A DNA stretch of 43,445 nt, from assembly GCA_001412365.1 (NCBI GenBank), contig LKUE01000391.1, forward strand, positions 1 through 43,445, written 5' to 3'. This DNA is from Desulfuromonas sp. SDB. Lineage in GTDB: Bacteria; SDB-A. Shown one piece after another: positions 1 through 43,445 of this stretch (positions are counted from its first letter, which is position 1; each line of letters opens with the position of its first letter). The notes below the pieces were generated by a model that had not been told where the DNA came from, did no database searches, and worked only from the letters and a program-made list of their open reading frames with translations. The translations under genes and the position numbers were made by a program.

Positions 1-28
1 ATATGTATAGAAAAAAATTTCATATTTC

Positions 29-57
29 TTGCATCTATGTTATTTTATAAATAAAAT
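29..57 (+). promoter_or_regulatory. Candidate sigma70 promoter for the tldE/tldD operon
   Basis: TTGCAT (29-34), 17-nt spacer, TAAAAT (52-57). The region is very AT-rich, so a chance match is possible. Confidence 0.4.
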
Positions 58-127
58 CAAATAAGTAATTTACATTGTTGTAATAAAGCAGTATAGATAT
101 TTTCATCAATCGGATAATGAGGTTAAG

Positions 128-1456
128 ATGAGTAAGCAAGAACAAACAATAATTGAAGATTTTTTTTCTAAAACTACTCAGTTACCCTGTGAAATTTTTT
201 TAACTTCCAGTAAGGTCGCTTCTACCAGATTTTCCAATAACGCCATCACTCAGAATGTTGAAGAATTTACCCAGGGGCTATCTTTAAGAATTTTAGATGG
301 TGTCAAAACCACCAGGGTTAGTTCCAATCAGTTTTCCCGTGATCAATTAGATGATTTATATTATCGGGCGGTAAAATTAAATGAATTTTCTCATCCTGAT
401 GAGGAATTACTTCCCCTATATGAACATAATCAAAAAAACATAGAAACAAATCACCCTGACTCCGGGGAAAGTTCCCCTGGTCACCGGGCTGAACTGGTCA
501 GTATAGTTGTGGACAAAGCAAAATCTGCCCGGTTAAATGCCGCCGGTATCATCTCCACTACTGAAAGTAAATTAACTATTGCCAATAACCGTGGATTGTT
601 CAAACAATCCCGGGAGAGGCAAAGCAATAGTTCAATTTCCATGATGAGTGATGAAGGATCGGGTTGGTCCGGAATTTGTAAGGTAAACTTAGAGGCAGGG
701 GATATTGAAAAATGTGCAAATAAATCAATTTCCCTGGCTTTAAAAAATACCCGCCAATCCAGTATTGAGCCAGGGGAATACACGGTAATACTGGAACCAG
801 CGGCAGTAGCGGATTTAATAAGATTTTTAAGTTACACTGGATTCAATGGTTTAGCTTTTGTGGAGGACCGCTCTTTTATGAGTGGAAAGCTGGATGAAAA
901 AATAATGGATGAAAAAATAACTATTTTCGATGACATCCACCACCTGTCTTTGCCCCTTAGAACCTTTGATTTCGAGGGAGTTGACACCTCTTCGGTAACT
1001 TTAATAGACCAGGGGATTGCCAAAGCAGTAGTCCACGATAGATCAACTGCATTTAAGACTGGCGGAAAAACCACCGGACATTCCTTGCCCCAGCCCAACA
1101 ATTTCGGTCCCATACCCAGAGCGGTTATAATTAAAGGAGGTTCCGGAGATTTGCAGAGTTTGATTAAAGCAACAGCCAAAGGAATTTTAGTTACCAGATT
1201 TCATTATACCAATTTATTGGATCCATTGAAAGTTACCGCCACCGGGATGACCAGAGATGGTTTGTTTTTAGTGGAACAGGGACAGATTACCACCGCCTTG
1301 AAAAATATGAGATTTACTGAAAGTATCCTAAAAGCTTTTAACCGAATTTCCGCAATTGGAAATGATCATGAACTTTTTTGGGGATTTTCCGGCTATAACT
1401 ATGTTCCTTCCATGAAAATCGCCAATTTTCATTTTTCCAGCCGGACTGAATTTTAA
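128..1456 (+). CDS. TldD/PmbA family protein, TldE/PmbA-like non-catalytic subunit
   Basis: TRFSNNAITQN N-terminus, PGEYTVILEPAAV, FDFEG, TGMTRDG and NMRF motifs; no HExxH; directly upstream of tldD. Confidence 0.9.
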   Translation: MSKQEQTIIEDFFSKTTQLPCEIFLTSSKVASTRFSNNAITQNVEEFTQGLSLRILDGVKTTRVSSNQFSRDQLDDLYYRAVKLNEFSHPDEELLPLYEHNQKNIETNHPDSGESSPGHRAELVSIVVDKAKSARLNAAGIISTTESKLTIANNRGLFKQSRERQSNSSISMMSDEGSGWSGICKVNLEAGDIEKCANKSISLALKNTRQSSIEPGEYTVILEPAAVADLIRFLSYTGFNGLAFVEDRSFMSGKLDEKIMDEKITIFDDIHHLSLPLRTFDFEGVDTSSVTLIDQGIAKAVVHDRSTAFKTGGKTTGHSLPQPNNFGPIPRAVIIKGGSGDLQSLIKATAKGILVTRFHYTNLLDPLKVTATGMTRDGLFLVEQGQITTALKNMRFTESILKAFNRISAIGNDHELFWGFSGYNYVPSMKIANFHFSSRTEF

Positions 1457-1465
1457 GGGGTATAA

Positions 1466-2941
1466 ATGAAAGAATTAACTGACATCGCTTTAAATACTGC
1501 TCAGATGAACGGCGCTCAATATGCAGACATCAGAATAATAATTGACCATCGTGAGAACATTACAGTTAGAAATAACCGCACCGTAGGATTAAATAAAATC
1601 GAAACCAGGGGATTTGGAGTTAGAGTAATCTGTGAGGGGTCTTGGGGATTTGCTTCATCCAGTGTGCTGAATCAGGAAAGCATAGTAGAAGTCACTAAAA
1701 GAGCGGTGGAAATTGCTAAAGCTTCTGCCTCGGTTAAACTTCAGGATGTAGAATTAGCCCCTCAGACGTCCCAGGTAGATTTTTGGCAGACTCCGGTTAT
1801 TATTGATCCTTTTCAAGTAGCCCTATCTGAGAAATTAGATCATTGTTATGAGGTCAACGGCATTCTATCCGCCCATCCCCAGATAAAGGTAGCCACCAGC
1901 AGCATGGATTTTTGGATGGAACATCAATGGTTTGCCTCTACAGAGGGGAGCTTCATTGAACAAAGACTTATTAAATCAGGAGGAGGCTGCTCAGCAAGAG
2001 CAGTTGGCAATCATGATGTTCAAATACGTTCTTACCCTTTAAATTTCCGGGGGCAGTTTTTATCTGCCGGCTACGAGATGATTCCTGCTTTAAAATTTGT
2101 GGAAAATGCAGAAAGAGTTAGGGATGAGGCGGTAGCTTTGCTTTCTGCGGATGAATGTCCATCCGGGAAAAAAGATTTAATTTTATCCGGATCCCAGTTA
2201 TACCTGCAAATACATGAATCAGTGGGGCATCCCAGTGAATTGGACAGAGTGCTGGGGTTTGAAGCAAACTATGCAGGAAGGTCATTTGCCACTGTGGATA
2301 AGCTTGATAATTTCAAATATGGCTCTGAACTGGTTAATTTAGTTGCAGACAACACCCTCCCCCAGGGACTTTCCACTGCCGGTTACGATGATGATGGAGT
2401 ACCCGCTCAAAGATGGTATATTGTTAAACAGGGAATATTATCCGGATATATGACCAATAGGGAAGTAGCTCCTTTGATCGGTCAAACCAGCAGCAGAGGA
2501 AGCAACCGGGCGGATGGATTTAATAATATTCCCATCGTCCGGATATCCAATCTAAGCTTATTACCGGGCAAAGGTAGTTTAAAGGACATTATTGCCGATA
2601 CCGAAGATGGCATATTGATGGATATGAATAAAAGCTGGTCTATTGACCAGATGAGACTAAATTTTCAGTTTGGAGTTGAATTAGCCTGGGAGATAAAAAA
2701 AGGGAAGAAAACCAGATTGTTGAAAAATGCCAATTACCAGGGAACTACCCCGGAATTCTGGGGTAATTGCGACTGGATTGCCGGACCGGAAGAATGGGTG
2801 CTGTGGGGAGTTAACAACTGCGGCAAAGGACAGCCCGGGCAGAGGGCGGAAATGTCCCATGGCTGTTCACCCGCCAGGTTTAAAAAGGTGACGGTGGGAG
2901 TGGGGAATGATTTTCTTATGTCTTCAACCGGAGTAGTATAG
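1466..2941 (+). CDS. tldD: TldD metalloprotease, catalytic subunit
   Basis: GFGVRV..G.WGFASS, catalytic HESVGH, YDDDG, NFQFG and the C-terminal metal-ligand CGKGQ motif. Confidence 0.92.
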   Translation: MKELTDIALNTAQMNGAQYADIRIIIDHRENITVRNNRTVGLNKIETRGFGVRVICEGSWGFASSSVLNQESIVEVTKRAVEIAKASASVKLQDVELAPQTSQVDFWQTPVIIDPFQVALSEKLDHCYEVNGILSAHPQIKVATSSMDFWMEHQWFASTEGSFIEQRLIKSGGGCSARAVGNHDVQIRSYPLNFRGQFLSAGYEMIPALKFVENAERVRDEAVALLSADECPSGKKDLILSGSQLYLQIHESVGHPSELDRVLGFEANYAGRSFATVDKLDNFKYGSELVNLVADNTLPQGLSTAGYDDDGVPAQRWYIVKQGILSGYMTNREVAPLIGQTSSRGSNRADGFNNIPIVRISNLSLLPGKGSLKDIIADTEDGILMDMNKSWSIDQMRLNFQFGVELAWEIKKGKKTRLLKNANYQGTTPEFWGNCDWIAGPEEWVLWGVNNCGKGQPGQRAEMSHGCSPARFKKVTVGVGNDFLMSSTGVV

Positions 2942-2983
2942 GTTTATAAATAAATGAAAATATTAAAGTTAAAGGAGGGATAG

Positions 2984-4180
2984 ATGATCCAAATGCACTT
3001 TAATTTCAAGGACATATTTAGAGCAGGAAGATTAGGATTCAGTTTTAAGAAAATTTCTGCATCTCTGATCGGGTTGGTGATAATTACCTTGATCTACAAT
3101 ATATTTACCTACCTGGCATTGATAGTATCGGGAATTTCCTTCACTGAAATATGGCAGTTCATGAGGTTATTGCCAATTCCCCTGGGGATATCTCTGCCCT
3201 GGTATTCATGGCTTATCTGGGCAGGAGGAGTGGTTCTGTCCCTGTTAACTTTAGCGGTTACAGTAGGGGCAATTAGTAAAATTACTTTTGAACAGCTCCG
3301 GGGGGATGAGTTTTATGAAGTGAGCAAAGCGTACAAAGATGCTTTGAAATTATGGAAAAGTGCCTTCCTGTCCCCGGTATTTTTAGCTATTTTTATAATT
3401 TTTCTTTTATTGGTGGGAGTGGTATTCGGACAGATAGGCAAGATTCCGGTGGCGGGTCCCTGGATTGTGGGACTATTCTCCATTTTCCTTATCTTAGGCG
3501 CGTTCTTTATTGTATATCTCTGCTTGATTTTTGTTGTTTCTGTATTTATGTCTCCTACCATTGCCTTAACTACCAAAGGGGACAGTTTCGACACCTTGTT
3601 TGAAGTGTTCAGTGTAGCCAATGATCAGCCCTGGCGCTGGGTAATTTGGCAGATTTTAGTGGGTATTATTGCCCTGGTGGGAACCGCATTGTACAGCTTT
3701 GCTTTGAAATATACTTTCATGCTGATTAAATGGGCAATGCAAATACCCCAAGGGCAGGAATGGTGGAGTAAAATGTGGATGCTAGCCAGAGGAACTTTGC
3801 CTGCAGTTCCTCCCCAGCTTGATCCCTGGGTGAGTAGAATTTTCCCCGGAGCAGGATGGATACAGCCGATGGGAGGAGAAATAAGTCTAGGTCCCTTGGT
3901 CGGTGGCATATTATTAGCCATTGCCTTATATCTAGTGGTTTTGTCAATATTGGCACTGAAATTATCCATCTTCTCCGCCGGTCAAACTTTGATTTATGTG
4001 GTGTTGGTTAAAATTAAAGATGACCGCAATCTTCTGGAAACCAAGAAAAAGTGGTCTCTTGATGATGAAGACCTGGAAGATGAGGAATTTGAGGAAGAAA
4101 CCGAAGATGAACAGACTGAAGACGATGAAGACTCTTCCGGTGAACAAGACACTGAGGAAAAACCGGAGACAGAAGAATAA
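2984..4180 (+). CDS. Multi-pass membrane protein of unknown function with an acidic C-terminal tail
   Basis: Strong RBS (AAAGGAGG), about 6 hydrophobic segments, and a terminal run of D/E residues. Confidence 0.8.
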   Translation: MIQMHFNFKDIFRAGRLGFSFKKISASLIGLVIITLIYNIFTYLALIVSGISFTEIWQFMRLLPIPLGISLPWYSWLIWAGGVVLSLLTLAVTVGAISKITFEQLRGDEFYEVSKAYKDALKLWKSAFLSPVFLAIFIIFLLLVGVVFGQIGKIPVAGPWIVGLFSIFLILGAFFIVYLCLIFVVSVFMSPTIALTTKGDSFDTLFEVFSVANDQPWRWVIWQILVGIIALVGTALYSFALKYTFMLIKWAMQIPQGQEWWSKMWMLARGTLPAVPPQLDPWVSRIFPGAGWIQPMGGEISLGPLVGGILLAIALYLVVLSILALKLSIFSAGQTLIYVVLVKIKDDRNLLETKKKWSLDDEDLEDEEFEEETEDEQTEDDEDSSGEQDTEEKPETEE

Positions 4181-4198
4181 CTTTAATTCATATTTTAT

Positions 4199-5293
4199 AT
4201 GTCCTTTCTAAAACTAACCGAAGTTAGTAAAACCTTCGGCAGCACCAGAGCTTTGGAGCCACTGAGCCTGGAGGTTGCCGAAGGTGAATTTGTAGTGCTG
4301 GTTGGACCCTCCGGATGTGGAAAATCAACCCTGCTCAGGATAATTGCAGGATTGGAAAAAGCTACTACCGGAAAAATTTTTTTAGATCAGCGGTGTATAA
4401 ATGAATTGGAGCCAGGGCAAAGAGATATTGCCATGGTTTTTCAAAATTATGCCCTATACCCCCACATGAAGGTTAAGGATAATTTATCTTTTGCTTTAAA
4501 ACTAAGGCATTATTCCAGGCAGGAGATTAGCCATCGAACTCAAGAAGCTTCTGAATTGCTGGGAATTGCTGAAATGATGAACAGGTATCCTCGGGAACTG
4601 TCCGGAGGGGAACGTCAAAGAGTGGCAGTGGGGAGAGCTATTGTCAGACATCCAAAAATATTTTTGTTCGATGAACCTCTATCCAATTTAGACGCCAAAT
4701 TAAGAGTTCAGATGAGATCGGAAATATCCAGGCTGCATAAGAAACTTGAAGTTACCATGATATATGTTACCCATGATCAAACCGAAGCGATGACCATGGG
4801 AGACCGGATTGTAGTTTTAAAAGCGGATAAACAAAAACAGCAGGGGGGAACCATACAGCAGATAGGCACTCCTATGGAATTATATCATACCCCTGAAAAT
4901 AAATTTGTAGCTGAATTTATCGGGTCACCCGCTATGAATATTATCGACAAGGTAAAATTAAATGACCAGGGAAAAGTGGAGACTGATGCAATCCCCAATT
5001 TAATTTATAATACAGTAAATTCAAAAGGGACCTCCACGGTGGATATTGGATTTCGTCCGGAGAAGGTTGATTTGATTAGATCAGCAGGATCATCAAAAGG
5101 GGTGGAAATGGATATTGAATTGGTGGAGAGAATGGGTTCGGAAACTATTCTCCACCTGTCCACAGGTCCAGTAAATATAACTGCAGTAGTATATGAGACT
5201 TTGGATTTCAAGGTAGGTGAGAAAATTCGGATTGGGGTTGATGCAAAAAATCTGTTTTTATTCGATCCAGCCAGCGGAAAGGTCTTGTATTGA
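4199..5293 (+). CDS. Carbohydrate ABC transporter ATP-binding subunit (MalK/MsmX/UgpC family)
   Basis: GPSGCGKS Walker A, MVFQNYALYPHM, LSGGERQR, FLFDEPLSNLDA, YVTHDQ and a C-terminal TOBE/OB domain. Confidence 0.95.
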   Translation: MSFLKLTEVSKTFGSTRALEPLSLEVAEGEFVVLVGPSGCGKSTLLRIIAGLEKATTGKIFLDQRCINELEPGQRDIAMVFQNYALYPHMKVKDNLSFALKLRHYSRQEISHRTQEASELLGIAEMMNRYPRELSGGERQRVAVGRAIVRHPKIFLFDEPLSNLDAKLRVQMRSEISRLHKKLEVTMIYVTHDQTEAMTMGDRIVVLKADKQKQQGGTIQQIGTPMELYHTPENKFVAEFIGSPAMNIIDKVKLNDQGKVETDAIPNLIYNTVNSKGTSTVDIGFRPEKVDLIRSAGSSKGVEMDIELVERMGSETILHLSTGPVNITAVVYETLDFKVGEKIRIGVDAKNLFLFDPASGKVLY

Positions 5294-5556
5294 TAAAGCA
5301 AAATTTGGAAGTGGTTAATACTTTAGGTATACACGCCAGACCAGCTGCTTTAATCGTAAAAACTGCAAACAACTACAATTGTTCAGTGTTTCTGGAAAAA
5401 GATGGAATTAAAGTGGATGCTAAAAGTGTTTTAGGAGTTATGATGCTTGCCGCTCCTAAAGGATCCTCAATTACTGCAGAAATAAGTGGTGATGATGAGC
5501 AGCAGTGTTTAGAAGCGCTGGAGGAGATTTTTGCCCAGGGCTTTAATGAAGACTGA
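5290..5556 (+). CDS. ptsH: Phosphocarrier protein HPr
   Basis: GIHARPAA (His15) and DAKSVLGVMML (Ser46); TTG start overlaps the upstream stop codon. Confidence 0.95.
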   Translation: MIKQNLEVVNTLGIHARPAALIVKTANNYNCSVFLEKDGIKVDAKSVLGVMMLAAPKGSSITAEISGDDEQQCLEALEEIFAQGFNED

Positions 5557-5570
5557 AGGTTAAAAAAAAG

Positions 5571-7322
5571 ATGAGTACTGAACAAAAAAGCGAAATAGTT
5601 AAAATAGGTATTTCCATAAGTCCGGGAGTGGCAATCTGTCCTGCTTTTGTGTACCGGGTGCTGAAATATCAGGATAAAAGACAGGATACCCAGATTTCCG
5701 ATCAGGAAGTGACCAAACAGATCAAGAAATTGTCTTTTGCTATAAGTCACGCCAAAGCTACTATAAATATGCAGAGAAACCGGATGATTGGGAAGACCAA
5801 GAAATATCATCTGGGTATATTTGAATTTCAAACCTATCTGTTAGAGGATAGTTCTTTTATTGAAAAAATTAAAACTGCCATCAGTGAACAGAAAATTACT
5901 GCATATCAGGCAGTGATTGAAGTTACCAATGACTTAGCTCAAAAAATGAAACAAACTTTTGAAGATATAAAGGATGTGGGGAATTTAATATGTTCATTTC
6001 TCAGCGATGAGGAAACTTATCTGACTTCCATTCCTGAGAACAAACCGTTTATCTTTGTTTCCGATATCTTAACTCCATCCATAGTATCATTTTTAATAAA
6101 CAGCGAGGTGCAGGGGGTAATTACGGAGTTAGGGGGAAAAACATCCCATGCGGTAATATTATCTGAAAGTCTGAGGGTGCCGGTTGTTGTCAATACTCCC
6201 GGTATTACCGTAGAGGTTCAAAATGAGGATATTATCGGCATGGATGGTGACTGCGGTAAAATTGTGGTTAATCCTACTCCCCGCAGACTTAAAGCATTTG
6301 AACGGCTTCAGAAATGGCATAATCGCTACACCCGGAGGATTCAACGAGATGCCCATAAACAAGCACGTACTGATGATAAATACAAGATAAAAATTTGGGC
6401 TAATATTGAGTTGGTTTCTGAACTCGATTATGTCATTGACTCCGGGGCAGAAGGTATAGGTTTGTACCGCACCGAGTTTTTATTTTTGGAAAATCCCCAT
6501 AAAAGTCCGGATATCAACGAACAGTATGAAATTTACCGGGAGGTGGTCACCAAGATGGATGGGCGACCGGTTACTTTTAGAATATTAGATATTGGGGCGG
6601 ATAAAATTCCTTATTTTATAAATGGAAAAAAAGTTGATTGGGCAGAAGAGCCTAATCCTGCTTTAGGTTACCGGGGAGTTAGATTACTGAGGGGACACCG
6701 GGATGAAATCATTCTCCCTCAACTAAAGGCAATATTAAAAGCTTCAGCTTATGGCCCGGTAAAAATTATGCTGCCCATGGTTTCTCTGGTGGAAGAAGCA
6801 ATGGATTTTAAATTACTGGTGGAAGAGGCAGTTAAAAGTCTGGGTAAAGAAGCTCCCCGCCGAAAGCCGCCCTTGGGAATTATGCTGGAAACTCCTTCCT
6901 CGGTGTTATTAATTGATAAATTTGCCAAATATATGGATTTCTTCTCCATTGGCACTAATGATTTAACCCAATATGTACTGGCAGTTGATCGTAATAATGC
7001 TCAAGTTGCCTATATGTGGGATCATTATCATCCTGCAGTATTGAAGCTGGTGTCTGATTCCATTGTCTATGCCCGGGAAAACAAAAAATTAATCAGCATC
7101 TGTGGAGAAGCAGCCGGCGATCCTTATCTGGCTGCCCTGTTCATTGGACTGGGAGCTAATATCCTGAGTATATCACCGGCTAAAGTAGCAGAATTAAAAC
7201 ACTACATCCGGCAATGGAATCAACAGCAGTTAAAAGAAATTGCTGCTGAAGTTATCAATTACCAGTCAGCTCAGGAGGTTAGGACATTCTTAAAAAGGAA
7301 GGTAAAAGTTGGGATATTGTAA
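5571..7322 (+). CDS. ptsI: PEP-protein phosphotransferase, PTS enzyme I
   Basis: GGKTSHAVI phospho-His, GIGLYRTEFLF, EPNPALGYRG, FFSIGTNDLTQY, ICGE. Confidence 0.95.
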   Translation: MSTEQKSEIVKIGISISPGVAICPAFVYRVLKYQDKRQDTQISDQEVTKQIKKLSFAISHAKATINMQRNRMIGKTKKYHLGIFEFQTYLLEDSSFIEKIKTAISEQKITAYQAVIEVTNDLAQKMKQTFEDIKDVGNLICSFLSDEETYLTSIPENKPFIFVSDILTPSIVSFLINSEVQGVITELGGKTSHAVILSESLRVPVVVNTPGITVEVQNEDIIGMDGDCGKIVVNPTPRRLKAFERLQKWHNRYTRRIQRDAHKQARTDDKYKIKIWANIELVSELDYVIDSGAEGIGLYRTEFLFLENPHKSPDINEQYEIYREVVTKMDGRPVTFRILDIGADKIPYFINGKKVDWAEEPNPALGYRGVRLLRGHRDEIILPQLKAILKASAYGPVKIMLPMVSLVEEAMDFKLLVEEAVKSLGKEAPRRKPPLGIMLETPSSVLLIDKFAKYMDFFSIGTNDLTQYVLAVDRNNAQVAYMWDHYHPAVLKLVSDSIVYARENKKLISICGEAAGDPYLAALFIGLGANILSISPAKVAELKHYIRQWNQQQLKEIAAEVINYQSAQEVRTFLKRKVKVGIL

Positions 7323-8307
7323 ACCTAATCAAATGGAGAAATGGATTGATCAATGGGGAAATGATTTAATTGGAGGATATCGAAAGTCAACTGAACTGAA
7401 TATTGCTCCCTGCAATCTAATGTTGTGCTGGGGTATGGGGGGCAGCGGAATAGGAGGCAGGATAATTGCGGACATAACCAACCATCAAGGAAAGAAGCCG
7501 GTAATTGCCTCCGGTGGATACAGATTGCCTTGCTGGGTAAACCGGAATGTATTGTTTGTATCAGTAAGTTATTCGGGGAACACTGAAGAAACTATTAATG
7601 CTTTTGAACAGGCTATTAAAACAGGAGCTAAGGTAGTGGTTTTAACTTCAGGAGGACAGTTAAAAAAATTTGCAGATCAGTATCAGCTGGAACAACTTCA
7701 GCTTCAGGGGGGGAGAGCTCCCCGGGCTAATATTGGTGAAATATTAGGTGCTCTGATGGGAATTGCGGAAAAAGCGCATATCATTGATATTGATTATACC
7801 TATATCCAGAAATTAACTGAGGAAATTAACACCTCTCTTGATCAGCAGTTCAAGTCCCTGGATCAAATTACTCCTTTAACTGAACATAAAAATATATATA
7901 TAGTAGTTCCGGAAAAATTCAGCGGGGTGGGTTTGAGATGGGTAACTCAACTAAATGAAAACGCTAAAATTCCCGCCCAAACTTTAATTCTTCCTGAAAT
8001 GAATCATAATTTCATTGTGGGGAGGATTACTCAGCCCAGTTTGTTTATCCTGGTCAGCGCGGAGCAATTTGAAACCAGAAGAGAGCTTAAACGGAAGTCA
8101 GTTACCCGCAAAGTATTGCTGCAGGAAAGCAAAAATATCCAGGTGGAGGAGTTAAAGATAAGCGGTTCTGATTTTATATCCACCTATATCCATATGCTGG
8201 TGTGGGGTGATATTTTTAGCATAAAAATGGCTGAAAAATTAGATGAAGACCCCCTGCCTATAGAGATGATTGATAAACTGAAGATGATGATGAAAGGTGA
8301 AGGATAA
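7309..8307 (+). CDS. Bifunctional phosphoglucose/phosphomannose isomerase (SIS family); the start may be ATG 7333
   Basis: GMGGSGIGG, SYSGNTEET, QLNENAK and LPEMNHN motifs. Confidence 0.88.
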   Translation: MGYCKPNQMEKWIDQWGNDLIGGYRKSTELNIAPCNLMLCWGMGGSGIGGRIIADITNHQGKKPVIASGGYRLPCWVNRNVLFVSVSYSGNTEETINAFEQAIKTGAKVVVLTSGGQLKKFADQYQLEQLQLQGGRAPRANIGEILGALMGIAEKAHIIDIDYTYIQKLTEEINTSLDQQFKSLDQITPLTEHKNIYIVVPEKFSGVGLRWVTQLNENAKIPAQTLILPEMNHNFIVGRITQPSLFILVSAEQFETRRELKRKSVTRKVLLQESKNIQVEELKISGSDFISTYIHMLVWGDIFSIKMAEKLDEDPLPIEMIDKLKMMMKGEG

Positions 8308-8367
8308 ACTATGTTTAGCTTTCCCCGGTTAAATTAACTATAATTTATAAATTTAAGAGGAGTATTT

Positions 8368-9342
8368 TTGAGAGTAGTAATACCTGCTGCAGGAATAGGA
8401 AAAAGACTTAGACCCCATACCCATACCGTCCCCAAAGTATTGCTGCGATTGGCGGGAAAACCAATGCTGGGTCATATTATGGATTTATTAGATGGTTTTG
8501 ATATATCTGAAATAGTTTTTGTCATCGGCTATAAAAGCGAATTGGTAAAACAGTATTTACAGCAAAATTATTCTCAGTATAATCTGAAGTTCATCTATCA
8601 GCAGAAGAGATTAGGTTTAGGTCATGCTATTTACTCTACGGGGGTATCCGATGAGGATACCCTTATAATTCTGGGAGATACAATATTTAGAGCTGATTTA
8701 AGCAGGGTAATCGAGTCAGGAAAAAACTCTATAGGTGTAGCGGAAGTGGAAGATCCCCGCAGATTTGGAGTAGTGCAGCTGGATAAGGACGGCAAAGTAT
8801 CCAGGTTAGTTGAAAAACCAGCCCATCCTCCTACTAATTTGGCAGTGGTGGGAGTCTATTACCTAAAGGACTATGACCTGCTGGGCAGGGCTTTAAATCA
8901 AATAATATCTGAAAATATCAAGAGTTCCGGGGAATATCAATTAACTGATGCTCTGCAATTAATGGTAGATGAAGGAATTGAATTTTCAACATTTCCCATC
9001 GTCAAGTGGCTGGATTGCGGAAAACCGGAAACTATGTTGGAAACTCAGAAGGTGTTATTAAACGAAAATTCCCAGGAAGTTAACATCCCCGGTTCCATAA
9101 TCATTCCCCCAGTGTATGTCTCACCCAATACCCAGGTGGAAAATTCAGTGCTGGGTCCCTACGTGGATATTGCCTCGGGATGCCGGATAAAAAATTGTGT
9201 TTTATCCAATGCTATAATTGGTGAGGATGCGGTGGTGGAAAATGCAGTGTTACAAAAATCTATTGTGGGCAATGAAGTAGTTTACTGTTTACGCCCGGTT
9301 GAAATCAACTTGGGCGACGGATCTCAGATTATCAGCAGTTAG
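8368..9342 (+). CDS. Sugar-phosphate nucleotidyltransferase (RmlA/GCD1-like) with C-terminal left-handed beta-helix
   Basis: IPAAGIGKRLRPHT..PK, LGLGHAI, EKP, GEYQLTDAL, WLDCG and hexapeptide repeats. Confidence 0.9.
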   Translation: MRVVIPAAGIGKRLRPHTHTVPKVLLRLAGKPMLGHIMDLLDGFDISEIVFVIGYKSELVKQYLQQNYSQYNLKFIYQQKRLGLGHAIYSTGVSDEDTLIILGDTIFRADLSRVIESGKNSIGVAEVEDPRRFGVVQLDKDGKVSRLVEKPAHPPTNLAVVGVYYLKDYDLLGRALNQIISENIKSSGEYQLTDALQLMVDEGIEFSTFPIVKWLDCGKPETMLETQKVLLNENSQEVNIPGSIIIPPVYVSPNTQVENSVLGPYVDIASGCRIKNCVLSNAIIGEDAVVENAVLQKSIVGNEVVYCLRPVEINLGDGSQIISS

Positions 9343-9351
9343 GGAGGAAAA

Positions 9352-10482
9352 GTGAAGAAAATTTTATTTACCTCTGAATCTGTCTCCGAAGGACATCCCG
9401 ATAAAATTTGTGATCAAATTTCAGACGGGATTTTAGATTCAGCTTTAGATCAAGACAAGGAAAGCAGAGTAGCCTGTGAAGTATTTACCACTAATGGCTT
9501 GGTTCTGGTGGGAGGTGAAATAACCACCAATGGATTTATTGATATTCAGAATATTTCCCGGGAAATCATCAAAGATATCGGTTACACCAATCCCCAATAC
9601 GGTTTTGACTATGAATCCTGTGCGGTTTTAGTTTCTATTCACTCCCAGTGTCCTGATATTGCCATGGGAGTAGATACAGGAGGAGCGGGGGACCAGGGTA
9701 TGATGTTTGGCTTTGCCTGCAGGGAAACTCCTCAGTTAATGCCCCTGCCCATAATGTTAGCCCACCGAATTGTCAAAACTCTGGCTCAGTATAGAAAATC
9801 CAGGGAAATCTGTTCGTTGAGACCGGATAGCAAATCCCAAGTCACCGTTGAATACCAGCAGGGTAAACCGGTTCGAATTGATGCAGTGGTAGTTAGCACT
9901 CAGCATGACCCGGATATGAGTGAAGATAGAGTAAAAGAAATTATTATAGATGCGGTTATCCCAAAATGCATTGATGATGAGATGGTTGATGATAACACCA
10001 AGTATTATATAAATCCAACCGGGAGATTTGTAATGGGAGGACCAGCTGCGGATACCGGATTAACCGGAAGGAAAATCATGGTGGATACCTACGGTGGTTA
10101 TTCCAGGCATGGGGGAGGAGCATTTTCAGGCAAGGATCCTTCCAAGGTGGACCGCAGCGCAGCCTACATGGCTCGTTATTTGGCAAAAAACATTGTGGCT
10201 GCGGAGTTGGCGGAGAAATGTGAAATTCAACTGGCTTATGCCATAGGAGTAAAAGAACCGGTTTCGGTCATGGTGGATACTTTTAATACCGGAAGTATTG
10301 CTGATGTGGAGATTTCCAAATTAATCAGAGAAAAAGTGGACTTGACCCCGGGAGGCATTATCCAGCGGTTCCAGTTGAAAAGACCGATCTACAAAGCTAC
10401 CTCGGTATACGGGCATTTCGGCAGAGAAGAACCTAATTTTCCCTGGGAATTAACTGATCTGGTTAATGAATTTCAGGCTTAA
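9352..10482 (+). CDS. metK: S-adenosylmethionine synthetase
   Basis: [28 protein letters not shown] and YGHFGR; GTG start after GGGAGG. Confidence 0.98.
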
Positions 10483-12055
10483 AAACGTGAATTATGCATC
10501 TTATGTAAGAATATTTTTAATAATTCTAACTTTTGGACTAGCCCTGGTAGCCTTATCCGGAATTATGGTTACGGACAGGGCAATTCATCTGAATGAGGAG
10601 ATTGCCAGATTTTCCCTGGATGTAGATGCTGATCTGCTGCAGGAATTGATCTTATCCGGGGCAGTTGATGATCTATCGGATTTCAGAGGAATTTTTGATT
10701 TTGTGGCAATCCAACCAGTTGATTCGGTGCCTGAAAATATGATTACCTCAAATCTGATTTTATCTGATGGTTCGGAAGTGGTGGTTGGACGTTCCTACCC
10801 TTTAGTGGATCAATTGAGAATTTATAAAAATTTACTATTGTTTACCTTGATCATCGTGGTGATTTTAGAAATTATTGCCATAACCGTTTTCACCAAAGAA
10901 AAGGTGATGAAGCCTTTTGAGTTGATGGGTAAGATTACCGGCGCAGATCCCACTCCGGACAGCTTGGTGATAAAATTGGAAAAAATGGTGGAAGATCTGA
11001 GAGAGAACAAAGCTGAGCTGGAACTGTTATACCATCAAGAACAGTATAAAGTGGTAAATATAACTGCCCGTAGCGATTCAATACTGGATAATCTCCGGGT
11101 GGGGGTAATGGATATTGATAAACAGGGTAAAATTTCCCGGGGCAATACTGCCCTTAAAGAAATTTTCCCCCAGTTGCCCCTTAATGATGGAATCAATTAT
11201 GACCGGACCGATTTGCCCGGAGTGCTCATTGATTTAATCAGGCAGGTTTTTCAGCAAGGACAAACGAACTCCGCCCGGATTAATTTAGAAGACCGGATTA
11301 TTGATGTAGTGATTTCACCGGTAAAGGTAGAGCAGGAATTTGCAGGGGTGTTTCTTTCCGTTTACGATATTTCCGAGGCAGTTTACCTGGAACGAATATT
11401 GATGACCAAGGAAAAGCTTCAATCTTTCGGGGAGATGTCTGTAGGGATGGCTCATGAATTCAGAAATTCGGCAGGGGTTATTTTAGGAACAGCAAAACTG
11501 CTGGATAAAAAGTACGACCGGGAAGCTGTTCAGATATTAATTGATGAGACTAATTCTTTGTTGTCAACTATGGAGAAGTTTTTGGAGGTGGTCAAAAAAC
11601 AGGAATTAAAGTTCGAGGAATTTTCCATTAAAAATTTAACTGATGAAATTGCAAAAAACTATCAATGGCAGTTTCACACTGATATCAAAGTTGATCAGAT
11701 ATACGGGGACCGGGTGCTGTTGAGAAGAGCAATAATTAATTTAATAAAAAATTCATTGGAAAATAAAAGCAGTCCTCAGGATATTTTAATAATGGCGGAA
11801 CAGGATGATAATTGGTTTAAACTGGAAGTTTCGGATAAGGGGACCGGACTTAGTGAAAAGGATATTGAAAAAGTAAAAACTCCCTTTTATTCTACTAAGA
11901 GTAATGGGCTCGGATTGGGCTTATCCATCGTGGAAAAGATAATGGATTTGCATCAGGGGACTTTACAAATTATGCCGATTTTACAACAAAATGAAGTAAA
12001 GGGGACCAAGATTATATTGAGGTGGAGAAAACGTGGCAGAGATATTAATAGTTGA
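10466..12055 (+). CDS. Membrane sensor histidine kinase (2 TM, PAS, HisKA, HATPase)
   Basis: Two TM segments, AHEFRN H-box, NLIKNS N-box, D.G.G, F and GLGLGL boxes. Confidence 0.92.
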
Positions 12056-13358
12056 AGATAAAAAAAATCTTCGCAAGATGCTGAAGATAGCTTTGGAGGC
12101 AGAAGGTTTCAATGTCCAGGAAGCTGGAGGAATCACTCAGGCAAAGCAGTATCTGCATAAATTTGTACCGGAAGTTATGGTGGTGGATATTCGTCTTCCT
12201 GATGGCAATGGGCTGGATCTTCTGGATTTTCTAAAAAAGGATATATCGGATATCATCATCATCGTTATGACTGCGTATGGAGATATTCCCATGGCTGTTT
12301 CCGCCATAAAAAAAGGGGCTGATGATTTTCTGCCCAAGCCTTTTGATCCTGACGATCTCACTGAGGTTATCCACCGGGAGATAAACAAGAAGTGGCTATA
12401 TCGAAAACACCGTGAATTGATGGAAAAAAGCGATTTATTGGAACCGGTAGGCAAATCTAAAATGTGGAATGATTTAATGGAGCTGGCGGGAAAAGTTGCT
12501 CCGGTAGATACCACTATACTGCTGATTGGGGAAACCGGCAGCGGAAAAGAGGTATTAGCCAGGAAAATTCATCAACTCAGTCCTAGGAATAAAGCTCCCT
12601 TTATCCCTGTAAATTGTGCAGCCATACCTAAAGATTTGGTGGAAAGTGAACTTTTCGGAGCGGAACCTGGAGCTTTCACCGGAATTGACAAAGTTAGAGT
12701 GGGTAAATTTGAATCAGCTGACCAGGGAACCATATTTCTTGATGAAATTGGAGATCTTTCCCTGGCTGCCCAGGCAAAAATACTGAGGATACTGGAAACC
12801 AAAGAAATTCAAAGATTGGGCTCCTCTAAGATTAAAAAAATTGATGTCCGCATTATTGCCGCAACCAATAAAAATTTAGAACTGGATAAAAACTCAAATC
12901 AGTTTAGGGAGGATCTGTATTTCCGTATTTCCGTATTCCCTATTACCATTCCCCCCCTGCGGGAAAGAATAGAGGATATCCGTCCGTTGGTGGAACATTT
13001 TTTAATTAAAATAGCGGCTAAACTTAATTTAGCTGAAATCCCCTGCATTGATGAAACGGTTTGGCCGAAGTTAATCAATTATTCCTGGCCGGGCAATGTT
13101 CGTGAATTAGCCAATGTCCTGGAAAGAGCGGTGATATTATCCTCGGGAAGTGAATTAACTCAGGATAAAATATTAATCCCGGATAATACCGGGCAATTTG
13201 ATGTCAGTCTGGTGGAGCAGGCAAAGTTCATCAAGGAAAAAGAAATGATAATAAAAGCTTTAAATCAGACCGGGGGAAATAAAACAAAAGCAGCAAAAAA
13301 ACTGGGCATCAGTTATCGGACCTTGCTCAATAAAGTAAAAAAATATAAAATAAATTAA
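12033..13358 (+). CDS. Sigma54-dependent response regulator (NtrC/AtoC family)
   Basis: Receiver domain, GETGSGKE, GAFTG, FLDEIG, FREDLYFR, WPGNVREL and a Fis-type HTH. Confidence 0.95.
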   Translation: MAEILIVEDKKNLRKMLKIALEAEGFNVQEAGGITQAKQYLHKFVPEVMVVDIRLPDGNGLDLLDFLKKDISDIIIIVMTAYGDIPMAVSAIKKGADDFLPKPFDPDDLTEVIHREINKKWLYRKHRELMEKSDLLEPVGKSKMWNDLMELAGKVAPVDTTILLIGETGSGKEVLARKIHQLSPRNKAPFIPVNCAAIPKDLVESELFGAEPGAFTGIDKVRVGKFESADQGTIFLDEIGDLSLAAQAKILRILETKEIQRLGSSKIKKIDVRIIAATNKNLELDKNSNQFREDLYFRISVFPITIPPLRERIEDIRPLVEHFLIKIAAKLNLAEIPCIDETVWPKLINYSWPGNVRELANVLERAVILSSGSELTQDKILIPDNTGQFDVSLVEQAKFIKEKEMIIKALNQTGGNKTKAAKKLGISYRTLLNKVKKYKIN

Positions 13359-13442
13359 GATAAATATTGATTTTATAATTATTTACTGATAAAAATTAAA
13401 ATTAGTTTTTATAAATTTTAGTAAGAATTACAGGAGAAAAAT

Positions 13443-13634
13443 ATGTCATATAAGTGTGAAATATGTGGTAAAAGTCCTTCTATAGGAAACAATGTAAGCC
13501 ATGCTAACAACAGGACAAAAAGAAGATTTTTGCCTAATTTACAGAAAATTAGAGTGAAGCTTGATTCCGGTGCAGTAAAAAAGATGAAAGTCTGTACTTC
13601 CTGTATTAAATCAGGCAGAGTGAAAAAACCTTAA
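13443..13634 (+). CDS. rpmB: 50S ribosomal protein L28 (Zn-binding form)
   Basis: [26 protein letters not shown]...VCTSCIKSG. Confidence 0.97.
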
Positions 13635-13668
13635 TTTTCTAATCATACCTTTATCAGGAGGGTGATGA

Positions 13669-15141
13669 ATTACTGCTGGACACAAACTTTTTACAGTTAG
13701 TGTAATATTAATAACTGTAGAATTTGTTCTGTTGTTATTTGTTTCTCTATCCTGTCAGCATACCGGTGCATTGGTTAGAACAGAAAATAACCTTGCCCCC
13801 CATGAATCTGAGATCAGTTATTCCCAGGAGAATTTAGTGGGAAATTCACCTTCCCTTCCTGATCGATCCATTCAACCGGATTCAGAGGATAACTTCTCTC
13901 AACATCAATCTACACCAGGATTATCCGCTGAAAGCTTAGATTATGAAATAGATATAAAAAATAATTTTGAAAAATTAGCGGGGTGGGAACAACTCAAATT
14001 AACCGCTTCAATTCATCTGATCAAAGGAAATAATAGACAGACCTTGCCCGGTTATTTTTTAAACCATCCTCAATCCGATAATTCCGATTCAGGACAGTAT
14101 TACTATCATCAGGGAAGCAGTGCGGACAGCAGTCAAAACCAATCTAGATCTTTTTCCCAGGACTCATCGTTCTCCGCGCCCTGTTCCTCTTCCCCTGAAT
14201 ATACTGATCTGCCTTCTTTAAGCTCAGGTCTGAAACATACAATTTCCTGCTGTGTCCGGCAGTATATCCTGGGAGTAGTTAACAGCTATAAAATAATAGA
14301 ATATATACCCGGAGACAGTGCAATTCCGCTGACTATTTCCCCCCCTCCCCTTTGCACTGTTCCCAGTTTTGCTCAGTTTGAAATCCTGCCCACTCCGGAT
14401 CCCAAAAAAGTTATTATTTTTCTAAGTTCCACTGACAGCCTGGTTTATGATTTTAATCCCGGGGGGGGTACTTTGGAAATCCCGGATATTGAGTTTGACT
14501 ACCTTCCGGTCCGGATGGAAGTTAGAGCCCCTCAACTTACCGAAGTATTTAACTTTGTCCTCTATTCGGAAAGATGGATTGAAATATTTTGTGATTATGA
14601 TATTCAGTGTGCGGTGATGTGGGAAGGAGCCAGACCCAGAATATGGACTGTAGTTACTACCGGAAAGTCAAACTGGACCCGGGCGGAGCATTGCCGGATT
14701 ATGAACAAGGAGCCGGTAGCTTATTTTGTTCTGGATAGATCTCCGATGAGATGGTGGATGGGTATCCAGAATGTTCATGGAACTCAAAATGGAACCCATG
14801 CCCCCCTTTCCGGCACTTGGTGGAGATTAGGAAGACAGGGCAGCCATGGGTGTGTGCGTAATCCCTTTGCCGAAAAATTTTATCAACTGATGGAAGTTGG
14901 AGATAGGGTGGAAGTGTATTACCGTCACAGTGAGGGTTTTAACATCACTGAAATTAATCCCGCCTGGAGGTATTTGAGGTTTGACCTGCTGGAGGAAATT
15001 GAGGACAGCTCAGATCTAAAACAATATGTACACAGAGCTTCTGAAATTCTTATGCCCATTTACCAGGAAAAGTTAGCCAAAGCTTGGCAGGAAGACAGTG
15101 TTAACTGCAATCAGACTGCTGAATATCAAAATCATCCCTAG
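13669..15141 (+). CDS. L,D-transpeptidase (YkuD) domain protein, probably exported or a lipoprotein; start uncertain (ATT 13669 proposed, ORF track gives TTG 13732)
   Basis: C-terminal HG...GSHGCVR catalytic motif followed by VGDRV. The frame is open back to 13669, which adds a hydrophobic signal ending LSC. Confidence 0.8.
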   Translation: MTAGHKLFTVSVILITVEFVLLLFVSLSCQHTGALVRTENNLAPHESEISYSQENLVGNSPSLPDRSIQPDSEDNFSQHQSTPGLSAESLDYEIDIKNNFEKLAGWEQLKLTASIHLIKGNNRQTLPGYFLNHPQSDNSDSGQYYYHQGSSADSSQNQSRSFSQDSSFSAPCSSSPEYTDLPSLSSGLKHTISCCVRQYILGVVNSYKIIEYIPGDSAIPLTISPPPLCTVPSFAQFEILPTPDPKKVIIFLSSTDSLVYDFNPGGGTLEIPDIEFDYLPVRMEVRAPQLTEVFNFVLYSERWIEIFCDYDIQCAVMWEGARPRIWTVVTTGKSNWTRAEHCRIMNKEPVAYFVLDRSPMRWWMGIQNVHGTQNGTHAPLSGTWWRLGRQGSHGCVRNPFAEKFYQLMEVGDRVEVYYRHSEGFNITEINPAWRYLRFDLLEEIEDSSDLKQYVHRASEILMPIYQEKLAKAWQEDSVNCNQTAEYQNHP

Positions 15142-15188
15142 CCCAGTATTTACTTAACCGGCTATTTTTATCTAAAGTAAGGGATGAA

Positions 15189-15794
15189 TTAAGCAGAGCA
15201 GATGATATTTTTTAAAATATCATAAACCGGACTGTCAGAAGATAATTCAGGATGAAAAGTTGCCCCTAACACATTTTTTTGCTTAACCAGCACGGGTTCC
15301 TTATTACACCGTGCTAATATTTCCACCTCTGCTCCAACTTCAATAATTTTTGGGGCGCGGATAAATACTCCTTCACTGTGGCGGTGGGATGTATATTTTT
15401 CAGCTGATTCAGTATAATTGATTGTCTGGATAGATGAATCAACCTGCCTCCCGTAAGCATTTCTCTGAGTAGTGATTTCAATAAAATTCCAAGGCTCAGC
15501 CAGACCGGGATTGATTATTTTTTTAGATAGAAGTATAGCCCCGGCACAAGTTGCCAGAAAGAAAACTCCTTGCTCCCAGAGTTTTTCCAGTGATTTTCTT
15601 AATCCGGATAATTCAGCCAGTAAGTGGATTGTGGAAGATTCCCCCCCCGGTATGATTACTAGATCTAATTTTTCAGGCAGGTCGTAAATATCTCTGATCA
15701 GAAACAGGTTGGACCGGGGAAAAGCTTCTGAAATTTTCTGGCGGTGGGAGTTAAAATTACCCTGAATTGCAATTAATCCGGTATTAATTACCAA
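15189..15794 (-). CDS. pdxT: PLP synthase glutaminase subunit
   Basis: [29 protein letters not shown] and FHPEL; coupled to pdxS. Confidence 0.95.
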
Positions 15795-16663
15795 CCCCTG
15801 TTTTGAATGATATCCTGTTTATCCATTTTAGAAGTATCAATCCCCCTCATTTCTTCACCCAGTTGGGATGATATCTCCGCTAATTTTTCAGGATCATTAT
15901 AATGGGTTACTGCGAGGACAATAGCTTTTGCCCTTGCTTCAGGATCCTGGGATTTAAAAACACCTGAACCCACAAAAACTGATTCAGCTCCTAACTGCAT
16001 CATCAATGCGGCATCAGCGGGACTGGCAACCCCTCCTGCGGCAAAATTGGGAACAGGCAGTTTTTTTTCTTCAGCCACCATCTTAACCAAAGCATAAGGT
16101 GCCTGCAGCTGTTTTGCTTCAGCCATCAATTCATCGCTGCGGAGGGTGGCAAGCTTTCTTATCTCCTGCTGTACTGATCTCATGTGCCTTACTGCATGAA
16201 TGATATCTCCGGTTCCCGCTTCTCCTTTAGTTCTGATCAGAGCAGCTCCTTCTGCTATTCTCCGCAACGCTTCCCCTAAGTTTCTTGCTCCGCAGACAAA
16301 GGGCACTTTAAAATCAAACTTGTAAACATGATTTTGGTCATCGGCAGGAGTCAGTACTTCGGATTCATCAATGAAATCTACTCCCAATGCCTGTAAAATT
16401 TGAGCTTCGGCAAAATGCCCAATCCGGCATTTAGCCATCACCGGTATGTCCACTGCTGCCATGATATCTTTGATTTTTTGGACATTGGCCATACGGGCTA
16501 CTCCTCCTGCTGCCCTGATATCTGCGGGTACTCTTTCCAAAGCCATAACTGCTACTGCTCCTGCCTGTTCAGCGATTTCAGCTTGTTCAGCATCAGTTAC
16601 ATCCATAATAACTCCGCCTCTAAGCATATCTGCAAGTCCTATTTTTAATCTTAGGTCAGTCAT
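15788..16663 (-). CDS. pdxS: PLP synthase lyase subunit
   Basis: [34 protein letters not shown] and FAAGG. Confidence 0.98.
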
Positions 16664-16764
16664 GATATCCTCCCTTGTATTATTTCCAGATTAATATTAT
16701 ATATAATTTTATTGAAAATAAAATAATATAATTAGATTTAAACATAATAACTAGGAAAATATTA

Positions 16765-17634
16765 CTGAAAACATATTTTGACTGCATACCTTGTTTTTTC
16801 CGGCAGGGGTTAAATGCCTGTAAAACCGCCGGGGTTAATGATGAGGTTAAAAGGCTGGTGCTTAATGAACTGGGGAGGCTGTTGCCTCAAATGGATATTA
16901 AATCTTCTCCTCCCCATTTAGCAATGGCTGTATACGGATTGGTGGAAAAATATGCAGGTATAAATCCGTTCAGAGAAGAAAAGAAAAAAGCCAATAAAAT
17001 TGCTTTGAACATTTATCCCCAACTGGTTGAAATGATCAGAAGAAGTTCTGATCCTCTGCTTACTGCATTGAAGATTGCTGCAGTGGGAAATATTATTGAT
17101 CTGGGAGCTTATGATTTTGATATTGAAAATTTTGACTTGATTGAAGAAATTAATAAACATTTAGCTATGGATTTTTATACCCATAATCTGGTGGAGTTCC
17201 AAGCTGACCTTGAAACTGCCCAAACAATTTTATACATTGGGGATAATGCCGGTGAAATTGTATTTGACAAAGCACTGATAAAATTACTCCGGAGCAGGGA
17301 TAAAAAGATAATATTTGCAGTCCGGGGCAAGCCAGTAATAAATGATGTGACTTTAGAAGATGCTGAACAAGTTGGCATTGGACAATATGCTGAAGTAATT
17401 GACAGTGGAGTTCCTGCCCCCGGTTGTATTTTATTTCTCTGCTCACAGGAGTTTCAACAATTATTTCAACATTCGGATTTGGTGATTTCCAAAGGACAGG
17501 GAAATTTCGAAGCTTTGGATAATGCCCCCCGTTCGGTTTATTTTTTGTTTAAAGTAAAATGCAAGGTGCTTTCCACCAATCTATCCGTTCCTCAGGATTC
17601 CATGGTTTTCATAAAATCAAATCTGAAATCATGA
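16765..17634 (+). CDS. DUF89/ARMT1-like damage-control phosphatase; probable CTG start at 16765
   Basis: GNIID, DNAGEIVFD, P.INDVT, SKGQGNFE and KC motifs. The in-frame upstream extension KTYFDCIPCFFRQ matches the usual family N-terminus. Confidence 0.88.
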   Translation: MKTYFDCIPCFFRQGLNACKTAGVNDEVKRLVLNELGRLLPQMDIKSSPPHLAMAVYGLVEKYAGINPFREEKKKANKIALNIYPQLVEMIRRSSDPLLTALKIAAVGNIIDLGAYDFDIENFDLIEEINKHLAMDFYTHNLVEFQADLETAQTILYIGDNAGEIVFDKALIKLLRSRDKKIIFAVRGKPVINDVTLEDAEQVGIGQYAEVIDSGVPAPGCILFLCSQEFQQLFQHSDLVISKGQGNFEALDNAPRSVYFLFKVKCKVLSTNLSVPQDSMVFIKSNLKS

Positions 17635-17758
17635 TTTCTTAAAATTCTTTCATTACCAGGCAAACAGGTTATATATTATTATATCCGCCTTATGAAATTT
17701 ATAAATTTTCCGCGGTTTTACGGTTATATGTAAAAAATGAAAGTACTGCCTGATCTTA

Positions 17759-18850
17759 TCACAGGGGGGACAGGAGGGAAGAATCAGGCAGATAGTAGTA
17801 GATATGTCCGCCCCGGTCAAGGTAGTCGGAAAAAATCTGTTTAAGCCAGAGCAGCCCCTGGTGATCTAAATACAATAAGGGATGCTCGATGAATAAACAA
17901 TCTGAATTAATTTCCAGGGCAATTAAATAAGTTAATTTTCTCCGTTCACCGCCGGATAAACTGAGAGGGCTCCGTTCATTAAAATCCTCGGGGATGCCGG
18001 CAGATAGAGCTTTTTCCATGAAAGCATTTATTAAGATGCCCGACCAGGCGAGTTCTTCAGTTAAGTTGTTGAAATAAAAATAATTTTCGGCAAAATAAGG
18101 AAGATATTGAATTTTACTCCCCCTCCGGATTAATTCTGCTTTGAGTTCATAAAGTTCTTTCCTGGTGCGAATATGGTGGAAATTATTCAGATCACTAAAA
18201 TCTACAGGGGATTTAAACAGGGGTTCGGCAAATTCAATGTTGTGCTCATGAACCTGCAAATGTTTTATGTTACAATGGTTTACCAGCTGGGGATATTGAG
18301 TTATAAATAAACTTCCCCGGTGGCAGTTAAATACTGAGCGGATAAACTTCTTTCTGTGCTCAGCACCTAAAAGAACCAGGACTTCATCAAAAATTAAAAA
18401 TTCTTTACCCGCTGCTAGCAGGGAAGCAGTGAGGGTGTTTAAATTGTCCAACATCATCTCATCTCGGTTATCACCAGCTTTAATATCCCATTCCCTGATT
18501 AATTTATCTAATATTTTTTTTCCGTCCCCTGGCTTGATTCCTCGGTTTTCCAGGCTGAATATTATTTCCTGGACCGGATCATCAAACAGTCTCTGATTAT
18601 TTAAATTTTGTTTTATCAGTCCGAATTTTGAAACCAGGCAGAGGGGATCATCAATTACTGCTCCCCCTAATTTTATAGTTCCCTGCTGGGCACAACGGTA
18701 TCCTGATAATATCTCCGCCAGGGTGGTTTTTCCGGAACCAACTGCGCCGGTGAGTACGTAGTGATCATCTAAGTCCAAAATCAAATTCAGCCGGTCCAGG
18801 ATGACTTTATCATCAAAACCATAACTGAGATTATTTATGTTTAATTTCAT
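17759..18850 (-). CDS. Degenerate tandem ABC ATPase (EcfA/CbiO-like)
   Basis: N-terminal half has GAVGSGKT, Q-loop and LIFDE. C-terminal half has LSLSGGERRK but no Walker A. Confidence 0.7.
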   Translation of the reverse strand: MKLNINNLSYGFDDKVILDRLNLILDLDDHYVLTGAVGSGKTTLAEILSGYRCAQQGTIKLGGAVIDDPLCLVSKFGLIKQNLNNQRLFDDPVQEIIFSLENRGIKPGDGKKILDKLIREWDIKAGDNRDEMMLDNLNTLTASLLAAGKEFLIFDEVLVLLGAEHRKKFIRSVFNCHRGSLFITQYPQLVNHCNIKHLQVHEHNIEFAEPLFKSPVDFSDLNNFHHIRTRKELYELKAELIRRGSKIQYLPYFAENYFYFNNLTEELAWSGILINAFMEKALSAGIPEDFNERSPLSLSGGERRKLTYLIALEINSDCLFIEHPLLYLDHQGLLWLKQIFSDYLDRGGHIYYYLPDSSLLSPL

Positions 18851-19020
18851 AACTATGTGTTTAAATCTATTAAATCCTGATTATGATTTTAATGGACAGT
18901 GATATTTTAACCAGGCATAATGAAAAATTATATCTGCAAACTGATGCAAACTGAAGGATATTAAAATTCATAAACTGACCGGAAAACAAAATTGATATCC
19001 TCACCGCTGGATTTAACTAT

Positions 19021-20847
19021 TTGATGATGATGAAGAGTAAACAGGACAAAATCGGAGTTATTGATTACGGGGGGCAATATGCTCACCTCATAGCCAATGT
19101 GGTTAGATCAATAGGGGTTTATTCAGATATTCTACAGCCCCACCAGCTCAGAGATATCAGCCAGTACCGGGGCATTATTCTTTCGGGAAGTCCCGCCCTT
19201 AGCTCTGGAGACGAACTTTCAGTCAATCCCCTGATTTTCAAACTGAATATACCTGTACTGGGATTTTGCTTCGGTCACCAGGAAATAGCAAAATTCCACG
19301 GAGGCAAGGTGGAACATAAGGGTCAGGAATTTGGAAGAAGTTTGCTTAAACTGGTTAAAAAATCCCCAATATTCCTTAACTTGCCCGATGAACAAGTAGT
19401 GTGGATGAGTCATGGAGATGCGGTAACTGATCCCGGGGATATGGAAGAAATTGCTGTTTCTCTTGATCCTGACAACAATACACAAAAGTATTCTGCAATT
19501 TCAGATGAGAAACTCAGGCACTATGGATTCCAATTTCATCCCGAGGTAGATGATACTGAATATGGCAGGGAGATGATTGAAAATTATGTCATAGGCATTT
19601 GCGGATGCCGGAAGTCCTGGAATTCAGATTATATGGTGGAGGATATTGAAAATTCAATTAAAACTGAAGTAAAGACCAACCAGGTAGTTATGCTGGTTAG
19701 CGGAGGGGTTGATTCAACCGTCGCCGCAGTATTGCTCCACCGGGCTTTACCCGCCTCACAATTACATTTCATACATGTGGACACTGGTTTGATGAGACAT
19801 AAAGAAAGCGAACAAGTCACAGAATTGTTTGAGTCGGAAGGAATGCTGCCCAGCCTGGTAGTGGTGGATGCCTCTGAACAGTTTCTAAGGGAACTGCAGG
19901 GAGTTTATGATCCTGAACAAAAAAGAAACATAATCGGAAAAAACTTCATTGACCTTGTCAATGATGAAGTTGCTAAATTTGATCTGTCCACCGCCCTGCT
20001 TGCCCAGGGCACTATTTACCCCGATCGCATTGAAACCGGGGAGACTGAGCATGCCCATCGGATTAAAACTCATCATAACCGGATTCCTCAGATTGAAGCG
20101 ATGATCCGGCAGGGGTTGGTAATTGAACCGCTTAAAGACCTTTATAAGTTTGAAGTTAGAAAAGTCGGACAAACTCTGGGCATCCCCCAAACTATGCTTC
20201 AGCGTCATCCGTTTCCCGGACCCGGTCTGGGTATCCGCTGCATTTGTTCCCAGCCGGATAACCTCGATTATAAACAGATTACTGTGCTTAGAGCCAAGTT
20301 AAAGGATAACTGCGGGAAATATTATAGTGAAGTATTACCGGTGAAATCAGTAGGAGTGAAAGCAGATCAGCGAAGTTATGAATATCCTGGTCTGCTATGG
20401 AAAGAAAATTATTGCGGAGAGGAAATTGATGATATTGCTGCTAAAATATTTAGAAATGTTGATAATATAAATAGAATAATTTGGCTGGGGGGTAATCATG
20501 CCAATCCGCCAGTATCTATTCAGCCGGTATTAGCGGATATAAATGCAGCCAGGCTGGAAAAGTTAAGAGCAGCGGATAACCTGGCTCAACAGCTATTAGT
20601 AGAGCAGAACCTTTATGATGAAATCTGGCAGATGCCGGTTATTTCCCTTCCCCTGAAAATTAATCAGGTTTATGAGGATTTTATAATTTTAAGACCGGTA
20701 ATTTCAAAACGGGGAATGACCGCCCGTCCTTATTATCTTCCACCCCTTTACTTAAAAACTTTATCCGACAGGTTCAAACAGGTTGGAGTTAATTGGTGGG
20801 GAGTTGATGTTTCAACTAAACCTCCCGCCACCATTGAATGGGAGTGA
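19021..20847 (+). CDS. guaA: GMP synthase (glutamine-hydrolysing), long form; start probably one of ATG 19024-19030
   Basis: DYGGQY, GFCFGHQ, QFHPEV, SGGVDS, IKTHHN, RHPFPGPGLGIR and terminal KPPATIEWE. Confidence 0.96.
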   Translation: MMMMKSKQDKIGVIDYGGQYAHLIANVVRSIGVYSDILQPHQLRDISQYRGIILSGSPALSSGDELSVNPLIFKLNIPVLGFCFGHQEIAKFHGGKVEHKGQEFGRSLLKLVKKSPIFLNLPDEQVVWMSHGDAVTDPGDMEEIAVSLDPDNNTQKYSAISDEKLRHYGFQFHPEVDDTEYGREMIENYVIGICGCRKSWNSDYMVEDIENSIKTEVKTNQVVMLVSGGVDSTVAAVLLHRALPASQLHFIHVDTGLMRHKESEQVTELFESEGMLPSLVVVDASEQFLRELQGVYDPEQKRNIIGKNFIDLVNDEVAKFDLSTALLAQGTIYPDRIETGETEHAHRIKTHHNRIPQIEAMIRQGLVIEPLKDLYKFEVRKVGQTLGIPQTMLQRHPFPGPGLGIRCICSQPDNLDYKQITVLRAKLKDNCGKYYSEVLPVKSVGVKADQRSYEYPGLLWKENYCGEEIDDIAAKIFRNVDNINRIIWLGGNHANPPVSIQPVLADINAARLEKLRAADNLAQQLLVEQNLYDEIWQMPVISLPLKINQVYEDFIILRPVISKRGMTARPYYLPPLYLKTLSDRFKQVGVNWWGVDVSTKPPATIEWE

Positions 20848-20850
20848 GAA

Positions 20851-22806
20851 TTGCCAGGAAAAAACCGGAATAACAAAGTATACTGGTTAATCGTCTGTTT
20901 TCTCCTGCTGATCTTGCTTATCCCTTTTGGCTTAACTGCCCGGGCAGGAGGAGGGGGAAGTTATGGGGGAGGTGGAGGTGGTGGCGGATATTCGGGGGGA
21001 GGATATTCGGGAGGTGGTTACTCTTCCGGGTCCTCAGGAGGAGGGGGTGATCTCAGTCCCTGTTCCTGTGCCTGCATGATCATCATGCTGATTGTGTTCG
21101 TAGTTATATTTGCGGTAGTTCCCCGATTTCAGAACAAAAAAATGCGCAAGGCAAATTATTATCAGAAAAAATATCATGTTAATAAAGCAATTGAAAAAAT
21201 TAAAACCAGAGATGCTGATTTTAGTATTGAACAGTTCAAGAAGATGGCTGGCATGGCTTTTGTTGAAATCCAGCAAGCCTGGTCTGAACAGAATTTAACC
21301 TCAGTATCCAGGTTTATTTCAGATGGGATCAACCAGAGATTTTCTCTGCAGCTGGAAATGCAGAAATCGGAAGGATGGCGGAATATTGTTGAAAATGTTG
21401 AAATAAAAAACATGCGTATTGTTAATGTAGCCATCTATGAACGGTTTGAGCAAATTGATCTGGAGATCACTGCTAAAGCTAAAGATTACCGGGTATATTT
21501 AAACAGTGGAAAAATGATCAGAGGATCAATGCTGAAATCTGATTTCACTGAAATTTGGTCTTTTCTCCGCAGCGCTTCTGCAAAAACAGTTCAAGGGAAG
21601 GGATTGATTGCCGGCAGTTGTCCTAATTGCGGAGCATCTCTGCACATTACCGATGCAGGAAAGTGTCAGGCTTGCAATGCTTATATCCGGAGTACAAAAT
21701 ATGATTGGATATTATCTGAAATTACCCAGCAAATTGAGTGGCAGGTTCCACTTCCCGACCAGAATATTCCGGGAATTGCTGAAATTAAGAGCAGAGATCA
21801 ATTATTTTCCTCCCAGTATATTGAAGACCGTTGCTCGGTAATATTCTATGCCTGGCAATCCTCATTGTTCTACGTAACTTTAAAACCAATTCAAAAGGTT
21901 ACCGGAACAGGGTACATTGATAAAATTTCCTCAGTTGTGGATATTTCCAAAAATCCACAGAATCCAGTTTATTATAAAGATCCCGCGGTGGGTAAAGTTG
22001 AAATTCTGTGGGCGACCACTGATGAAAAATATGACTATGTTCATGTCATGGTTAAATGGTCAGGAACCAAGGTTAGCAGGGATCTGGGCAGTGGAAAGAT
22101 AAAAAATCTCTATCCCCAGGCAATATACCGTAGTGTGTTAATTTTAGCCAGACTCAAAGAAACTCAATCTCCTTCCGATATCCTTCATTCTGCTCACTGT
22201 CCCCACTGTGGGGCTCCGGAGCAGCCTGATCATCAGGGTAGATGCCCTTATTGCCAGACTCCCCTTAATGACGGCAGCAGGACTTGGATCCTCACTGACC
22301 TGTGCAGTTATTATCAATGGAGACAAAAATATGGCAGGGCTTATCAAAAATTTAAAAAACAGCTGTCAAAACCCCTGAGTATTCATCCCCAAGATTTAAT
22401 GGAAGGAATGATCATGATGATGAGTGCGGATGGAAAAATTGAAAATAAGGAAATCCGACTTCTTTCAAAATTTTCCGGACTTTACCGTATCTCTGACCAC
22501 CAGCTGGAAGAAATAACGGAAAGAGTAAAAAGAGGAGAGGGAACCTGGAAAATTCCCACCCGTCCTGAGGATCAGCAGAAATTTTTATCGGGGTTGGTAG
22601 ATATGTCTCTCAGTGATGGCACAATTTCTCGTTTTGAATACAAATTATTAAATCAGATAACTGCGAAGATGGGAATCAGCAATGCCAACCTGAAAAAATT
22701 GATAAAACAAAGACAAGCGGAATTGTTGAAATATCAATGGGAGGTTGAACAAACAAAAAGACAATCTACTCCTCCTCTCCCTCCCCCTCCTCCCCATTAC
22801 GTTTAG
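20851..22806 (+). CDS. Membrane protein with two Tim44-like domains each followed by a Zn ribbon, and a C-terminal TerB-like domain (paralog 1)
   Basis: Signal peptide ending ARAGGG, Gly-rich linker, TM helix, RDADFS..F/FTEIWSF Tim44 pattern, CPNCGA..CQAC, CPHCGA..CPYC, ADGKI..E and SDGTIS..E, poly-Pro end. Confidence 0.8.
   Translation: MPGKNRNNKVYWLIVCFLLLILLIPFGLTARAGGGGSYGGGGGGGGYSGGGYSGGGYSSGSSGGGGDLSPCSCACMIIMLIVFVVIFAVVPRFQNKKMRKANYYQKKYHVNKAIEKIKTRDADFSIEQFKKMAGMAFVEIQQAWSEQNLTSVSRFISDGINQRFSLQLEMQKSEGWRNIVENVEIKNMRIVNVAIYERFEQIDLEITAKAKDYRVYLNSGKMIRGSMLKSDFTEIWSFLRSASAKTVQGKGLIAGSCPNCGASLHITDAGKCQACNAYIRSTKYDWILSEITQQIEWQVPLPDQNIPGIAEIKSRDQLFSSQYIEDRCSVIFYAWQSSLFYVTLKPIQKVTGTGYIDKISSVVDISKNPQNPVYYKDPAVGKVEILWATTDEKYDYVHVMVKWSGTKVSRDLGSGKIKNLYPQAIYRSVLILARLKETQSPSDILHSAHCPHCGAPEQPDHQGRCPYCQTPLNDGSRTWILTDLCSYYQWRQKYGRAYQKFKKQLSKPLSIHPQDLMEGMIMMMSADGKIENKEIRLLSKFSGLYRISDHQLEEITERVKRGEGTWKIPTRPEDQQKFLSGLVDMSLSDGTISRFEYKLLNQITAKMGISNANLKKLIKQRQAELLKYQWEVEQTKRQSTPPLPPPPPHYV
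20944..21047 (+). repeat. Gly-rich low-complexity tract with a (GGYSG)-type 15-nt repeat
   Basis: Encodes AGGGGSYGGGGGGGGYSGGGYSGGGYSSGSSGGGG; GGATATTCGGG recurs at 15-nt spacing. Confidence 0.8.
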
Positions 22807-22943
22807 AACAATTAATTTAAAATAGTGTGGAATAAACTATATAGTTGCAGGTATACACTGTACAAAAATACGCTCAGGTTTTACAATAAATATTAAAAAA
22901 ACAGGATTTTAAACAAGTCATTTGTTAAATAAAGGAGTTACCA

Positions 22944-24875
22944 GTGCTGAGAAAAATATTGGTAGTAATTGGCTTAATTATTTTAATCAGTTATGGTTAT
23001 TCGGCATTGTGGGCTCGAGCAGGGGGAGGAGAATCATTTGGAGGAGGAGGGGGAGGTTCTTTTGGAGGAGATGGGGGAGGAGAAGGTATTGGCGCGCTGA
23101 TTTATCTTCTATTCTGGCTGGTGGTTAATTATCCCTGCATCGGCATACCCCTGGTAATTGCAGTAATTATTTTTTTAATTTTCGCTAATTTAAAGGGCAA
23201 AGGAAAGATAACTGATCGCAGACTTCGAAAATCGAATTTTTTTCAAAACCAGTATGAAGTTAATCAAGCCCTGGAAAAAATTAAACAACGGGATCCTAAT
23301 TTTAATATAGATAGTTTCAAACAAAGAGTATCCCGGGCTTTTTATTTGATTCAGACTGCCTGGAGTGAACAAAAGCTGACCAATGTTCACCGGTTTATAT
23401 CAGATGGAGTGGAAGAAAGATTTAATCTGCAGATTAAAATGCAGCAGGCAGAAGGGTGGAGGAATGTGATGGAGAATGTGAAAATTCAGAAAATTGAAGT
23501 GGTATCTATTGAATCCGATCAACACTTCGATACTATTCATCTGGCTATAACTGCAAGGGCAAAAGATTACAAGGTTGATTTAAAAACGGGGAGAACCCTG
23601 CCCCAGTCCAAAATCACTGAACCATTTACCGAGGTTTGGTCTTGGCTGAGAAAACCGGGAGTGAAGACAATCCGAGCTCAGGGAGCTATTGAAGGTAACT
23701 GCCCCAACTGTGCCGCTCCTCTGGATATCACTGATGCAGGTAAATGCAGGGCTTGCGGGGCATTCATCCGGAGTGGTGAATATGACTGGATTCTGTCGGA
23801 GATAACCCAGGAAAGCGAATGGGAAGTAACCGGAAAGAGTTCAGAGATACCCGGTTTTATAAATTTACAGCAAGTGGACCCCGGTTTTTCTGTTCAACAC
23901 ATTGAAGATAGAACTTCAGTGATATTCTACCGTTATCAGGCTGCTTTATTTAACCGCAGCTCCAAGGTGTTGAAGAAAGTAGTTTATTCCCCCGCTCTGG
24001 AGAGAATTATCCGGAGATTATCCGGGGTCCCCCAAACCTCAGTTGCCCGTTACTATAAGTTCCCTGCAATTGGAAAAGTAGAAGTACTGTGGATCAAGCC
24101 GGAAAGCGAATTAATTAAAATATTTGTTTTAGTAAAATGGTCGGGAAGTTTTGCTCAGCGTGATTTGAAAACCAACCAGATAAAATTGCTTTCCTCCAGA
24201 ACTATATATTCTGACATCTATACTTTGGTTCGGAAGATTAATGTCGCCTCACCTCATAATGCATTTAATTCTGCCCACTGCCCCAATTGCGGAGCTCCGG
24301 AAGTGCCTGACGGCACCGATAGCTGCCCTTACTGCGGCACGGTGCTAAATGATGGCAACCGCAGCTGGGTGCTTGCTGATATTGAAGAATTTACTATATG
24401 GCTCCAGAGTAACCGGGAGCAGTGGAAACAAGCCAGAGCCGGAGTAACTGCAGATATTACCGGAAGACCCAAAGCGTTAATTGAAGCATTGGCGATGATG
24501 ATGGCAAGCGATGGAGATATTGATCAGAGAGAATTAAAAATGCTGAAGAACTTTACCGGTAATTATCAGATTTCAGATTTGGAATTAAGACAGATAGTAG
24601 ACCGGGTTCAACAAGGGCAGGGTATTTGGAAGATTCCGGAAGATTACAATCAAGGAGTAGTGCTTTTATTTGGATTGATTGATATGGCATTGAGTGATGG
24701 ACGGATTTCTTCTCCGGAAAAACAATTGCTGGATAGTGTGGCTAAAAAATTGAATATTCCCTCAAATATCTTAAATCAGTGGATAAAAGACCGGCAGAGT
24801 TCGCTGATAGAATTCCAGAAAAATTATCGAAAATCAGACACTCCTATACCCCCACCCCCTCCACCTCAGCCTTGA
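22944..24875 (+). CDS. Tim44-like/Zn-ribbon/TerB-like membrane protein (paralog 2)
   Basis: Same architecture as 20851..22806 with shared blocks such as ITDAGKC, YDWILSEITQ, SAHCP.CGAPE and LNDG.R.W; GTG start after AAAGGAG. Confidence 0.8.
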   Translation: MLRKILVVIGLIILISYGYSALWARAGGGESFGGGGGGSFGGDGGGEGIGALIYLLFWLVVNYPCIGIPLVIAVIIFLIFANLKGKGKITDRRLRKSNFFQNQYEVNQALEKIKQRDPNFNIDSFKQRVSRAFYLIQTAWSEQKLTNVHRFISDGVEERFNLQIKMQQAEGWRNVMENVKIQKIEVVSIESDQHFDTIHLAITARAKDYKVDLKTGRTLPQSKITEPFTEVWSWLRKPGVKTIRAQGAIEGNCPNCAAPLDITDAGKCRACGAFIRSGEYDWILSEITQESEWEVTGKSSEIPGFINLQQVDPGFSVQHIEDRTSVIFYRYQAALFNRSSKVLKKVVYSPALERIIRRLSGVPQTSVARYYKFPAIGKVEVLWIKPESELIKIFVLVKWSGSFAQRDLKTNQIKLLSSRTIYSDIYTLVRKINVASPHNAFNSAHCPNCGAPEVPDGTDSCPYCGTVLNDGNRSWVLADIEEFTIWLQSNREQWKQARAGVTADITGRPKALIEALAMMMASDGDIDQRELKMLKNFTGNYQISDLELRQIVDRVQQGQGIWKIPEDYNQGVVLLFGLIDMALSDGRISSPEKQLLDSVAKKLNIPSNILNQWIKDRQSSLIEFQKNYRKSDTPIPPPPPPQP

Positions 24876-24885
24876 TAAAATCATG

Positions 24886-24914
24886 TTGAATAGCAATTTT
24901 GATTGTGATAATAT
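24886..24914 (+). promoter_or_regulatory. Candidate sigma70 promoter for 6S RNA
   Basis: TTGAAT, 17-nt spacer, TAATAT, about 45 nt upstream of the 6S stem. Confidence 0.4.
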
Positions 24915-24954
24915 TGGTCGGTTAGAAAATGGAGTTGCGAATTGTTAGGTTTGA

Positions 24955-25137
24955 CAAAAGGGTACTGGAGTGTTCGTGATGCTTAGATATGATTTGAGCC
25001 AACACCTTTCAATAGGGAATTCAGGTTCTGGAGGAACAAGCAAGCTCACCTGGAGTGAGATCCTTCGAACTTCAGACAGGATACCCACTTTACTGGAAGG
25101 TTCAAACTATTCTATCACACGGCATTCCGGTTCCCAC
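24955..25137 (+). ncRNA. ssrS: 6S RNA
   Basis: About 180-nt rod: GGGTACTGGAGTGTT/GGCATTCCGGTTCCC closing stem, GTGAT/ATCAC, TTTGAGCC/GGTTCAAA, central bubble with ACCCAC. Sits upstream of rny-ymdB, a common location for ssrS. Confidence 0.88.
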
Positions 25138-25419
25138 CAAATCATAAAGGGATAGGTTGACGGTATTAAGCTATTTAGATGTGTTATTTGCGATGCTAAG
25201 TCCTTGTTTTAGATATAGTGATAAGTTTTGGATTCAAATATTTTTTCCACTTTATCTGATGAGGATCATAATTAAAACATAATGAAAATTGGATATTTAT
25301 GAATATATTTAGCTATTTATCAAGGGAGTTCAGATATCACCAAAAACTTGTGATAACTCCCCCTACATCTAATTTCTTTTTGCCATCTTCTTCCTATCTC
25401 TTTGGGGAAGGAGATGATG

Positions 25420-27033
25420 GTGAACTATTTAATTTTTAATCTATTAATTTCCCAGACAGTCGGATCTATATTCCCAGTTCTGATGTTTGTTTTAATCTTT
25501 TTCATGGTGGGGATAGTTTCTTTTTGGTTTGGTTATATTATCTGTATCCGGATTCAAAAGAGTAAACTGGAAGATGCACAGACTGTAGCTCAAAAAATAA
25601 TTGAAGATGCCAAGAAAGATTCTGATTCCTACAAGAAAACTGCCCGATTGGAAATCAGTGAAGAAATTGCAAAATCCAGGGCGGACTTGGAGTCCAGGGA
25701 AAAAAAGTGGCAAAGGGAGATGTATCAGACTGAGAGGAAGTTAAATGAACGTAAATCATCGTTGGACAAGAAACAGGACTCTTTGAGCAATAAAGAACGG
25801 GAGGTGGTGAAAAAAGAAAAAGACTTGGTCATAAAAGAAAGAGGTTTGATTGCCAAAACGGAGAAACTGAAAAGAGAAATTGAAGAAATTACCAGCAGAT
25901 TACAGCGAATTGCCCGGATGAGTACGGATGAAGCAAAAGTTGAATTGATGAAAACCATTGAAAGCGAAACCAAAAAAGAAGCAGCTAATATGATAAAAGA
26001 GATCAAGGATAAAGCTCAGAGAACCGGAGAAAAAGAAGCTGCTGAAATTATCGTATCCGCCATACAAAGGTGCGCTACCGATCATACCGTGGAATCAACT
26101 GTTTCGGTAGTAGCTTTGCCCTCAGAAGATATGAAAGGAAGGATTATCGGAAGAGAGGGAAGAAATATCCGTTCATTTGAAAATTTGACCGGGGTGGAGA
26201 TAATTATTGATGATACTCCCGAGGCAATTACCTTGTCCGGTTTTGATCCGGTGCGGCGGGAGATTGCCCGTATTTCTATGGAAAATTTGGTTTCCGACGG
26301 CAGAATTAATCCGGGGCGTATTGAAGTGGTGGTGGAAAAAGCCAAGAAGGAAATTGATGAAATAATCAGAAATACCGCAGAAGAAACGGTAGCAGATATG
26401 GGTATTACCAGTTTACATCCTGAATTGATGAGGTTAATTGGCAGACTTAGATATCGAACCAGCTATGGGCAGAATGTTCTGCAGCACTCCAAAGAAGTTG
26501 CTCATATTTCCGGACTAATGGCCGGAGAATTAAATCTGGATGTTGAATTGGCTAAACGCAGCGGTTTGCTCCATGATATCGGCAAAGCCACTGACCAGAG
26601 TATTGAGGGCACTCATGCCATTATCGGTTCAGAACTGGCTAGAAAATACGGTGAAGATATGGTAGTAGTTAATGCCATTGCCGCCCATCATGAAGAAGTA
26701 GAGCCCATTTCCTCCATTGCCGCTCTGGTTCAGGCTTCGGATGCAATATCCGGTTCAAGACCAGGAGCGAGGAGGGATACCATTGAAGCTTACCTGCAAA
26801 GGGTGGATAAGCTTGAACGGATTGCTGCTCAAATTGACGGAGTGGAAAAAGTATTTGCACTGCAGGCTGGTCGTGAATTAAGAGTAATTGTTGAGCCTTC
26901 TAAAATATCTGATGCTGAGGCAGTGGTGCTAGCCAGCGATGTAGCCAATAAAATTGAACGGGAATTGAGATATCCCGGGCAAATTAAAGTGACTATTATC
27001 CGGGAAGTAAGAGCAACTGAATATGCCAAATGA
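25420..27033 (+). CDS. rny: Ribonuclease Y; start GTG 25420 or ATG 25414/25417
   Basis: N-terminal TM, coiled coil, KH domain (MKGRIIGREGRNIR), HD domain (LLHDIGK) and SRPGARR. Confidence 0.97.
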   Translation: MNYLIFNLLISQTVGSIFPVLMFVLIFFMVGIVSFWFGYIICIRIQKSKLEDAQTVAQKIIEDAKKDSDSYKKTARLEISEEIAKSRADLESREKKWQREMYQTERKLNERKSSLDKKQDSLSNKEREVVKKEKDLVIKERGLIAKTEKLKREIEEITSRLQRIARMSTDEAKVELMKTIESETKKEAANMIKEIKDKAQRTGEKEAAEIIVSAIQRCATDHTVESTVSVVALPSEDMKGRIIGREGRNIRSFENLTGVEIIIDDTPEAITLSGFDPVRREIARISMENLVSDGRINPGRIEVVVEKAKKEIDEIIRNTAEETVADMGITSLHPELMRLIGRLRYRTSYGQNVLQHSKEVAHISGLMAGELNLDVELAKRSGLLHDIGKATDQSIEGTHAIIGSELARKYGEDMVVVNAIAAHHEEVEPISSIAALVQASDAISGSRPGARRDTIEAYLQRVDKLERIAAQIDGVEKVFALQAGRELRVIVEPSKISDAEAVVLASDVANKIERELRYPGQIKVTIIREVRATEYAK

Positions 27034-27832
27034 TCAGTTCAGTTTGATCTTTATTGGGGATATCATAGGACAACCGGGCAGGGAAACCTGTCACCGGCTG
27101 TTTGATCAGATTTATGAAAAATATCTTCCTGATATCATTGTGGTCAATGGAGAAAATTTAGCCAGCGGTTTCGGCATTTCCCGGAAAGTTGCCAATGAAA
27201 TGTTTTCCCTGGGAGTAAATTTTATTACCGGGGGCAATCATTTCCTCCAGGTTGACAACATTGAAGATTGGTTTGAAATTGAACCTAAGGTAGTGATCCC
27301 CGCAAATTACACCCACTACATCAGGGGTAACCGTTTGGGATTATATCAAAGTGAGCAGCTGAAACTGTATGTAATTTCCCTTTTGGGAAGATTATACATG
27401 AATCCGGTTGATAATCCTTTTATATGCATAGATAAAATAATCAGCGACATCGGAAACAGGGATAACAATCAAATAGTGGTGGTGGATTTTCATGCTGAAG
27501 CTACTTCGGAAAAGCAGGCCATGCTTCATCATCTAAACGGAAGAGTTTCCGCGGTGCTGGGAACCCATACTCATGTCCAAACTGCAGATTGTCTGGTCAC
27601 TGATCAGGGCACTGCTTATATCACCGATGTGGGAATGGTGGGGGCAGTTAAATCGGTTATCGGGATGGATTGGAAAGCCTCTGTGGAAATTATGAAAACC
27701 GGGCGGAGAAGAAGATTAAGACCTTATTATGACCCTCTGAGGAAATTGGATGGAGTATTGGTGAAGTTTGATAAATCAACTGGCGGGGCGGCATTAATTG
27801 AAAATTTTTCCCTCCGGGCTGAGATCAATTAA
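27023..27832 (+). CDS. ymdB: YmdB/TIGR00282 family metallophosphoesterase
   Basis: FIGDIIG, NGEN, TGGNH, DFHAEATSEK, GTHTHVQT and YITDVGM; follows rny. Confidence 0.93.
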   Translation: MPNDQFSLIFIGDIIGQPGRETCHRLFDQIYEKYLPDIIVVNGENLASGFGISRKVANEMFSLGVNFITGGNHFLQVDNIEDWFEIEPKVVIPANYTHYIRGNRLGLYQSEQLKLYVISLLGRLYMNPVDNPFICIDKIISDIGNRDNNQIVVVDFHAEATSEKQAMLHHLNGRVSAVLGTHTHVQTADCLVTDQGTAYITDVGMVGAVKSVIGMDWKASVEIMKTGRRRRLRPYYDPLRKLDGVLVKFDKSTGGAALIENFSLRAEIN

Positions 27833-27845
27833 GGAGTTATAAAAA

Positions 27846-28712
27846 ATGGAAACACTTGTTCTCAAAGGAAAGCCGGTGGTGGAGAAGATTTATCAAGATC
27901 TTAAAGAGCAGGTTGACCACCTGGACACCGCTCCCCGGTTAACCGTGGTAATGGTTGGTCAGGATCCTTCATCACTTTCTTACATCAAGTCAAAAACTAA
28001 AGCTGCTGCTAAAATCGGTATAGATGCAAGTACAATTAATTTACCTGAAGATATCAGTGAAACTGACTTAATTGATGAAATAAAAAAAATATTGCAAAGA
28101 GACCAGCCCCATGGAATTTTAATACAGCTTCCCCTTCCTCCTCAATTAAATGTTGAAAATATTCTTTTGTTCATTCCTCCCCAAAAAGATGTAGATGGTT
28201 TTCATCGCTGTAATCTTGGAGCAATGATCAGGGGAACTAAGGCACATTATCCCTGTACCCCTGCCGGTATTCTGGAATTATTGAATTATTATAACATTCC
28301 TCTATCCGGTAAAAATGTGGTGGTGGTGGGGAGGAGTCTGATTGTGGGAAAACCCCTGGCGGTTATGCTTATGGAAAAAAACAGGGATGCTACTGTAACT
28401 GTATGTCATTCCCGGACTGCCAACATCGCTGAACATACCCTGCGGGCAGATATTGTAGTAGCTGCGGCGGGAAGACCTGGTTTGATCACTGCAGAAATGG
28501 TAAAACCGGATTCAGTGATAATAGATGTAGGAACCAATCCCGTCTCTGATCCTAGCCGGAAAAAAGGATATAAATTGGTGGGTGATGCTGATTATGAGGG
28601 GTTGTTAAATAAAGTTGCTGCAATTACTCCGGTTCCGGGAGGAGTCGGTCCACTGACCGTAGCCATGTTGATGAAAAATACAGTTCAGTCCAAATTAGAT
28701 TCAATGTCATGA
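27846..28712 (+). CDS. folD: Bifunctional methylenetetrahydrofolate dehydrogenase/cyclohydrolase
   Basis: YIKSK, QLPLP, KDVDGF, PCTPAG, GRS.IVGKP and TPVPGGVGPLT. Confidence 0.97.
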   Translation: METLVLKGKPVVEKIYQDLKEQVDHLDTAPRLTVVMVGQDPSSLSYIKSKTKAAAKIGIDASTINLPEDISETDLIDEIKKILQRDQPHGILIQLPLPPQLNVENILLFIPPQKDVDGFHRCNLGAMIRGTKAHYPCTPAGILELLNYYNIPLSGKNVVVVGRSLIVGKPLAVMLMEKNRDATVTVCHSRTANIAEHTLRADIVVAAAGRPGLITAEMVKPDSVIIDVGTNPVSDPSRKKGYKLVGDADYEGLLNKVAAITPVPGGVGPLTVAMLMKNTVQSKLDSMS

Positions 28713-30100
28713 ATTCACCGGTTAAACCCATGGAATTATTAACGGTATCTTCAGTTAATCAAATGGCCAAAAAAATCATGGAACTGCAGATTGGATATAT
28801 TGCAGTGCAGGGGGAAATATCAAAAACCACCCTTCATTCCAGCGGCCATTTCTATTTTACTCTCAAAGATGATAAATCCAGTCTGGATGCAGTGTTATTC
28901 AAGAATAAAGTATATCAGATGTTTTCTAAAAATTTGTCTTTTACGGAAGTGGATAGTGAAAAATTGCCAAAATTAGGAGAGTTATGGATTTGTGAGGGAG
29001 TATTGACCATTTGGGAGAAAACGGGTAGATATATGTTTAAGGTAAACCAGGCAGTCCCCTCAGGCCGAGGAAAATTGTACCGGGATTTTCAACTTCTCAA
29101 GGAGAAATTGTATGCCCGGGGTTGGCTGAATCCGGAAAATAAAAAAAAAATACCCCCTTTCCCCCTGAAAGTTGGAGTTATTAGTTCTCCCACCGGAGCG
29201 GCAATCAGAGATATTATAAAAATTTATACCCGGAGATTTCCTGCTGCTGAAATTATTGTTTCTCCGGCTTTGATGCAGGGCAAACAGTGTGTTGACAGTA
29301 TATTGCAGGCATTAGATCGGATTAAGCAATTCCCGGTGGATTTAATCATCCTGACCAGGGGAGGAGGGAGCCCCGAAGATTTAGCTGAATTTAATGATGA
29401 ACGCTTGGCTCAGGCTGTTTTTCACCTGGAAATTCCAATTGTATCCGCAATTGGACATGAGATAGATCAAACCATTGTGGATTTAGTTGCCGATTTATCT
29501 GCTTCCACCCCTTCTGCCGCAGCTGAATTGGTTTTCCCGGATAGGGACAGTGTTCTAAGAAATTTAGATAGTAAAAAAAATCAGGTCAGAACCGCTGTAT
29601 TTTCTGTACTGGAAAAGCACAAAAAAAACATTGAACATCTTTCTGAAGTGTATGCATTTCGCATAGTTCCCGACCGGCTCAGAGAATTAAGAGTTACTGT
29701 AGACAATTACCGGGAAGTAATTGAAAAACAGCCCCTCCGGACTATTTCCTCTCTGCAGTTAAAACTACAGGTCCACCGAAGAAATTTCCAGGCAGGCAGA
29801 ATATTAAAGGAATTGAAAATCCGCAGAGAAAAGCTGGAATTAATAAATGATAAAATGATCCATAATATCAGGGGGAAAAATAAACAATGGAAGCAGAACT
29901 GCCGGTATTTCGGTAATCTTCTGGGCAGCCTTTCTCCTCAGTTGGTTTTAACCAAAGGTTATTCCATAGTAACTGACCATCAGGACAAGGTAATCACCCG
30001 GGGGAACTTGTTGAAAAAAGGAAAAAAGTATAAAATTAAATTTATTGATTCAACCTGGCTGATGAAGTCAGAGAAGGAGATAAGCAATCATGATAATTAA
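28709..30100 (+). CDS. xseA: Exodeoxyribonuclease VII large subunit
   Basis: GEIS..SGHFYFTLKD, SPTGAAIRD, RGGGS.EDL, SAIGHE.D, TPSAAAE and L.KGYSI. Confidence 0.95.
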   Translation: MNSPVKPMELLTVSSVNQMAKKIMELQIGYIAVQGEISKTTLHSSGHFYFTLKDDKSSLDAVLFKNKVYQMFSKNLSFTEVDSEKLPKLGELWICEGVLTIWEKTGRYMFKVNQAVPSGRGKLYRDFQLLKEKLYARGWLNPENKKKIPPFPLKVGVISSPTGAAIRDIIKIYTRRFPAAEIIVSPALMQGKQCVDSILQALDRIKQFPVDLIILTRGGGSPEDLAEFNDERLAQAVFHLEIPIVSAIGHEIDQTIVDLVADLSASTPSAAAELVFPDRDSVLRNLDSKKNQVRTAVFSVLEKHKKNIEHLSEVYAFRIVPDRLRELRVTVDNYREVIEKQPLRTISSLQLKLQVHRRNFQAGRILKELKIRREKLELINDKMIHNIRGKNKQWKQNCRYFGNLLGSLSPQLVLTKGYSIVTDHQDKVITRGNLLKKGKKYKIKFIDSTWLMKSEKEISNHDN

Positions 30101-32447
30101 TATAGTTGTATTATTTTTGATGCTATGCAGTAAAAACGATCAGTTAGTGGTTTCTGCAGACACCTCTTTCTCATTTGAATTGCAGAGGGGAAGAGGTAAG
30201 TTCAAAATATTTGAGGATCAATGGTCTGATTTGGAATTATCTGTAATTCCTCAAGTTCCTTTTTCTGTATTTGATGAGGATCATAATCTGGTAGCTGCTA
30301 CCGATGACGGTTCAGTGCGTCTGAATACGTTCAGAGATTACTGGTTAACTGTTTCTTTCTCCGGTTTAGACGATTTAAAACTGAGAATTGACTTAAACCG
30401 GACCAATGATTACCGCAGGTTGACTTCAACCCCTGTGCAGGGTGAACTGGGTCCATCTCAACCTGCTGAGGTAATTGAATACGTAATCCCCCAAGATGGA
30501 AGATACCGGTTTGAATTAGATTCCCCTGACCGGGGCGGGGATATAGATTTAAACATCTATGTGGATAACTACAACTTAGCGGGATCAGGTGTTTCCCAAA
30601 CCAATCATGAACAGGTAAGTGTTGATGGGTTTTGTCAGGATACAATCAGAGCACTGATTTTTTTAAATGATCTGCAATCCAGGGTGAGGTGGGAATTAAA
30701 TATTGATCAGAACGATGAATTAACCGGTATATCAATTGGCCAGGCAGATATTTACCTCATGAATTATGAGCAGCCCCGGGATATCTATCTTCTTGATAAC
30801 ACCACATCTTATCCTGTTTTAATATATTTAAATTCTTCAGAGGATGTGGATCTCGATTTAATAGTTGAATATCAAGGGGAGAAATACAGTTCAACCTCCT
30901 ACAGTTCTATGGAGACCGTACTCATTCCCCCCCGGACCAGGGATATTAAAATTGTAGTGGAAGGATATCAACTAAATGAAACTAATCCCCGCTATACTTT
31001 AGAAGCCAGGGAAATTAAAAATTTCTACTCCTTTTCCACCGGTCATATTCAAACTCAGGTAGATCCGGAAAGCAGAGAAATAATTGGAATTGTCAACAGT
31101 TCACCGGGATTTAAGTATTTTGAAGTCAATTCCATTGAGAAACGGGATGTGGATATGATTATATTCAATCACTATGGAGTTTCTGATTTAAGCTTCAGCT
31201 CTCTGAATCCAAGGGAAGTTTCAGTACAGTGGATGGATTATGGAGATACTTTGTTCATATTGCCTATGCTCTACGACAGGTCTTCACCGGTGGACATCAT
31301 ATTCAGGGAAATAGACCCGGATACCCTACCTCGATTGACTGAAAATATGAATTTAGAAGATTTTGTAAGACCTCCTTATCAGGGGGTAAAAGTTTATCTT
31401 TTAGAATTCGAAAACAGGGGAACTGGAGTAATTACAGTGAGGGGAGAAAGTCACCGGGAGAGAGATGTGGATTTAATTGTAGCGGGTAGGGATTTCCACC
31501 GCCGATCGGAGGGGGAAGAAAATCCTACCGACCGGGCTTCAGATGAAACCATCCTGTTTTACGTCCATCCTGAGCAGGACTATCTGGCTGAGGTATACGC
31601 CTATGGACGGGGTGATCGCTGCCGATATCAGATATCCTCCCTGTTGATAGAAGATCAACAACTGCAATATACCTCTCAGCCCTCTATTTGGGCGCTGATT
31701 GTGGGTATTAGCGGATATCCCGGGGAGAGTGCACTGAATAGAGCCAGTCAGGATGCATTGGAGTTTTATCAGACTGTAGTTGAATCTGAAAATGTTGATC
31801 CTTCCCAGGTGGTTTTTCTAGCAGATGAGCAAGCTACCCGGGATAACATTATCGAAAACCTCAACCGTATTTCCACTTTGGCTAAACCGGGAGACCGCAT
31901 TATCTTTTTCTTTAGCGGACATGGCTGTCAGGAAAGATATCAGCAGGGAGAGTTGGAAGAAGATGGATTTGATGAAGGCATTTGCGGATATCCTCAACCG
32001 GGAAATGAAGACATTTTTGACGACGAGTTAAATGACCTGCTTCCGGATAATATTGAAGCCTGGATTTTTCTGGATGCATGTCATTCCGGAGGATTTGTTA
32101 AAGATCTTATGAATAAAAATAACCGGTTGATTATTACCGCCAGTGAGGAAGACCGGGAAGTCGGGGAAAGAGTGCTGACCCCCATATTGATAAGAGCAAT
32201 AAGAGGAAGGGCGGACAGCAACGATGATGGTTACATATCTGCCCGGGAGTTAATGGATTATGTGGGATATCATTGCCTGCATACTTGTCCGGAGTGTCTT
32301 TATGAATTTTCAGGTTCTGCTCCCCGCACTTGTCCTAATTGCGGGACTGAATTAACTGGCAGCAATAGACCGATGAATCCTGAACTGGATACTAATTTAG
32401 ATCCGCACCGGAAATTGTTTCGAATATATTCAGGAGGTAAGAATTGA
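30090..32447 (+). CDS. Probable exported or lipoprotein caspase-family (peptidase C14) protease with PPC-like repeats and a C-terminal Zn ribbon
   Basis: Short hydrophobic N-terminus ending LMLC, four D[IV]D[LM]-containing beta repeats, WALIVGI, FFFSGHG, FLDACHSGG and CPEC...CPNC. Confidence 0.85.
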   Translation: MIINIVVLFLMLCSKNDQLVVSADTSFSFELQRGRGKFKIFEDQWSDLELSVIPQVPFSVFDEDHNLVAATDDGSVRLNTFRDYWLTVSFSGLDDLKLRIDLNRTNDYRRLTSTPVQGELGPSQPAEVIEYVIPQDGRYRFELDSPDRGGDIDLNIYVDNYNLAGSGVSQTNHEQVSVDGFCQDTIRALIFLNDLQSRVRWELNIDQNDELTGISIGQADIYLMNYEQPRDIYLLDNTTSYPVLIYLNSSEDVDLDLIVEYQGEKYSSTSYSSMETVLIPPRTRDIKIVVEGYQLNETNPRYTLEAREIKNFYSFSTGHIQTQVDPESREIIGIVNSSPGFKYFEVNSIEKRDVDMIIFNHYGVSDLSFSSLNPREVSVQWMDYGDTLFILPMLYDRSSPVDIIFREIDPDTLPRLTENMNLEDFVRPPYQGVKVYLLEFENRGTGVITVRGESHRERDVDLIVAGRDFHRRSEGEENPTDRASDETILFYVHPEQDYLAEVYAYGRGDRCRYQISSLLIEDQQLQYTSQPSIWALIVGISGYPGESALNRASQDALEFYQTVVESENVDPSQVVFLADEQATRDNIIENLNRISTLAKPGDRIIFFFSGHGCQERYQQGELEEDGFDEGICGYPQPGNEDIFDDELNDLLPDNIEAWIFLDACHSGGFVKDLMNKNNRLIITASEEDREVGERVLTPILIRAIRGRADSNDDGYISARELMDYVGYHCLHTCPECLYEFSGSAPRTCPNCGTELTGSNRPMNPELDTNLDPHRKLFRIYSGGKN

Positions 32448-34234
32448 CAACGGAAGAGTTAAGGCAGGCTTATATTGAATTTTTTAAACTTAACCAGCAT
32501 AAACAAATTAGCGGTTTTTCTTTAATTCCTGAAAATGACCCCACCGTATTGTTTACCACTGCAGGGATGCATCCCCTGGTTCCTTATCTGATGGGAGCTG
32601 AACATCCCTGCGGGAAAAGACTGTGTAATTGGCAGAAATGTGTCCGCACCGGGGATATTGATGAAGTTGGTGATTCCCAGCATTTAACCTTTTTTGAGAT
32701 GTTGGGTAACTGGTCTTTGGGGGATTATTTTAAAGATCAAGCCATTGAGATGAGTTACCAGTTTTTGACTGATTCCTCTTGGCTGGGAATAAATCCTGAT
32801 AAATTATTTATCACTTTGTTCCAAGGAGACCAGGTTGCTCCCCGGGATGAACAATCAGCAGAACTCTGGATTAAACAGGGCATTGAGCAAGGACATATCT
32901 TCTTTTTGGGAAAGAAGGACAACTGGTGGGGCCCGGCAGGAAAAACCGGACCTTGCGGACCGGATACCGAAATGTTTTACGACACCGGATTACCTTTCTG
33001 CAGCGCTAACTGTCAGCCCGGATGTCCCTGCGGCAAGTATGTGGAAATATGGAACGATGTGTTCATGGAATACGATAAGCAATCAAACGGTTCTTATGCA
33101 GAGTTATCCCAGAAGAATGTAGATACGGGGATGGGATTGGAGAGGACTTCCGCCACTCTCAACGGTTATTCATCGGTTTATCAAATTGATAAATTCCAAC
33201 CCATTATTGAGGTTATTGAAAAGCTGTCCAAAAGAAAATTTATGGAAAATAAAGAGGATACGGTTTCGATGAGAGTAATTGCTGATCACATCAGGGCAGC
33301 GGTATTTATTATGGGTGATCCTCTTGGCGTTCCTCCCTCTAATCTGGATCAGGGATACATTGTGAGAAGACTTATCCGCAGGGCGATGAGACATGCTATG
33401 CAGCTGGAGATTAATGATCAGCTGGGAGACAGTTTAACCGACCTAATCATTGAATTAAATCCGGTTTATCCTGAATTAAGTGAACGAAGGAATTTCATTT
33501 TGGAATCATTCAGGGAAGAAGAGCAGAGATTTAAAAAGACCCTTAACCGGGGTTTAACTGAATTAAAAAAAATTCTGCCCCAGGTATTACAATCAAAACA
33601 GAAAGTGATTTCCGGCAGAGTTGCGTTTAAGCTGTACGATACTTACGGATTCCCTCTGGAGATGACTGAAGAACTGGCTAAAGAGCATGGAGTTGAAGTT
33701 GACCAGGAAGGATTTACCCGGGCATTTGAAAAACACCAGGAAAAATCCCGCAGCGGAAGTGAGTTGAGATTTAAAGGGGGACTTGCCGATGCCAGTGAAC
33801 AGACCCGTAAACTTCACACTGCTACTCATTTACTGCACCAGGCATTGAGGATGGTGTTAGGGGAACATGTGCAGCAGAAAGGTTCCAATATCACCCCGGA
33901 AAGGCTGAGATTTGATTTCAGCCATCCTCAGCCCATGACCAAACAGGAAATTGAACAAGTTGAAAAAATTGTGAATGAGGTAATCCAGAAGGATTTGCCT
34001 ATCAGCTGTGATCTGATGACCTTGGATGAAGCGGAGAATAAAGGCGCTATCGCTTTATTTGTGGACAAGTATTCCCAACAGGTAAAAGTATATTCAGTGG
34101 GGGATTTTTCCAAGGAGGTATGCGGAGGTCCCCATGTGGACCGTACCGGTGAATTGGGGAGATTTTCCATAATCAAGGAGCAATCCTCTTCGGCAGGAGT
34201 CCGCAGAATTAAGGCGATTTTATCATCTGAATAA
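32444..34234 (+). CDS. alaS: Alanine--tRNA ligase, short form lacking the C-Ala domain
   Basis: LFTTAGM, FFEMLGNWS.GDYFK, DTGMGLER, DH.R, HTATHLLH and CGGPH; ends at GVRRIKA. Confidence 0.96.
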   Translation: MTTEELRQAYIEFFKLNQHKQISGFSLIPENDPTVLFTTAGMHPLVPYLMGAEHPCGKRLCNWQKCVRTGDIDEVGDSQHLTFFEMLGNWSLGDYFKDQAIEMSYQFLTDSSWLGINPDKLFITLFQGDQVAPRDEQSAELWIKQGIEQGHIFFLGKKDNWWGPAGKTGPCGPDTEMFYDTGLPFCSANCQPGCPCGKYVEIWNDVFMEYDKQSNGSYAELSQKNVDTGMGLERTSATLNGYSSVYQIDKFQPIIEVIEKLSKRKFMENKEDTVSMRVIADHIRAAVFIMGDPLGVPPSNLDQGYIVRRLIRRAMRHAMQLEINDQLGDSLTDLIIELNPVYPELSERRNFILESFREEEQRFKKTLNRGLTELKKILPQVLQSKQKVISGRVAFKLYDTYGFPLEMTEELAKEHGVEVDQEGFTRAFEKHQEKSRSGSELRFKGGLADASEQTRKLHTATHLLHQALRMVLGEHVQQKGSNITPERLRFDFSHPQPMTKQEIEQVEKIVNEVIQKDLPISCDLMTLDEAENKGAIALFVDKYSQQVKVYSVGDFSKEVCGGPHVDRTGELGRFSIIKEQSSSAGVRRIKAILSSE

Positions 34235-34270
34235 ATCCATTAAATATTCACGGTTAAAAGATAATAAATG

Positions 34271-34304
34271 ATACCTGGAACTGGTTTTATCCAGTTCCAG
34301 GTAT
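34271..34304. terminator. Perfect 14-bp hairpin between convergent alaS and trpB2; probable bidirectional terminator
   Basis: ATACCTGGAACTGG-TTTTAT-CCAGTTCCAGGTAT. U-tracts are weak on both sides. Confidence 0.75.
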
Positions 34305-34312
34305 ATGATCAG

Positions 34313-35698
34313 TTAGCCCGTATTAATTAAACATTCCGGCTTGGGAAAATTACTCAGAGCTTCCAGCGATTTATTCAGCTTTTCAGGGGAAAGCCGATGA
34401 TCGGTCAGTTTTCCGTTTAAGTAATCCTCATAAGCATTTAAATCCAGCATTCCATGCCCACTCAAATTAAATAAGATTACCCGGGGTTTGCCCAGTTTCT
34501 TGGCTTTCTCCGCTTGTTCAATTACTGCAGCCAGGGCGTGGGAAGTTTCCGGGGCAACCACTATACCCTCAGCGAAGGCAAATTGAACTGCCGCTTGATA
34601 GCATTGAAGCTGGGGAAAAGCCTGGGGAGAAAGCAGACCGGCTTGTACTGCTTGAGAAACCAGGGGAGCCATCCCGTGATATCTTAGCCCCCCTGCATGA
34701 ATGGGAGCAGGGATGAACTGATGACCCAGACTGTGCATGGCTAGCAGGGGAGTCATCCCCGCTGAATCTCCAAAATCATAACAGTAAGGTCCTCTGGTCA
34801 AGGTAGGACAGGAAGTAGGTTCTACCGGAATAATTTCAATCTGCTCTCCGTGAATTTTATCCAGCAGATAAGGAAAACTTAAACCGGCAAAATTACTTCC
34901 TCCTCCCACACAGCCAATTACCGTATCCACTTTAGCTTCACCTAATTTAGCCAGCTGTTTTTTAGCTTCTAAACCGATTACCGATTGATGCATCATCACC
35001 ATGTTTAGTACGCTGCCCAGAGAATATTTGGTTTCGCCGGATTTATCCTCCATTGCCTTTTCCAGAGCCTCACTGATGGCAATGCCCAAACTGCCCGGAC
35101 TTTCCGGATGCTGGTTTCTGATTGTTCTTCCAAATTCGGTGGTATCGCTGGGACTAGCCAGGCAATGGGCTCCCCATATTTTCATCAACGTTTTTCTCAA
35201 AGGTTTTTGATGGTAGCTTATGTTTACCATGTAAACCTGGCATTTCAGCTTGAATTTTGCACAGGCAAACGCCAGAGCGCTTCCCCATTGACCTGCTCCG
35301 GTCTCGGTGGTGAGACATTTTACCTGTTCTTTGTGGTTGTAATATGCCTGAGCTACTGCAGTGTTGGGTTTATGGCTGCCGGGGGGAGATACACTTTCAT
35401 CTTTAAAATATATACGGGCGGGAGTGTCCAGGATTTTCTCCAGATTTACTGCTCTTTTCAGGGGAGTAGGTCTCCACAGGGAGAGTACTTCAAGAATGTC
35501 CTGGGGGATATCAATCCATCTTTTTGTGGAAATTTCTTGTTCAATTAATGATTGAGGAAAAATTAACTGTAAATTTTCCGGGTTCAATGGAATCCCATTA
35601 GCAGTGAGGGGAGGATTTTTAGGTCCGGGTAAATCCGGAGCTATATTCAGCCACTGCCGGGGGATTTCATGGGGGCTAAGACTTATTTCAGTATTCAT
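34313..35698 (-). CDS. trpB2: TrpB2-type tryptophan synthase beta chain (PLP enzyme)
   Basis: WRPTPL.RA..LE, GSHKPNTA (PLP Lys), TETGAGQWG, PGSLGIAISEA, GGGSNFAG, HAGGLRYHG and LSGHG. Confidence 0.95.
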   Translation of the reverse strand: MNTEISLSPHEIPRQWLNIAPDLPGPKNPPLTANGIPLNPENLQLIFPQSLIEQEISTKRWIDIPQDILEVLSLWRPTPLKRAVNLEKILDTPARIYFKDESVSPPGSHKPNTAVAQAYYNHKEQVKCLTTETGAGQWGSALAFACAKFKLKCQVYMVNISYHQKPLRKTLMKIWGAHCLASPSDTTEFGRTIRNQHPESPGSLGIAISEALEKAMEDKSGETKYSLGSVLNMVMMHQSVIGLEAKKQLAKLGEAKVDTVIGCVGGGSNFAGLSFPYLLDKIHGEQIEIIPVEPTSCPTLTRGPYCYDFGDSAGMTPLLAMHSLGHQFIPAPIHAGGLRYHGMAPLVSQAVQAGLLSPQAFPQLQCYQAAVQFAFAEGIVVAPETSHALAAVIEQAEKAKKLGKPRVILFNLSGHGMLDLNAYEDYLNGKLTDHRLSPEKLNKSLEALSNFPKPECLINTG

Positions 35699-35755
35699 AA
35701 ATACTCCTTGTAATTGGTTGAATGGGTATAGAGGAAAAATAAAGGTAAAATAGTA

Positions 35756-35774
35756 TGGGCGGTTAAACCGCCCA
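35756..35774 (-). terminator. Attenuator-like GC-rich hairpin overlapping the second Trp codon and the stop of the leader ORF
   Basis: Minus strand TGGGCGGT-TTA-ACCGCCCA, followed by TACTATTTTACCTTTATTTTT. Confidence 0.7.
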
Positions 35775-35912
35775 CCAATGAATGCAGGTAATGGTTAGAC
35801 TGTCGGTTTTGGCTAGTTTAACCAATAGATAGTGTTGCCCTGACCCCAATTGTTCTAATTTAAAACAATTGAAGTTTAGACAGAAGTTTTGGAACAGGCA
35901 GTTACCTATCAT
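35763..35912 (-). CDS. Putative Trp leader peptide (49 aa, ends HWWAV); an alternative TTG start at 35825 gives 20 aa
   Basis: ATG lies 1 nt after the trpR TGA. Translation MIGNCLFQNFCLNFNCFKLEQLGSGQHYLLVKLAKTDSLTITCIHWWAV*. Tandem TGG TGG directly upstream of trpB2. Confidence 0.7.
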   Translation of the reverse strand: MIGNCLFQNFCLNFNCFKLEQLGSGQHYLLVKLAKTDSLTITCIHWWAV

Positions 35913-35913
35913 C

Positions 35914-36189
35914 TCAGTCGTTCTTATTGTACATGGATAGAAGTTTCTTAATTGCAGAATTATTCTTTTTCAATTCTCTTGATCCACGGGTTATTTTGCA
36001 CAAGCTTATATGCAGCTGCCGGGCAATGGACCTTTGACTGATACCTCGGTCTAGCATTTTAAGCAACTCCCATCTCTTATCCAGTGTGTTTACTTCAGCA
36101 GGAGTGAGGATTTGATGAAAAAAATCTTCAATTAAATCTGGATCATTGATCCTGCTGAGCAAGTTTGATATTTCAGTTAAATTATCCAT
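35914..36189 (-). CDS. trpR: Trp repressor (TrpR/YerC family); start ATG 36189
   Basis: LTPAE....RW..L.L..G.SQR.IA..L.IS..ITRGS.ELK; upstream of trpB2. Confidence 0.9.
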   Translation of the reverse strand: MDNLTEISNLLSRINDPDLIEDFFHQILTPAEVNTLDKRWELLKMLDRGISQRSIARQLHISLCKITRGSRELKKNNSAIKKLLSMYNKND

Positions 36190-36195
36190 TAAATC

Positions 36196-36215
36196 TGTTT
36201 CTATAGACAGAAACA
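36196..36215. promoter_or_regulatory. Candidate TrpR operator palindrome
   Basis: TGTTTCT-ATAGAC-AGAAACA between the promoter and the trpR start codon. Confidence 0.55.
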
Positions 36216-36232
36216 CCTTGTTAAATTTAAAA

Positions 36233-36261
36233 AGATTAGCCTTTTTAAAAGGCAATGTCAA
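36233..36261 (-). promoter_or_regulatory. Sigma70 promoter of the trpR-trpB2 unit
   Basis: TTGACA (36261-36256), 17-nt spacer, TAATCT (36238-36233). Confidence 0.7.
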
Positions 36262-36318
36262 CTTAATAATTTATTGAAGATTCAAAATTAAAAAATATTT
36301 ATATGGGCTAAATGGTTT

Positions 36319-38079
36319 TTAAGCGTCTTCTATGAGATATTGGGAAGTACCGGTAACTCTGAAAACTTCCTTATAGGAAGTTTGTCCCAGCAGCATTTTT
36401 TTCACCGCTACCTCCCGCAGAGAGAGCATCCCTTCTTTACGGGCATTTTGCCTTAAGTTAATACTGTCTGCTCCGGAAACGATCAATTGACGGGTGCGGG
36501 GAGTTATATTCATTGTTTCAAATATTCCGGTCCTCTCTAAAAATCCGGTTTGACGGCAGTGAAGACATCCTTTTCCCGATTTTATTTGGGCTTGGGAAAT
36601 TAAATCTTCGGAGAGGTTGAGTGCTTTAATTACATCCGGTGGTAATTTTGAATCTTGGGTGCAGTGAGTGCAGACTTTTCTCACCAGTCTTTGGGCGATG
36701 ATGCCGATTAAAGTTGAGGCGATCAGATAACGGGGGATTCCCAGATTGGACAAGCGGGTAATCGCGGAAGGAGCGTCAATGGTGTGCAAAGTGGAAAAGA
36801 CCAAATGACCGGTGAGAGCAGCTTGTATGGCGTAATTAGCAGTTTCTTCATCCCTGATCTCTCCCACCATAATAATGTCGGGATCCTGGCGGAGAACATT
36901 TCTTAAAGCATTGGCAAAGCTAACCCCTGACTTCGGATCAACGGTTATTTGATTGAAATCTTCATATACCAATTCTACTGGATCTTCAATGGTGATAATG
37001 TTCACTTCCGGTTTAGTCAGTTCACGGAGAAGGGAGTACAAAGTTGTGGTTTTCCCGCTCCCGGTAGGTCCGGTAATAAGTATAATACCCTCGTTATGTC
37101 CAATAAAATCTTTAACCAGGGCAAGTTCTTTGGCGAAAAACCCTAATTTATTTATTTCCAGCAGAAGAACTTCCGGATCGAAAATCCTCATAACCACTTT
37201 TTCTCCGAATACAGTGGGCATGGTGGAAATCCTCACTTCTAGTTCAATGCTTTTATACTCCCTCTTGATCCTGCCGTCCTGGGGGATTCTTTTTTGAGCG
37301 ATATCCAGACGGGACAGGATTTTTATCCGGGATACTATGGCTGAATGAACCAGAGTGGGCATGACATGAACATCATGCAGAACTCCGTCAATTCTCATTC
37401 TAACCAGGGACAAATTTCGCTTTGGTTCGATATGAATATCCGAAGCCCTTTGTTCAAATGCATATCCAAACAGATTATCTACTGCCTGCACAATGGGCTT
37501 GGTATGGGGGGATAATTCCTGCTCAGCGCGGCTAAGGTATTCCCGGTCGAAAATATTCTTGGATTCCAGGGAACCGGCTCTCAACATGGTTTCAGCAGCT
37601 TTGAGAGAGGTGTGTAATCCAAAAAATCCCTGATTGATAATTTCAATGTCGCTGGGAGTGGCGATGACCGGTTTAACTTTTATCTGCAGCTGATGCTCAA
37701 TTTCTTCCAGTATCTTCAATTTTTCCGGGTTGCACAAAGCTACGGTTATCTGATCGCCCTCTCTGGATAAAGGAACAATGTTATGATGCTTTGAATAATT
37801 GGCAGGAAGGGAGGCAGTAACAATTTCAATGTCCAGGGAAAGGGGATCAATATGGATGAAATTAAATCCCAGTACTTCCGCCATATTCCGGTAAACCTCT
37901 TCTTCGGACAGGGTGTTGGTGGAAATTATAGCTTGAAGCAGAGACTGACTGGACAGTTTTGCGTGACGTTTTACTTTTTCCAGTTTTTCAACTTCCACAA
38001 TATTTTGTTTTAGCAGGTGATCTATGATTTCCTGTTCAATTTCAGCTTGGGTTTTATTAGCAAAATCCAGGTTCATCAT
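36319..38079 (-). CDS. PilB/GspE family type IV pilus or type II secretion assembly ATPase
   Basis: ASDIHIEP, PQDGR, GPTGSGKTT, TIEDPVE, LRQDPD.IMVGEIRD, TGHLVFSTLH and tetracysteine CTHC/CLHC. Confidence 0.95.
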   Translation of the reverse strand: MMNLDFANKTQAEIEQEIIDHLLKQNIVEVEKLEKVKRHAKLSSQSLLQAIISTNTLSEEEVYRNMAEVLGFNFIHIDPLSLDIEIVTASLPANYSKHHNIVPLSREGDQITVALCNPEKLKILEEIEHQLQIKVKPVIATPSDIEIINQGFFGLHTSLKAAETMLRAGSLESKNIFDREYLSRAEQELSPHTKPIVQAVDNLFGYAFEQRASDIHIEPKRNLSLVRMRIDGVLHDVHVMPTLVHSAIVSRIKILSRLDIAQKRIPQDGRIKREYKSIELEVRISTMPTVFGEKVVMRIFDPEVLLLEINKLGFFAKELALVKDFIGHNEGIILITGPTGSGKTTTLYSLLRELTKPEVNIITIEDPVELVYEDFNQITVDPKSGVSFANALRNVLRQDPDIIMVGEIRDEETANYAIQAALTGHLVFSTLHTIDAPSAITRLSNLGIPRYLIASTLIGIIAQRLVRKVCTHCTQDSKLPPDVIKALNLSEDLISQAQIKSGKGCLHCRQTGFLERTGIFETMNITPRTRQLIVSGADSINLRQNARKEGMLSLREVAVKKMLLGQTSYKEVFRVTGTSQYLIEDA

Positions 38080-38927
38080 TTCTGTTCAATTAATTTCCGG
38101 TATTCATCTACAGTGAAATTCTTGATCTTAGTGGATTCGGATTCTCCGGGAAAATTGCCGGATCTGACGTCTTCACTGTACTGACTTATGGATTGGGTGT
38201 AAGTCTGTCCTAAATTAGCGTAAGTTCTGACAAATTTCGGAATTACATCCGGATTGAAATTCATCAGATCGTGGATAACTAAAATCTGTCCATCGCATTT
38301 ATTCCCACTGCCTATTCCGATGGTGGGGATAGTGATTTTTTCAGTAATTAATTCAGCTAATTCCTGAGGGATGAACTCCAGAACAATGGAGAACACTCCC
38401 AACTCTTCCAGGATAAGAGCATCCTGATAAATCTTTTTGGCTTTTTCAACCGTTTTTCCCTGGAGCCGGTAGCCTCCGTATTTTGATATGGATTGAGGAG
38501 TCAGTCCTAAATGCCCCATCACTGCTATCCCGCAATTTAAAATTGATTTAATCTGGGAAGCCACTTCTTGACCACCTTCAACTTTAACTGCATCCACCTC
38601 CCCTTGAGAAACTAACTTCCCCGCATTTTCAACTGCCTGTTCAGTTGAGATCTGATAGGTTAGAAAGGGCATATCTCCCACCACAAATGTCTCCGGGGCA
38701 CCTTTTCTCACTGCCTGGGAATGCTTGATGATATCCTCCAGGGTTACCTGGAGAGTATTATGGCGTCCGTAGCATACCATCCCCATCGAATCACCCACCA
38801 AGATGAAATCAATTCCCGCTTGTTGCTCATAATAAGCAGTAGGAAAATCGTAAGCGGTTAGGGCTACTATTGGTTTTTGATTTTTTTTAGCCTTTTTAAA
38901 GTCTGAAAGTTTAAAATTTCTGTTCAA
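38076..38927 (-). CDS. panB: 3-methyl-2-oxobutanoate hydroxymethyltransferase
   Basis: LTAYD, LVGDS.GM, DMPF..Y, VKVEGG, GHLGLTPQS and IGIG.G..CDGQ.LV. Confidence 0.97.
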   Translation of the reverse strand: MNRNFKLSDFKKAKKNQKPIVALTAYDFPTAYYEQQAGIDFILVGDSMGMVCYGRHNTLQVTLEDIIKHSQAVRKGAPETFVVGDMPFLTYQISTEQAVENAGKLVSQGEVDAVKVEGGQEVASQIKSILNCGIAVMGHLGLTPQSISKYGGYRLQGKTVEKAKKIYQDALILEELGVFSIVLEFIPQELAELITEKITIPTIGIGSGNKCDGQILVIHDLMNFNPDVIPKFVRTYANLGQTYTQSISQYSEDVRSGNFPGESESTKIKNFTVDEYRKLIEQK

Positions 38928-39397
38928 AACGTCTTAGCTAGTGCAAAAATTGGTTTTAGTCTTTCATTGGTCGCTCTCAGCCTTTCTGCTAAGGTCCGCA
39001 CCAATACCCAGAGAATATTAAGACCTGCTGCTGGAAATTCCTGCATGAATTCAATTAATTTTTCTCTTTTGAATCCAATGGTCTCGGTTTCTTCTTCTGC
39101 AATAACTGTAGCTGATCTTTTGGATGCTTCAATCAAAGCCATTTCTCCAATTATTTCCCCCGGACCGTAAAAAGCAAGAGCTTCTTCTCCCACCCCCGGA
39201 ATTATTGTGCATATCCTCACCTTGCCCTTGATGATCACGTACATTATCTGTCCCTTTTCTCCCTCCGCAAAGATAGTTTCCCCTTTGGTAAATATCTTTA
39301 ATTTTGCCCTTTTGAATAATTCCATTAATTCATCTTTGTTCAAACCCCGGAACAAGGGAACTTTTCTCAAGATTTCAATTTTTTTCTCATTACTCAT
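38924..39397 (-). CDS. Stand-alone cyclic nucleotide-binding domain protein; start ATG 39397
   Basis: LRKVPLF, IF.EGE.G..MY.I..G.V, GEMAL...RSATV; no HTH; TTGGAG RBS upstream of 39397. Confidence 0.9.
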   Translation of the reverse strand: MSNEKKIEILRKVPLFRGLNKDELMELFKRAKLKIFTKGETIFAEGEKGQIMYVIIKGKVRICTIIPGVGEEALAFYGPGEIIGEMALIEASKRSATVIAEEETETIGFKREKLIEFMQEFPAAGLNILWVLVRTLAERLRATNERLKPIFALAKTF

Positions 39398-39398
39398 A

Positions 39399-40457
39399 TT
39401 AAAACTCCAAACTGAGGGGAGATGGCGGAGGAGTACATTTAGCCCATAACCGCAGTTTATCTCCAACCATTAAATCGGTTCGATTAGTGATATCTACTAC
39501 ATAACCGGAACATGATCTGTCCTGAACGTGAACAACCTGCACATGACCTACCACAATTTCCGGAATATGTACTGCTCTGCCTGTATTAGGGTGAGATACA
39601 GTTTGTTCAGGTTTTACAATCTCAAAAATATCTCCGACTGCGATTCCTGATGCCGAGCCCACATCAACATAGACAAAAGCGTAGGGCTTTAATACTCCAT
39701 AGTTTTCCTTTATTGCGCAAATATAGGCATTTGTCTGGATTTCTGCGGGAAGTAGTGTTACATCCAGAGGGATTTCTGGCGCCTGATAAGCAGCCAGGTG
39801 ATCCCCCATTTCAAGAGAATCGGTAAAAGAGTGAGTTATCGTACAGATAGATGATCGGTCAAAAACCTCTTTGATGGTCAATATCCCTTTGATATCAACA
39901 AGATTTCCCATGTATCTTCCGTCTCTATAACTGTTTACTCCTGCATTTAGATCAAAGATTACCAGCTTCTCCCCCGGCTGGAAATTCCGGTCAGTGCCTC
40001 CGTCAATGAATACGTCAATCCCGTTGAATATCTGGTTTTGATCAGGATCTACAATGGAAACTATTGCCGGATTTTCATTAAACTGGCGTTCAGTCAGATA
40101 ACCGCATCTAAATGCCAAGTCATAGGCAACTGCTTTTTCAGGCAAATCTGCCGCAGTTATCTCCACACTGGCAGGTAAGTCAGTAAGTTCCCAAGCCACA
40201 TGGGTTGGACCAGTGGGAGGAATTATCAATTTTTGACCAGGATAAATCCAATGTGGATCTCTGATTATATCGCGGTTGGCTTCCCAAATTACCGGCCACT
40301 GATAGGGATTACCTAAATAGTAATTTGCTAAATACCACAAACAGTCACCGGGAGAAACAATATGATGACGGGGAAGTGAACCGTAATTTAACTGTCCTTG
40401 TGCCGCTAAGCCGCATGCTAGAAAAATTGATAAAAGGACAACCGAGCACCTCTTCAC
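39399..40457 (-). CDS. Exported LysM protein with FlgT-C-like beta domains (TsaP-like); start GTG 40457
   Basis: Signal peptide, LysM GDCLW...WP.IW..N..I.DPHWIYPGQ, and repeated VFIDGG/VYVDVG...GD motifs; AAGGAGG RBS. Confidence 0.82.
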   Translation of the reverse strand: MKRCSVVLLSIFLACGLAAQGQLNYGSLPRHHIVSPGDCLWYLANYYLGNPYQWPVIWEANRDIIRDPHWIYPGQKLIIPPTGPTHVAWELTDLPASVEITAADLPEKAVAYDLAFRCGYLTERQFNENPAIVSIVDPDQNQIFNGIDVFIDGGTDRNFQPGEKLVIFDLNAGVNSYRDGRYMGNLVDIKGILTIKEVFDRSSICTITHSFTDSLEMGDHLAAYQAPEIPLDVTLLPAEIQTNAYICAIKENYGVLKPYAFVYVDVGSASGIAVGDIFEIVKPEQTVSHPNTGRAVHIPEIVVGHVQVVHVQDRSCSGYVVDITNRTDLMVGDKLRLWAKCTPPPSPLSLEF

Positions 40458-40624
40458 AATGCCCTCCTTTCTCAAATATTTAAATTACAATTAGTGCAAG
40501 TTAATAGCTTTGTATTTAAAACGGTTAATGTAACCAAGTTATTTTTATACTTCATGTAAACAACCTTAAACTTTTAGTTCTTGTAATTTAATAACATTTT
40601 TCAGATAAAAATTCCACCTGGAAT

Positions 40625-41782
40625 TTAACTGTCCAGGTTAATTAATTTAATTGGATTAATATTATTTCCTCTGATGAAGTAAACAGATGACTGAAGATTT
40701 ATATGGATGGAATACTCGGTGGTATGCTGATTTAAATTACAGGGGGATAATTCGGCAATAATTCTTCCGGATAAATCAGTTAATATAATGGATTGATCGG
40801 TATAGAAGGGTATACAGATGAAAAGTTGATTTCCGGAATAACTGTAATTAATTGGCTGGAGGCAATAGTGTTGAGATTCTTCAGTTGAAGTCCCTTGATC
40901 TAAAAGCCAGCGTGAAGTATTTAAAATTAATTCCCGGTTGTCATGTTCAATCCAGTTATTTTCATGAGTGGTGGGTCCGCTGCCGTCACAAAATGGTGAA
41001 GAATCTCCAATCCCCGCTACCTTACCGTTTCCCACCAAGGCGGTGGCTACGATTATCAAGGTATTGTTTTGAGGTTTATTATTTACCCAGATATGTCCTC
41101 TTACTGAATCCAAATTTAAATTGTAATTTGGGAAAACGGTGAATACATCGCCTTGATGATAGGTGAAAGTATCCACTTCCCCGTAAAAACCATATATAAT
41201 TGGGTCCTGGTTATTATTGGATACGTTAGTAAAAGAATCACTATATGCATTATAGGGATCACCATTTACATGCAAGTAAAAACCAAAGCGGGGTTTTATG
41301 AACCTGGAAGTATCCGCGCCAGGGGGAGTAGTGATATGAGGATTGACAAAACCGTTGAAAATACTGGGGGAGTCCCAGTCGTTGTGGTTGCGGTCAGAGC
41401 TGTTGTGATCGGCAATTATAAACAAATTCCCCCCATTGACCACAAAATCTTCAATGGCATCCATTTCCTGCAAGCTGAAGGTGTCCTGAGGTTCAGGTAT
41501 GATCAGCAGGTCAATTCCATCCAGCACCCCCGGGGTGATAAAATCGGTATTTATCCTGATGGTATGACCGGCCAGGTATAACTCATACCCCCAGGTGGAC
41601 AGCTGACCATTCCAGTCATGGGCAGAGGTGGGTGGATAAGGTTGGGGTACAGGGGCATTATCGTCAACAATGAAATCGTAGGAACTCCAGTTGGTCTGGC
41701 TGTGAGCTTGATCAAATAAAATAGTTGCCCCGGGCAGGCAAACCGGAATTAATAAAGTGATAATTAAGTATTTCACAATCAC
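40625..41782 (-). CDS. Secreted GATase-like/DUF4350-type domain protein with a T9SS type A-like C-terminal domain
   Basis: Signal peptide, ILFDQAH, DLLIIPEPQ, FV.NGG.L.IIADH, G.GKV..IGDSS; C-terminal TDLSGRII...SSVYFIR. Confidence 0.7.
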   Translation of the reverse strand: MIVKYLIITLLIPVCLPGATILFDQAHSQTNWSSYDFIVDDNAPVPQPYPPTSAHDWNGQLSTWGYELYLAGHTIRINTDFITPGVLDGIDLLIIPEPQDTFSLQEMDAIEDFVVNGGNLFIIADHNSSDRNHNDWDSPSIFNGFVNPHITTPPGADTSRFIKPRFGFYLHVNGDPYNAYSDSFTNVSNNNQDPIIYGFYGEVDTFTYHQGDVFTVFPNYNLNLDSVRGHIWVNNKPQNNTLIIVATALVGNGKVAGIGDSSPFCDGSGPTTHENNWIEHDNRELILNTSRWLLDQGTSTEESQHYCLQPINYSYSGNQLFICIPFYTDQSIILTDLSGRIIAELSPCNLNQHTTEYSIHINLQSSVYFIRGNNINPIKLINLDS

Positions 41783-41937
41783 AATAATATCATTTTGACC
41801 GTTGAAAGTCTAGATTGAGAAAATTCCTCATTTCAACCTTATTTAAGTTATTCTGCTGTAAGCCAGTACATTATAAATTTATTTTTAGCCAGGCTGAGTC
41901 TGATCGGGCAGATTGTTTTTGTTTGTAATTTCACCCC

Positions 41938-41965
41938 TTGACAGTTTATTAACTGCAAATATCTT
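41938..41965 (+). promoter_or_regulatory. Candidate sigma70 promoter for the hsp20 cluster
   Basis: TTGACA (41938-41943), 16-nt spacer, TATCTT. Confidence 0.5.
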
Positions 41966-42009
41966 TTTTAAGTGAGAGAAAAGAGCAAAGTAAATTAAGG
42001 AGGTATAAC

Positions 42010-42423
42010 ATGTGGTTTAGCGATGACTACTATTATCCACTGAGAGAATTTAAAGATCTTCAGCGGAGGTTAGATCAGTTATTTGAAGGTAACCGTAGAG
42101 GTACCAGTTTCCCCCTGTGCAATATCAGCACTGACCAGGAGAAAATTTACCTTAATTTTCTGATTCCCGGAGTGAATCAGGAAGATATTAACTTAACCAC
42201 CACCAATGATTCTTTAGATATCGAAGTGGAAAAAAAATCTTGTAAGGAACAGCAGGATTGCGTGAGAGAGGAGAGAATCAGCGGAAAATTTAAAAGAGCC
42301 ATTAATCTTCCTTACCACATAGATACTGATAAAACCGAAGCTTCTTATCGTAATGGAATTTTATCAGTAACTTTAATCCGTTCTGATCAAGATAAACCTA
42401 AGACTATTGCAATTAAATCCTAG
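42010..42423 (+). CDS. Hsp20/alpha-crystallin small heat shock protein
   Basis: IPGV..EDI, ER..GKF.R.I.LP and A.Y.NGIL; AAGGAGG RBS. Confidence 0.93.
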   Translation: MWFSDDYYYPLREFKDLQRRLDQLFEGNRRGTSFPLCNISTDQEKIYLNFLIPGVNQEDINLTTTNDSLDIEVEKKSCKEQQDCVREERISGKFKRAINLPYHIDTDKTEASYRNGILSVTLIRSDQDKPKTIAIKS

Positions 42424-42432
42424 GAGGAAAAA

Positions 42433-42801
42433 ATGGAAAAGAAAATAGAAAAACAAAATCAATCAGCTAAAAAAGTATACCGTCCAACTACAGATATTTA
42501 CACCAATGAAGATGGTTTTATTCTGTATTTGGATGTACCTGGCTGTGATCAAGATGATGTCAATATCAATGTGGAAAACAATATATTGAATATCAAAGCG
42601 GAGCCGAAGAATGAAGCTGAATCTAAAACTGATTTGATTTATCAGGAATTTGAACTGGGTACTTATGAGCGGACTTTTACTTTACCCCGGAAAACTGATG
42701 TAAATAAAATCGAAGCTTCCATGAAGGATGGAACCCTTAAAGTGGTGCTTCCATTTTCAGAAGAAGTTAAGCCGAAGAAAATTGAAATTAAGAAATCATA
42801 A
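42433..42801 (+). CDS. Hsp20/alpha-crystallin small heat shock protein
   Basis: P.TDIY, DVPG, YERTFTLP, A.MKDG.L and terminal KKIEIK. Confidence 0.93.
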   Translation: MEKKIEKQNQSAKKVYRPTTDIYTNEDGFILYLDVPGCDQDDVNINVENNILNIKAEPKNEAESKTDLIYQEFELGTYERTFTLPRKTDVNKIEASMKDGTLKVVLPFSEEVKPKKIEIKKS

Positions 42802-42812
42802 GGAGGTCTGAA

Positions 42813-43304
42813 ATGGCTTTTAAAAACTTAATTCCGTGGCAGAGAGGGAATTCAGGCATTCAGGATTTTCAGCATTCTCCTTTTTACAGCTTAAGAGATG
42901 AGATGAATAAGATGTTTGAGGATTTTTTCAAGGATTTTGATTTAAACCTCCCTCAATCTTATTCATCCGCAAAATTTAATCCCAGCGTAAATGTAGCTGA
43001 AGATAAGGACAAAATCGAAATCACTGCTGAACTTCCGGGAATGGATGAAAAAGATGTGGAGCTCACTCTGTCCGAAAATAAACTGACTATAAGCGGAGAA
43101 AAAAAAGAAGAAGTGAAAAAGGAAAAAGAGAACTATCATTACTTGGAAAGAAAAAGCGGTTATTTCCGCCGTACCATCCAACTGCCGGTGGAGATAAATA
43201 CTGAACAGGCTGAAGCTGAATTCAACAAAGGTGTGTTGAAGGTTATCCTGCCTAAATCAAAACAAGCTGAAAAAATAAAGAAGATTCAAATTAAATCTGA
43301 ATAA
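42813..43304 (+). CDS. Hsp20/alpha-crystallin small heat shock protein
   Basis: NLIPW, AELPGM, ISGEKK, ER..G.FRR.I.LP and A.F.KGVL. Confidence 0.95.
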   Translation: MAFKNLIPWQRGNSGIQDFQHSPFYSLRDEMNKMFEDFFKDFDLNLPQSYSSAKFNPSVNVAEDKDKIEITAELPGMDEKDVELTLSENKLTISGEKKEEVKKEKENYHYLERKSGYFRRTIQLPVEINTEQAEAEFNKGVLKVILPKSKQAEKIKKIQIKSE

Positions 43305-43306
43305 TC

Positions 43307-43330
43307 CAGGGGGGATTTACCTCCCCCCTG
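43307..43330 (+). terminator. GC-rich hairpin after the hsp20 cluster
   Basis: CAGGGGGGA-TTTACC-TCCCCCCTG, 9-bp stem, no U-tract. Confidence 0.55.
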
Positions 43331-43387
43331 AAATCAAACCAGGGATAAACCCATAGCACACCGCCCGATCCCGGGAAAATATTTATT

Positions 43388-43445
43388 GACAGGATGGACA
43401 GGATGCCCACCACCACCCCTACGATTAACCACAGATGAACACAGA
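43388..43445. repeat. Short tandem repeats at the window edge
   Basis: (GACAGGATG)x2 at 43388-43405, and a 10-nt period CACAGATGAA-CACAGA truncated by the window end. Confidence 0.5.

Follow-up and report, generated by a model that had tools for sequence, protein, structure and literature searches.

A tandem-tryptophan hairpin upstream of lone trpB2 genes, a probable variant of leader-peptide attenuation

In the window, i.e., the whole 43,445-nt stretch of DNA from Desulfuromonas sp. SDB analyzed here (contig LKUE01000391.1), two adjacent Trp codons (WW) located between the repressor gene trpR and the lone gene trpB2 run into the 5' arm of a GC-rich hairpin, the loop of which takes in the stop codon of the same reading frame. 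These codons probably let a ribosome gauge the tryptophan supply in an unusual way, and the WW-hairpin is probably a variant form of leader-peptide attenuation that had not been reported earlier in the literature searched. The anatomy of this unit is established below, as are its conservation, in frame, in two phyla and the fact that it is associated with no genes other than lone trpB2.

Organization of the trpR-trpB2 Locus

The features of the locus, all on the minus strand, are as follows.

36197..36214, minus strand: palindrome GTTTCT-N6-AGAAAC just 5' of trpR, candidate TrpR operator
35914..36189, minus strand: trpR, 91 aa plus TGA stop (Pfam PF01371 Trp_repressor, E 2.6e-18)
35763..35912, minus strand: leader ORF of 49 codons, MIGNC...TCIHWWAV*, with a TGA-g-ATG junction to trpR and the end IHWWAV-TAA
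35772..35777, minus strand: tandem Trp codons TGG TGG (W1 35777-35775, W2 35774-35772)
35765-35763, minus strand: leader stop TAA, read from the sequence
35755..35775, minus strand: GC hairpin GTGGGCGGT-TTA-ACCGCCCAT, 9 pairs of which 6 GC, loop of 3
35710..35754, minus strand: G-free pyrimidine-rich spacer of 45 nt (base count)
35704..35709, minus strand: trpB2 Shine-Dalgarno AAGGAG, read from the sequence
34313..35698, minus strand: trpB2, 461 aa, ATG at 35698 (NCBIfam NF009057, TrpB-like PRK12391, E 1.3e-202)
34271..34304, minus strand: terminator-like 14-bp hairpin 3' of trpB2, operon end (hairpin scan)

The initial annotation had described an ATG 1 nt past the trpR TGA that opens a 49-codon ORF (35912..35763), a hairpin enclosing W2, Ala, Val and the stop, and a G-free tract up to the trpB2 ribosome binding site. 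All of these are present, the hairpin with 9 bp and -15.0 kcal/mol (RNAfold) and the tract with 45 nt from 35754 to 35710. The 5' arm is composed of a G of W1, the whole of W2, the Ala codon and the GT of the Val codon, the TAA stop occupies the loop and the first base of the 3' arm, and the tail of the hairpin is ACTATTTTAC. In a fold of the 236-nt leader, the hairpin can be found in the MFE and centroid structures alike (z -3.36), and it is classed as terminator-like by the hairpin scan. The entire spacer up to trpB2 measures 58 nt (A17 C13 G3 T25), all three G lying within AAGGAG. With the NCBIfam TrpR model, the product of the window trpR scores 46.1 bits, under the cut-off of 67.25, and it is 48% identical in alignment to TrpR from the sister genus considered below.

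Regarding the downstream gene, trpB2 is the only tryptophan-pathway gene found in the window genome (G000, 98.7% complete), in which IGPS and Chorismate_bind have no match and Trp_syntA reaches 23.6 bits, under its cut-off. As none of the five genomes carrying the motif has a Trp_syntA match over the cut-off, trpB2 can be regarded as a stand-alone salvage gene, where control by Trp starvation makes sense. Upstream of trpR, GTTTCT-N6-AGAAAC is found in all four trpR-trpB2 loci read (the window, L002, L003, and L010); it occurs once per genome in the two sister-genus genomes (G004 and G005) and twice in G000. The second G000 copy (C354) was rejected as an operator, since it is located inside a 556-aa ORF and was taken as chance. 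The palindrome upstream of trpR suggests that TrpR represses its own promoter, with this element as the candidate operator.

Conservation and Distribution of the WW-Hairpin

Five loci were compared, namely the window, L002 from G004 and L003 from G005 in the sister genus, and two loci from spirochaetes of the Exilispira order, L117 (from G061, a MAG of Exilispira sp.) and L140 (from G085). L117 was located by a search for the motif itself and L140 via its TrpB2 protein, independently of the motif; the five sequences of this sample stand for two or three independent lineages only. At all five loci, TGGTGGGCGG, a loop of 4-6 nt holding the stop, and CCGCCC are invariant, and the flanks of this block are unalignable (mean column identity of 68% in the five-locus alignment). 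Each locus displays WW, two codons and then a stop within the GGGCGG/CCGCCC hairpin, upstream of a lone trpB2. In-frame conservation of WW in relatives had been named beforehand as the test by which the proposal could be refuted; the pair is in frame at five loci out of five, and the proposal is not refuted by this test.

In the sister genus, WW belongs to the C-terminal tail of trpR itself (LWIWWAA* in G004 and LWIWWAV* in G005) and the trpR stop sits in the hairpin loop, which strengthens the earlier suggestion that translation of trpR feeds the leader. In the window, the end of the upstream gene meets the hairpin only via the coupled 49-codon frame. In neither spirochaete genome could a TrpR family gene be found, and WW is located there in leader frames. 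The sister-genus trpR genes are extended by about 12 codons up to the motif, through a variable linker. Among 120 listed TrpR homologues, the end WIWWA[AV] can be found in three, with a different linker before LWIWWA in each, and 116 have no Trp in their last 10 residues; judged from these homologues, the WW tail is not a feature of the TrpR family. A metagenome scan with the TrpR alignment returned a single locus.

The stop codons within the loop are TAA, TGA, TGA, TAA, and TAG across the five loci. GGGCGG and CCGCCC are separated by 5 nt in four loci and by 6 nt in L140, the loop of which has one more base (4 vs. 3 unpaired, RNAfold), and the hairpin energy is between -14 and -16 kcal/mol throughout. 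A loop of varying length and sequence that always contains the stop fits an RNA hairpin combined with a reading frame, and not a DNA site of fixed spacing. According to one alternative, a dimeric regulator would bind the GC palindrome as a DNA operator and the reading frames would be incidental; this would account for a perfect inverted repeat conserved in sequence without covariation. However, in addition to the varying arm spacing and to the two spirochaete genomes in which no TrpR family gene was found, the element conserved at the trpR promoter is a different palindrome, and the long in-frame ORFs are left unexplained by such an operator, which we consider very improbable.

Regarding the stem, no covariation can be found among the five loci: six of the nine pairs are constant and none has changed on both sides, so that the support for the stem consists of its conservation and energy. 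The Ala codon is GCG in every case, including loci in which the 200 nt preceding WW contain 20-28% GC, as would be expected under selection on the stem.

trpB2 is found in three of the six genomes from the window's phylum, all three with the motif, and in two of the eight Exilispira-order genomes, again both with the motif. The 21-nt motif is single in the 3.1-Mb genome, where the reversed control gives no match, and it is never found elsewhere in these five genomes, every occurrence preceding trpB2. It is absent from all 27 trpB2 loci examined in other families. The Exilispira TrpB2 proteins are 51-54% identical to that of the window, and TrpB2 proteins at 62-64% identity are encoded without the motif. 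L010, a nearer trpR-trpB2 relative (TrpR 57% identical), has no leader and 19 nt between the two genes. In other families, trpB2 is preceded by WW leaders of the classical kind that have terminators (L147 and L152), which indicates that ribosome sensing of Trp at trpB2 is common. Scanning the genome contigs for the motif gave at least 118 stretches; 116 of the matches listed have flanks of 47-64% GC or more, or are without a long in-frame ORF with a stop, and were treated as chance. In G234, from the Spirochaetota sample, the motif is found with one mismatch that breaks the stem, the reversed control giving two matches among 401 genomes.

The Leader Reading Frame

In the window, the frame is open over 64 codons 5' of WW, with P ~0.007 in 20,000 composition-preserving shuffles, and the probability of an open frame is 0.006-0.009 for each of the three frames that are not part of trpR (window, L117, and L140), where the leaders have 49, 69, and 62 codons, respectively. 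The 49-codon ORF has neither a Pfam nor an NCBIfam match, and no protein homologue of the 49-aa frame was found among proteins of 26-86 aa. No Shine-Dalgarno is seen by eye upstream of the leader ORF; because of this and of the TGA-g-ATG junction, we infer that the leader is entered through termination-reinitiation after trpR. In variant contigs from two independent metagenomes (runs X3 and X4), a stretch of 129-151 nt directly 5' of WW is replaced.

A repeat or mobile element was rejected, as the 140-nt sequence 35776-35915 is single in the genome (the next-best match, with E 0.2, is an AT-rich hairpin of 19-24 nt). A frameshift fusion with trpB2 was rejected as well. The trpB2 frame of the window is open 32 codons upstream, reaching the WW region (493 vs. 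461 aa), as is that of G005 (494 vs. 456 aa) and not that of G004 (462 vs. 457 aa), and in L117 it is not open to WW (444 vs. 425 aa); openness upstream of trpB2 is not conserved across the loci and is expected anyway in G-poor sequence.

It can also be hypothesized that nothing is sensed and that the hairpin serves as a common intercistronic terminator or stabilizes the 3' end of the upstream transcript, with WW as the coding content of the G-rich arm, inherited or transferred along with it. An invariant stem devoid of compensatory change is what would be seen in young, shared or transferred DNA, the terminator-like class of the window copy agrees with such a role, and a motif that does not track TrpB2 similarity hints at module transfer. 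Nevertheless, the frame and the loop stop two codons past WW have been kept at every locus despite changed loop letters, the extra base of L140 and diverged flanks, and three long frames are open in AT-rich DNA, with P ~0.007 for each. Moreover, the sister-genus trpR is lengthened just to reach the motif, and all occurrences in these genomes precede trpB2. Taking both sides together, we regard the absence of sensing as unlikely.

Spacer, U-Tract and Alternative Pairing

Past the stem, a U-run begins after 3-6 nt at three loci (the window, L003, and L117), and the other two (L002 and L140) have none. By the usual U-tract rule, the hairpin is thus predicted to be a poor intrinsic terminator. Of the single-hairpin attenuator proposed in the initial annotation, the part concerning the Trp codons is supported by WW being kept in frame, and the terminator step would have to work with a U-run displaced in three loci of five and missing in the other two. 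The accompanying statement that no 2:3/3:4 alternative pairing exists is borne out, since the folds show a single hairpin and the alignment has no shared second helix. An Rfam search of positions 35000-36600 with E up to 10 gave five matches, all to unrelated families and far under the gathering scores, and no Trp_leader. The arm with the regulatory codons pairs with the adjacent CCGCCC and not with the downstream Shine-Dalgarno, the spacers are unconserved, and the C-rich 3' arm has no downstream partner because the window spacer is G-free. Pairing of AUACU/CCUU with the Shine-Dalgarno, which had been suggested as another option, was abandoned: in the window it would involve no more than 4-5 bp, and the spacers of the relatives contain nothing equivalent. 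AAGGAG precedes trpB2 at all five loci, at which the distance from hairpin to trpB2 ranges from 58 to 337 nt (58-64 nt in the window's lineage).

The composition of the spacers bears on Rho-dependent polarity. Release of the ribosome at the loop stop would bare the C-containing, G-poor spacer, so that Rho would load there and stop the polymerase before or inside trpB2, and a stalled ribosome or an open hairpin would interfere. The window spacer is G-free over 45 nt, the C/G counts are 13/3, 9/5, 13/6, and 16/10 in four spacers (a C excess at four of the five loci), and G000 has a rho gene (Rho_RNA_bind, 78.7 bits); mycobacterial Cys leaders were once suspected of a Rho mode (PMC1262725). However, the 58-64 nt available in the window's lineage, partly under the initiating ribosome, leave little room for Rho, L117 has no C excess (31/35), and a ribosome stalled at WW would leave the spacer equally naked, so that no obvious dependence on Trp would follow. 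On balance, a Rho-dependent mode seems distinctly unlikely.

A Proposed Ribosome-Read Tryptophan Sensor

The best explanation, to which we give an even chance, is that the WW-hairpin, located between trpR and the lone salvage gene trpB2, works as a tryptophan sensor read by ribosomes. Transcription would start at the trpR promoter, which TrpR would repress via the palindrome. Ribosomes ending trpR would restart at the ATG 1 nt later and would run 45 codons to the two UGG. With charged tRNA-Trp scarce, a ribosome having the first or the second UGG in its A site would cover and unwind the 5' arm, the hairpin would be held open and more trpB2 would be made. With Trp plentiful, the ribosome would pass within a fraction of a second and would be released at the loop stop, after which the hairpin would re-form and downstream expression would be lowered. 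What we infer in this scheme is that ribosomes reinitiate and stall, and also the direction and the level of the control. The closed hairpin would most likely act by making RNA polymerase terminate or pause before trpB2, a more specific version that takes somewhat over half of the chance given to the sensor. Weak points can be named. A ribosome on the loop stop would also cover and open the whole hairpin, and if the polymerase is closely coupled to the ribosome, it would have come to the U-run or gone beyond it by the time the ribosome arrives at WW. As the spacer is G-free, the leader has no antiterminator in which the outcome could be kept.

The same sensor could have a post-transcriptional output, the WW-stalled ribosome and the 3' hairpin acting on the fate of the mRNA and not on RNA polymerase. 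Stabilization of mRNA by a stalled ribosome is known from work on erm. Here, a stall or a cleavage at the starved codons would yield a trpB2 message whose 5' end is protected by a ribosome or hairpin, with an unfinished trpR or leader product, and in the sister genus less completed TrpR would lead to feed-forward derepression. The timing problem of the terminator model would be avoided, a proper U-tract does not follow the hairpin at two of the five loci, and a hairpin lying anywhere from 58 to 337 nt before trpB2 fits a 5'-end stabilizer and is hard to reconcile with a structure involving the ribosome binding site. The position of the Trp codons at the very end of the G004 and G005 repressors also resembles the self-control through Trp codons described for Chlamydia YtgCR (PMC7755916). 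In contrast, no computed result favors cleavage or differential stability, and the repressor part cannot hold for all loci, as neither spirochaete genome gave a TrpR. We consider this output rather unlikely.

Going further than the sensor at this one locus, the unit might be a portable, self-contained module, a WW-Ala-x-stop GC-hairpin that senses charged tRNA-Trp without alternative RNA structure, is fused to the repressor in one genus, and moves or arises apart from trpB2. We hold this extension tentatively and consider it possible but doubtful. If true, the module would represent a mechanistic class of attenuator not yet described, and a single sister-genus gene would read free tryptophan through its protein and charged tRNA-Trp through its message, such that a shortage of tryptophan would simultaneously keep the repressor from being completed and turn on the salvage enzyme. 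As the module is found in two unrelated phyla and its distribution does not match TrpB2 similarity, it would then have to spread or originate separately from the gene under its control.

Novelty and Significance

Leader-peptide attenuation is textbook knowledge, and competing hairpins are its defining feature. In the present case, a single 21-nt unit without a competitor combines the Trp codons, the stop and the sole hairpin, and it is conserved base for base in two phyla before lone trpB2 genes; if it does sense Trp, its mechanism falls outside the textbook model. No earlier report of the WW-hairpin unit was found in the literature searched, the scope of which did not extend to subscription journals and supplementary files. 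We know of no other repressor gene whose final codons would themselves act as the attenuator, and the sister-genus form would be the first. The unit also provides a handle on the regulation of indole salvage in uncultured sediment bacteria that are unable to make tryptophan de novo.

Comparison with Known Systems

As in E. coli trpL (Rfam RF00513 Trp_leader), an adjacent UGG pair can be found in frame before a tryptophan-synthesis gene and by a GC-rich hairpin, with the difference that translation is presumed here. trpL forms a second layer beneath TrpR repression (PMC7755916), as the WW-hairpin would. Unlike trpL, the unit described here has no alternative 1:2, 2:3, or 3:4 pairings and no Rfam match, its Trp codons are within the 5' arm of the hairpin and its stop within the loop, a U-tract is weak or missing, and the frame is either 49-69 codons long or the repressor gene itself.

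In the E. coli rph-pyrE attenuator, the 3' end of a full-length upstream gene serves as the leader, and the sister-genus order trpR-WW-hairpin-trpB2 has such a form. The position of the upstream stop next to the attenuator loop matters in rph-pyrE, as stated in PMC2784333, which cites Bonekamp et al. (1984). However, pyrE senses UTP by polymerase speed, a close ribosome preventing termination, whereas the signal here would consist of two Trp codons. Transferred to the present case, the pyrE logic gives the wrong sign unless the stalled ribosome itself keeps the hairpin open.

Regarding Chlamydia trachomatis, trpRBA has the same order of trpR, leader region, and trpB, in an organism that only salvages tryptophan (PMC7755916). 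The layout to which the initial annotation had pointed is therefore in print, yet as an unvalidated annotation only: according to the same paper, TrpL has 59 aa and non-consecutive Trp, lacks validation and is predicted to attenuate poorly, whereas WW is consecutive here. Trp codons in a repressor gene making its own synthesis dependent on Trp are known from the WWW motif of Chlamydia YtgCR (PMC7755916). The effect in YtgCR is in trans, whereas here it would be in cis, with WW fused to TrpR in the sister genus.

The mycobacterial polycysteine leaderless sORFs are alike in that a stable duplex takes up the regulatory codons of their 3' ends; a stalled ribosome keeps this duplex open and no terminator is needed (bioRxiv 10.1101/834739). 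While the codon tract in these sORFs pairs with the Shine-Dalgarno of the next gene, it pairs here with the adjacent 3' arm, and the Shine-Dalgarno, being purine-rich, is unable to pair with the G-rich arm. By eye, the L140 leader also looks leaderless.

Organization of the trpR-trpB2 locus

All the elements listed in the initial annotation, which had proposed a Trp-Trp leader and a single-hairpin attenuator between trpR and trpB2, are present in the window:

36214 to 36197, minus strand: palindrome GTTTCT-N6-AGAAAC, preceded by a TTGACA-like box, upstream of trpR
36189 to 35914, minus strand: trpR (Pfam Trp_repressor, E 2.6e-18)
35912 (ATG) to 35763 (TAA), minus strand: 49-codon leader frame, starting 1 base past trpR and ending Cys-Ile-His-Trp-Trp-Ala-Val-TAA
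35775 to 35755, minus strand: hairpin GTGGGCGGT-TTA-ACCGCCCAT, -15.0 kcal/mol
Between hairpin and AAGGAG, minus strand: G-free tract of 45 nt
35709 to 35704, minus strand: AAGGAG, Shine-Dalgarno sequence of trpB2
35698 (ATG), minus strand: trpB2, 461 aa (NCBIfam TrpB-like enzyme, E 1.3e-202)
34304 to 34271, minus strand: terminator-like hairpin of 14 bp, 3' of trpB2

The hairpin containing the tandem Trp codons (TGG TGG, hereafter WW) is predicted by RNA folding, a check that the initial annotation had advised, and is found in both the minimum free energy and centroid folds of the 236-nt leader (z -3.36 vs. shuffles). An Rfam search of the region gave no family match above chance level. The trpB2 frame is open for 32 codons 5' of its ATG, reaching the WW region (35698-35777, minus strand); it is likewise open upstream in the sister-genus genome G005, and not in the sister-genus genome G004 or the spirochaete locus L117, and probably results from the scarcity of G in the spacer. 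At 35706-35707, a low-depth contig of run X6 (depth 2.7) has AA for both G of AAGGAG. Convergent with the trpB2 operon is an alanyl-tRNA-synthetase-like gene (32444-34234, plus strand; Pfam tRNA-synt_2c and tRNA_SAD) whose product, at 596 aa, is short for this enzyme.

WW fused to trpR in the sister genus

The lineage of the window is small, one family with six genomes in the collection, the relatives being named "candidate division WOR-3 bacterium" at source. Two of the five other family members carry trpR, and the same two carry trpB2. The exact 21-nt motif, a GGGCGG/CCGCCC hairpin unit containing WW and the stop, is present as a single copy in each of the three trpR/trpB2 genomes (0 matches for the reversed control). 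In the two sister-genus genomes, WW lies in the trpR frame itself, with no separate leader: this frame extends about 12 codons beyond the TrpR domain, to ...LWIWWAA-TGA or ...LWIWWAV-TGA, and forms the same hairpin, TGG TGG GCG G.. T.A CCGCCC, whose loop contains the stop, 59-64 nt from the trpB2 start. Among the best 120 of 379 TrpR homologues (E <= 1e-8), only three have such a C-terminal WW tail, all belonging to this genus-level cluster, and 116 lack Trp among the ten C-terminal residues. The linker preceding LWIWWA varies among the three while the tail is constant, and on this comparison the WW tail is not a TrpR feature.

In each of the four trpR-trpB2 loci that were read, including L010, a metagenomic relative, the palindrome lies directly 5' of trpR:

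36197-36214, minus strand: copy in the window
1090-1107: copy in the sister-genus locus L002 of G004
G005:C37:8252-8269: copy in the sister-genus locus L003
About 218-235: copy in L010

The palindrome is close to unique in three genomes and, as a candidate TrpR operator, resembles no site with which it could be compared here. By eye, TTGACA-17 nt-TAATCT can be seen upstream of trpR (window 36233-36261, minus strand), where a promoter scan gave no call. A small hairpin, GCCTTTTAAAAAGGC (36239-36253, minus strand), lies between the TTGACA box and the palindrome in the window only; the box stands 17-18 nt from the left half of the palindrome in L002, L003, and L010.

The motif in a second phylum

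A motif scan in which each species was represented by one genome gave at least 118 stretches, of which 116 lie in GC-rich DNA or have no long in-frame ORF with stop. The remaining two lie upstream of trpB2 (tblastn), in a contig of G004 and in L117, from a MAG titled Exilispira sp. The L117 frame has 69 codons and an AAGGA box; its end, ...STLFWWAV-TAA, falls in the same hairpin, which lies 337 nt upstream of trpB2. Independently of the motif, a search with the TrpB2 protein found trpB2 in two of eight genomes of the Exilispira order. The second, G085 (locus L140; TrpB2 73% identical to that of Exilispira), has a 62-codon frame ending ...SFNWWAG-TAG with the GGGCGG/CCGCCC stem, 123 nt upstream of trpB2. 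No further intact motif occurs in a sample of 401 Spirochaetota genomes, which gave one match with a stem-breaking mismatch (two for the reversed control). A TrpR-family gene was not found in either spirochaete genome. At L140 1143-1179, TTGACA, 16 nt, TATTAG, 7 nt, and the ATG of the 62-codon leader follow one another by eye, with no Shine-Dalgarno sequence; this frame may be read from a leaderless transcript.

Conservation and strain variation

In the five loci (window, two sister-genus, two spirochaete), the invariant alignment columns are TGGTGGGCGG, the stop T, and ACCGCCC, all surroundings having diverged. The initial annotation had suggested looking in relatives for in-frame WW and covarying stems: WW is in frame in all five loci, but the alignment offers no covariation support, the six core pairs being without any variation and double-sided changes numbering zero. 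Coding for Trp-Ala sets four of the six 5'-arm bases; the other two were free to covary and did not. The case for the stem therefore rests on its energy (-14.1 to -15.9 kcal/mol across the five loci) and its conservation within surroundings of 20-41% GC. The loops (TTTAA, CCTGA, TCTGA, TCTAA, and GTTAGA, one base longer in L140) all hold the stop, exactly two codons past the second Trp. Each of the three leader frames outside trpR has a probability of 0.006-0.009 of being open in composition-preserving shuffles. The GC palindrome is unlikely to be a DNA operator, and a purely structural hairpin, without sensing, is also a less probable reading. Conservation, loop, and open-frame results together argue that selection acts on a translated frame that brings a ribosome to WW in the hairpin and releases it in the loop.

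The sister genus lacks some 130-150 nt that separate the TrpR domain from WW in the window; this stretch has no second copy in the genome. In contigs of two independent metagenomes, trpR matches with 8-10 differences over 369 nt, and the side holding WW, hairpin, and trpB2 with 0-8 over 181-203 nt; the 129-151 nt between (35780/35802 to 35932), comprising the last six or so trpR codons and the leader-frame body, are swapped for sequence of equal length less than 80% alike, with flanks 95-100% identical. P0121, the TrpR of one such strain, differs in its last residues only, with the same stop position. Two other runs carry the window version, the sole change in the frame (35844) being synonymous. 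This stretch is a strain-level hypervariable cassette, and since it is swapped at equal length, the leader body would be free to vary, its length and both ends being kept. The leader frame also contains an AT-rich, near-perfect hairpin of about 15 bp (CAATTGTTTT...AACAATTG, 35840-35870, minus strand) and a further 7-bp hairpin, which dominate the predicted fold and lie in the strain-variable stretch.

A candidate tryptophan sensor

The window's genome (98.7% complete) has no Trp_syntA match above the cut-off (23.6 bits vs. 27) and no match to the IGPS and Chorismate_bind profiles, in searches of Trp-pathway profiles that were positive in 14 of 14 control genomes; Trp_syntA is also unmatched in the other four motif-bearing genomes. 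The TrpB2 family makes tryptophan from scavenged indole. With these profiles unmatched, trpB2 is a lone gene, most simply for this same role, and increased trpB2 expression under Trp shortage is the sensible direction to expect.

A starved ribosome would have the first UGG in its A site and the His codon in its P site. Ribosomes unwind mRNA to about 11 nt beyond the first P-site base; six of the nine hairpin pairs would be open at the first UGG, the stem being nearly intact one codon earlier, so that WW would mark the very position at which a starved ribosome begins to destroy the hairpin. With no Shine-Dalgarno sequence seen by eye, the ATG next to the trpR stop would be the only way for ribosomes in the window to get to WW, and the coupled frame would be the functional equivalent of the sister-genus fusion. 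Given this geometry, the conservation of the frame, and a trpB2 that stands alone, a ribosome-read Trp sensor is the best explanation of the WW hairpin, one to which we give an even chance.

This part of the attenuator first proposed is likely, its terminator step less so: the U-run after the hairpin is displaced in three of the five loci and absent in two, which makes an intrinsic terminator doubtful. A ribosome on the loop stop would be no less able than a stalled one to open the hairpin, and under tight coupling the polymerase would be at the U-run by the time the ribosome arrives at WW. As initially noted for classic alternative pairing, no competing structure was found, and the spacer of the window, lacking G, offers the freed C-rich arm no partner. 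The output could instead be post-transcriptional, through stability, cleavage, and, in the fused form, an unfinished repressor, or could be Rho-dependent polarity on the G-poor spacer, a rho gene being present.

Distribution among trpB2 loci

L010, with TrpR 57% and TrpB2 65% identical to those of the window, has just 19 nt from trpR to trpB2, and no WW. TrpB2 (E <= 1e-120) occurs in 153 of 401 sampled genomes; the best 30 of these loci were read, 3 from the window family and 27 from others (two of the latter with less than 250 nt of upstream sequence). None of the 27 has the WW-hairpin motif, and in three (L147, L152, and L164) a different short frame with WW lies 111-156 nt upstream of trpB2. 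By folding, L147 and L152 are classical attenuators with terminator and U-tract, L152 having a three-segment GGCGGG/CCCGCC/GGCGGG arrangement. These counts suggest that Trp sensing by the ribosome ahead of trpB2 is common, yet that the WW hairpin is a distinct, rare design. Its distribution does not track TrpB2 similarity, identity to the window protein being 51-54% in the spirochaete motif bearers and 62-64% in motif-less loci.

Comparison with known systems

The surprising parts are the repressor-fused form and a 21-nt module shared across phyla. Like the trpL family, the WW hairpin would work as a leader-peptide attenuator does, but it lacks two defining features of that family, the alternative pairing and a match to the Rfam model. 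The closest layout is the rph-pyrE intercistronic attenuator, where read-through is set by the 3' end of the complete gene upstream, together with the placement of its stop beside the attenuator loop (PMC2784333). The Chlamydia trpRBA operon is also near in layout, with a 59-aa TrpL annotated between trpR and trpB, unvalidated and without consecutive Trp codons, and a WWW motif that renders synthesis of another repressor Trp-dependent (PMC7755916). In the mycobacterial polycysteine short ORFs, the codon tract pairs with the Shine-Dalgarno sequence of the next gene, unlike in the WW hairpin; the shared idea is that a stalled ribosome holds a duplex open, without a terminator (bioRxiv 10.1101/834739).
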